Positions 1-64,000 of a stretch of DNA of 64,000 nucleotides are shown here, piece by piece; position 1 is the first letter of the stretch, and each line of letters opens with the position of its first letter. The DNA is taken from assembly GCA_963575745.1 (NCBI GenBank), contig CAUYUJ010000001.1, positions 1,364,001 through 1,428,000 of the forward strand. Direction: 5' to 3'. A program made the position numbers and the translations under genes. The notes beneath the pieces were generated by a model that saw only the letters and a program-made list of their open reading frames with translations, was not told the origin of the DNA and made no database searches. Source of the DNA: Prorocentrum cordatum. Lineage: Eukaryota.

Positions 1-998
1 GTTTCCTTAAGATTTCGCAAGAGCTCGCGCGGAAGCTTTTTTAGCAAATCCGTGTTGCGAAACCCTGTGTTTTTGTGTGTGTTTTTGGGAACTCGATTGC
101 GAAATCTTTCCGGCACCGAAGGTTTTTGAAGGATTTCGGCATGCGCGCGCGACGACGCGCGCGTGTGCACTTCGTTTCATTGTTTGCAAAGGATTCGCGA
201 AAAAGTGCGATGCTAGAACAAAAAATGGCACCGCATAGTGTTTTTTTATAAGGGAACCTCAGGGGGGGGGGGAACCCGGCCCCCCTGGGATAGTGTAAAT
301 TCATATTTAGGATGGACATGTGGCCAGAATCATATATGATTCACATACCCGAAAGGGGGAGTGATAACGCTGGGGGGGGGTAGATCCTATTCTGTTTTTA
401 GAAAGGAGAATAAACACTTGCTCAACTTGAAGCTGTCCTCTCCACTGCTCGTGCAAGCATCCCACCCTCCCACCCGCAACTTGGTCGCAAGACCTCTTAA
501 GATCGTGACGGTGGGTACCAAATGGCACTTGGCAGCGACGACGCCGACGTCGACGACGACGAAGACGACGACGCCAACGACGACGACGACGAAGACGACG
601 ACGACGTCGCCAACGAAGACGACGACGAGGGAGGAGGGAGGACGACGACGGCGACAACGACGACAACGACGACAACGAGGGAGCAAGGAGGACGGCGACG
701 AAGCGAACGACGAAGAAGGAGGAAGGACGGCGACGCCGACGACGACAACGACGAGGGAGGAGGGAAGACGAAGACGAAACGAAAAAGACGACGACGACGG
801 TGACGAAATAGGAGGGACGACGACGAGACGCCGACGACGGACGACGACGACGACGACGAGGGAGGAGGAGGAAGGACGACCACGGCGACAACGACGACGG
901 AAACGACCACGACGCCAAAGAGGACGACGACGACGAACACGAGGAAAGACACAAGACGACGTAGGCGACGACGACGACGACGACGCGGGAGGAGGGAA

Positions 999-1032
<34 letters not shown>

Positions 1033-1713
1033 CCGCAAGAGCGCGCGCGCACGCTTTTGTTGAAAATCCGTGTTGCTAAACCTTGGGTTTTTGTAGGTTT
1101 TTTGGACACACGATTTTGAAATCCGTCCGAAACCGAAGGTTGTTGAAGGATTTCTGCATACGCGCGCGACGACGCGCGCGTCTGCACTTCGTCCCGTTTT
1201 TTGCAGAGGATTCTCGCGACGGCACACGCGCAAGGGCGTTCGACAGATTTCGACATGCGCGCGCGAAGCCCGTTTAAGAGCATGTTGTGAAAATCTTGAA
1301 AAACCATGATTTCCTCAAGATTTCGCAAGAGCTCGCGCGGAAGCTTTTTTAGCAAATCGGTGTTGCGAAACCCTGTGTTTTTGTATGTTTTTTGGGAGTT
1401 CGATTGCGAAATCCGTCCGGCACCGAAGGTTTTTGAAGGATTGCGGCACGCGCGCGCGACGACGCGCGCGTGTGCACTTCGTCTCATTTGTTGCAAGGGA
1501 TTCGTGAAAAAAGTGCTATGTTAGAACAACAAATGTCACCGTATAGTGTTTTTTACTAGGGAACCTCAGGGGGGGGATACCGGCCCCCCTGGGATAGTGT
1601 AAATTCATATTTTGGATGGACATGTAGTCAGAATCATACATGATTTACATACCCGAAAGGGGGAGTGATAACGCCAAGGGGGGGTAGAGACTATTTTGTT
1701 TCTAGAAAGGAGA
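1..1713 (+). repeat. Two direct copies of a roughly 405-bp repeat (1-409 and 1309-1713) around a (GAC)n-rich tract (535-1035) and a related subunit (1040-1300)
   Basis: Both copies start tttcct(t/c)aagatttcgcaagagctcgcgcggaagc and run through a G-run/C-run hairpin to tagaaaggagaat. Confidence 0.9.
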
Positions 1714-3839
1714 ATCTACGTTTTGCAATCTATGTTGTGCGATAAATGTTGTGCTGTATGTGCGGTACACACGATGTTGTGCAATGTAGGTTGCGCGAAA
1801 CATGTTGTGCAATGCACGCGATGCAAGATATGTGGTGCAAGTAATTGTTGTTCGCAGCGAGTTGCCACTTCCACGGCTCACGCAATCTTCCCAGCCACCC
1901 AGCGCTGGTTGGCGCATCGCTGCGGCCGCGCACGCGCGCGCAGGCTTGCCGCAGAGCGGCCAGTTAGTTTGGCGCGACCGACGCGGCCGCGGTGGCGCTG
2001 ACCGCTGGGGGACTTCCCAGCGCGTCTCGCAGGCCGCGCTGACGCGTGGGCATTTCAGTGCGAGTCGGTGACTCGGGCGTGCGCGGCATCATGGCGACGT
2101 CGACAACGGCGACACGGTGATAGTTGCAGCGATGCCAGTGACGACGATGACGAGGACGACGGCAAGGCGAATGACAGCGCCGATGCCGATCGATGACGAT
2201 GATGGCGTCCACGCGTCGGTGATGAAGGTTTTGGAAGGACTTCGACATGCGCGCAAGGCCGACGCGCGCGAGTGGCCCGCATGGCGATATTTTGTAGGGA
2301 TTGCGGCCCCCCCTCCCCCCAGCACGCGCGCAAGGGCGCTCGAATGATTCCGACGCGCGCGCGAGAGGCCCGTTCGGTCGCATGTGATGAAAATGCTGAA
2401 ATGTGGTTGTTCTAAGAATTCGCAAGCGCGGCCAGCTAGTTTGGCGCGACCGACTCGGCCGCGGTGGCGCTGGCGCGAGGGAACCCCCAGCGCGTCTCGC
2501 AGGCCGCGCTGACGCGCGGGCATGGTAATGCGAGTCGGTGATTCGGGCGGGCGTGGTATCATGGCGACGTTGACAACGGCCGACACGATGATGATAATAC
2601 CGATGCGGGTGACGATGATGGCGATGACGACGGCACGGCCGATGACACGCCGATGGCGATGATGGTGTCCACGCGTCGATGGTAAAAGGTTGTTGATGGA
2701 TTTCGACATGCGCGCGCGGCTGATGGGCGCGAGCGGCCCGCATTATGTAATTTGACAAAGACCCCCCCCCGCAAGCGTGCAAAGGCATTCGAATGATTTG
2801 GACATGCGCGCGCGAAAGGCCCGTTCGGTCGGATTTGACTCGAACGTTCAGAATATATTGTTTCCCACAGAAATCGCAATAGCGCGCGCATACCTTTTTT
2901 TGAGAAATCACGTTGCAAAACCATTGTTTGTTCCGTATGTATTCGGGAAATTCGATGTTGACACCATCACGAAACGCAAGGTTGTTGAAGGATTCGGCCA
3001 CGCGCGCGCGACGACGCGCGAATGTGGACTGGATTGCTTAATGTTGCGAGGGAGATTTAGACACTGATGGTTTTGTTTAAACGAGCGCGCGCATATTTGT
3101 TTGTCTGGTATATGATGGCCTTCGATACATCCCGCCACCGTTAGAGTTATCAGGGATGCCTGTGCGGGGGCCTCTCTGGCGCAGTTTCGGGGCCTCTTGG
3201 AGGGGGCCTTTTGCGATCTCTCTTCCGATTCGACCGATCCGATTCGATGCCGCTTCTGGCCGGCCCGATCCAGTTCGATTCCCACTTTTCGGGACAATCG
3301 ACGTGGATACGGAAAGAATGGGTACAAAAACCGAGGGGATTTCTCGCTCATTTTGAACAGGACTCGTTGCCGGCGTCGCCGCGGGCGTTGTCCATTTGAG
3401 ACAGATGGCCGCTTGCCCAATAGCGGCCGCTGTCGATGTTGGACAGCACTTGTTGGGCATCGCACCCATTTGTCCCGTACCCCTTTCGGGCGTCCAAAAC
3501 GTTCCGACGAACCGATGCGGCCCGATGTTTGCATGGCATTGTTGTGCATCGTCGCGCGGCCGATCAGATCGATTCGGACTCCGTGCCAACGCAGCCCAAT
3601 TCGATTGAGAACAGGACAACCCATTCCCACCCCGGTGACCCAGGGGTCCAGGCTAGGGTTGAGGTTGGTTTTTTGGGCCCCGCAGCCAGGACCCCCTGGA
3701 TCACCAGGTCGGCGATGGGGGTCCTGGCTGGGGGTGAGGGCGGGTTGTGCTGTCAGCGGCGACTCTCATTCCGATCCGATCCGCCTTCCCGATCCGATGC
3801 TGCCTGCTCCGTGCCCTGCCCGCAGATCTGCAGGTCGCC

Positions 3840-7680
<3,841 letters not shown>

Positions 7681-9679
7681 TGGGGAGGGGGGCCAATCTC
7701 AGCCTCTCTGCAAGCGCTTCAGCTGCAGTTCCATCTGCTCCTCGCAGGCACCAGGGCACGAGGCCCAGCAACCCTACGCAGGGGACCCTCGAAAGAGCGG
7801 GGCCTCGGGAGCACATGCTGCCACGTGCCGCGTCGGCTTCCTCTACTCACCTTCCCCTCTTCACGCTGTGCGTGCGAGGTATTGAATGTGTTGTCATTCG
7901 TGCTGTCGCTCTGTCGCGCCGAGTTGGGACAAATGCCCGGGCAACAGTTGTCACGGGTAGCGCTTGCATGTCCTGGCCGCGTGGCCGATGCAGTCTCGCG
8001 GAGTTCCTTGCGCGCTTGGCACGCGTTGGGATGTCCAGCCACGCGCAGAGGGAGGTAGGGGGAGGGGGAAGGCTTCTTCGAAGCACCCTGCTTCTTAGAA
8101 GGCACGGGCCTTGTCTGTGGATGTAGGGCCGGCGCCCTCTAAGAAGCAGGATCCTCCCTCCCCTTACCCCCAGGTGCGCGCTGGCAAGGCGTGTAGAAAG
8201 ATGATATGCCTCCCTCTAGGCTCCAGGAGCTGTAAGCCTCCAGCGACAGCTACGGTCGTGCGGGCTGGACGGCCCGGGCAGCTCTCCAGGGCGTCCTCTC
8301 TTGTGTTCTGCTTCGCCACGGGAGAAACGGGTCCTGAGGGAAACGGGTCCTGAGGTTTTTCGCCTTTTTCGGCCTCTCGGGGCCCTCCACGGGCCCCAGG
8401 ACTGTCAGAAAACGACTCATGATGAAGATCTCGTCTTGGGGCAACGCCCCAGGCTCTTGAACCCAGCTCCGTCAGAACCCGTTTCCCGCATGCTAATATG
8501 TTGGGTCTTGCGCAGCAGTCGTTGGAAGAGGCGGTCGCCAGTCATCAGCGTACTGGATTGCTGGTTCCCGCCGCTCCGCGCAGCGGGTCTTGGCACGCTT
8601 CGGCTCTGGTGGAGAAGGGTCGCCCACTGATGTTGCTGGAATGTGTCCAGACCTCCAAACATGAAGTCCGAATGAATGGGGTTGGAGGACCACGCCGCAT
8701 CGCCGATGCATCGGCGATGCGGCTCGATGTGGAGTCCGATGTTATCCACGCCGACGGCGCCGATGTATCGCAGACGTCGCCGATGCATCGACGATGCGGC
8801 GCAATCATCCGACCCCATCTACTCCGACTCACGATTAGAGGCATCTAAGCTCGCTGGTGGAGAAGGGTCACACCCTGATGCTGCCAGACTGTGCTGGCGG
8901 GCATGAAGGTGTCAAAGACCGCTTGTCCGGCGCATGCAGCGTGCACGTTCTTCGGCAGTACCGTGGCGCTTCGCCACGGTGCGTGGCGAAGCCCATCCGC
9001 GCAAGCAACCTTACACAGCAGCATGGTCCTCCTGTGGATTCCTTGCTTTGGAAACCTGGGCCGCAGCTGTAGACGTTGCCATCCTCGCCGCCGCACCCTC
9101 GGGGAGGGGCCATAGTCAGTCCGGACGGCGCGCTTCACAGAGATCACCGCTTTGTGGCAGCTGAACGCGCAACACTCCGAGAAGAACCGTAGGTTTGCCC
9201 AGGTCTGAAGGTACTGAAGGTAGGCGGTGCTACTGGATTGGGGCGCCGCTACAGAAGCCAATGCGTTTCGGGGACGTCGTGGCTGCTCGGAGGGGAGTAG
9301 TTGTTCGAGCACGCCCACATCTGGCATGCTCTTCAAAGTCACACGGGCATTCCGCCTGGTCGCGACCAGTCCCTCCATGTTTCTCAGCTCGCATTGCTGG
9401 TCGCTGTCCTTCTCGATGCTTGCTTGCCCATGTGATGCAAGTGTTCGCCGACGCAAGGACAAATCGAAGACGCATACGGCGAACCACCGCCACCCCCTGC
9501 CTTTTGGAAACGCCTGTGTGGCCAAACGTTGGGCCGAAGTCTTGCCAAGCTATTGGACATGTGTTCGCCCAGCTGCTGTGGAAAGAAACCCTTGGGGGAA
9601 CACTTGGGGCAGGAAGAGAGATGAGGAGACGAGGAAGGAGAAGGAGGAGGACAGGAGGAGGACGATGAAGAGGAGGCCG

Positions 9680-11540
9680 CTTGGGACCTCCTGGGGGCCT
9701 CCGAGGGCCTCTTGGGGGCCTCCTGGGGGCCTCTTGGGGGCTCCTGTGGGCCTCAAAGGAGCCGCTTGGCCTTCGGAAGCCGTCTTGGGGCCCTCTTGGC
9801 TATTGGGACGCCTTATGGCCGTCTTTGAAGGTTCTGAGGCCTCTGGGGGCCGTCTTGGGGGCATCTTGGGTCGTCTTAGTGGCCCTCTTGGCCCGTCTTA
9901 GGACCGTCTAGGGGGCTCATTGGATTGCCTTGGAGATACATTGGAGGCCTCTTGGGCCGTCTTGGGCTGCTGGAAGTCCGAAAAGGTGAGGAACCATAAA
10001 TCGTTCAAGCGAGCCATAAAAATCAATCAATCATTTGGCCCTCTTGGACATCTTGAGTTCCTCTTGGAGCCCTCTTGGGCCGTCTTCTCGGCTTCTTCAG
10101 CCGCCGGTAGGCGATATTGGGCAGTCTTGGGGGCCTAAAGGGCCGTCTTGAGCGATCTCAGAGCCATCTGAGACCCGCTTGGGGCCATCTTGAAAAGTCT
10201 TGGATCTAGAGGCCATCTTGGGGCCATGGGGTCGTCTTGGGAGCCTCTTGGCCTGTCTTGAGGCTCTGTTGGGGGCTTCTTGGAGCTATATTAGAGGCAC
10301 CTGGGGCCGTCTTTGGCTGTCGGAATCTTGAAAAGGCGAGAACGCAATATCATTGAACCCTCAGTGGGGATCATTCATTTGGGCATCTTCAGGCCCTCCT
10401 ACTGGCCCTGTTGGAGGCCTCTTGGGCCGTGGTGGGGCCATACTGGACCATCTTGGATGCATATTGGGCGAACTTGGATGCCTCCTGGACCCACTTTTGG
10501 CCGTCTTGAACAGTCTTGAGCCGTCTTGGAGGCAATCTGAAGCCATCTTTGGCCAGCGTGGGGTCCTCCTGGGCCGCCTTCGGACCCTCTTGGGGGATTC
10601 TTGCGCTGTCCTGGGTCAATATTCGAAGCCTCTTAGGCCGTCTTGGGCTTTCGGACGCCTTAGGAGTCAAGAGCGCTCGAATCCTTCTTCGACCTGTGGG
10701 ACATCAAAGGGTGTTGGCCTCTTCGGGCATTTCTGCCGGGCATCTTGGAGGGCTCTTGAGTCGTGGTGGGGGCCTCTTCGGCCGTCTTGCAGCCATCTCG
10801 GGCCGTCTTTGGGCCATATTGGCAATCTTGGAGGCGAAGTCTGTGAACTTGGAGTCATCGTGGGCCGTTTTGGAGACCATCTCGGGCATTCTGGGAACTT
10901 TGGAGCCGTCGTGAGGCCATTTGTTGGCCATCTTGGAACCATCTTAAACGGAAAAGCCCACGGGGTACGCAGCCGGCTGGATGAGCCGAGCATAGACCCT
11001 ATTGGGAACATGTTGGTAAGGGCCGACAGAGTCAGTTCACACTCAGCACGCTGTCTTGGAGGCCTCTTGGGAGGTCTCTTAGGGCCTCCCAGGGGGCTTC
11101 TTGGGTGCCTCTTGGGGGCCTCTGGGGGGCTCGCGGCCTCTGGGGGGCTTCTAGGGGGGCTGCTGGCGGTCTCACGGGTCATACTGGGTCGTTTTGGAGA
11201 CCATCTCGGGCATTCTGGGAACCTTGGAGCCATCTTGGACCCATCTTAAACGAGAAAGCTCACGGGGTATGCAGCCAGCTGGATGAGCCGAGCCGAGACC
11301 CTACAGGGAACATTTTGGTAAGGGCCCACAGGGTCAGTTAACACTCAGCACGCTGTCTTGGAGGCCTCTTAGGGGCTCCCAGGGGGCTTCTTGGGTGCCT
11401 CTTGAGGGCCTCTGGAGGGCCTCTGGGGGGCTTTTCGGGGGGCTGATGGCGGTCTCAAGGGTCCTCTTGGGGGGGCAGGGGTCTCGCCGGATTCAGGCCC
11501 TCTTGGAACGTCTTCGGGCCCTCTCGGAGGCCTCTTGGGC
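9680..11540 (+). repeat. Degenerate 10-11-bp satellite (ggcctcttgg / gccatcttgg) with an internal duplication of about 300 bp
   Basis: Recurrent tcttgg core. gttttggagaccatctcgggcattctgggaac recurs near 10867 and 11191. The same family occurs at 28415-29950, 30480-31070 (inverted) and 43970-44290. Confidence 0.9.
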
Positions 11541-13650
11541 GCCTCCATTCGTTCGCGCCTCTCTCGCGCGCTTGATTCCAGCGCTGGCATTCACGATGCA
11601 GCGAACACTCTGGGAATGCGCCGTTCGTGAAATGGTGATCTGTGAAGCGTGCCGTCCTTGAGAGATGGCAGCGACAAATCCTGAGACCCGGGTGTCCGGG
11701 CAGGGAGTCCATAAGCGGCTCATGTGGCAGCCTGTCTGGTGCCTTCACACAAGATGGTAAATTCCGTCATGCCATACTGGCGAGGCTCTCGTGGAAGTTG
11801 GATGCAGTTTTTTGGCTCGTTGTCGCGTACGGGGGCCCGTGCTCATTGTGCAGTGCCGGAGGTACTCCTGCACCCAGACAGCGACATTGGGGTCTCGGCG
11901 TTCTGCCCCTCCGCGCAAGCCGAGGGAGGTCCGCACAATCTAGTGGTGGGGGTGCACCAGAGTCAGAACCAGCCCACCTGCAGCTCGCCAGATATAGTGT
12001 CATCCCAGTGTCGTGAGGAAACTCCAGACGGAGGGCCCTGCTCGCAGGACCCTTACGAGCAAGCCCTTCGTCGGGCGCAGGATAGTGCTGAAGGTGCTGG
12101 GTGGTTTGCACAGGTGGGCACCCGCCACGCACCATGGCGGCGACGCCAGGGTACGGCTGAAGGACGTACACGTTGGCTGCGCCGAGGGGCGGTCCTTGAG
12201 ACCATCCGAGCCCAGCGCGAGAGTGCGCCGTTCGTGGCACAGGTGCAATTTTCTTTGTTGCAATACGGGATGCTGAGCTTCAAGACTATTCGCGCCGCTT
12301 GCATCCACGTACGGTCGGCTTTTCTACTCGAAGCAACATTGCGACGCTCGTAGCGGTGCGTACGATTAGTTCGTCAAATCCATCCAGAGTTTGCCACCCT
12401 TGCTAACGCAGCATCGAAATTCATGCAGGGTGCTTGTACGAAGCCCTCCAAAACAGGTTCGGTAGAACCATAATGGGGCCTCCTGAGATGTGGCACATCA
12501 ATGTCATAGTTTGGCGTGGTCGTAACCTTGTCTGATTGGTGCGTCCGTTCTCCGCCAGCGCTAAGCATGCAGGTGCTGCGCGCGCAACGCAGCATGAAAT
12601 ACTGTTTACGCAGATGTTGTATTCCATTTATTGTACTGGGCTTCCACTTTTCGACTTTGTTTGTCTATTGCGCGCTCGATGCCAGCGTCGACATTAGTCA
12701 TGCAGCGAACCCCCCAGGCCGTGCGTCTTTCGTGGCACGGGTGCAATGGCCTACGCAATAGTGCATGCTAACCTATAAGATGATTCGCGCCGCTCGCATC
12801 CATGTGCGGTCGGCGTTTCTTCTTGAAACAACCTGGTTACTATCGTATCGTGGCGGTGGGTACGATTGTTGCGCCAAGTTCCATCCAGCTGCTTACAGCC
12901 AACCCACCACCGTGGCCAGCGCGGCTTCGGAAAGCATGCAGGCTGGCTACACGAAACCCTCTAAAACAGATTCGGTAGAACCATCTTGGGGCCCTCTGGA
13001 ACATAGCACTACGATTCCGTAGCGAAGCATGACCGTAATTTTGGCATGTTCGGTGCCCTCTTTCTTCATGGAATATAAGACTCCGTTGGCGCTAAGCATG
13101 TGCGGGACTCGCGTGCAACGCCGTCTGCAAATCTGTTTATGGTGATGCTATCTTCAATTGATTGCACTCGTCTTCACGACTTTCTGATGATGTGCCGCTG
13201 CTGCGCGTTTGATGCCAGCGCCGAGACCAGCGAGGGCCTTTGGAGGGCTGAAATCGCCCACAAAACCGCCGCCATGATTTTTTCTCAACGTGAGGATATG
13301 GGAGATGTCAGACTGCATGTGCAGATCTTCCGGTGGTCTTTGGGCCGCGTTGGGCCGGCATTTGAAGCATGCTGCAGCGGTGTTGGGGCGATCTTGGGCC
13401 GTCGCGGTTGGGTTTTGAGGTAGGTACCGAGCAGCAAAGCTCAGGGAATTCGGTGTTGAGAGCGTTGTGCGAGTTGGGCGTCGCGGCATCGGGGGGCGAT
13501 AGATAAGGGGGCAGCGTCTGTTTGTCTGTAGCCTTTCATCCCTGACGGACGCGTGGGCAAAAATACATCAAAAAGTTAGGTTTGGATTTGTACTTGTACG
13601 CAGGCAGAGGGTGATACAAACCATGCCGTCATTCGTATCGCATATGGGGA

Positions 13651-16500
13651 TCACGTCCAAGATCTGGCAGCCTTGGGCGTGCAACAGTTCACGCGCACGA
13701 CAGAAGGAGACAATTCCAAAGATGTGTGCCCCAAACTGTAGACTGACGTCGCCCACTGCTTTCTCGGGCGCCCCTGGCGTCTGCGGAAGGCCGATTTTTT
13801 TGGCACGCTGTCGGCATCGCACATTGATCGTTTGACTAGTGAGCCGTCGCTGTGCAAAGCGATTTTGTTATAGAAGGCAACTTATCGGTCACTCAGGGTT
13901 GCAGACAACGGCTTGGAGCATGCTCGATCTAGCACGTCGGCGCTCGAAATCCGAGAAAAGTAATAAGGCGCGATCTTCAGGATTGTTCGCAAGTTCTTGC
14001 AGTGAAAGGCGTCCAACTTGGCCTTGTCCTTGTGCAGGTGCCACGACGAGTCCAGCAAATACAGGAGCTTGCTTAGTACACAACTGGAATAAATGTGAAG
14101 CTTTCGCTTCTTTCCGATGGCAGATTGCTTCTACACCTTATATAATGATTGCAATAAAAAAGTGGCTTCTCCAAGTCGTCGTGAAAGTTCGCTTCCAACA
14201 CGCCCGTCATGAGTGATCATCCCACCGAGGTAAACAGCTTCGGTCACGACCTTGATCGACGACCCGTCGAGATCCTTGACGACCTGATGTGTTGATATGT
14301 TAAGTTGTACAGTCTTGTCCGAATTCAGTTCGAGGCCGTATGTCTGCCCTTCCGTTACGATGGTTTCCAGCATGCATTGGAAGTTCTGCGAGCTCGCAGA
14401 GATTAGAGCGGTGTCATCTGCGTACACCATGTTCCGGGTGACCACGTAACCGCGTTCTTGCCGAAGATCAAGCTCAGAAAAAGCGTCGTGCAGCATAACA
14501 GGTTCTACGACGACAAGTAAATAAGGCGATAAAGGACATCCTTGGGCGATGCCAGCTGCCTGGCGTCGTTCTGATGAGTTTCCGCAGTGACCAATAATAA
14601 TGAGATGGCGGTGGGAGCAAATGCTATGCATCATCTCGGCCACTGGCGGCGGCAGTCCAAAGCGAGCCAGGGCAGCGCCAAGGCAGTCAGGCTTCAGACG
14701 GTCGAACGCCTTTGCCAAATCAAGCAGCAGAAGACTAAGCCCGCCATCTGCGCTCAATAATGTTACATTGATCATACGCCTCACCAGCATAAGTGCGGCG
14801 GCGGTTCCCCGGCGAGGTCGAAATCCGAATTGCGATTGTCGTACGCGTGTTTCCGTTCCTCCTTGTAAAAGGCGTCGGTGTAGCATTGCCGCCAAAGCCT
14901 TGCACCCCACTGACAGCAAAGAAATTGGGCAGTAGTTGCTGGGCAGTGTTGCGTCTCCTTTTTTTTTGAAAAGCAATATCACATTGGCTCGCCGCCACTT
15001 TTCGGGAATATATTCGTTGCTTCCCAACGCCTCTGACACTCTCCCAACAAAGCCTTGCACGCCTTCGTATTTCGAGACTCCACTTTCCAATAGTCTGGGG
15101 GTACACCGTCTGGCCCTGCCGCCTTCCCATTCTTCATTTTCCTTAGCACCTGCTGTACTTCAACCATGCTGAAGTTGGACACGTCCACGGGCAGGTCGGG
15201 GCCCAACGAGTTCGAGGATGTTGGCACAACATCTGCAAATTGCACTTTCGACTGGACCTCGAAATAGTCAGCCAAAGCATCCAGGCAGCCTGCTGCATCA
15301 GTAAGATTATTGTTGAGAGCTCGAACTCCAGCATGCTTTGCTTGCGGCTCCTTCCGTAACTTCCGGATTGCACCCTACTTGCCCCCAACTAAAGTATTGT
15401 TAATCCAATTAGTGCGGTCTGTCTGCGCAGCCTTCCGTTTGAGTCTGTTCAGGATTCTTTTTTGCCAACATGTCTTGGGGTATCAATGGGCGGCGTGCTG
15501 GATGTGGTCTTGTCCCCAGGGCGGTAGATGCAGAGGCGAAGGCAGCATCAATTTGTTCAGCCAAAGCGTTAAGCACACAATTTGCGTCGCGTATACCTTA
15601 CCATTTGTCGATTAATCGGCTCGTAAATTCGCACTGGATTGCCGGGTCCCGCACCGATGCTATACCAATATATTTGAACGCATTCGCAATTCTAATTTGA
15701 AATTGGATTTCAATCCCCATTGTCATCAAGTAGTGGTGGTTATTCAAGGCTTCGGTCTGGTGCCTTCTGCAGTACTGGACACAAGGAAGGTTTTATGCGT
15801 GGCAAGCTCGTGATGTATCGAAGCGAACCTCTCTGCGTTAATATCGTTGTCCATGCGTGCCACTCCAAGGTTTCTATACGTGACGCGCTCTTCAAGGGGA
15901 GTGTCGAAAAATGTGTTTGCAATTGCCACGTCCGTAGCAACGCAATGTTCCAGCAAGAGTTCCTTGTTTGAAGACCATCAGCCAAGGAAACATGTTTTTC
16001 TTCACGCAGATGTTGTCGCAGAAGTTTGGCATTGAAAGCGCCCAATAAAATTGCAGTATTGTGTTATGTGGTAGGCCGCGTTGCCTCCAAGAAGTCTGCC
16101 AAAAAAGGGGCGTCCGTCCTCGTAATAGTATTTGCCCTGCGGAGCATAGGCAGAAATGGTATGAAGTACACCGCGTTGAGCTCGGACTCGTAATGAAGCC
16201 AGCCGTGGAGTAAATGCAGGGAACGCCTCTATAGCCGAGCGGGTCCATGAAGCCACGATAAAACCAGCTCCAGTCACAGGGCGTTTTGCATCGTCAAGCT
16301 CCCTTGATAAACAAATCGCGAATCCTTCGTAATCATAGTATTCGGACCCGTGCACTTGCGTTCCTTGCATTGCCAGAATGTCTATGTGCTGAGCCCGCAT
16401 CGATCCAATGACTTCGGTCAGCTCGACATGAGAATCTCCGCGGAGGCATTACACGTTCCAAGTGCCAAGATTTTGGACACGAAATGGTTTCCGATCTCGT
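13651..16500 (-). mobile_element. Degenerate RTE-type LINE (APE + RT) with several frameshifts and stops
   Basis: Minus-strand pieces in order: LALGTCNA, DILAMQGT, GAGFIV, ISAYAPQ, GAFNA (APE); KAAGPDG, YCPISLL, QFGFRPRR, LDLAKAFD, GIAQGCPLSP, YADD, YLGG (RT). RTE-type tail KLHIYSSCVLSKLLY...LDAFH...RRRQGRPRKQW. Element ends not resolved. Confidence 0.9.
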
Positions 16501-19500
16501 CGTGGCTTAAACCATCTATGTTCTGAGCTGGAGGACTGCGCCAACGGAGCCAGACACATCGAAGTACCCTGAGATGGAAAAGAAGATCATGTAGCAGCGG
16601 TCGTTGGCGAAGTAGAAGATGGAGATAAAGAAGGGGAGGGAATATGTCGTGCAAGCCGTACCGCGGCATCGTTCCCGATGCCCCGTGCAATACTTGAGGG
16701 GAGGCCCGCAAGATTTGTCGAGGCCACTTTGCCGCACGAATTGTTAACACGACTGCCTCGCATGTCGTCTCCGTCCGTGTCCTCGTCGACGCGGTGCGTG
16801 CCAGAACGTGCGCAGATAGCAGCAAGCGTGTTGCATGAGACAGCGTCGCCGTTGGGCGAACCACCAAGGGCAACTCCAGCGCAGGGAAGCGATGGAGACG
16901 TAGTCCGCATAGATGTGGAAGTGGAGGAGGACGTCGTGACAGCTTTGCCCAGCAATCGTCCAGCACAGGTCAGAATTGGTATTGGGATGTTGCCAGCGCG
17001 TGTATGTCTTCTCACCTCGGCAGAGGACCCTTGGTGAGCAAACGAATGTAGAGGAGAGGAGGCTGGAAAAGGACATGAAGATAAAAAGGTAGATAGACGG
17101 CGCGATCTTCTTGAAGTGCGGAAGGGGGTAGAGCGGGTTGCCGTTGTTGACGGCCTCGAGCCAGAACCTCGGCGACCGTTTCTAGGGAGCGGTCCCTCCC
17201 GGCAGCACAGTAGCATTGCACCGCAACAGATGCAATTCCAAAGTCACGTCAAGAATGTGTGTCCCCGACAGAAGTGGTCCCATTTATTGTTGTGATCCCC
17301 GTTGTGGTCATGGATTTCCCCTCCCGGGTTGCAGGGCCGTGTTCCGTCGCACGCGGCCCCCCAGTTCATATGCATGTGTCGTGGCAAAACGAGCGTGTAG
17401 CACCCGTTGCCGTATCTTGGCCATGGCGTACACCAGTGGTAGCCACGTCGTAATTGCATCTTTCCTGGTGACCTCCGTTGTGAGCCAGCCCAGCCGGCGT
17501 GTAAGGCCAGCAGTCGGCACACGGACGCCCCGGCGCAGGTCGTCATTGGCATCACATTCCCAGTAGTGGTGTTCGAGCGTGGGCACGTATGGCCCTCTTG
17601 AAGTGCGGAAAGGCGTACACTCCGCGGACAAGGGCAGCGAGGGCGGCAGAAAAGGCGCTTTCTAGGGCCCCTTTAAGGGGCCCTTTAGGGGCCAAAGGGG
17701 GCCGTTAGGGCCCGAAGTGTACACTTCTCTTCCCCCCATCATTGGTCGCCCCCCCATGAAGCGACGCCCAAGGGAGTATGGGGCTGGCATCGCCTCCAGA
17801 AAGATCGCAGAGGACCTGCCAGAGCTGATGACGGGCATCCCAGCACGCCCCCGCGTGCCGCTGGCGATGTGGCTTAGACCCAGCCTCGCTACCGCAAAAG
17901 ACCCGCCACCGTGGTATTGCGGGGGGGGGGGGCCTCAGGGAGTAGGCGGGGCTTCGGCGAGTGTGGGGGGCAGGGGTAAAAGAACGGAAGGAGTTGGAGT
18001 AACAAAGGGGGAGCGTGTTGGGCTCGACACGGTGGGTGGAGGGTTTCGATATCGATTTGCCGGGAGCAGCTATGAAGAACACTCACACTCGGTGGGGGCA
18101 ATATACACAAGTTGCAGAGTGTGCGGTCTATGTGTGAAGCATGTTCGTCCCGCCTATCCGATATTACGCTTGTGTTGCAGATGTTACGTTTGCTTCGCAG
18201 AGGCATAGACATGTGCACAATATCTTTAAATTTCGCGAGACATACGGACCGACAGACAACACATACCTTCGTCGCCATGAATGCGTAGCTTTACCGTGTC
18301 GCTCGTCTGGGAACACGCCATTCGCGATGTGATGTGTGGGTCATATTTTGTGAGCTTGAGTTGTGTTGGGATGCTGTGTGCTTGGGTGTTTTTGTTTCAG
18401 CTGTGCGAATTTCGCGTGATTGTCATGCCGTCCTGGGTTGTGCCATATTCTGACGGTTGCGTGAACAGTCGATCTCCAGCAGAGCGGGTTCGCAATGATG
18501 TTATTGGCCATTATGCCAGGGGGATCTTGGGCTCGTTGGGAGCAGTCCTGGGGCCATCTTGGGGCCAGCTGGGAGCCTTTGGGGCAGTGTTGGAGACGCC
18601 TCGGGGCGTGTTTCGTGCCCTTTGGAGGGTCTTTTGGCCGTTGGCGGGCATCGTGCCCTTTGGAGGGCCTTGTGCCCGTTGTGGCGTTGGGGGCTTCTGG
18701 GCAGCGGAGGCGCGGGGAGCGCGGCGGCACGACGCGGAGGATGGGTGGCGCCGCCCGAGGTCGTGGAGAAGCTTGGCGGCGAGGACGCCGCCGAGGCTCG
18801 CCTGGCGCCCCGACGGGCCCGCCGAGCCTGGAACCGAGCCCGACGAGCCCGGGGCCGAGTCCGAGCTCGAGACCGAGCTCGAGCCCGAGCCCGAGCCCCG
18901 AGCCCGCGCCCGCGCCCGAGCCCCGAGCCCGAGCCCGGGGCAGCAAGGCGCGAGCTGGCATGAAGGCACCCGCGAGGAGCGACGATCGAGGACCCTGTGG
19001 AGGCGCGAGCTCCCGAGGTTCGAATCTGTTGGGCGTTTTCTGTCGGCCCCTGTTGCGGGCCTCGGGAGGCCCTGCGTGGCCGCGGTCAGGGGTGCGCCTC
19101 GAGATTCTGGCCAGAGCTCGCCCTGGGGCAGGTCCCCAGAGCCGACTTTTGACCCCCAGCCCCAGACCGCCTCGCGTACTGAGGCGAGCAGGCCTTTGGT
19201 GGGCCCTCGCCCGGGTCCACGTCGATTCGAACGGTCCGCTTCGATATCGCCTCTGGCCAGTCCAGCTCGATTCGATGTCGATGTCCTGACGGTCCGATGC
19301 GGCCGGATGCTTGCATGGCGCTGTTGTGCATCTTAGCGCGGCCGATCCAATTCGATTCCGATTCCTTGCCGGCGCAGCCAGATCCGCCGCACTCTCCGAT
19401 TCGGTCAGATTCCCCGATGCGGTGCTGGCTGGTCCTGCCCTCGCTGGGCCCCTGGGCCGTCAAGAAACGATTGGGTATGCAAATAGACGAACACGTAAGA

Positions 19501-21891
19501 GTGACTTTTCGCCCGAGTGACCTTTGGTACGGGCCCAACGGGGCCCCCCGATCGCCGAACGCGATGCGGTGGTAGCGTCTTGCGCGCTTGCGGCCCCCAA
19601 AAAGCCGCGCACCAAAGGTCACTCTTACCCAAGGCTATTATTGCGTGTAGGTGGCGATTTCGTGGGCCGTGTTCGTTTCGATGTCATTTTGCAGCAAAGG
19701 CGGAACAACGACGGAACGAGGGGAAACGAAAAAATAACGACAACGACAACGACAAACATTGTTTTGTTCGAGCCCTGCTTTGGGCCGTCAAGAAAGAATT
19801 GAGGATGCACAGAGCCAGCTCCAGGGAAGGGGTCGGGATTCCTGGTGCCCGTGCGCGCCCAGGTTTGGCCCCCCCGCGTCCCACGTTAAACCGCGCACCG
19901 AAGGTTACTCTTGCCCAGGGTCACTCTTGCGTGTAGCCGACAAGAAACGAGCGGGGATGCAAAAAGCCAGGCCCAGGGAAGGGGTGCATTGACCCTGGCT
20001 TGGGCGCGGGATCTTGCAGGATGCTGCAGGATCTCGCAGGATCTTGCAAAGCCTGACTGACCCGGGTTTGCATTGACCTAGGTCAGTGGATGCCCGAAAC
20101 AGGTGGGGATGCAAAAGCCAGCCCCAGGGTAAAGTCGGGCCTGTCCCTCTACAGAAGGAAAAACAAAAAAATAATCAAAAAACAGTATGGGACGATTTTT
20201 GTTACTATGCTTGTCTATGTTTGAGTTTGTTTTTGTGTTTTTTATTGCGAAGGCCTTAAGGCCGGTGCCGCCGACCCTGCAGTCGGAGGCTACGAGCAGA
20301 ACAAGGACGTTGATGAGCAGGAGACGGAGGACGTCAGGGAGCAGGAGGGTGAGGAGGACGAGGAGGAGGAGGAGGATGAGGAGGAGGAGGAAGAGGGGAA
20401 CAGGAGGAGGAGAAGGAAGAGGAGGAGGAGGAGGAAGAAGAGGAGGAGGATGAGGAGGAGGAGGAGGAGTTGGAGGAGGAGGAGGAGGAGGAGGAGGAGG
20501 AGGAGGAGGAGGAGGAGAGGGGGAAATGAATAGGAGCAGGACGAGGCGATCAGGGCCTGGGGCTTGTGAGTCCTGGACTTTTGGGGGGGCTGGTTCCTGG
20601 TGCTGGGTCCTGGGAGGAGGTCCTCGGGGCTAGGTCCTGGGATGTCCCGTGGCCGAGCGTCCTGGAGGCCGGTTCGGTTCTGGAGGGGGACGGAGGCAAG
20701 AGGAGAGATGAGGATCGAGGGAGGAGGGGGGAGGGAGGAGAGGGCGTGGTAGAATGCTTCCTGAGGCTTTGTGTGGGCCCCAGGACCCCCAGGGGGAGTC
20801 GTATCTGACGCGGGACCCCCCCCCCCTGGGACCCCCCCCCCGGCAGGGAAGGGGCTTCCCTTCGACTCAATGACAACGTTGCTCTTGAGGGGGAGGCCCT
20901 GGAAAGGCGGGGGGGAGCGGCGACGGGCCCAGGGAAGAGGGGGAAAGGGGAGGAGGAGAGACGGGCCCAGGGAAAGGGGGAGCGCAGGGACAGGAGACGA
21001 CTGGCCCGTGGCGGTCGCGAGCCGAGGCTCGCGCCTCGGGTGCCGGGGTTCGGGGGCAAGGGTCCTTGGGGGGGGATGGGCGCAGGTCCTCGGCCGTTTT
21101 CGACTCGAGGTTCCATAGGCTCTCGGCCGTCTTGAATTCGAGGTGCTAGGCTTTCGGTCGTGTTCGCGGTTCGCGGCGGCTCTCCAGCCTCGGGATGCGG
21201 TCCAGCAGCCGCGCCTTGCCGAGAGCGTTCTCGGGGTTGCCCGGATCGTCCCGAACGGCCGCCGGAGGCACGAGTCGAGTGATGGCGCAGAAACTACCTG
21301 GAGATAAAGGGGGTCTGATAGCCCTAACCCGCCCAGGGAGGTGCGGTTTCGCTGTCGGGTCTTGTCGCCGATCTATCGGCGATGCATCGCCGATTCCAGG
21401 TCGATGTTTCCCCCCCTATGCCGGTCCCCCCCGATCGTTGCCCCTCAGGGGTCTGCGGGCCCGTGAATCAAGGCTCGAGGCTCGAGGCTCGAGGAGGTTC
21501 GATGATGGAGGTTCGAGCATGGCAGTTTTTGGCGCGTTCTGAGTTCTTTCCTCGAGCAGCTGAGCTGACTGGGGACCTGTGGTGGTACCACTGCCTTGGA
21601 CCATCCTCCAATTCCTTCTGCTCATCCTCCTGCTCACCTGCCACCCCCTCTCCTCCGATGTACGCAGCTCCCCTTCTCCGATTGCACATGACACGATGGG
21701 GTCTCTTCTGGAGTTCCAGGTCGCCCATGACACTCGCCCAAGTCAGCGCAATGCCCTCCCCCTCGCTCCTCTCCCACACTCCTCGCTCTTCGACGACGTC
21801 GACGTCGGCGACGGCGGCGGCGACGACGACCTCGGCTCGGCAGGCCACCGAGAGCCCGCGCGCGTCGGCGGCCGCGCGCGCCCCCTCGGCG

Positions 21892-23746
21892 ATGGCAGCG
21901 CGGGGCGCCGCCGAGGCCGGGGCCGCGGAGCCAGGCGCCGCCAGCTGGGCTGGGCTGCTGAAGGCCCGCCTGCGGGGTGGGGGCCCGGATGGCCCCGGGC
22001 CCCGCGGCCGCCTGTACGGCGCGTTCGTGATGAGCAACTGCCCCCTCGTGGCGGAGCTGATGGGCTGCTGCGGCTACGACTTCCTGGTGGTGGACATGGA
22101 GCACTCGCCCGCGGGCGTGGGCGGAGCGCTGGCCATGCTCCAGGCGGCCCGCGCCGCCGGCGTCGCGTGCCTGCTGCGGGTCCCCGTCAACAGGCCGGAG
22201 GTCATCAAGAAGGCGCTGGACCTCGGGCCCGAGGGCCTGGTGGTGCCGCTGGTGGGCAGTGCGGGCGAGGCCCGAGGGGCCGCGGCCGCGTGCCGCTACC
22301 CGCCGGAGGGCATCCGCGGGGTGGCCTACCCGATGGTGCGCGCCAGCCGCTGGGGCCTGGACGCTGGCTACGGCGAGGGCGCCTCGGACCGGCACCTGCT
22401 GCTCTGCCAAGTGGAGACTCGGGAGGCCGTCGAAGACGCCGGCGCCATTCGATGATCCTCAGGACGTGTGTTAGCCCAGTGTGTGTGTTACCCCGTTCAA
22501 CCCAACCAGTCGATCACCACATCGCCTTCGTCGTAGTGAAGTGCCTCACTGGGCAAACACACGTAAGCTCCAACACACGTTCTGAGGATCATCGAGCCAT
22601 CCTGGACGTGGACGGCGTGGACGGCATCTTCCTCGGCCCGCTCGACCTCTCGGCCTCGCTCGGGCGCAGGGGCCAGCCCGGCCACCCCGACGTCGCCGCC
22701 GCGCTGGCGGCGGCGGAGGCCGCGGCCGCGGCGCGGCCCGGGAAGGTCCTGGCTGGGTTTGCTGGCGGCCGGTCGCCCGCGGACATGTTCGCCGCCGGCT
22801 ATCAGGGATCCCCTAACCCAGACCCCCTCGGGCAATGAAAAAATCATGACGAGAGGTTTTCCAAGTTTCGGCCACTGGAGGCCCTTACCGGCCCTCGAGA
22901 CCGTCAAAAAACGATTCAGGATGAAAAACCGATCCAGGGGAATGGCTCGAGAGTTCCAGGGGTCGACGCAATGAAAAAATCATGACGTCGGGGGTCTGGG
23001 AACGGTGTGGTGACCACACCGCGTGGTGAGTCAGTGGGGATTCAGGGTCGCCGGACGGTCTTTGGGCCTCGGGTCTTTCTCCGAGGACGTCTCGGGCGAC
23101 GGGGGCCTCCGAGGTCCCAAAACCAGGCAGTGACGCACCGCGCGGTGAGGTCTTTGGAGATTTTGAGGTCACCACGCGGTCCGCCACCACCCTCAGATCT
23201 GACGTTGCAACAAAAAATTCAACATCACAAAAAATCACCACTGGAGCCCCAGCCCCCGGCGTTCTGCAACATTCTTCGAGCCGGATCGATCCGTGAGGAC
23301 CCCAGGGCCCGCAGCCAGGCGAAAACGCCCGGCGTGACAAAATTGCAACGCCGGGATCTGAGGGGCTCGGGGGGCTCCCAGAGATCCGAGGTCGTGATTT
23401 TCTCTATACGGGGTCCCCGGAAGTCTCGACCCATCCCCCAGGACCATTCCTCCCGAGTCGTTTTTTGACAGTCCCGGGGCCCGGCGAGAGCCGCTGGAGG
23501 CCGAAAATCTAGAAAGACCTCCGTCTTGATCTCTTCAATACACGTTGGATCTCGGGGCGGGCAGGCTACCACCTGGTCGCGTGCGCCGCGGACGTGACGC
23601 TGCTGCGCGACGCGGCGCGCCGCGACGTTGCCGCGGCAGCGGCCGCGGCCGAGGCCGCCGAGGGCCAGCCGGCGCGGCAGAGGCGGCGGCTCGAGCCGGG
23701 CGCGGGCGCCGCGGCGCCGTCCGCGGGGGGCCCGCCCCCGAGGTAG
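21892..23746 (+). CDS. HpcH/HpaI-family class II pyruvate aldolase (2-keto-3-deoxy sugar-acid aldolase-like). Coding blocks 21892-22448, 22601-22797, 23565-23746 (311 aa when joined)
   Basis: Family motifs [88 protein letters not shown]. The joined blocks total 936 nt, stay in frame and end at TAG 23744-23746. The start ATG is inferred. Confidence 0.92.
22449..22595. mobile_element. 147-bp MITE / Introner-like element inside the aldolase CDS
   Basis: 24-bp terminal inverted repeats with one mismatch (tcgatgatcctcaggacgtgtgtt 22449-22472; aacacacgttctgaggatcatcga 22572-22595). 5-bp TSD gccat at 22444-22448 and 22596-22600. Removing the element plus one TSD copy restores EDAGAILDVDG. Confidence 0.92.
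22798..23564 (+). other. GC-AG spliceosomal intron (767 bp) of the aldolase gene
   Basis: Boundaries gccg|gctatcag ... gggcag|gctaccac. Splicing gives the in-frame family-like sequence [15 protein letters not shown] donors and AG|G acceptors are typical of dinoflagellates. Confidence 0.85.
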
Positions 23747-24580
23747 AGACGCGAGGCGTTCCAGAAGGGGCCCCGGCTTCCCAGACCCCCTCGAGCAGCG
23801 GGGGAGAAGAAAAAACAACAAAAATCCACAACAACAACAAAAAAAGAAGAAACAAAAACAAGAAAAAACGATGGGAGGTGTTTCACCATTTTTCGGCATT
23901 GGGGGCTCTTGCCGGGCCTCAGGATCGTAAGAAAACGATGCAGGTTCCAGAAACCGTCCTGGGGAATACAAACCCCCCGATTAAAAAGTCCGGACCGCAG
24001 CGGTCGCGGAAACTCAGCGTGGACGTGCCCCGTTAGGCCGCGGGGCCCCGTTACAATGTTCCAGAGACCGCCATCGCGGATTTCCGGTCCATGCCTCATC
24101 CTTTTTAATATCATAATCGCCAAATGGGGCGACGACTGGAAATTCTCATTCCGCCTACTACTTCCCAAAAAAATGTCTGGTCGCTTCCAAGACGACCGGA
24201 AATGTTCATAGGCGACCAGAAATTTGCGATTTCGCTGAAGACTTCCTCACAACAAAATCTGGTCCGCTTGATGTTGGCTGGAAGTTGAGTCGTGGCTTGG
24301 AAGATGTTATGCACAGCGTGTCTGCTTCCTTTGATGCCCGCGATTCGAAATAGAATTTTCTCTGTCAGTGCTCCGTGGTCAGATGTGCCGTGCCAGTGTT
24401 CGGCGCGCTGCCCGCTTTCGGAGTCGTCTCGGAGGCCATGTCCAAAATCGGGAGCCCAGACCCGTCGAGGCTCCACGATCCAGGTCCGATCGGAGAGCGA
24501 CGATGCAAACGGCCCTGGACCGATCCGGACCTTTTAATCCAGCAGGTGGTAGGTCGAAACCTCTGGGGTCGACGCCATGA

Positions 24581-24633
<53 letters not shown>

Positions 24634-25110
24634 TTAACAACAAAATGACGTCGGGGGTCTGGGTTCGTGGATCGAAGGAGTTGACATCTCTTCCTCGGCG
24701 GAAGCCGCCGAAAGTAAAAAATGCGCCCCAAAGAAAGGGCAACATGTTTGGACTCTGGGTTTCCAGAACCCGCCATGTCAGGGGCAACGCTACGGGAGGA
24801 GTCAGCTCAGGGGGGACACATCGACCCCCAGGCGTACACTCATCGTCGATCGGGGTTGGATACCTTGAGATCCTGGCGTTGCAAATCTTTCACAACGCGC
24901 GTTTTCGCCCGCTTTCGGGCCCCGGGATCCTCACACATCGATTCGGCTCCAAAAATTGTGTTGAAATAGCGTATGGGGCTCCGGGAGTTCATTCCCTACC
25001 TAGGCTCTGCTTAGAGGGTTCTTACTCGCTGGGCTTAAAGGGGCCGGGCAGTGTTCCTCGCCCCGGGCGGTTCCTCCAGTATCTGCCCCGCGGTTCCCCC
25101 GGTTGCGCCC

Positions 25111-25784
25111 CCTTAGCTTAGCTTTGCTTATCTCATCTTAGCTTAGCCTAGCTTAGCTTAGCTTAGCTTAGCCTAGCCTAGCCTAGCTTAGATTAGCTTA
25201 GCTTAGCCTAGTCTAGCTTAGCTTAGCTTAGCTCAGCTTAGCTTAGTTTAGCGCAGCGCAGCATTAGCATAGCATAGCATAGCGCAGCATAGCATAGCGC
25301 AGCATAGCATAGCATAGCATAGCATAGCGCAGCATAGCATAGCATAGCATAGCAAAGCTTAGTTTAGCATAGCACAGCGCAGCATAGCATAGCATAGCAT
25401 AGCATAGCGCAGCATAGTATAGCATAGTATAGCGTAGCATAGCATAGCACAGCGTATCATAGCGCAGCACAGCATAGCATAGCATAGCATAGCATAGCAT
25501 AGCATAGCGCAGCATAGCATCTCATACAAAGCAAAACAAAACCAATGCGAAAGTGTAGCTGTAGGTTTAGATGTAGGTGTAGGTGTAGATGTGAATGTAT
25601 GTGTAGATGTAGATTATATGTACATGTTGGTGTAGATGTAGGTGTAGATGTAGATGTAGATGTCAGTGTAGTTGTAGATGTAGATGTAGATGTAGATGCA
25701 TATGTACATGTAGATGTAGCTGTAGGTGTAGATGTGGATGTAGGTCTAGATGTAGATGTAGATGTAGGTATTCAGCTGTACTAT

Positions 25785-25869
<85 letters not shown>

Positions 25870-25879
25870 ACTGCTACTG

Positions 25880-25916
<37 letters not shown>

Positions 25917-25947
25917 GACTACTACTACTACTACTACTACTACTACG

Positions 25948-25991
<44 letters not shown>

Positions 25992-26010
25992 GCTACTGCT
26001 ACAACTGCGA
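25111..26010. repeat. Compound microsatellite: (GCTTA)n, (GCATA)n, (GTAGAT)n, (CTA)n
   Basis: Directly visible at about 25111-25250, 25260-25520, 25555-25770 and 25780-26005. Confidence 0.97.
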
Positions 26011-27360
26011 CGATGAGGAGAAGGAGGAGGACGGCGTTTACCGTTACTACTAATATTGCTCTCCTCGGGGCTCCAACTCCTAGGTCGGGTCGCTCTGGGA
26101 TAATGTTTTCAATGTTGCATTTTTTTGGCAACGTCAGATTTCAGGGCTCATCGTCGATAGGCCTTATAGTCCACCTGACGAGGAACGTCTGGATTGGTTG
26201 TTGGGTGCCGATCGCCGATATCACGACGATGTATTGCCGATTCAAGCTCGACATGATTTCACACCTAAGCTGGTCCCCCCCATCGCTTCTCCTCAAGATG
26301 GAAAGAGAGAGAGAGAGAGAGAGAGAGGATGCAGAACGGCCTAGAGCCCATCTCCCCTTGCGCCACGGAAAAAACACGCCAGTTGATATTGTATATGGTT
26401 CGGCCTCCTTGCCTGGCCCAGCGACCATTTGAACACGACTCTGGAAGAGAAGCCAGCCCCAAGGAAGGGGTCGAGACCTCTCGAGGTCCACGTCGTGAAA
26501 AAGCAACACGACGTCGGGTTCTGGGTGATGCCATTTGGTCCCAATCAACCGCGCAGGCAGGCAGGTCACAGCCTCAGAAGCGCCTGCTGCAAGCCCAGAC
26601 CATATCGCGACGTGCAAAACAACGGGCAAACAAACTAAAAAAAGGAAAGTTGTCGTTACATTCGGCCTCTGGGAGCCTTCACCAGGCTTCGGGAGCGTCA
26701 CAAAACGACCCAGGACAACAAAACAGTCCCGAGGAGGGGGTCCAGACCCCTTGAAGTCAACGGTGTAAAAAAAAGTCGCGACGCCGGGAGTCTGGGAGAT
26801 TAGCGTGCAGTCTGGCAGGCACAACGCCGCCTCTGCCTTGAAGAAACCCCCGCCGGAGGGTGCATCCTCCGAACTCCACCCAAAACCCCCGACGTCGTGA
26901 TTGTTTCGCGTCGTGTACCCCAGAGGCATGGATCACTTCCCAGGGACTGGCTTTTCATCCAGAACCATTTTTTGATTGCCCCGAGCCCCAAAAAGACCCC
27001 CGCAAGGGCGAACGCGTCCCGCCATGGTTTTGTTCGCGACGCGGGGGTCTGGGCTGTTTTAGTCAAACCCGTTGTGGCGCCGGCTGCGTAATGAGGACAG
27101 TCTGCGATGAGGCAGTCGCAGCGTGGGTTGGAGCCACGAGTGCCCTTTACGACCGGCCCGCGCGTCCCTCAGGATGCATGGCCTTTTTCCGAGACCCCCG
27201 GTTCCCCGAGACTGGCTTCTCACACTGAGTTGTTCATTGGCGGTCCAACGGCCCAATGAGGGCCCCTGGAGGCCGAAAATGGCGAAAAACAAATTACAGA
27301 TTGCGAAGGCGTGGCGTCATGATTACGAAGGTTGTATGGCCGGCGCCGCCGACCCAGAAG

Positions 27361-27394
27361 GATGACGACGACGACGACGATGACGATGACGATA

Positions 27395-27435
<41 letters not shown>

Positions 27436-27697
27436 CACGAGGACAACGACGACGACCACGACGACGACGACGACGACGACGACGAAGGCGACGGCGACGA
27501 CGACGACGACGAAGACGACGACGACGATGGTGACAACGACAATGACGACGACGACGGCGACGACGGCAGCGGCGACGACGACGACATCGAGCGGCGACAA
27601 CGACGACGACGACGACGACGACGACGGCGACGGCGACGGCAACGACGACGATGACGATATCGACAACGATATCGACGACGACGGCTACGACGACGAA

Positions 27698-27790
<93 letters not shown>

Positions 27791-27850
27791 CGCAACGGCG
27801 ACGACGACGACGACGACGAGGACGACGACGGCGTCGACGACGACGACGAG
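27361..27850. repeat. (GAC)n microsatellite with (GACGGC)n variants
   Basis: Directly visible. Confidence 0.97.
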
Positions 27851-28414
27851 AAGGCAAGGACGCGAAAGACATACAAAAAATGTTAGCCATCGTGGGCCCC
27901 AAACAATGTGTGTGTGTCTAGCCACACATATGTTGTGAATTTCCCTCCTTCCGATTGAATCGTAAAACGCAGAGGTGGGTTCAGGCTCTGGCTTTCTTAG
28001 CAGATTAAGAAAATCCAAGTGCCAGGCGAGACGACAGAGATGTTCTGAGGATCTGCATGTATACAAATACATATATTGTAGTGGCCTTCGGCCAGTGCCG
28101 CCGATCCGGGGCGCTCCGACTGATGTGATCCTCCTTCGCCCTCGTCCCTCCTCTCTTTTCCCTTCCTTCCCCCTTTCATTCCGCATTTATCGAAGACGCC
28201 TACGGCGAATCACCGCCGCCCCCTGCCCTTTCGGAAGCGCCGATGCGGCCGACTGCTGTGGCCAGAGGTCTGCCAAGTTATTGGGCCATATGTTCCCCGA
28301 ATCGGTCTTTACAGCCTTCGGGGAACACGTGGGGGAGGACGGGGAGGAGAGGAGAGATAGGAAGGGGGGGAATGGAGGAGGAGGTCTCTTGAGTGCCTTT
28401 TTGGCTACTCTGGG

Positions 28415-29530
28415 TCCTTCAAAAACCTAAGGAAAATCAATGATTTTAACCTATTCGGGCCTTCCTGGAGGGCGTCTTGGAGGGCTCTTGGGCCGTCTTG
28501 GAGGCCTTTTGCAGGCCTTTTGGGCCGTCTTAGACCATCTTGAGGCCATCTTGGGCCGTCTTGGGTGCATCTTGGAGCCATCTTACCCGTCTTGGAGGCC
28601 ATTTTGGCCGTCTTGGAGGCATCTTGGAGGCCATCTTGGGCCATCTTGGCCGTCTTGGAGGCCATCTTGGGCGTCTTGGAGGCCTCTTGGGCCGTCTTGA
28701 GGCCCTCTTGGGGCCTTCTTGGGGGCCTCTTGGGCCGTCATGGGGCCATCTTGGAGGCCTCTTGGGTGCTGTTGGGGCGATGTTGGGGACCTCATGGGCC
28801 GTCTGGGGCCGTCGGAGAGCTGAAAAGAAGAACATGCCAAAATCCTTCAAAAACCTAAGGAAAATCAATGATTTTAACCTATTCGGGCCTTCCTGGAGGG
28901 CGTCTTGGAGGGCTCTTGGGCCGTCTTGGAGGCCTTTTGCCGGCCTTTTGGGCCGTCTTAGACCATCTTGAGGCCATCTTGGACCGTCTTGGGTGCATCT
29001 TGGAGCCATCTTACCCGTCTTGGAGGCCATCTTGGCCGTCTTGGAGGCATCTTGGAGGCCATCTTGGGCCATCTTGGCCGTCTTGGAGGCCATCTTGGGC
29101 GTCTTGGAGGCCTCTTGGGCCGTCTTGAGGCCCTCTTGGGGCCTTCTTGGGGGCCTCTTGGGCCGTCATGGGGCCATCTTGGAGGCCTCTTGGGTGCTGT
29201 TGGGGCGATGTTGGGGACCTCTTGGGCCGTCTTGGGCCGTCGGAGAGCTGAAAAGAAGAACATGCCAAAATCCTTGAAAAACCTAAGGAAAATCAATGAT
29301 TTTAACCTATTCGGGCCTTCCTGGAGGGCGTCTTGGAGGGCTCTTGGGCCGTCTTGGAGGCCTTTTGCCGGCCTTTTGGGCCGTCTTAGACCATCTTGAG
29401 GCCATCTTGGGCCGTCTGGGTGCATCTTGGAGCCATCTTACCCGTCTTGGAGGCCATCTTGGCCGTCTTGGAAGCATCTTGGAGGCCATCTTGGGCCATC
29501 TTGGCCGTCTTGGAGGCCATCTTGGGCCAA
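28415..29530 (+). repeat. Tandem array of a 428-bp higher-order unit (about 2.6 copies) built from tcttgg-type monomers
   Basis: The marker aaaaacctaaggaaaatcaatgattttaacctattcggg recurs every 428 bp (matching ORF starts at 28440, 28868, 29296). Confidence 0.95.
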
Positions 29531-30160
29531 GTTGGGGCAACAAAGGCATTGACAGATGGATTTTCGGAAACTTGCGGGTGGCCGGCGGGACGGGCCGAAG
29601 CCCACTGGGGAGTTCTTTTAGAAAAAGAACCAAAACCAAAACCTGAAACATCCAGCACGCCGTGCACCCCTGTGGCAAGACCACAGGGGGCGGCGGATCC
29701 AGTGGCCGCCGGCCTATCCCACCACCGTGCGTGGGTGGTGGGTCAGAGGCCTCATGGACGCTGGTAGGGATATCGTGGTTGGCCGGGACCTCTGGGGGCC
29801 TCTTGGAGGCCTCTTGGGGCTTCTTGGGGGCCTCGTGGGCCTCTTGGGGCCACTTGGGGGCCTCTTGGGGGTCCCTTGGGAGTCTCTTGGGGCTTCTTGG
29901 GGGCCTCTTCTGGGCCCCTTGGGGCCTCTTGGAGGCTTCTTCGGAGCCTCTTGGTGCGGGAGGGTGGCACTCGAGTTCGGACCCCCCTCGGAGGCCACGA
30001 TCCTTGTGAGGGGTGTCAAAAAACGCATCCGCCAGAAACTCGCACCCCCCCCCCCCCTCCCCCCTTTCCCCGGCAGAGCCACCCCGGCAACCCCCCCGGA
30101 GGTTGAGGCTCAGCCTCGAGGCTGTAGCTGAGACTCCTTGTAACTCACACGCCGGATCGG

Positions 30161-30205
<45 letters not shown>

Positions 30206-33200
30206 AGCGAGAGATATACTGGATATGCATTGACAACAAATACCTGACACGCCTGTGGGCTGCGCAAGTTTCGAGATCATCCTCTAGGTGGCCAGCCTGG
30301 CGCATTTCCGAAGCAAGTCGTTATTGTAATGGTGGTCGATCATCTTTCTCTTCTTTCACTGATTGTTGAAAGTGTGTATTTCGGACCCCCAGATCCCCAT
30401 CTATTTTACGCGCCCATTCCAAGCAATAGATCCATTCAAATAAGTTCGAAATGTGCTTGGGGGGGGGCGGGGGGGCCTGGTCCTCCAGGCGCCAGGGTGA
30501 CCTCAGAACGGCCCCAGAGGGCGCCAAGAGAGCCCCCAAACTGCACCAGAACACCTCAAGACGGCCATCGAGGCCCCGACGATACCCCAAGAGGGCCCCA
30601 GGACAGCCCAAGAGGCCCCCGCCAAGAGGTCCCCAGGACGACTTTCAAGAGGGCTTCCCTATGCACAAGTCGTTCAAATTCTTTTAGGGTTGTTGCATGA
30701 TTTACGCATTGCCGCCCCGTTCGTCCTCACGACGCCCCAGACGGCCCGAGAGACCGCCAGGATCGACCCAAGACGGCCCAATAGATCCCCAAGCAAGTCC
30801 TAAGACAGCCCTAGAGGCCGCCAAGAGAGCTCCAAGACGACCCCAGAGGCCCCCAAGAAGGCCCCAGGCGCCCCCTGGACGAGCCCAAGGGGCCCCAAAG
30901 ACGGCCACAAGAGGTGCCTGAGAAATACCACCCGAGTTGACGTGTCGAGCCTTCTACCCCACGATGGCCACAAGAGCCCCCAAGAGGCTCCCAAGGCGCC
31001 CCTAACGGGCTCCTAGAGATCCCCAAGAGACCTCCAGAGGCCCCAAGTCTTGGGGCCTCTTAGGCCGAGAGGGCCACACGTTGAGCCAAGAAAAGCGCCG
31101 CAGTTGCCCCGCTCCATTTTCGCATTCGTTGCGGCCCCGGGGCGATTCCACCTCTTTCGGCCGCTCCGCGCGCGCCCCGCGCGCCGCGCACCCTCTCCGC
31201 CTTCGCAGGACGGAGGGGAGAGGGCGCGATCCCGACGCGGTTCATCCAACGCTGAACCAGCCTGCTGGCATTTTTCTTTGTTGATCCGCAACGCTCGAAC
31301 ACCGAGCGCCTTCGACGGAGGATACATTGCGAAACGCGCTTCAAAGGATGGTTGTTATTTTTCCCTCCTCTTTCAGGGGGCGGGCGGAAGCCCAAAATAT
31401 TTCCAACGCCTTCCTATTTCATGATTCGACCCACTCCTTCCGACCGACGGGCACAGCTTGCACGGAGGTCTCAAGCGAAACGCCCAGCCCGGCCTGAGGA
31501 CACGTGGGGTGTTGCGACAGGGAGGAACCAGATGAGCGACGCAAAAAAACGGAGTCGTCTGCGCCGACATTGGCGCGTGAGTTGCCCGCGTACGTTCGCG
31601 CGTCAGCGCCCTAGTCTCCAGTGTAGCGTGCCGCGCTGGCGGCCCGCGCAAGCCGCCGCGCAAGGTCCCTACGTCATCTCGCGCAAGACCCGGTTTTGAT
31701 CGGCGCTCGCTGATCAGGGAGAAGGACGGGCCTTTAGGCGAGGATGCGCCCCGAGGAGGATGTGGAGGAGGAGGAGGAAAAGGAGGAGGAGGAGGAGGAG
31801 GAGGAGGAATATGCGACGGAGGAGGAGGCGGAAGAGGTGGCGCATCCACATCCCACCGCCTCGCAGCCTGGACCCCTCGGCCGCGAGCCCACACGTGCGG
31901 GGCGGCTTGTGCGCGATGCCCCGCACAGAGCGTGCCCCCTGGATCGCGCCTCGAGGTCCAGGCTGCGAGGGCATGGAGGCGGGTAGGACCCTCGCTCACG
32001 GGGAGGAGGGGCGCACGAGGAAGCAGAGGGGGAGGCCGACGTCCCTTGTCGTCCCGCGTCGATGTCGCTCCCGAACCCGCGGCAGGTGGCCATGCGAGGC
32101 AAGGGGCGCTCGACGACCGCGGACCTGGAGGCGCCTCCTCGCCGCGCGCGAGAGCCACTGTGCCAGCCGTATTCCGGCTCGGGCCAGGCAGCACTGTTCC
32201 CTCACGTCGCGCGCTGCGAAGGGATGATAGACGTCGTCCATGCGCGCCGTTCATGTCTAATTGCGTCCCGCAGGTCGTCGATGCGGTGCGACAGCAGCGG
32301 CGTGCGCAGTTACATTGGGCCCCCACGGGCCCCCCCCAGAGCCTACTCTTACGCATGGCCGATTCCGCAGGGGTGCGGACCTGGAAGAGGATGAGGGTGT
32401 GTAGCGGAGTGTTCTCTTGCACAGACCACGCCTCCCTGGGTGTGGACAGACGCACAGCCGCGCCCTTTCCCCTCCGTTCCCAATTTCTGTGAAGGATCGA
32501 TTTCCCAACCATCATGATTTGATTGGAACCACAGCTTGAGCATAGCACAAAGCAATTGGTGGTTCTTACCTCTCCTCCCCCAGGGGAAAGAGAAGGGAAC
32601 GATCGAGGAGGGCGGAGGAGGGCAATGACGGAGGCTCCGACATGACGTGTACGAATTAGGGGCCCAAGAGCTCTTGACCCCACCCCTTCGGGCTGATTTG
32701 TCGCGCGGGCTCATTTTCATTGTCATGGGGCCCAACAGCGGCAGGCCCCGGGAACCACAAATTGAAGAAAATGCCCGCCGTGAGGGCTCGGAAGAGGAGG
32801 AGGAGGAGGGGGAGGGACTGGTGTCCAGGGAGGGTCCAGATGGGGGGGGGTGGATGTTCGGTGGAGTACAGATGGCATCCTCATATTTTGGCAGCCAGAT
32901 GTATGTACGCCACTGGATTGGACAGGCGATGCCAGATTTTTGCAGTAGAATGTGCAGAGGCTGCAGTCTCGCTTGTTGTTGTGCGCGGCGATTGTGGAAT
33001 CCCTCATCGTGACGATGTTCTGGTACACGAGCAAAGTTATACCGGTTGCGGGCTGAGTTGAAGTAACAAAGATTTGCGGCCACACAGGCCCTAAGCAGTG
33101 ACCAAATGAAATGGAATGGAATGAGGAGGATCAGTGGGAGGAGGAGTTGGAAGAGGGAGGAGGAGGACGACGACGATGGAGAGGGGGAGGATGAGGATGG

Positions 33201-34487
33201 TTAGAAAGAGGAGAGGACGAAAGAGAAGAAGGAAAAGAAGGGAGAATGCGGAGGAGGAGTAGAAGTAGGAGCAAAAGTATAAGGGGACAGAGGAGGACAT
33301 ACAGAACCCGTAGGCGATTGGGCGCCTAAACCCAGGGAGATGGTCCTTAATGCTGGTGGGCTGATCCCCTCGCAGAGGGTGGCCACCTGATGATGTCCTG
33401 TACGGCCTCTTGGAATGCAGCATTATGTGTGGAGAATCCCCTTATGCTACACGTCCCCCCAGGGCGACGCCACGGACGTGGCGTGAGATGCCCATAGCGT
33501 GCGAGTGCATTCGAATGTAGGGGTCTGGGCTCCCTCACGCTCCCTCGATGTGCTTGAAAAACAACCTCGGTTTACTCCCAAACCTTCTCACCCGTGAGAC
33601 TCCATGCCACGGCGCGAGTCGCATTGCGGCCACTGTGCGTGTCAAATGTCCCGCAGACGACGCAGGCCGTCTGCCTGCGCCCAGGCCCCCAGGCCCCCAG
33701 GCAAGAGCGACCCGACCCAGGCCCCCGTCGTAGAAGTTGAGGAAAGTCCAGGCCCCGGCGCCCGCCACAAGTGCGGCGCACCAACTCCGTGACACTCGGA
33801 CCGGCCCTCTGGGATCCGGCCGGGCCCGCGACGCGCCGAGCCCGAGACCTTCGGGACAGCTCTTGCTGCCGCGGCTTCCGCCCGTCAGCTCTCCCAGAAC
33901 GCCGCAGCCAGAATCGGGGCGCGCCAGGGAGAAATGACAGCATGAGTCACCATTGACTTGTCTGCAACAGGTTGGCCAAAAGTCCCGCAGGCGGTGGGGG
34001 AGGACGAGGAGAATGAGGAGGAGAGATAGACAGGAGGAGGCGTGCGGGAGAGGGGGGAGGGCGCGCCACAGATGATACGGCGCGGCGGAGATGTGCGGTA
34101 GAGCGGGAAAAAGAGGAGGAGGAGGAGGAGGAGGACCAGAGCACACCCAAGGTTCATCAACGACGTTGAATTACACCCTCCCTGCAAGATCCCTCTTTCC
34201 CAGGCCCCTACATGGGGTCATTTCCACTGAGGGAATTGCCCCGTTGGGGGGCAACCGTGTGAACAGATTGAAGCGTGCCAAAACACCATTATCAGGATTT
34301 CAACGCCACGAATTGACCTGACTGTTACGTCTTGACGATCCTGAAAAGTTCCAGAAAACCATTACTTGGACTTCAACACCACGAATCAACGTAACTGTTG
34401 CGCCTTGGCAACCTTGAGTTGCTCCAAAGCATCGTGTCTGGTACGTGAACCATGAGAAGCAATAAAACTCTTGGAAATGTTTGGAAA

Positions 34488-34975
34488 CGAATGTGCGCGG
34501 CGCTCAGGCGAGAGCCACATTTTGGAAATGAACCGCCCTCAACCCGTGAAACTCTTGCACATGTGTTGGTCGAGTGCGCGCGGCGCTTAGGCGAGAGCCA
34601 CATTTTGAAACAAACCACCCTCAAGCTGTGAAACTCCTGCAATGTTTTACAGCGAGTGCACGCGGCGCCTAGGCGAGAGCCACATGTTGAAAGCGAACCG
34701 CCTTCAATCCGCGAAGGTCTTGCAAGTTTTGAAAAGCGAATGTGCGCGATGTTCAGGCGAGAGCCACAGCTTGAAAACCAATTGCCCTCAGTCCGTGAAA
34801 TTCTTGCAAAGTTTGGAAGCTAACGCGCGCGCCGCTAGGGGGAGAAGCACATGTTGGAAACGACCCGCCCTCAATCCGCGAAGTGTATGCACATGTTTAA
34901 AAACGATTTTGCGTGGCACTAAGGCTAGAGCCACATGTTCAAAGCGACCCGCCCTCCATCTGCGAAGTTGTTACC
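34488..34975 (+). repeat. Degenerate minisatellite, about 83-bp unit, about 6 copies
   Basis: ggcgagagccaca core at 34507, 34590, 34672 and 34756, with weaker copies near 34838 and 34923. Confidence 0.88.
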
Positions 34976-36599
34976 CACGTTTTAGCATCAGGGTCATGAA
35001 TGGTGAAGAAGTCGCAGGTGAATCGCCCGGCCCGCCCTTTCGACCAGCCTCGGGGTGCGACAGGCAGGAGTCATCTGCAAGGGAAAAGAATGGAGGAGGA
35101 GGAGGAGGAGGAGGCGCAAGAGAACGAGGAGGGGAAGGACGAGGAGGAGGAGGAGGAGGAGGGGGCGGAAGAGCGGGAAGAGTTTGAGGAAGGGAGGGGC
35201 GCAAGGAGGGGCTGCCCCCGGCCAGGTGCTCGTCCGTCGCAATCCCTCAGCTGGCGCTGGCGCCGACGCTGGGGCCGAGGATCGGCGAGGGGGGGGCCCT
35301 CGGCGGCCGCGCATCACGGTGGCGGCGATGGCGCGCGGCGAAGCCGGCGTCGCACGAGCGGGGCGGGGCTGCCGTCTGCCAATGGGGTGTCGTTGTTGGG
35401 CATGGTGGTCTTCGTGCTCCCGCTGTTGCTCGAACGTTGCACCCGTTGTGAGCCAGAGCTTTTTTCAAGCTCATCTGGGCCTTCTGTAGCCCTCCGATGG
35501 GGTCAAGGTTGGCGCGGGCCTTCCGAGCCGGCGGGGGTGGTAAGTGCTGCTCCCGCCCCAGGTCCTGACCCCCAGAGGTACACATGCAGAAGTCCCCGCA
35601 GGCCTCCAGAGGCTTCGCCAGTCCCGACCAGGGCCACAAGCGATCGAAAGCCTCCTCCCCTCGGCCCTCGAGGGTCGAAGGCAAAACTTGGCAGGCGGGG
35701 GCCCGGACCTCCTGGCGTCGTGGTCCCGCCCGGTGCCGGCGGCTCTTCTCGCCTCTTTTCGCCTCTTTCGGCCCTCGGGGGCCCCAAGGGCGGTCAGCGA
35801 AGGTTGCCCTCGGAGCAAGATGCTGGTCCTTGGGGGCAGGGCGTCGGACGTCCGCCGCACCCCCCCGCTTCGAATAGATATCAACGTTCGGAGCTCTGCG
35901 CGCATTTCTCGGATCCGCGCGTCTGGGAGGAGAGAGGAGGGAGGAGGAGGAGGGAGGAGGAGGAGGAGGAGGAGGAGGAGGAGGAGGAGGAGGAGGGAAT
36001 AGGGAGGAGGGAGGAAGTAGGGGAAGCAGACAAGAGGCAAGGAGTGAGAGAGCTGAGAGGAGAGAGCTGCGAGATGAGACGTGAGAAGTGCGAGGTGAGA
36101 GGTGAGACGTCTGAGGTGTGACATGTTAGAGGCAGGGGAGCGGAGGGGGAAGGCAGGATCGCCGCTAACAGTCCGCAAGATCAACAAATAGCAGGAAAGA
36201 GGTATAAGGTGGTTCATGAGGCGGGAGGTGCGTGAGATGCACGATCTGTCATATAGGCATTCTTTTCGTCAGCGGCGAGGCGGCGAACTCCGCTCCAGCG
36301 AGAAGCTAGAAAGAGGCACTAACTAGCGAATTAGCCGGCGGGCAAGGAGGGAGGGGACGGGACGGCCGAGAGGAAAAAGGGACGCTCAGATGTCGAAGAG
36401 TTCGACGATGAGCAGACGGGGGGGGTGGGGGGGCAGCAGCAGCCAGGCGCGCAGGGCCAGAGCGCGGTGGGCGGCCGTGGCAAACCACGGTGGCAAGGGT
36501 GGCGGGAGGGCGGCTGCCAGCAGCTAGAGCTGGCGGGCGGGCGCAGTGGGACGCCACGAACGGCAAAGGTACCGCGGCTCCCCGAGGAGTTGGCACAGC

Positions 36600-37304
36600 A
36601 CTGAGCCGTGCGGAGGCAGGAGCAACGCAGCCAGATGGCTGGCAGTGACAGGGGCATTGCGGCGAGACCGCCCAAGGGCGCGCCAGGTGGACAGGGGGCC
36701 GGGAGAGGTAGGGCAGGAGGCGGCGGGCAAAGCGTCCCAGGCGCCCGCAGGCGGCGGGGCGGAACAGCAACGCAACGGGAAGAGGAAGCGCGGGGCTGCC
36801 AGAGGTGGCAACGCAGCCAGATGACTGGCAGTGTCAGGGGTGTGGCGGCGTGACCGCCCAAGGACGCGGGTGGCCGGAGGGCAAAGAGGGGTGGGGCAGG
36901 AGGCGGGCGAAGCGTCCCAAGCGCCCGCAGGCGGCGGGGCGGAACAGCATCGCAACGGGAGGAGGCAGGGCGGCGCTGCCGCGGAAGGAGGGGAGCACCG
37001 AAAGGTGCAGAATCTGGCTGGCAACGCAGGGCGGCCCAATTGGCGGTCCAGCGTGGTGGGTTCAGCAGAGAAACACCGAAATGGCGCAGGGGACAGCGAG
37101 TGAGCGACGCGCGTCCCAAACGCGATGTACGTCGCGAGGGGGCGGCGGCGGGGAGCACCGAAAGGTGCAGAAGCCGGGTAACGACGCTGGGCGGCCCAAT
37201 GGGCGATCCAACGCGGTGCAGCAGAGAAGCACCGAAACGGCGCAGGGGACAGAGAGTGAGCAACGCGCGTCCCAAACGGGAGGTACGTCGAGATGGAGCG
37301 GCGG
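36600..37304 (+). repeat. Degenerate tandem repeats (about 180 bp and 120 bp) running into the assembly gap
   Basis: Recurrent gcgcccgcaggcggcggggcggaacagca, gggagcaccgaaaggtgcagaa and gggcggcccaat. Confidence 0.8.
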
Positions 37305-37404
37305 NNNNNNNNNNNNNNNNNNNNNNNNNNNNNNNNNNNNNNNNNNNNNNNNNNNNNNNNNNNNNNNNNNNNNNNNNNNNNNNNNNNNNNNNNNNNNNNN
37401 NNNN
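37305..37404. other. Assembly gap (100 N)
   Basis: Run of exactly 100 N. Linkage across the gap is by scaffolding only. Confidence 1.
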
Positions 37405-40400
37405 TGTCCTGTCTCTTTCCTGGTTGGAGCCTACACTACCTCATCTCCTTGCCAGAGCCATCCTGAAGTCTCTGCCCATCTTGTTTCCTTGGCCAGGCGT
37501 GACTGGCACTCTCTCACGCATCCGCTTGCTGCTAAGCGCTTCCGGGATTGCCACACGCTCTTGTCAGCGATTCTGGGAGGAGCATAATGTTGTAAGGAAG
37601 TACGCGTCGGAGGGACTGGTGTTAGTTCGCAAGGATCAAGAGCACAGCCCAGTATCGATATCGGCTCCATCTGTGCCCGACTGAGGCGTGGGTACTTCTA
37701 CAGATGAGCGGCGAATGTACCTCACGAAGAGTCTTTTGCACGTGGCCATCAGGGCCGTATTGTTTGTGGGGCGGGGCGATGGCTCCGAAAACGTTCAATG
37801 CGAGTGCCAGTGGCCGGGACCCTGTGTATAACCAATTGGGTGTGCTCAGGAGTTTGAGCGTCCACGCTTATGTGGCAGCGTGCGCCGATAAGGAACAGAG
37901 GAGGGAGGGAGGGAGGGAGGGAGGGAGGAAGGGAGGGAGGAGAAGTATGAGGTGGAGTCGGAGGATGGTGAAGAGCATATGTCGCTACGAGATGACCGTC
38001 TATCTTCTTGATGTTGCGTCGGCCGAGCTCTTGTCTGGTAGACTGGTAGACGCGGTACTGCAGCTCCCAGTCGCACGCTTCCAGATGACAGAGCAGACAG
38101 GGGGCAATAAGATGGGATGCAGTAGTCACGTCACATGAGAAACTTGCGTGTTGACAGCAGGTGCCCCACAGAAGCTTTAGTTCCGCCAATGGACCTGGGG
38201 GCCCACAAACGCCCTGTGGCACATCAGGAAGCGCCAATGTCGACGACAGAAGTGCCCCCAGGTTTTTTTGTAGCAACATTTATTATTGTATGCGTCTACT
38301 GTGTGGGAGTACATTCGGACCGAGGTGTCAGATCGAGATCGGCTCGGGGAGGGTATACTCTAGTGTTCTTCGTGCTTGTTGGTTCTTCTGGTGCATCCTG
38401 GGGAGGGTACCGATCTGTTTGTTTTAGCCGCCAGAGGGTCCCATGTTCTTGAGGGATGTTCTTCTGGCCTGGGTCCGACTGTAAGGAGCGAGGAAGAGCA
38501 GCGGCGTGATGGGCACGAGGGCAGGCAGCAGCGGAAACCAAGCAGAGAGCTCCGGCACCATCGTGCCGAGGATGGTGTGGACCGGAAGAGCAGCGCATGC
38601 CGAAGCTCACCGAGCGCGTTCCACTATTCGCAGAGTGTCTATTCGCAAACGCCCGAAGAACAAAATGTCGTTCTCTCTGTAATGGTTCGTAGATCTCCCG
38701 CGGCGGATCCAGGCCAGTTGCGACCAGCTACTTTCTGAGCATTAGAACGCGCTCGTCGAGGAAAAGCAGCGCATGCCGAAGCTAAGGTCCCAGACCCTCC
38801 AGCACAGCCTTCACGCGGAAGGCTCGAGGGGCAGAACAGCGGATGGTCGCAGTCCCTGCAGTCATGGGTGCAGTGTGGCACACGGGTGGCCTTTTGGGGG
38901 GTGGGGTAGGGGATAAGAAGACATGGTGAGAGAGGGGCAGCTAAGTGCACGTCGGGATGGAGTATTTCCGCTCCCGCGCATCCTCTCAATGTCGGACACG
39001 CGTGCGTACATCTCGTTGGGGTCCAGCAGCCACCTCTCGGCCCCCCGCTGGAACGAGACGTCGTTGACGTGGCCACTCTTCCTTTTTCTCGGTATTGTGC
39101 CTGTTCCACTTCGTGCGCAGCATCCCCTGCTTCAGCCCCTGGGTGTGGCCGTGACGCCGACCCGCGCCCGCTGCCAGGGGTGCCCCACTGGCTGCCCTCC
39201 CCTCCCTCCCTCCTCCCCCGCGGCCGCTTTCGCCTATCTGCCACTCCTCCTGACGACGGTCAATTTGCGCTTCCGTTGCCTGGACCGCCTGAGCGCGCGT
39301 GCGGACTGCCTCTGCCGCGCTGCGACGCTAAAAAGCGTACATCTCGTTGCGCTCTTCACGTTCTTCTTCTTCTTCTGGTCGTGGGGGGGTCCAGTTGGGC
39401 CGGGCTTCGGGGGCCTGCGTGGGGGCCTGGGGGTGTCATCCCCCGGGGGCCCGCGTAGGCCCAGCTGGGGCCCAGGTACGGTAGGATCATGCCGTTTCGA
39501 CGCGGCGGCGACGCCCATGCGGGCGTTCAGGGTTGCCAGGCACCAGCGGTCTGAAGTTGGCTCGTATGGAGCGATGTACAGCTTCGTGGGAGTATTACAG
39601 TGGGAGCCCATGTCAAGAAACACCCTGCTTGCCTCCAGGGTGCCCTGGGTTTCTTGGGTTTCGATGGTTTTGCTATGGGAAGCGTGGCGTTCCCTCACCA
39701 AAAATCAATGCACGTCCTGGGATCTCAGGGTTGGGTTTCTTGTGGAAGGTTTCTTGTGGTCGGGCCTCCATTGCATTTTATCGCCAGTCCACTGGCCGAC
39801 GCCGTTTTGCAGCCTGCCACTTGCTGGTGAGGGCGAGGCGATGTGCGCGGGCTTGCGCCACATGGCTTATCCCACACAGCTTCCATTACACATTATATTG
39901 CACCACGTAGCTTGCACCGCCTCGCTTGCGCCACATACAGTGGGGGCGCGCATCAAGAAACCATCTGGTTATCGTCGGGATATCCTTTGTTTCTTCGCTC
40001 CGCGCGCTGCGCGGTGACGTTCCGCAGCCGTTGAAGAAGCTGCTGCGTTCAGGGTGCTCCAGGTTTCCCCTCAGGTGCATCTTGTGCGCGGGTTCTCAGG
40101 GTTCGGTTTCTTGCGAAGATGTTTTGCGGCCGCGCCCGCACTGTAGCTTGCACCACATACAGAACACAACATACTTAGCGACAAGTAGATTGCAACACGT
40201 GGCACCTGCCCCAAACCAAGCCAAACCAGATCCCTAATCAGGCACATTCTGAGGACGCCTCAGTGTCTCAGGCGGGGCGCCCGGCCAAACCACGCCGAAC
40301 AAGGGGCCAAACCAGGCAAGTTCCGACGAGGAAGTCCCGAGCGAGACGTCCTAAGCCAGGCTCCACCCACTCTTCTTATCAAGAGGCACGCACGCCGTAG

Positions 40401-42849
40401 CTCCTGCACGAGGGATCGGGCCGAACGACAGAGAGGATAGGGACAGGGGGGGTTACGAAATCTGCTGCATGCAGCTGGTTTCGGCCCCGCCGCCGGGCCC
40501 ATTCCTCGATACATGGGCGCCTCCCGGCGCCGGGAGGCGCCGGGAAAATCAGCTGCGTGAGCTGATTCTCAAACCCGCCTTTTGCTATCCCCCCTTTCGC
40601 CCGGCCCGAGAGGGAGCGGCCAGGGAAAGGACGTAGAAGGGCCAGGGACAAGGAAGTCAGAGAGGCCCGAGGTTGCTGGGGTGGCGAACGACAAGGGAAG
40701 GGGCTCCGCGCCTCAGGGCCAGGCGGAGGTCAGGGAGGTCCGGATTGGCCAGGGAGGCGGACGACGTCGCACTGCGCTAAGCCAATCGGCCAGGGGCTAG
40801 GGCTCGGGCCCGACGACCTCGGCCACGGCCACGGCAACGAAATCAAGTGGCACGCGTGCCATGGCTCTTGCACATGACGGAGGGAGGAGGAGGAGGTGGA
40901 GGAGGAGGTCGAGGTGCTCCGAGATGGCCTCCAAGATGGCTCCAGAGAGCTCAAGACGGTTGAAGGTGGCCCCCATCATGCCTCCAGAAAGGCCCCAATA
41001 GGGCCACAAGACGGCCCCAAAAGCTTTCGGAGCACCCCCAGGACCCTCCCCGGACGCCCAAATCTGTCAAGTTGTTGCTTGACTCTTTTTTGGCTTTCCA
41101 ATGGTCTTTTCAAGCCTTCAGGCTGGGCTGGCTGGGGTGGAGGGCGGTGCCGGTGCCATGCGTGCCGAATCAAAGTGGTCGGGGCGGAGGGGGCGCGCTG
41201 GCGTGGGGGGAGGGGGAGCTGGGGCAGCTGTTTTGGGGGGGAGAACGGGGGCGCCGTGCAGGAGCCGTACGTGCGTGCCGAAATAGCTCGGTCAGGGCGG
41301 AGGGGGCGCGCTGGCTGGGTAGAGGGGGAGCTGGCCTCGCTGGTGGGGGTTGGCGGTGCTGGTGCTGTGCGTGCGTGCCGAAAGAACCCCGCTAGGTCTT
41401 TAGACCCCCTCCCATCAGTTGGAAGCTCGTCATCTTTTCGGCGTTCTTGTTGACGGACTGGGATCTCACCAAAAGTGGAAAATTGCACCAGAGGAGAACC
41501 CTAACTAGTGGATGGTTTGACAATTTGGTAAGCACCACGCCTGGCCGCAGTTTCGCCGTAGGGCCCGAAGAGGCCCTATAGACTGATTCTTTATAAATAT
41601 TGGAGCGGTTGTGACATTCTCACCTTTTCGGGCATCCGTCGGTTCCTCCAAGGTAGACGACCTCAGAGGGCCCGTCGACGGCCGTCTACAGCCCCACTAC
41701 GGCCCCGCGACTGCCCGAAAAGACCTAGCAGACGACGACGAGGTCCCAAGACGGTCCAGTTGAGTTTCAAGACCGCTCCACGGGAGCCCAGGACAATCCC
41801 GGGACGGCCCGAATGAGCTCGCAGAAGGGAGGTCGAGAGGTGCTGGACGTGACGGCGTTTTTCTTATGCCTCCTCTTGCCAATGATTATTGTTATCAGCA
41901 TCACCGTTCATCAATACCATCATGATCATCATCATCAGCAGGAACATCATCGTCAACATGCTCACTCTCATCATCCTGATCGTCATCCACATTGTCGGCA
42001 TTGGGGCTTCGTTGTCGTCGTCATCGCCATTCGACCTGCCGGCACCCAGCTGGCTCTGCTGGCGTGGCGGTGGTATTTGCCGCAAGGCGTCCGGACATTC
42101 GCGGCATGGACTCGTACAAACACGAAAGATGCATGCGAACACACAGGAGCTGGCGCTCAGACGCGACAGTGCGTGCGTCCCTATGCCATAGAAGCACTGC
42201 GACGAAACACAAGCAGGTCCAACCTGTCCGGCGCAGCACACGAAGGATGATTAGGAAATGCACGATACGGACGGGACATGTTTTCGGTCATGCGATTCCC
42301 CTGTGATGATGAGCAAATGTTGTTGGAGAGTCCCAACAACGTTGTAAGCGTAGGTGGTCTAGTGAATGCTTCCTTTCCTCAACCACCGTCTACTTTTCCT
42401 TCTGGGAGGGGCTTATCTCTGCTCCTTATCGAAAGACACCCCCTCTCCTACCTGATTCGGGTCACAGTCGACGCAGTGATACCGCACCTTATGCGAGATC
42501 TCTGAGATCCCCGTGGTCACGTCTCGTCGTTCTACTCCTTCTACTCGTCGTCGCCCTGCACGTCCTCATCCTGCTCCTGGTCCTCGTCCTCCTCGTCCTG
42601 GTCGTCGTCCTCGTCGTCCTCGTTCTCGTCATCCTCCTCCCCTTCCTCCTTTTCTTCGTCCTCCTCCTCTTCCTCGTCCTTCTCTTCTTTCTCCTTTTCC
42701 TAGTCCTCGACCTCTCTCCCTCGACCTCGTCCATCTGCTCCTGTTCGTCCTCGTCCTTGTTGTCTTTTCCCTCGTTCTTGTCCGCGTCATCCTCGTCCTC
42801 CTCCTTGTCCTGCTCCTCCTCCATCTCTTCCCTCCTCCTTGCTGTATTT

Positions 42850-43140
42850 ATAATGGGATCGATAGTGGGATCGATTCAGTGAGATCGATAAGGTATTCGA
42901 TCGAGTGAGTTCAATCGAGCGAGATCGATTGAGTGATACCGATTGCTTGAAATCGATTGGTTGAGATCGAATCGGGAACCTGGCAATCGGGAACGCGGAA
43001 TCGGGAACCCGGTAACCAAGACCCCGGAACCGGGAACCCCGGAACCCCGCGATCGGGAACGCGGAACCCGGGAACCCGGGAACCAAGAACCCGGAACCAG
43101 GGACCCGGGAACCTGGAACCGGGAACCCGGGAACCCGGCG
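42850..43140. repeat. ATCGAT-rich tract followed by (CGGGAACC)-type short tandem repeat
   Basis: Directly visible. A related ATCGAT-rich tract lies at 53355-53530. Confidence 0.85.
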
Positions 43141-46100
43141 GTTCATTTTCGCCAAGTTCTTCAAGATCCGCTCGGACCCCTTGTGCATGCACTGGGATTA
43201 AGGAATAAGTGCTCCTCCGCGGCGGCACCCGCCGCACAACAACGTACGACGACGACTATGACTACGGGGACGCGCAGGCTGGGGGGAGAGGGGGAGCGTG
43301 GCTGGCTCGGAGAGGGGTGGGCGGTGCCGGAGCCGCGCGTGCGCGGCGACAGAAAGCGGTCGGGGCGGAGGGAGCGCGCTGGCGTGAGGGGGGTACGAGG
43401 CCCAATCCCGGACCATTCCGCCTGCGCGATCCATCTAGACATCCAAGCCGTCAAGGCCATCTAGGTTCTTTTTGAGGGGGGGTGTCCCGAGCAGGGCGCT
43501 CGGATCTGCCACGAACGCATGTCTCTGTAGGGCCGCCTGGAACAGAAAATAATCACCCCATCAACAATAAACTCTTCATGATACGACAATTTCAAAAGAT
43601 GACAAGACGAATAATTCGCATCTATGAAGTGTGATAGACAGTGGTGAATTCTAGACGCCTCGTGTATCCCCACCATCCACTTGACGCCGAGCGATTTGTC
43701 GCTACGGTCGCGATCAAAAACATATCCCCACCATCCCATCCAGAAACGATGTCCAGGCGAGTTGAGGTGATCAGGGAAGTGCGGGAGCAAAGAGGTGGAC
43801 GGCCGAACCGTGCGAAGGAGGGAGGAGAAGGAGGAGAAGGAGGAGGCTGGATGGATTGATGAGGGAGTGGGGAGAAGAAAGATGAATATGATGATGAGGA
43901 GGAGGAGGAAGAGGAAGAGAAGGAGTAGAAGGACGTAGGAGCAGGAGGAAGAGGGCGAGCAGAAGGGCCAGAGGTCTCTTGGATGCCTCTCGGAGCCTCT
44001 TCGGATGTCGCTTGGGCGCTTCTTGGTGGCCTCTTGGGACGTCTTGGGGGTCTCTTGGCTGTCCTGGGGGGCTCTTGGGCGTCTTGGGTGCCTCGGGGGG
44101 GCCTCTTGGAGCGTCCAGGGGGCATCTTGGGTGCCTCGGGGATCCTCTTGAAGCCTTTGTGGGCCTCTTGGGAGTCTCTCGGGGGCCTCTTGAAGGCCTC
44201 TTGGGGCCGTCTGGGCGCCTCTTGGGTCCTCTTGGGGCGCTCTTGGAAGCTTTAGGGGCGCTCTTCGGGCCATCTTGGAGGCCATCGATCAAACAAGAGG
44301 GGATCTCCAATCAGCGCCCCCCCCCCCCCCAAGATGCCAACATGGGTCCAAAACCTTAGTGAACCAATGATTTTGGCTTCCTCGCCGAGGCCGTTTTTGA
44401 CGCTCCAATGGGTCGCGGCACCGCCCGTCCAGCTCCAGGGGAGGGGGTCGGGGGAGGGGTCAAGCTACCCACTCGCCCGCAAGCCGTCTAGCTCACTCCC
44501 ACCCGCCCTCCCTACACATAAGTAACACCCGAGCCTGAACATGTTCAGCGGTCGTCTTTGGACGGACAGCTGCTGGGAACCAAAGCCGACCCCAGGTGCG
44601 CGACGCTTGGGCGAGGTGCGCCACGCGTGTCAGGGGCGCCACGCGCGCCAGGCACCCCTGGGGCCCGAGCGTGCCAGGCACGCCTGGTGCGCCAGATGCA
44701 CCACGTGCTCCGAGTGCGCCCGGTGTGCCGCACACTCCAGCCGCGCCAGGTGCGCCGCGTTCGGGGCACGTGCAGAGTGCATCAGGTGCCCCTGCGCACG
44801 TGACAGCACACATCGGGAAACATGTCGGCCCCCGCCGTCCTTGTCGAAAACCGATGCCCATCATTGCGTCTGGTGGGCCTGCGCACAGCAGGCCACGCGC
44901 CACCACCCCCGCCGTCCCTGTCAAAAGCCACTTGACAGTGATCGCGGGATGGCCGCGCATGATCCAGATTTAGCAGCGAGGTGCATGTTGCATTTTTTGT
45001 TAGGGAGGTAGCCCTGCGCACAGCAGGGAATATGCTGACACCCACGCTGTCCTTGTCAAAAACAATAAAAAGAGCTCGCGGGCCTCACGAGCATGACTCA
45101 AGACTTTGCCCCAAAGTGTACTTTGCATTGTTTTTGGAAAGGGGATGGTGGGGGGGCGCATCGGGTTGGCCGCGCATGCTCCAACTGTGGAGGCAGAGTG
45201 CGGTCTGTATTGTTTTTGACAAGGATGGGGGGGGGCGGGTCGGCATGGTGTTGGCATGGTTTTGGGTTTGCCCCTGGTCGCCTGGGGGAGGGGTGTATAT
45301 TCATAAGGAACAGTGATGAACCCCTCGCCGAAGGGGACAACAAGGGGGCTTGACGAGGAAGCTCCCTAGAGCACCTACGTTCTGGTGGGATTAGAAATGA
45401 ATTTATACTTGAGCTAAGCGCGCGTTTGGGGAAGCGGCATTGAAGGCATAGGAGGATCGAGGTTCGAAGGGCAGGCTTTGGAGCTAGAGCAGGGCGATCG
45501 ACGCTGGAGACCCATGGGGGCGAGGCTGGTGAGAGGGCTTGCGCTGCCCTCTGGGCATGCTCCCGATCCGGACTCGTCCTGATGGCTTTGTGTCAGGCCC
45601 CAGGAAACCAGGACACAGATAAGCCAGGACACGGAAAACCAAGGAAACGACATCGTTTCCTGCAAAGTTACGTTTTTCAGCACACGTGCATGTTTTGTTT
45701 GCTGCACTGCAGGATTCGGGATTGTGTCCGGGTTTAGGGGGGTCTTGCAGGCTTTTTGAGGCTTGTGTCCAGGTTTTTTCTGGAAGTGCTGCAGTGCAGT
45801 ATTTTGTTCGTGCTGCCGTTTGGAAAAATTGGTTTTTAGGGATGTTGGGTGTCCCGGTTTAGCGTGTCCGGGTCTACCCCCCCTCGTAGATTTCGCGGTT
45901 CTCGGCCCCTTTTGGGCCTTGGCGGTCCGCCTCGGGGGCCGAAATGTCCAGAAACCTCCGGCGCATCGCGAACCCGACCTCCGCAGGCGTTTTCGTCGCC
46001 GCCGCCGCCGTCTTCGTTGTCGCCGTCGCCGACGACCGAATTTCAACGATCGAGGTTCGAGGATCAAGGTCGAAGATCGAGATTCGAAGGTCGAGGTTTT

Positions 46101-46949
46101 GAGGTGCATTTGGTTCTGTCGGTAGGAAGGGCAAGTTCGGGAGCTAGAGGCGGGCGATCGACGCTGGAAACCTATTGGGGCGAGGTTGGTGAGAGGACTT
46201 GTGTTCCCCTCTGGGTATGCTTTCGATCTGGTCTCGTCCTCTCGGGTTTTTAGCGCTTTCATTGCTAGCCCTATTCGTGTTCTTTCGCTTGCTTTTCGTG
46301 CTGTTCGATTCGTTTTGTGCCCGCCTCCCTCCGTCCGTTTCGCCTCCCTCGTAGAGTGCGGGCGGATGCAAGAACGGGCGCAGACATGAAATCATAGCTT
46401 GTGTGGCTACAAGCAGGAAGCAGTGGTGTCTGTATGTTGGTTTGTTCCCCGAGCCCCTGCTGGAGAATGCGAGGGCGGAGGGGGGAACAAACACGGAAAT
46501 ACAAACAGAAGTTGTATCGTTAGAGTCAGGAAATTGAAGTTTTTGTTTGATTTGTTGGTTCCCCACCCCATTTTCCACAATGCGTGGGCGGATGGGGGAA
46601 CAGACTCGGATATATAAGCGGACATTGTACTGCTAGAAGCAGGAAACTATGTCATTGTTTGAATGTTTCTTTCCTTGGGCCTTTTTCCAGCGATAGCGTG
46701 TGCTGAGGGGGGAACTGACGTGGACACACAAGCAGCAATTGTGTTGCTAGAAGCAGGAAAGTATAGTAGTTGTTAGATGTGTTGGTTCTCCTGCGTTTTT
46801 TTAGCCCCTCAAGAGATTTCGCCATCTAGTCCACCCAGGCCACCCGGATGGGCCAGATGGTCTAGCTGGCTCCGATGGACTAGATGGCCGACCTCGCTAT
46901 CTGGGCCTCATGGATACCTAGATTATTCGGACTTGCCCCCAGGTAGCAA

Positions 46950-49900
46950 CGGGAAGTCCCTGCGGTCGAAGCTGATGTTCGCCGCGCTCGGCGAAGCCGT
47001 GGTCAAGTTCGCCAGCACATAGTTCCTCACCAGGAATAGGGAGTTCCAGGCGTCAGCCAAGCGCCTCATCGGCGCCGCGGCCGTGATCTGCCAGGCGGCG
47101 CAGAAGGGCAATAATATCCAAGAGGTCGTGGCCAAGGACTTTCGCCAGGGCAGAGCTGCTCGCTCGGGAAAATCGCGAGAAGGCGGAGGACGAACGGCAG
47201 TATGCTTGGACGTTCACGGACTTCGCCACCGTGTTGAATCACGCATCCCGCATGGAGCGCGACGGCGCGGCGATCCACGCCCGGCGTCGCCGCCTGCTGC
47301 AGATGGCCTTCGGAGGTGGCCTCGCGCGCAGCGCCGCGTTGGCCACGGTGGAGCGCGGTCTCTTCTGGGCGGGCCCCGCGCTCGAGGATTGGACCTCGTC
47401 TGGCGTAGCTGGTTGCGCCCACGTGAGGCCAGGGGTCTTGCCCCTCGTTGAGAAGCACACGACAGCCGAGGCGAGGCCTGTGACAAGCTGGACAACCTTT
47501 CCCCGGCACGCTCTGACATGAACGAAGACTTCTTGGCGGGCATCAGGAGAGCAGACGGAGGGGGCGCAGCTGGTGACCAAGGAGGGAGGCCCGATCCCGG
47601 TGGCCAAGCGGGCGGCCCTTCGGACCCCGTCGAGCGGGCTTCCAGGGTCCTGGCGGTCCAGGTTCTCGACGTGGATTCCAACGTGACTGAGAGGCGCCAG
47701 AAGCAGGCGAAGGCGGGCGCTGGTCTCGAGGGGGGGCGGCAAGCTGGTAAGAAGGGGGCCCGGGGTCGCATGGGGGCCGCGGCCGCGCGGCAATGCGTCG
47801 GGCGCCAGCGGGGGCGCAAAATCCTTTCTACTTCCCGGCTCTGCGCGCCAGCGCAGACATCGACGCGCCGCTCCCGGGCGCCGACCACCTCGCGATCCCC
47901 CTGAACGGGGCCTTCCTCGAGAAGTTTGATTCGGGGCGTCTCGGGGCAAGCGTGAAGTGCCCCGCCAGGAAGCCCAACCGCGACGCTTTGCCGGGTTGCG
48001 CGCGGCGCATGCAAGGGGGGGCGGGCGTCGAGCAGCGCGGCCACGCGGAGTCGCCGGCGTCAGCGGAGGCGGCTGCCAGCGCGTTGCCGCGGGATCTGGA
48101 CGGCGCCGACAGGGGGTCTCCAGGCGAACGGCCATTTCTCAGCCGTCGGGGGCACCTGCGCGCGGAGCAGGAGGCGCGACTGGCGCGGCGACGCAGCTGG
48201 ATTGGCGCAAGTGCCGCTGGACCCTCACGCCGCAAGTCGCGACGCGCCTGAAGGTCGATGCGAACGGGCGCGCGTCGGAACAGGGGCGCGGCCGCGCGCG
48301 GGTGGCCGGACATCGACGCCGAGAGGGCCGCGGCACCTGGCGTTCTTTTCGGCGGGGGGCCCCGGTGCCGAGACATGGAGCGCGACGCGCGAGCGCCCCG
48401 ATGGGTTGCGACGTCGGCCTTGCCAGACGCGTTCAAGGCAACCCTGGGCGAGGGGGGAGACAGCCCAGAGCTCGCCTGCGCGTCGCGGCTGCTCGAAGGC
48501 GCGGAGGGCGCCTGCGCCGATGCCGTCGCGAAGTTCGCGGGGGAGGGGCGGAGGCGTTTCGTGTCTCACCTCGCCCGGGAGTTCGACGGCGTTGGAGCGG
48601 GCGCCGAGGTTTTCCAGAACGCGCCCGCATTTGTCACGGACGCGGAGAACTGCGTCCACAGGGGGGCCAGCTACGGCTACAGGGTGCGTCTCGCGGCGAA
48701 GCAGGAGGGCGCGCTGGTCGAGTTGCTCGCGACGGCCAGGCAGCGGCCGCCAGTCGCGCGGGGGGCCCGTGAGCCCTGAGCGCATACAGGAGTATGGTAC
48801 AGATGGCAGCTGCATCCAGCTCGCAGCGGTTGCTTCCCGCGGGCGCAGCAAGCCGCCGCTTCCAGCCCGGCGCTGCGACTGCTATTCGTGCCGCGAGTTT
48901 GCCGCGCACTTCGAGATCGGCCTCAGGGGCGCTTGTATCCTGGGCGCCCTGTGCCACCTCGCATCCGGCCACCTCCTGGGCCCGGGCGACTGCCTCTTCC
49001 ACGGCGAGGATGGCGGCGAGGCCCGCTGCGCGCTTCTCCGCGCGTCGGCGGGCCAGGGGGGGCGCGGGGCAGAGCGGGTGCGCGAGCTACTGGGCGTTGG
49101 TTGCGGCCTGGGGGGCGCGCGGCCCAGGCGCGCGGCAAATTCGACCGACTCCTGCAGAGCGGTTGGGGGCGCAGCTGACACGCGCGGCCGTTTTGTTCGG
49201 CGTCGGCGGCAGCGCGCCCCGCTTCGCGGACAGTTTGCCGGGCGCGGTCGCAGGCGCCGCTGCCCCCCGCAGACTCTGGCGAGGCCGTCCTCCGCAGCTG
49301 GCTCTCCGAGCGCGGGGGGGGGGGCGCCCGACCCCGGCGAGCCCGTTTTCATTGAGATGTTCTGCGGCTTGCCTGGGCGGGGGGCCGCTCAGTGCTGGGC
49401 CGCGGTCGGTCTTCGTCGAACTCGCGCGCAGTGCCGCAGCGAATCGCGCCCCCGGAGGTCGCTCATTCGCAGCGAGCTGCTGACCGAGCGCCAGAAGCAC
49501 CGCGGGCATCCGAAGTTCGCGGCGCCCCGGGAGGGCGACGCCCAGTTCAGAGTCGCCGCGATCAGCTCGACCGCGTCTGCTCGGCTATGGCCCGCGCGAC
49601 GCAGGAGGGCAGCGGCCACCTCGCCCGCGCGGCCGATCAGCTCCGCGAGTGGAACCGCGACGCGCCAGCGGCTGCGCTGGGTGCCGCTCGCCGCCCCGAG
49701 GAGGCCCATGTCGTTTTGGCGCTCGCGGAGGCGGGCCCGCGGCGCTGGCCGCGCGCTACGCGCGCCGACTGCGCGCGTCGACGCCAAGACTGCGCGCGCG
49801 AAGGGCTTCGAGGGCGCCCTCGTCGGCCTCGCCCTGGTTTCGCGCGGGGCGGTGAACGGCGCCCCGGACCACGTGAGTAAACAGTGGCCCAACGACGGGA

Positions 49901-51216
49901 CGTCGCCACTCCTGGTTTGCCGCCCCCCCCCCTGCCGCGGGAAGTCCTGGACTGCGCCTTTCGCCGCCCTGGCGGCCAGGTCCAGATGGCGCTGCGGCGG
50001 CTTGCGGGCGAGGAGGTCGCTCGCGGTGAGTTCGCGGCCGTGGCCCGCGTCGGCGCCTTCGAGTTCCTCTTCTCCGTCGCGGGCCATAGAAACAATGGCC
50101 ATAATAATGGCGCAATCTACGTCGGCCAGGCGCCGATGGCCATGGCGGGCGCGCGCGCTGGCTTCGGCGCGCAGTCGGGCGAGAGCGTCGAGAGCTTCGC
50201 CGCAGCCATGAAGGAGCGATTGCCCCCCGCCGTGCTTGGGCAGGCAGGCCCGGGTGCTTTTCTCGGATGCGCCGATTGAGAAAATGCATGATCGCTTGTT
50301 GAATTGTCTCGGCATCGCGCAGGACAGGCTGAGCGTGGCCCCGCGGGCCGTGCAGTGCGCGGACGGGAAGAGAACATCCTGCTCATTTGAGCTGCTGCAG
50401 CGCACGGGGAAGTCATCTTGCCCTCTCGGCGGGCCCGAGGAAAACCCGTCCACGGAGATCTACCGCGGCCTTCCGATCGCCGAAGTGGATTGGGATGACG
50501 CCCGGCCGGCGCTGGAGCGCGACGGCAAAGATTGGTCGCCCTTTTGTGACCACCCGTTCGCTTCCAACGCAGAATGCGCGGCCGAGCTGAAGCGCGTCGC
50601 GCAGATGCGCGACGACCCCATGGGCCGCCGGAGCGCCAAAAGTGCGCCCCTCCACCATGCGGCATTCGGAAACTCCCGTTACCTTCGCAACAGCTCGGTG
50701 ATCGCCCGGCTTTCGCGCGGGCAGCCGATCGCCCAGGGCGCGCCTGAGGGCGAGGCTGAGCACGGGAATGTGAAGCGGTGGGGCTCGCGCGTCTGGCCGC
50801 AGCGCGAGGACCGCGTTCGCGTCGACGAGGAAGTCCACGCCCCCTACCGCTTGCTGGTGCACGCCGCCCAGCGCGAGCCCCACGGAGCGCGGCTCCCGCC
50901 CCTGCGGCTGGCTCAGGTTTTGCCCGGCCAGATTGCCGCAGGCGGGTTCTGGGGCGGAGGCTCGGCGCCCGCGCCGCCGCCGCGGGCGGGCCCGCCGCTG
51001 GCGACGGCGGGGCGCCAAGGGCTCGAGGCTCCCATCGTGGAGGAGGGCCGGGCTCTCGCAGAAAAACAGAGTTTGGGGCAGAAAAAGAGGGCGGCGGCGC
51101 GGGGCAAGATGGCCAAGAAGCATGCCCGCAAAAGCAAGATCGCTTGCAAGAAGGCCGTCAGGAACCCGATGAAGGCCCGCGCCGCGGTCGAGGACGACCT
51201 AGGTCTCCAGGTGTAG
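46950..51216 (+). pseudogene. Decayed long coding sequence, possibly a Cys-cluster DDE transposase
   Basis: About 4.3 kb of non-repetitive, very GC-rich DNA with protein-like + strand pieces in changing frames. Cys/His cluster (CDCYSCREFAAH..C....CH, about 48874-49002), then GFGAQSGESVESFAAAMKERLP, VLFSDAP, GEAEHGNVKRW and a basic tail ending at TAG 51216. The transposase identity is an unverified resemblance. Confidence 0.5.
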
Positions 51217-51649
51217 GATTCTTTAGCAATGCGTCTCTGACAGTGGCCTGCCATGCCTCCTGTTTGGAGGTTTCTACTCAGTGATAGCTCCACAACGGCG
51301 GGCCGTTTTTGCTCCAGTGGGCTGAGCTTGGCGATGGGCGTCGCTTTGTTATTGGCATTACTTGTGGTCTTGTGGCGAGGACGAGCGAAAGCATCATCGC
51401 CGTCACCTTCATCACCAGCGCCATCAGCGCGCATCGTCGCCAAACTGCTTGCAAGACGGTGAGATGAGAGACGGAAGGGGAGAGAGAGGAAAGGAGAGAG
51501 ACGGGGAACACAATATACGGTTAGGGGGTGAAAGGCTTGATCCATTATCGGGGCAGTTTTGGTTCATTCTGGAAGGGCTAGATGGCCTAGGTGGCCCAGA
51601 TGTTTAGACGGGGCGGCTAGGCCGAATGGTTTAGGGCCAGGATTTTCAC

Positions 51650-52860
51650 GGGGAGGGGGAGCTGGGCTGGCTGGGGGGCGGTGCAGTGCCGGCGCAGTGC
51701 GTGCGCGCCGAAATTACATGGTCGGGGCGGAGGGGGCGCGCCGGCTAGGGGGAGAAGGGGAGCTGGGTTGACTGGGGGGGGGCGGTGCAGGTGTCGCGCG
51801 TGCGTGCAGACAAAAATGGCCGGGGCGGAAGAGGCGCGCTGGCCGGGGGGACAGGGGGAGCGTGGCTGGCTGGGAACGTGTGGGCGGTGCCAGTATCGTG
51901 CGCGCGTGGTGAATGAAAGTGGTCGGGCGGAGGGGGCGCGTTGGCTGGGAGTTAAGACGGGAACTGGGCTGGCTGTGGGGGCGGGGGCCAGTGCCGTACG
52001 TGAGTGCCGAACTAGAGTTATCAGGGCGGAAGGGGCGCGGTGGCTTGGGTGGCGGGGGAGGGGGGCTTGGGCTGGATGGGAGGGGGTGGGCGGTGCTTGT
52101 GCCGTGCGCGCGTGGCGAAACAATGCGGTCGGGGCTGAGGGTGCCCGGTGGTTGGGGGGAGAGGGGGAGCAGGGCTGGCTGGGACGGGGGTGGGCGGTGC
52201 TGGTGCCTCGCATGCTCTAGAACGCCCTTTGCAAGATAATGAAGGGCTCCGAGGCCTAGAACACAACTGTCCAAGATAATAAGGGGTTCCGCGAAAGGGT
52301 TCCGAAGCCCAGGGGCCAGAACCACAGCACGGCCACGGCCACGGCCACCACGAAGATAATGGGCTCCGAGCTCTAGAAGATACTCTGACGCGAGGCTTAG
52401 GGGACCAGGGCCACGAGCCCGGAGAACACGGCCGCGGCCACGGCCACGGCCACCACCACTACCACAAAATCAAAGATTCCGAAACCCAGAGGCTAGGGCC
52501 ACGGCCACGGGCCAATCAACCATGGCCACGGTGACGACCAACATGAGAATACATGATTCAAGGGCTGGGGCGAGGCCCGCGAACCCTGGCAGAGGCTCCA
52601 ACCACGGCGACCACGACAATAAAAGGCACCGAGGCTTCAAACTTCAGGTCTCGAGGGGTTGGGAGGAGCCCAGGAGCCACGGTCAGGGGGCCAGGGGAGC
52701 GACGACCTCGGCCACGGCCACGGCCACGGCGACCACGACAATAAAGGGCTCCGAAGATTGAACACTCAGGTCTCTGGGGGCTGGTGCAAACCAGGGTGCC
52801 AGGGCCCGACGACCTCGGCCACGGCCACGGCGGCCACGGAAATACAGGGCTCTGGTTTTT
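51650..52860 (+). repeat. About 90-bp G-rich degenerate tandem repeat (51650-52220) followed by a GGCCAC-core repeat family (52230-52860)
   Basis: Recurrent ggcggtgc...gtgcg...ggtcggggcggagggggcgcg (also at 41120-41390 and 43270-43400) and cacggccacggccac (also at 40790-40850). Confidence 0.85.
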
Positions 52861-53595
52861 CGAGCGCGTGTGTGTTGGAGGGCGACATTGAACTGGTGGA
52901 GTGGTGGCCCCAAGGGATCCCACCGCAGGGGGTGCTTGAATTCTGGGGGGGGGGCGCGGGGGGGTTGTCTGACAGCCCCGATCGTGTAAGGATGGACGAC
53001 CCACGCGGTGTCAGAATCCAGCGAACAGGTCGTCCTGACGCGAGCATGTCTGAGGTAACATCGCTGGTTGGGGGGTGAGATCGCAGTGGAAAGGAGAGCC
53101 GGCCCCCACCGGGAACTCGGTTTCGATTCCGTGTTCGTGTCGTGCGTGCGGGCGAGGCGAAGCTGCGTGGGCGCGCAAGACGGATGACGCCGCCGTCGCT
53201 AGGGCGATTCGGATGCAGTGGACCGTCCCGCCGCCCCTGGTGGGCGCGCGGTGGCCGGGGGGGGTTCCGCCGTGGTGTCCTGTGTCCTGTGGTGTCCCGT
53301 TGGTGTCCCGTCGGTGTTCCGTCGGCGGTGGGCGGGCGGTGGTGAAGTCGGTAGTGAGATCTATAATTTGATCGCTCGAACGGGATGAATAGGAATATCA
53401 CAGGTGAGATCGACAGTGATACTGATTGTGACATTGGTCGTGAGATCTATAGTGAGATCGATCGAGTGTGATCGATTTTGTGAGGTCGATAATGGGATCG
53501 ATCGAATGAGATCGAAAACGGGTTCGATAGTGACAGTACATCGCAGCATAGCATCGTCATCACGCGTAGTCGCTAACTCGATGGCGCGTTACTAG

Positions 53596-53672
<77 letters not shown>
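53596..53672. repeat. (CAT)n microsatellite
   Basis: Directly visible pure repeat. Confidence 0.98.
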
Positions 53673-55299
53673 CACCCATCGCATTTGCCAGCAGTTGGTT
53701 CTTTCCCCCCACCCCCCAACCTCCTTGTCACCCGAAGGATGGTCGTATAGGTCGAATATGGTTGCGCTTGATGGGGCTCGTCATTAAGCATGCAGCGAAG
53801 CCACCCTTCGATCCGTGGAATTTTTGCGCGCGCGGCGCTACCGGGGCCCATCGGGGGGACCCAGGGGGAAACAGGGGGGGAACGAGATGGGGAGGGAAGG
53901 GGAGGAACGAGAGAGAGAGAGAGAGAAAGCGAGAGAGGAGAGAGAGAGATAGCAATCAATCGAACTGAATCGTCATTGTGCTTCGCGGGTTTGTGGGGCT
54001 CCCCAGGCTTCGTCGCGCCAGAGGGTCCCAACACGGCTCCGAAGGCTCGCAAGAAGGTCTCATGACGATGCAAGAGTGCCCCGAGTCTGCCCAAGACGGA
54101 TTCGAGAAGGCCCAAGATGCTCTCAAGAATGGCATGGTAGGGCCCAAGACAGTCCAAGATGTTCTCACGACTGCACAGACATGCACCCGAGGCGCCCCCA
54201 GATGGCTCCACAAGGACCTCCAGGAGGGCCCCGAGAAGGTAAAACAGTTGTTTCCACAAAGGTTTGGGAAGGATGTCGAAGTACTCGCGCTTTCGAGCAT
54301 CTTCTAAGAAGCCCTTCTAGCTCCGAAGAAGCCTTATCAGAAGTCTCTGGGCCCCTCTGAAAGTGCCCCTGCCTGCTGAGAAGGCCACCCAGCCGTCTTA
54401 GAAGGCACCCCCGCCCCCTTGTACTTCCCCCTTCCTTGAGATCCGACCTCATTGAAAATGCATCAGCGCAAACAATGACGACCAGAGCCTTCTCTTTCTG
54501 CTGCCCTTTTCGAGCCAGGTCGATCCGTGATGGTCCTGGGGCCCGACGTTTGGCGCAAACGCCCGTGTGCGCAGCACAGATGCAACGCCCAGATCTCAGG
54601 CTTTCTTGAGTCGCCCATTTCGATGTGGGGTCCGCCCTTGCCCTGTCTGCCCTCCGCCGCCCCAGAAGGCCCGTGGACTCGCCGGCGCCAGCGCCCTCGA
54701 AGGCCAGGTCGAGTGGAGGCGCGGGGCTCCAGGCTCGGGTCGAGGCGGCGCGGGGCCGGCCGGGCCTGCCGCGGTGCCACCGAGCGCGTTCCATTGCCCG
54801 CAAAGTGCCTACTCGCAAACTTCAGAAGAGCACATGTCTTCCTCGATGTCAAGTATCGTAGATCCCCCCATGGCCATGGCGGATGCAGGCCATGTGCGAG
54901 TGGTTACTTTGCGAGTAGTGCAAGGCGCCTGTCTGGCGGTGGGCGGGACTTCTTTTCAGGGGAGGGCCAGTCATGGCAACGGTCTGGCCTGCGCTGAGAC
55001 ATAATCACTTCATCGATGGGGTCGCGGGCGCGCGAAAGGCCTTTCCGCGCGCACGCGACCAGATCGACTTCACTCGGATCTTGCGTTGCGGAACACTTGC
55101 GCGACGTATTGGAATTTCCAGGGGAGTCGGCACGATGTCTGATGGTACGGAATCATCGTCGCGGGGTGTTGGTGGAAATCGGATGAGGATAGTCAGCTTG
55201 GCCGTAGGGTCCCTGGCTAAGCGGCCGTTTAGCCTGGTATGAGGGTTCGGCACTCACTGCCCTGAGGACCTCACGGTAGAGTCGAATGAATACCCAGCA

Positions 55300-56370
55300 G
55301 TGCCAAGCAATGACAAGCAGTGCAAAGCCAATACATGCAAAGCCATGTCAAGAAACGCACAGCAATGTAATGCAGCGCGTAGCAGCGTAGCAAGTCTGAG
55401 CAATGCAAATCGCCAAGCATTGTAAAGAAATGGCAAGCAGTGCCAAACAATAACAAGCAATGCCAAGCAATGCCAAGCAACGCCAAGCAACCCAAAGCAA
55501 CGCAAAGCAATGCAATGTCAAGCAAATCAATGCACTGTCAAGCAATGCCAAGCAATGCCCTTCAACGCCGCTTAGGAAGCGTTCCCCTAATTTGGGTTGC
55601 GACGGGTTCATGTTTGAAGAAGCCAGTAGGTGCTGGACCCGGTCGCGCCAGGATTCCACGGTCTTGTTTCAAACGGGATCCTCAGAGTTTCCCAGTCTTA
55701 ACTTGTTTCTTTGCAGTGACGTTCCCCTGGGTCCCCCGGGTTTCCTGGGTCCTTTTGGTCTTCTTTCTTTCCTGTGTTTGAAAGGCCAGCCTTCGTCGCG
55801 TTCCTCGAGGTTCCCCAGGTTCCCTTTGGTCTTGTTTCTGCTCTGTTTTGAAATGTCAGCCCTCCTCGGGTTTGCTGGGTACCCCTGGTTCCCTTCTCTT
55901 GATTCCTTACGGTCTTTTGGAGCAATGCCGAGAGGCGCGTAGAACTGTTAAGTGACGCAAAGCGATGCCACGTAAGGTCAAGCAATGCCATCCAATGCCA
56001 AGCAGAGCCAAGCAGAGCCAAGCAAAACCAAGCGATGCCAAGCCGAGCAATGCAAAACCAAGCAATGCAAAACAATGCCAAGCAACGCAAAGCAGAACCA
56101 AGCAATGCCAAGCAATGCAAACAACTGCCCAGCAATGCCAAGCAAAAACAACCGTTACCCAGCAACGCCAAGCAATGCACAGCAACGCCAAACATTGCTA
56201 ATAAATGCCAATCATATCAACTCCAAGCAATGCCAAGCAATGCCGCTTAGGAAGCGTTCCCCTGATTGGGGCCGCGCCGGGTTCATTTTGAAGAGGCTTT
56301 CCTCTGGCTCCTGGGCTCATGGGTCCTGTTTCCTTGCAAGGCTTTCCTCGGGTTCTCTGGGTCCCTTAGT
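55300..56370 (+). repeat. Two tandem composite units of about 675 bp: (GCAATGCCAA)n followed by ccgcttaggaagcgttcccct and a pyrimidine-rich tail
   Basis: Decamer tracts at 55300-55560 and 55965-56245. The shared junction sequence appears near 55568 and 56243. Confidence 0.85.
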
Positions 56371-57028
56371 CTTGCTTCCTTCCCTCTTTCCTCAACCACC
56401 CCGCTGTGTTGGGGAATCGTTGTGGAGAGAGCGCCCCGCGTGCACTCCTTCCTGCACCTGCCTCCTCCCTGCTGCCATCCCTGCCCCAGCCGTCCGCATG
56501 TCCATGCCAGCACGGAGGAGGAGGAGGAGGAGGAGGAGGAGGAGGAGGAGGAGGAGGAGGAGGAGGAGGGGGAGGAGGAGGAGGAGGAGGAGCAGGAGTG
56601 GGAGGAGAGGGAGGAGCAGGAGGAGGAGGAGGAGGAGGAGGAGGAGGAGGAGGAGGAGGAGGAGGAGGAGGAGGGAGGAGGAGGAGGAGGAGGAGGAGAA
56701 GAGGACTCCTCCTCCTGGTCCCATGTCCGTGCCAGCACACCACTCGCACGTTTCGTGGCGCCGTGTGGAGCTCTAGCTACAAGGCCCCAGGGGCCGGGGG
56801 TGGGGGGGGGCATGCGGTCCCCCGGCCGAGTTCGGCGCGCTCCTGACACCTTTCGTGGCCCCAAGGGGGGTGGGGGGGTGAGGGTCGCAGGCGGTCCATC
56901 AGCCCATTTCGGTCACACGTTTCGTAATCCTCCTCCTCCTTCTGGATCCTCCTCCTCCTCCTCCTCGATCCTGCTCCTCCTCCTCCTCCTCCTCCTCCTC
57001 CTCCTCCTCCTCCTCCTCCTCTCCTCCT

Positions 57029-57065
57029 TCCGTAGCCATTTTGGCTCAAGCCATTTTGGCTCAAG
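57029..57065 (+). other. Dinoflagellate spliced leader TCCGTAGCCATTTTGGCTCAAG (57029-57050) plus relict SL CCATTTTGGCTCAAG (57051-57065)
   Basis: Exact match to the DinoSL consensus DCCGTAGCCATTTTGGCTCAAG, followed directly by SL nt 8-22, the known relict-SL form of recycled dinoflagellate mRNAs. Confidence 0.97.
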
Positions 57066-57214
57066 GTACCCATGTCGCCCTGCGGCCGCATGGATACCGC
57101 TGGTCCGCGGCCAGTCCACGGTGTTTCTCCTCGCCTTCACGGAGGGAGTTGGGCGCCCTCATTCATTGCCCTCCCACCGTCCCGCGGTCTCGATCATATT
57201 CTCTGTGGCGTGCC

Positions 57215-58613
57215 ATGGGCGGATCAGCGAGGCGGTCGAAGAGGGAGAAGGAACGGCGTCGGAGGCGCCGCGAAAGTGATCATGATGTGTCTGTCTCTTC
57301 TGTGTCTGCTGGTTCCTCTGGCTCTGACAAGCCCAGTCGTGAGCGTTCAGAAAGAGGTGACCGACGCCGACGCCCGCCACGCAGTGCCTCTGATGGTCTA
57401 CGACAGAGCCAAGACCATGAAGCCCCTGAGGTCTCTCGGACTCCCTCCCTGCCGTCTGCGAACCAGAGTATGGCGGATGCGGTCCTCGAGATGGAACGGG
57501 ATGGCGTACGGCTCTCGCAGGTTCCCACATTCCCGCCTTCGCAGCAGCGTGTTGATCCGCATGACCCTTGGGCTAGGGCTGCAGCCGATGCGATTCTCAC
57601 TCCTCCTGCTTTCCCTCATGCACAGGTGGAGGGCACAGCGACGCCACGAGATGACATCACTCCTACGATGCCTGCTGGACATGGTGAGGGAGCCGAGGGT
57701 GGTCCTGAATGGGCTACCTATGTTTCGCAGGTGGTTGCTTCTCAGCTGCAGGCGCACGCGGCGAACATCACTGCGCAAGTCCAGAATGCTGTTGCCACCA
57801 CTCTGCAGCAAGCCCAGGGCACGATCATCTCGCAGCTCCAGGCCCACCTCGCCCCGACGATGCAGAGGGTTGACGGACGCGACCTGGCCATTGGCGACCT
57901 TCAGAGGAAGCAGCTCGCCATGGAGGACGCCCAGAAAGAGATGCGCGCAGACATCAAGCGGATCAATAACCGCTTGGCACTATCGGAGGAAGAACACTCA
58001 GTGGTGGACATCGCCCGTCTCCTGGGCTTTGACAGAGATCCCTACCCCACGATCTTCACGATCAACGCTCCCGATGATGTTGCCCCCGACGAAGTGCGCG
58101 GAGCCATCGCATCTTGGATCAGCGACGCCAAGCTTGATGCGGAGGATGCAGTGCTGCGCGGACGGGGACCCAGCAGACGGTTCGTCTTGGAGGTCAAAGG
58201 TGGTGCGACAGGTATCTCTAAGGCCATCACCTTGGCCAAGGCTCTCCGCTTCCCCTCGGGGGAATGGAGGAGGTTCTCGGCTAGGCAGCTTTCTGGGGCC
58301 ACTGGTCCTTTTGTACGTTGGCCCCGACAAAGCCCCCAAGCAGATCAGACGCGAGCAGCAGTCCAAACGATTGGCCGCTATCGTTCAGGAGAAGATGCCC
58401 AACAAACGCTGGTGGGCTACCAGAGCAAGAGGCTTGGTGCACATCGAATGTCAGCCGCTGGTTGAGGTGGTGGTCAGAGGTGCCAGCGAGCCTTCAAGAC
58501 TTGCATGGAATCAAGCAGTGGTCGCCCAGCACCAAGTGGACGTGGCGGGCATCACGGCTGCCTTCAATCGTGCCTTCGAGACGGTGGATACCAGTTCCTG
58601 GTCGTGGTCCTGA
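57215..58613 (+). CDS. LINE ORF1-like protein (basic/Ser-rich N-terminus, coiled coil, RRM/CTD-like part), needing a +1 frame change near 58307-58312
   Basis: ATG 57215 (MGGSARRSKREKERRRRR), heptad-like Q/A/L segment (AIGDLQRKQLAMEDAQKEMRADIKRINNRL). The protein-like sequence continues in the +1 frame as LYVGPDKAPKQIRREQQSKRL...SSWSWS to TGA 58611-58613, just before the endonuclease domain. Domain identity is inferred from composition and position. Confidence 0.7.
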
Positions 58614-61600
58614 CCAATGGGCTCAGCCGTGGCGGATTGAAACGCTTGAGAAGGGTTCTCGACAAGAGGTCAGGGCCGTCTCATGGAATGCCAGAGGCCT
58701 GTGTGGACTCAGCCCCAAGGGGCGCAGGAGAGCTCTATGTCGCTCGAAGCTCAAGAGGCTCGAACCCTTTCTTCGCATGCGAGCGGTCGTTCTACTTCAA
58801 GAAGTGCATGGATCTGAATATGACTTACGCTTTTTGTCGAGGCAGTTTCCTTATGAGTACCGAACTTTTTTCAGCGCAGCTTCGTCACCTGGGAGAGGAG
58901 GTGTTGCGATTTTGATTCCATGGTACAAGGAGGCGGATCTCGAGAAGCTCCCCTCTGGTGTTACCCCGTCCTTTCTGCCCCGATGTGTGGTTCCTGGGCG
59001 CATCCTCTCTCTACAAGTCCGAGGTGCTGGTCAAGCCGTTCACATTTTGAATGTGCATAACTTTGATTTGGACGCCCAGGCGCGCCAGGCGGCGCGAACC
59101 TTGTGGAGGCGTGCGGCTGCGTGGGCCCAACAAGATGAACGGCGTCGTTGCTTCATTGCCATTGGCGACTTCAGCGTGGCGGATGTCGCCCCAGACTCCC
59201 TTCTGCGGCCTGCGGCTCGGCGTGATGTGGAAGTTCGTGGACAACAGCATCAACCATTCTGGCGTGCGCTGTTTGACTTTCGCACGGTGGAGGTGGTCTC
59301 TGGCGTGCCGACACACTTCTGCATGCGCACCCAGACATGTTCGACCATTGATAGGCCTTTTATCTCGCGAACGCCACCTTTCATTCTCGAAACGGAGGTC
59401 ACGCTGTCGGCACAACAGGAAGCAACGCGGCTGTCTGACTGGCATCTCAGCGATCATGCTCTGCTTCTTCTACAGCTTCGACCGAGAGGGAAGAAATCAC
59501 CAACGGAGCGTTCGATTCCCGATTATGTCTTTCGTGTGCCCGGGTACAAGGTTGAGCTGAACAAATACCTGGCACACACCGACTGGACTGGCTGCTCTGT
59601 GGCTGAGCGTTGGTCTGCCACCAAAGATTTCATGATCAGAGCAGCGGCACGTGTGCGCAACCTGCTCCACCAGCTGCCTCTGGATACCTCGCGCGATGGG
59701 GCTGAAGACTCGAGGGGGATCACGCTTCGTAGTATTGCTCGGGCCATTTGGCAGCAGGATTCTCATCTGGCATCGTTGCTCCGACATGATACTGAGTGCG
59801 GCCAGCGGTTCCTGTATGTGGACAATGGTGCAGTCTCTCTTTTGAATTCCTCTGAGTTCGCTGAGACGGTCATTCGGACGAACGCTGAGTGGCATGAGCG
59901 GCTCCAACGCCACGCGGCTGCCCAGGCGCTTCGTTGTGATTCTCAACGTCGCGAGCCTGCTGAACTGTCCCGGGAACAGTGGAGGAAGATACAGAGGACT
60001 TCAGCGAGGAGGGCCCGCCTATGGAGTGACTCGCGCCGCCAGCTTATTCTGAACGGTATCAGGCACAACTCGTCTGGCCACTCCACGATGCCTCCTGCAG
60101 TTGCAGACGTTATCTGTTCTCCACATGTGGACCCCCAAGAGCAGGTGATACGACTCAGTACTCAGCAGTCATCGGGGGAGCGTGTCCTGACGCGGATGGG
60201 AACCTCGCTTTCTTTCACTGCGAAGTCTGAGTCTTGCATATCTGAGGCATCCCTTCAAGCCGCTGTATCGGACTCACCTGGTGGTCGGACTGCTGCCACG
60301 GGCAGGAGCGACCTTAATGTCGGCCGCCCCGCGCCTCGTGAGTCTACGGTTTCAGCGGCCGCTGTAGGGATGCGCGGGGGGAGTCTTCAAGCCGCTGTAT
60401 CGGACTCGCTTGGTGGTCGGGCCACGCCTGCGGGCAGTGGCGACCTTAATGCCGGGCCCTCCCCTGGGACCGCGCCTCGCGAGCCTGCGGTTTCAGCGGC
60501 CGCTGTTGGCTCTTCTGGCCGCTCTTCTACTACGTCGTCCTCGCTATCGGTCTCTTCTTCTTCGTGTTCACTGGCGAGTGGATTCTTGACGGAATCTGAG
60601 GTGTGTGAGGAGTTGCATGTCCAACCTGAGGCTTATATTTCTGCTGGGCATACGGGTTCTTCGGATGGTGCGACTGCCCGCGGAGCGGTGGACATGGCAT
60701 CTGCGCTTCAACGCCACTGGGCGGAGGTGTTCAGAGCGAAGAAGTCTCCGTCTCGCGATGTTCTCCATGGTTATCTTTGTGTTCATCTTCCTGTCTACCC
60801 TGCGCCTGAGCTCAGGCCGCCATCGATCGATGACCTCAGAGCTGCCCTGCGCAAGGGCAAACCCAGTGCGCCTGGCCCAGACAGGCTGCCCTACCGTGCG
60901 TGGCTGGCCCATGATGATGCGGTGGAGACTCTTTATCTGGTCATGTTAGATATGTTCAGCGGTATTGGCTGCCCATCGGGCTTCAATCATCACTTGTTGT
61001 GCTTCATTCCGAAAGATGAGCGGCCAGAGGACCTGATCGATCTTGTGCGGGCTCCTGAAGAGCTAAGGCCGCTTGCCCTGAAGAACACGGACTCAAAGGC
61101 CATCGCCAGTACCATTAATGTTCAGTTACGCACCATTGCGGAACAGAGATGCCACCATGTCCAGCGCGGCTTTGTCCGTGGAAGACAGCTTACCACCCAC
61201 ATCGCGGAGCTCGACACGTATGCGCGCATGGCTGGTGGACATATGTATGCGAGTGACCTCAAACCTGTCTTCATTTCGTTTGATGTATGTGCTGCCTTTC
61301 CATCGATGAGCTGGGTGTGGATTCAGATTGTACTGGGCTATCATAAGATCGCCACGGGCTTTCTCATGGCCACTCGAGCACTGTATCATGATATGCAAAG
61401 CTGGACTTGGTGTGGTGAGTCCTTGCAATTTCTCTTTCATGTATCGGCGGGGGTGGCCCAATGCTGCCCACTTTCTGGTTCCTTATGGGCGTTGACGTTT
61501 GACCCCTTCCTGCACCATCTGTGCAATGGCAATGTGGAGGGCTACGGAAGTGTGAAGGCAGCTGATGGGTTCGATGTTGGCAATACTGGCTACCCGATGG

Positions 61601-63039
61601 CGACTGGCCCTGGTGAGATGGCGCCTTTGATTGCTGGATCATGTGCGGATGACGTTGGTGTGGTACTACCTGCACTGAAGGAGGTGACGCGCGTTGCGCC
61701 CGTGTTTGCAGCTGCACAGGAGTTGGCGCACTTGCGCCTGCAGAGCAAGAAATGTTTCGTCGTGCCGCTGTGGACCCGTGCATCCCCTGAGGTGCACGAC
61801 CTAGTCGGGTCCCGCCTTCGGTCTTTTGCTCCGGCCTTTTCGGCCTTTCCCATCAGGGGCCGTGCCAAATACCTGGGGATGCAGTTCGGTCCCGAGGCCA
61901 CGCTCGAAATGCAGTGGGAAGCGGCAAGCACGAAGCTCGCACATCGAGCGCGCCTTGCTGCTTCGACGCGGGCGCCTGCAGAAGCATCTGCGCGGCAGTA
62001 CAACTCCTGCTCTCTTCTGGTCCTGTCTTACCTCGTTCAGTTCTTTCCCCTCCCCTCCTTCTTCCTCCGGAGGGATCAATGGCTGCTGCACAAGCTCCTG
62101 CGGCTCCCCCCAAACACGTTTAAGCGTGATGAGATCCTAAGCCTTCATCAGTGGTTCCCTGGATCGGCGCCTGCGGCGATGGCGGTTCTTGGTCGTTCTG
62201 CTGCGTGGCGGTTCGGGCTTCACACGTGGACGAAGGCCAAGGATTTCACACTTCTCTTGAGAGAATGGCATGTGTGGCATGGTGCAACTGTGCGTCATGT
62301 CCGAGAGGAATGGTCTCCGCGGTGCTGGGCCCAAAGTAGGTCGATTGCCCAATTTGTTCTGTCTGTCATGGATGCCTCCCCCTCCGCCGTTTTCTCTCGG
62401 ACTGCTCTCCGAGAGGCGGAGCGGAGGATGGTGGAGGAAAGGCGTGCAGCTTTGGAGAGTGGAAGGCGACCTAGGATCCAGCGTATCCTCTCCCGCTCCC
62501 TTTCCTCGAGCCTCTTTCCTGACCGCCTCCACCTCCTCTTCCTCCGTCGCCTCCATGCCTGGTTCCCGTCCCTGGAGCTCCCCGCCCCCCGAGACTTGGA
62601 AGCGAGGTGGGCGCTCCTGAGGACGATTCTCTCGCGCTCCCAGCCCTCGTGGGCGTGGGCTCATTTGAAGAGTCTTGCAGGTGGATGGATCACGTCAGCC
62701 AGAATGCCTGTCCTCGTGCGCAGGAGCTGTCGCTTAGGGTGCGAAGGATGTGTGGACTCCCTTCCTCACTACCTCTGCTGCCCTCGTCTTCTCCACCTTC
62801 TGTCTCGTCATCGCCCTCGTGCTTTTCTCCCGCCCTGCCCCATGGCGAGGATTGGGCTTGGAGACGAGGGGCAGTATGACCGTCTCTTCTCGAGGGCGGA
62901 CGCTCACTGTTTGGTGGTCCTGGCCTTCCACTTTTACCATAAACTAAAAGCAGAACAGGATGCTGCGCCTGGCTCTGCTCGTGATCTCGAATATCATTTG
63001 AAGATTCTGAGAGGTGCCAGAATTGCAACGGGCGCCTGA
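58614..63039 (+). CDS. LINE ORF2: AP-like endonuclease, reverse transcriptase and C-terminal zinc knuckle (frame open from 58285, true start unknown)
   Basis: APE motifs VSWNARGL, LLQEVH, GGVAILI, IGDF, TIDR, LSDH. RT motifs SAPGPD, RPLALKNTDSK, QRGFVRGR, FDVCAAFPS, GVAQCCPLS, CADD, KYLG. C-terminal CRLGCEGCVDSLPHYLCC. No stop codon for more than 4.7 kb. Confidence 0.95.
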
Positions 63040-63229
63040 GATGGAGGATTGCTTTCCGAGGCACGTGCGCTCCTCCTCTCCTCCTCCTCCTCTTCTCCTC
63101 CTCCTCCTCCTCCTCCTCCAGGCGGAGCAGTAGCGCGAAGAGGCGCCCGGGCGGGGGAAGGCCGCGGGCCAGTAGGTCGCCGCTCCGAGCGGCGAGAAGA
63201 AGGGCGCCAGGGGGCTCCACCTGATCCCC

Positions 63230-63990
63230 CAGAGGGGGGTTCACATGCGGTCCACCGGCCCATTTCGGCACACCCTTCACCTTCACACGCTTCGTAACCG
63301 CATATGGGGGCTACACCTGAGCCCTCAGAGGGGGGGGGTCGCATGCGGTCTCCAAGCCAATCTGGCACACCCCTCACACGCATCGTGGCCCAATGGGGAG
63401 CTCCACCGAAGACCCCAGTGGCAGCGCCCGCATGCGTCCCCGGGCTCATTTCGGCAAACCCCTCACACGCTTTGTAGTTCCATCGGGAGCTCTATCAAAG
63501 GCTCCAGTGGCAGCGCCCGCATGCATCCCTGGGCCCATTACGGCACATCCTTCAAACGTTTCATGGCCCCGCAGGGAGCTCCACCGAAGGCCCTACTGGC
63601 AGCGCCCGTGTGCGTCCCTGGGCCAATTTCGGCACACCCTTCACACGTTTAGCGGCCCATAGGGAATTCCACCGATCAGCTGCGAGCGAGGGAGGGGGGA
63701 GTGAGAAGGAGAAGGCCTCCTCAGAAGGCGGCGAAACTTCTCAGAAGGCCTCCGGCCTTCTGAGAGGTTCTGGGCGTCTTCGGGGAAGGCTTCTAGAACA
63801 TTTGTCAGAAGGCCGTGGGACATCCAAGCCTTCTGAGAAGGCCCGCCCCTTTTCACTTCCCCCACGGACTCGCCGCCGAACCGAGGGCCCCAGTGGCAGG
63901 GCCCGCATGCGCCCCCAGTTCCATTTTGGCACAAACCTCACACGTCTTGATGCTACACAGGGGGCTCCACTGAAAACGAGATTCACAAGT
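63230..63990 (+). repeat. Degenerate tandem repeat (about 90 bp; gcagcgcccgcatgcgtccc / ccatttcggcacaccc), same family as 56720-56930
   Basis: gcggtcca..gcccatttcgg..cacacg.ttcgtaa occurs on both sides of the LINE insertion. Confidence 0.8.
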
Positions 63991-64000
63991 GCGGTGTTCA

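What the first reader, a model, noticed from the sequence alone, without database searches (positions are those of the whole stretch)
56927..63119. Insertion into (TCC)n with a 15-16-bp TSD: the target may supply the polypyrimidine tract
Seen: about 100 bp of (TCC)n lies directly 5' of the SL and the tract resumes after the element. The irregular 16-mer ctcctcctctcctcct is duplicated (57013-57028, 63070-63085), and the same host repeat family flanks both sides. Inference: the element may target (TCC)n/(GGA)n microsatellites, which are abundant in this window, in the orientation that places a pyrimidine tract before the SL's AG dinucleotides. That would build a trans-splice acceptor at each new site and couple target choice to expression.
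Basis: partly seen in the sequence, partly recalled or inferred. Interest (0 to 1): 0.85.

Follow-up and report, generated by a model that had tools for sequence, protein, structure and literature searches.

The report
Spliced-leader-headed LINE inserted in (TCC)n
A jumping gene of a dinoflagellate, copied from an RNA that carried the cell's standard 22-base leader, landed in a TCC repeat and duplicated 16 bases of it; nothing yet shows that it seeks such repeats.

Summary
Window 57029-63069 is one full-length LINE of the APE + reverse-transcriptase type, in dinoflagellate DNA. It starts with a complete DinoSL plus one truncated relict SL and has no A-tail. It interrupts a (TCC)n tract that lies inside an 89-bp satellite. 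The irregular 16-mer at 57013-57028 and 63070-63085 occurs nowhere else in the window. An irregular 16-mer matched at 0.11% of random junction pairs drawn from the window's other TCC/GGA tracts, so this is a real 16-bp target-site duplication.

It says the family targets (TCC)n in one orientation to build a trans-splice acceptor. No second copy with flanks could be obtained: no genome is held, and the public contigs are short.

Indirect evidence leans against it as a general rule:
- One other SL-headed LINE (L018) and 16 other genomic SL relics have no pyrimidine-rich upstream flank.
- 4 of those 16 abut other microsatellites, two of them purine-rich.
- Amphidinium acceptor sites show no consensus beyond AG.

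TCC/GGA tracts cover 2.4% of the window. Orientation-specific targeting by the endonuclease, as in known microsatellite-specific LINEs, would predict the same picture. I found no description of an SL-headed LINE in the papers searched.

The parts
56735..56927 (+). Host 89-bp-type satellite units upstream of the tract
   Evidence: 72-84% identity to the units at about 63230-63675, same orientation
56928..57012 (+). Host (TCC)n microsatellite, part upstream of the TSD
   Evidence: TRF 56928-57028, period 3, 33.3 copies; read
57013..57028 (+). Left copy of the 16-bp target-site duplication
   Evidence: Identical to 63070-63085 and found only at these two places in the window
57029..57050 (+). Complete 22-nt DinoSL, the first base of the element
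   Evidence: Matches DCCGTAGCCATTTTGGCTCAAG as defined in PMC7245778
57051..57065 (+). Truncated relict DinoSL (15 nt, starts after the SL-internal AG)
   Evidence: relic model quoted
57066..57214 (+). 5' UTR; begins with GT, which fits the GH motif reported just downstream of dinoflagellate 3' splice sites
   Evidence: motif from bioRxiv 10.1101/2020.10.14.339549
57215..58613 (+). ORF1 (no Pfam family). Homology to Prorocentrum cordatum models changes reading frame at the T4 run 58309-58312
   Evidence: A minority of X1 contigs lack one base at 58309-58311 (table 4)
58318..63039 (+). ORF2, open for 1573 codons, with no ATG before the endonuclease domain
58678..59367 (+). APE-type endonuclease domain (ORF2 residues 121-350)
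   Evidence: Pfam Exo_endo_phos, E 9.9e-08, above the curated cut-off
61054..61764 (+). Reverse transcriptase domain (ORF2 residues 913-1149), with a CADD motif
   Evidence: Pfam RVT_1, E 3.3e-08. Best solved relative is human L1 ORF2p, E 2.4e-05
62728..62784 (+). Conserved C-terminal Cys/His motif (C1471, H1484 invariant)
   Evidence: Alignments A1 and A2; sequences
63040..63069 (+). 30-nt 3' UTR with no A-tail and no repeat tail of its own
   Evidence: The last 120 nt show no special fold (z -0.29)
63070..63085 (+). Right copy of the 16-bp target-site duplication
63086..63119 (+). Rest of the host (TCC)n tract
   Evidence: TRF 63070-63119
63230..63675 (+). Host 89-bp satellite downstream
   Evidence: TRF period 89 at 63364-63675. 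Summed depth above 100,000 in X1

Best explanation
This is a single, recent, full-length insertion of a dinoflagellate LINE. The element has ORF1 and an ORF2 with an APE endonuclease, a reverse transcriptase and a C-terminal Cys/His motif.

Its RNA is SL trans-spliced, and the cDNA was copied to the first base of that RNA. Each new copy is therefore born with a DinoSL at its 5' end. The full SL plus one truncated relict records at least two such generations. It also shows that an AG inside a parent's genomic SL served as acceptor.

Integration was by target-primed reverse transcription. Two nicks 16 bp apart were made in a pre-existing tract of about 135 bp of (TCC)n inside an 89-bp satellite. 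The bottom-strand nick lay in GGAG^GAGG. This gave the exact 16-bp TSD. cDNA synthesis began 30 nt after the ORF2 stop codon, without an A-tail.

A new copy has no upstream promoter of its own. It must be transcribed by read-through and freed by trans-splicing at one of three AGs (57034-57035, 57049-57050, 57064-57065). Here the flank happens to give an ideal pyrimidine tract.

Whether (TCC)n is a preferred target is open. If it is, endonuclease or primer specificity is the more economical cause. Selection for a splice acceptor is a secondary possibility.

Shown: the anatomy, the TSD, the SL plus relict, the missing A-tail and the flanks. Inferred: trans-splicing of the element's RNA, TPRT by its own proteins, and read-through expression.
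For: Anatomy. Pfam finds Exo_endo_phos (E 9.9e-08) and RVT_1 (E 3.3e-08). The closest solved protein is human L1 ORF2p.

SL and relict: both are exact. The relic model is taken from passages of PMC7245778 and PMC12014239.

TSD: 16 of 16 bases match, and the 16-mer is unique to the two junctions. Irregular 16-mer matches arise in 176 of 158,085 random tract pairs. The same satellite lies on both sides.

Multi-copy family: X1 contigs 85-95% alike cover all 30 bins (8,922 pieces). Protein fragments of 87-100% identity and 206 representatives at E 1e-30 or better were found. The best full-length relatives are 31-39% identical, from Prorocentrum cordatum.

Independent second case of an SL-headed APE LINE: L018 has an SL at 78-99, then ORF1, then an ORF2 with Exo_endo_phos (E 9e-07).

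Local target abundance: TCC/GGA tracts make up 2.4% of 57,859 host bases. Simple repeats are reported at 13% (A. ostenfeldii, PMC3229502) and about 19% (P. glacialis, PMC7245778) of other dinoflagellate genome data.
Against: The copy may not be autonomous. ORF1 homology changes frame at a T4 run, and ORF2 has no ATG before the endonuclease. The first point could also be an assembly error or a feature shared by most copies.

No RNA evidence was obtained. No empty-site allele was seen. The bottom-strand primer (…GGAG-3') has no complementarity to the last bases of the element, so how priming starts is unexplained.

Landing in a tract type that covers 2.4% of local DNA (0.43% for TCC on the + strand) is unlikely by pure chance. 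Some preference therefore cannot be dismissed.
Confidence: 0.8

Rival explanations
1. The family targets (TCC)n/(GGA)n in the orientation that puts the pyrimidine strand before the SL. Every new copy then gains a polypyrimidine tract plus AG, and target choice is coupled to expression.
For: At this locus about 53 nt of AG-free pyrimidines end 6 nt before the first AG of the SL. The relict SL shows that this AG was the acceptor in a parent copy. The insertion hit a tract type that covers only 0.43% (TCC on +) or 2.4% (either strand) of the window. Dinoflagellate introner-like elements are reported to recruit splice sites from their TSDs, so the principle has a precedent.
Against: There is only one copy. 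L018, another SL-headed LINE, has a flank with a pyrimidine fraction of 0.37. All 16 other nuclear-type SL relics have 0.03-0.67, and two of them sit after purine-rich (AG)n and (GACA)n. L210 went through at least three SL cycles without such a flank. No consensus beyond AG was found at A. carterae acceptors. The tract has no adenosine for a branch point within 66 nt of the first AG.
Confidence: 0.1
2. A microsatellite-specific LINE. The endonuclease nicks the GGA strand, or read-through (UCC)n at the RNA 3' end anneals to the nicked GGA strand. This fixes both target and orientation, as in Kibi (TC)n, Koshi (TTC)n, Waldo, Mino and Dong. Any help to splicing is a by-product.
For: APE-type LINEs specific for microsatellites are known (PMC3812793). 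The nick inferred from the TSD lies in GGAG^GAGG. The element has no A-tail, so priming is not on poly(A). Hitting a 2.4% target by chance is unlikely.
Against: There is one copy only. The last bases of the element do not pair with the primer, and there is no repeat tail of the element's own. 4 of 16 unrelated SL relics also abut microsatellites of four different kinds. Microsatellites may therefore simply be common landing sites in these repeat-rich genomes.
Confidence: 0.2
3. Endonuclease-independent insertion at a pre-existing break. The (GGA)61 tract at 56514-56698 and the (TCC)n tract 230 bp downstream form an inverted purine/pyrimidine pair prone to unusual DNA structures and breakage.
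For: The inverted arrangement of the two tracts.
Against: A clean 16-bp TSD and an untruncated 3' end are the marks of endonuclease-dependent TPRT. This rests on established knowledge of L1 and was not tested here.
Confidence: 0.04
4. There is no TSD. The two 16-mers are a chance match within a repetitive tract, or an assembly artefact.
For: Matches of 16 or more bases are common between random positions of pure TCC tracts (15.7%).
Against: The 16-mer is irregular, is unique to the two junctions, and abuts the element ends exactly (0.11%). The left end coincides with the first base of the SL.
Confidence: 0.03

Closest known systems
DinoSL-tagged retrogenes (the 'recycled cDNA' relic-SL model, as described in PMC7245778, PMC12014239 and PMC6050394)
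   Same: A full DinoSL encoded in DNA, followed by a relict that starts at CCATTTT. The copy derives from a trans-spliced mRNA.
   Different: Here the tagged RNA encodes the retrotransposition machinery itself. The papers read treat retrotransposons only as the presumed source of reverse transcriptase. The 2018 review states that the mediating type is unknown and favours LTR elements.
Microsatellite-specific APE-type LINEs: Kibi (TC)n, Koshi (TTC)n, Waldo (ACAY)n, Mino (AC)n, Dong (TAA)n (PMC3812793)
   Same: An APE-type LINE sitting inside a short tandem repeat in a defined orientation.
   Different: Their specificity rests on many copies, and here there is one. They are animal elements of other clades. 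None is reported there to carry a spliced leader.
Human L1
   Same: ORF1 plus ORF2 with APE and RT, a C-terminal Cys-rich motif and a TSD in the 7-20 bp range. It is the best solved-structure match.
   Different: L1 has an internal promoter and an A-tail and nicks TTTT/AA (recalled). This element has an SL instead of a promoter-bearing 5' UTR, no A-tail, and an inferred nick in GGAG/GAGG. The RT match is weak (E 2.4e-05).
SL-gene-specific LINEs of trypanosomatids and nematodes (SLACS, CZAR, CRE, NeSL-1; recalled, not from a call)
   Same: An association of a LINE with spliced-leader sequence.
   Different: Those elements insert into SL RNA genes and carry restriction-like endonucleases. Here the SL is at the element's own 5' end, the flank is (TCC)n, no SL-gene intron or T-run follows (compare the SL genes), and the endonuclease is APE-type.
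Introner-like elements of dinoflagellates (bioRxiv 10.1101/2020.10.14.339549)
   Same: Mobile elements whose splice signals are partly recruited from the TSD or flank. This is a precedent for target sequence completing a splice site.
   Different: They are DNA transposons that create cis-spliced introns, with short TSDs of 3-8 nt. They are not a LINE using trans-splicing.

Membership tests
APE-type non-LTR retrotransposon (LINE) | ORF2 with an N-terminal APE endonuclease and a central reverse transcriptase | tested here: met
   Pfam Exo_endo_phos at residues 121-350 (32.4 bits, cut-off 24.5) and RVT_1 at 913-1149 (33.9 bits, cut-off 29.6)
APE-type non-LTR retrotransposon (LINE) | Flanking target-site duplication of variable length, no terminal repeats | tested here: met
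   Exact 16-bp TSD. No other part of the element is repeated in the window apart from the simple tracts and one internal 125-bp duplication
APE-type non-LTR retrotransposon (LINE) | 3' end with poly(A) or a simple-repeat tail (many clades, not all) | tested here: not met
   The element ends 30 nt after the stop codon, directly at the TSD
APE-type non-LTR retrotransposon (LINE) | Upstream ORF1 | tested here: met
   ORF1 at 57215-58613 is homologous to the N-terminal parts of the P. cordatum models P0004, P0005 and P0007. It has no Pfam family and one frame change
Microsatellite-specific LINEs (Kibi/Koshi/Waldo/Mino/Dong type) | Most copies lie in the same microsatellite in one orientation | not testable with these tools
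   No genome is held. There is no second copy in the window. Public contigs are 200-360 bp. Collection scans found no copy of the family
DinoSL-tagged retrocopy (relic model) | Genomic DinoSL at the 5' end, followed by a relict truncated at the SL-internal AG | tested here: met
   22 of 22 and 15 of 15 bases match. Definition from PMC7245778
SL-gene-specific LINEs (SLACS/CZAR/CRE/NeSL-1) | Insertion within an SL RNA gene, with the two gene halves on either side | tested here: not met
   The upstream flank is (TCC)n and the downstream flank is (TCC)n plus satellite. Seven SL-gene copies from other sources show the SL, then GTAC, then a T-run about 35 nt later. That pattern is absent here apart from the four bases GTAC
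SL-gene-specific LINEs (SLACS/CZAR/CRE/NeSL-1) | Restriction-enzyme-like endonuclease (recalled) | tested here: not met
   The endonuclease is APE-type

The most novel reading that the evidence does not exclude
A dinoflagellate LINE lineage has given up a promoter of its own and lives on SL trans-splicing. Its endonuclease picks (TCC)n in one orientation, so every new copy is born with a pyrimidine tract, an AG-free zone and the SL's own AG. A working trans-splice acceptor is thus assembled from target plus element, coupling integration-site choice to expression.
Probability: 0.1. Interest if true: 0.8.

Novelty: new variant of a known kind. Interest (0 to 1): 0.45.

Why it matters
More than 20% of genes in some dinoflagellates carry SL relics. 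Yet the review read here says it is unknown which reverse transcriptase makes them, and it favours LTR elements (PMC6050394; PMC11453091).

A LINE that itself carries a full SL plus a relict and has a clean 16-bp TSD is direct sequence evidence of two things. APE-type LINE RNAs are trans-spliced, and they are copied end-to-end by target-primed reverse transcription in these genomes.

It also poses a testable question: how does a promoter-less LINE get expressed at a new site? The comparison of full-length with 5'-truncated copies given under next steps would separate integration preference from selection for splicing.

The specific (TCC)n-acceptor idea is attractive, but it currently rests on one locus.

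Tried and rejected
- Own genome: not held.
- Second copy in the window: none by blastn or tblastn.
- Sequencing runs: no RNA holder was listed. The laid contigs of X1 and X2 are 200-360 bp and 85-95% alike, and alignments are cut at both TCC tracts. No joint from 57028 to 63086 (an empty site) was listed. The one long joint (56758 to 63367) is satellite to satellite with 24 bases on the shorter side, so it is not an empty site. Of the loose ends, 425 rows were not shown.
- Metagenome scan with ORF2: no relative. Alignment A1 had no conserved stretch. Alignment A2 gave 79 distant loci, of which only L018 carries an SL.
- Viral-collection scans for the family: none found.
- 3'-end structure: the last 120 nt fold no better than shuffles (z -0.29).
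- Reading as an insertion into an SL RNA gene: rejected.
- Idea that the GTAC after the relict is the start of the SL-RNA intron: all 7 SL-gene copies have GTAC there, but a four-base match is too short, and L018 has GTGA. Left unproven.
- ORF1 of L018 against ORF1 of the window: no similarity.
- Earlier notes of this scan: nothing relevant.
- Literature: searches, and passages read, gave no description of a DinoSL-headed LINE. The search failed on a term format and was not repeated. Supplements were not opened. Lists of retrogene annotations there could include reverse-transcriptase genes.


Full report
**What is there.**

The window is dinoflagellate DNA. Positions 57029-57050 spell the 22-nt dinoflagellate spliced leader (DinoSL, DCCGTAGCCATTTTGGCTCAAG as defined in PMC7245778; passages read). 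Positions 57051-57065 repeat its last 15 nt. That is the published signature of an SL-bearing mRNA that was copied back into the genome, transcribed, and trans-spliced again at the AG inside the old SL.

Behind the SL lie these parts:
- A 149-nt leader.
- ORF1 (57215-58613). It has no Pfam family.
- A 1573-codon open ORF2 (58318-63039). It carries an APE-type endonuclease (Exo_endo_phos, E 9.9e-08), a reverse transcriptase (RVT_1, E 3.3e-08) and a conserved C-terminal Cys/His motif.

The closest solved protein is human L1 ORF2p (E 2.4e-05). The closest full-length proteins on record are unnamed Prorocentrum cordatum models at 31-39% identity.

The element ends 30 nt after the stop codon. It has no A-tail and no repeat tail of its own, and the 3' end has no unusual fold.

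**The observation.**

TRF finds (TCC)n at 56928-57028 and again at 63070-63119. The irregular 16-mer CTCCTCCTCTCCTCCT sits at 57013-57028 and 63070-63085. It abuts the first base of the SL on one side and the last base of the 3' UTR on the other. The neighbouring bases differ, so the repeat is exactly 16 bp.

It occurs nowhere else in the window on either strand. I checked how easily such a match arises inside this kind of repeat, using random junction pairs drawn from the 9 other TCC/GGA tracts of the window:
- Some match of 16 bases or more exists in 15.7% of 158,085 pairs. A duplication in a pure tract would therefore prove nothing.
- An exact match of an irregular 16-mer arose in 176 of 158,085 pairs (0.11%).
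- The junction 16-mer is absent from all 1,029 16-mers of those tracts.

The flanks outside the tract belong to one 89-bp satellite family in the same orientation. The simplest reading is one insertion into a pre-existing tract of about 135 bp of (TCC)n, with a genuine 16-bp target-site duplication.

**How it most likely works.**

Shown:
- An exact TSD.
- A cDNA that reaches the first base of an SL-capped RNA.
- No A-tail.

Inferred:
- The element's RNA is trans-spliced.
- Integration was target-primed reverse transcription with nicks 16 bp apart. The bottom-strand nick falls in GGAG^GAGG on the purine strand.
- A new copy, having nothing upstream of its SL, depends on read-through transcription and on trans-splicing at one of three AGs (57034-57035, 57049-57050, 57064-57065).

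The single relict shows that in a parent copy the first of these AGs was used. Whatever a 3' splice site needs upstream of that AG had to come from the parent's flank. At this locus the flank is indeed about 53 nt of AG-free pyrimidines ending 6 nt before the AG.

One weakness is that the tract holds no adenosine within 66 nt of that AG for a branch point.

**Is (TCC)n a chosen target?**

This needs other copies, and I could not get them.
- No genome is held for this window.
- The window has no second copy.
- Public contigs of run X1 show that the family is multi-copy and diverged. All 30 bins are covered by pieces that are mostly 85-95% alike. The pieces are only 200-360 bp long and break at the TCC tracts.
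- A library search found only short fragments of the same family (87-100% identity, 68-107 aa). It also found 206 more distant representatives at E 1e-30 or better.
- Scans of the metagenome and viral collections found no copy of the family.

Locally, strict TCC/GGA tracts cover 2.4% of the 57,859 host bases. TCC on the + strand covers 0.43%, and half of that is the insertion tract itself. A chance hit is unlikely but not extreme. The locus was also singled out after the fact.

Other dinoflagellate genome data hold far more simple repeat: 13% in A. ostenfeldii clones and about 19% of P. glacialis assemblies.

**Indirect tests of the premise.**

1. The second metagenome scan gave 79 distant LINE loci. 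One of them, L018, is an independent SL-headed APE LINE: SL at 78-99, then ORF1, then an ORF2 with Exo_endo_phos (E 9e-07). Its RT is 29% identical and its ORF1 is unrelated. Its 77-nt 5' flank is mixed and A-rich, with a pyrimidine fraction of 0.37 in the last 30 nt.

2. An exact scan for the 21-nt SL gave 160 occurrences in the viral and prokaryote-genome collections.
   - I set aside 131 occurrences in AT-rich contigs of giant-virus bins; this class also caught the MAG locus L213, which has only 5 nt of flank.
   - I set aside 7 SL RNA gene copies.
   - I set aside 4 further SL copies inside viral-bin contigs (L080, L103 twice, L144).
   - I set aside 2 occurrences with 0-2 nt of flank (L146, L209).
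   - That left 16 nuclear-type relics. Their upstream 30 nt have pyrimidine fractions of 0.03-0.67 (mean 0.42), and none approaches the 1.00 seen here.
   - Four of the 16 abut a microsatellite, but of four different kinds: (TG/CG)n, (TCA)n, (AG)n and (GACA)n. Two of these are purine-rich.
   - Caveats: these loci are mis-binned contigs of unknown organisms. Two (L200, L207) lie on long contigs labelled bacterial. Nothing is known about their expression.

3. [quoted passage not shown]

Together these points argue that a pyrimidine flank is not a general requirement or hallmark of SL-tagged retrocopies. They also suggest that microsatellites of any composition are frequent neighbours.

**A rival that predicts the same picture.**

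APE-type LINEs specific for microsatellites are known: Kibi (TC)n, Koshi (TTC)n, Waldo, Mino and Dong. Their mechanism is described as not well understood, with endonuclease cleavage believed to play the major role (PMC3812793). Such specificity, or annealing of read-through (UCC)n to the nicked GGA strand, would fix both target and orientation without any role for splicing.

Orientation bias alone therefore cannot decide between the models. The contrast between 5'-truncated copies, which lack the SL, and full-length copies can.

**State of the copy.**

The TSD, the SL and the relict are all perfect and ORF2 is open, so the insertion is young.

ORF1 homology to the P. cordatum models shifts frame at a T4 run (58309-58312). 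A minority of X1 contigs lack one base there, which gives the in-frame version (table 4). ORF2 has no ATG before the endonuclease. This copy may be defective, mis-assembled at a homopolymer, or translated unconventionally.

**Comparison and novelty.**

It works like an L1-type LINE (TPRT, TSD). It is tagged like a dinoflagellate retrogene. It sits like a microsatellite-specific LINE.

It is not an SL-gene-specific element of the SLACS/NeSL kind. The flanks are not an SL gene, and the endonuclease is APE-type (family features recalled).

In three full-text searches and in the passages read I found no description of a LINE headed by DinoSL. The 2018 review states that the element type mediating retroposition is unknown and favours LTR elements. 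Supplements were not opened.

I rate this a new variant of a known kind. The specific (TCC)n-acceptor hypothesis remains a one-locus idea, with about a one-in-ten chance of being right as stated.

Noticed in passing
L080-L198 (viral-contig loci), e.g. L165 at 13, 3126, 6015, 9229 (+); L185; L187: 131 of 160 exact DinoSL occurrences lie in AT-rich contigs, nearly all from giant-virus bins. All 131 have A before CCGTAG. 123 of 131 have an AAA[AT]TGA motif 47-49 nt upstream, and there are several per contig ahead of different downstream sequences. The motif resembles the mimivirus-type early promoter (recalled). This looks like virus genes with a genome-encoded host spliced leader at their predicted 5' ends. 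A search on 'giant virus' + 'spliced leader' + 'dinoflagellate' gave 16 papers, none about this by title or abstract.
   Followed up: partly
L018:1-3206: A second, unrelated SL-headed APE-type LINE on a 3.2-kb metagenome contig. It has a full SL at 78-99, ORF1 at 221-1189, and ORF2 from 1190 in the same frame after one stop codon. Its 5' flank is not pyrimidine-rich.
   Followed up: partly
L207:380-440 (- strand): A bare 21-nt SL sits between two copies of a 19-nt sequence. This looks like an SL-only insertion with a 19-bp duplication. The contig is 209 kb long and labelled as a bacterial MAG, so mis-binning or chimerism is possible.
   Followed up: partly
window 58309-58312 and 58613-58696: ORF1 homology to relatives changes frame at a T4 run. 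A minority of related public contigs lack one base there. ORF2 lies in a third frame and has no ATG before the endonuclease domain.
   Followed up: partly
window 63230-63999 and 56735-56927: The 89-bp satellite has an enormous summed depth in public runs: above 100,000 in X1 and 13,000-18,000 in X2. Its units contain an SL-like stretch; for example, 63921-63935 matches the SL 15-mer with 2 mismatches.
   Followed up: no
window 56514-56698 vs 56928-57028: A (GGA)61 tract lies 230 bp upstream of the (TCC)n tract in inverted orientation. Across the window GGA tracts are strongly strand-biased: 1,147 nt of GGA against 247 nt of TCC on the + strand.
   Followed up: no
window 60253-60368 and 60385-60509: A tandem duplication of about 125 bp (79% identity) lies inside the linker of ORF2, between the endonuclease and the RT.
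   Followed up: no
window 14131-15159 (-): A different reverse-transcriptase ORF (RVT_1, E 4.8e-28) has no detectable similarity to this element and no SL nearby. The neighbouring ORFs have no Pfam family.
   Followed up: partly
window 21328-22835 (+): A HpcH/HpaI aldolase-type gene is split over two frames (E 1.5e-23 and 1.1e-08). It is the only recognisable cellular gene found, and it is on the same strand as the element.
   Followed up: no
L199, L202, L212, L214: 4 of 16 nuclear-type genomic SL relics start directly after a microsatellite: (TG/CG)n, (TCA)n, (AG)n and (GACA)n. All four are near contig ends.
   Followed up: partly
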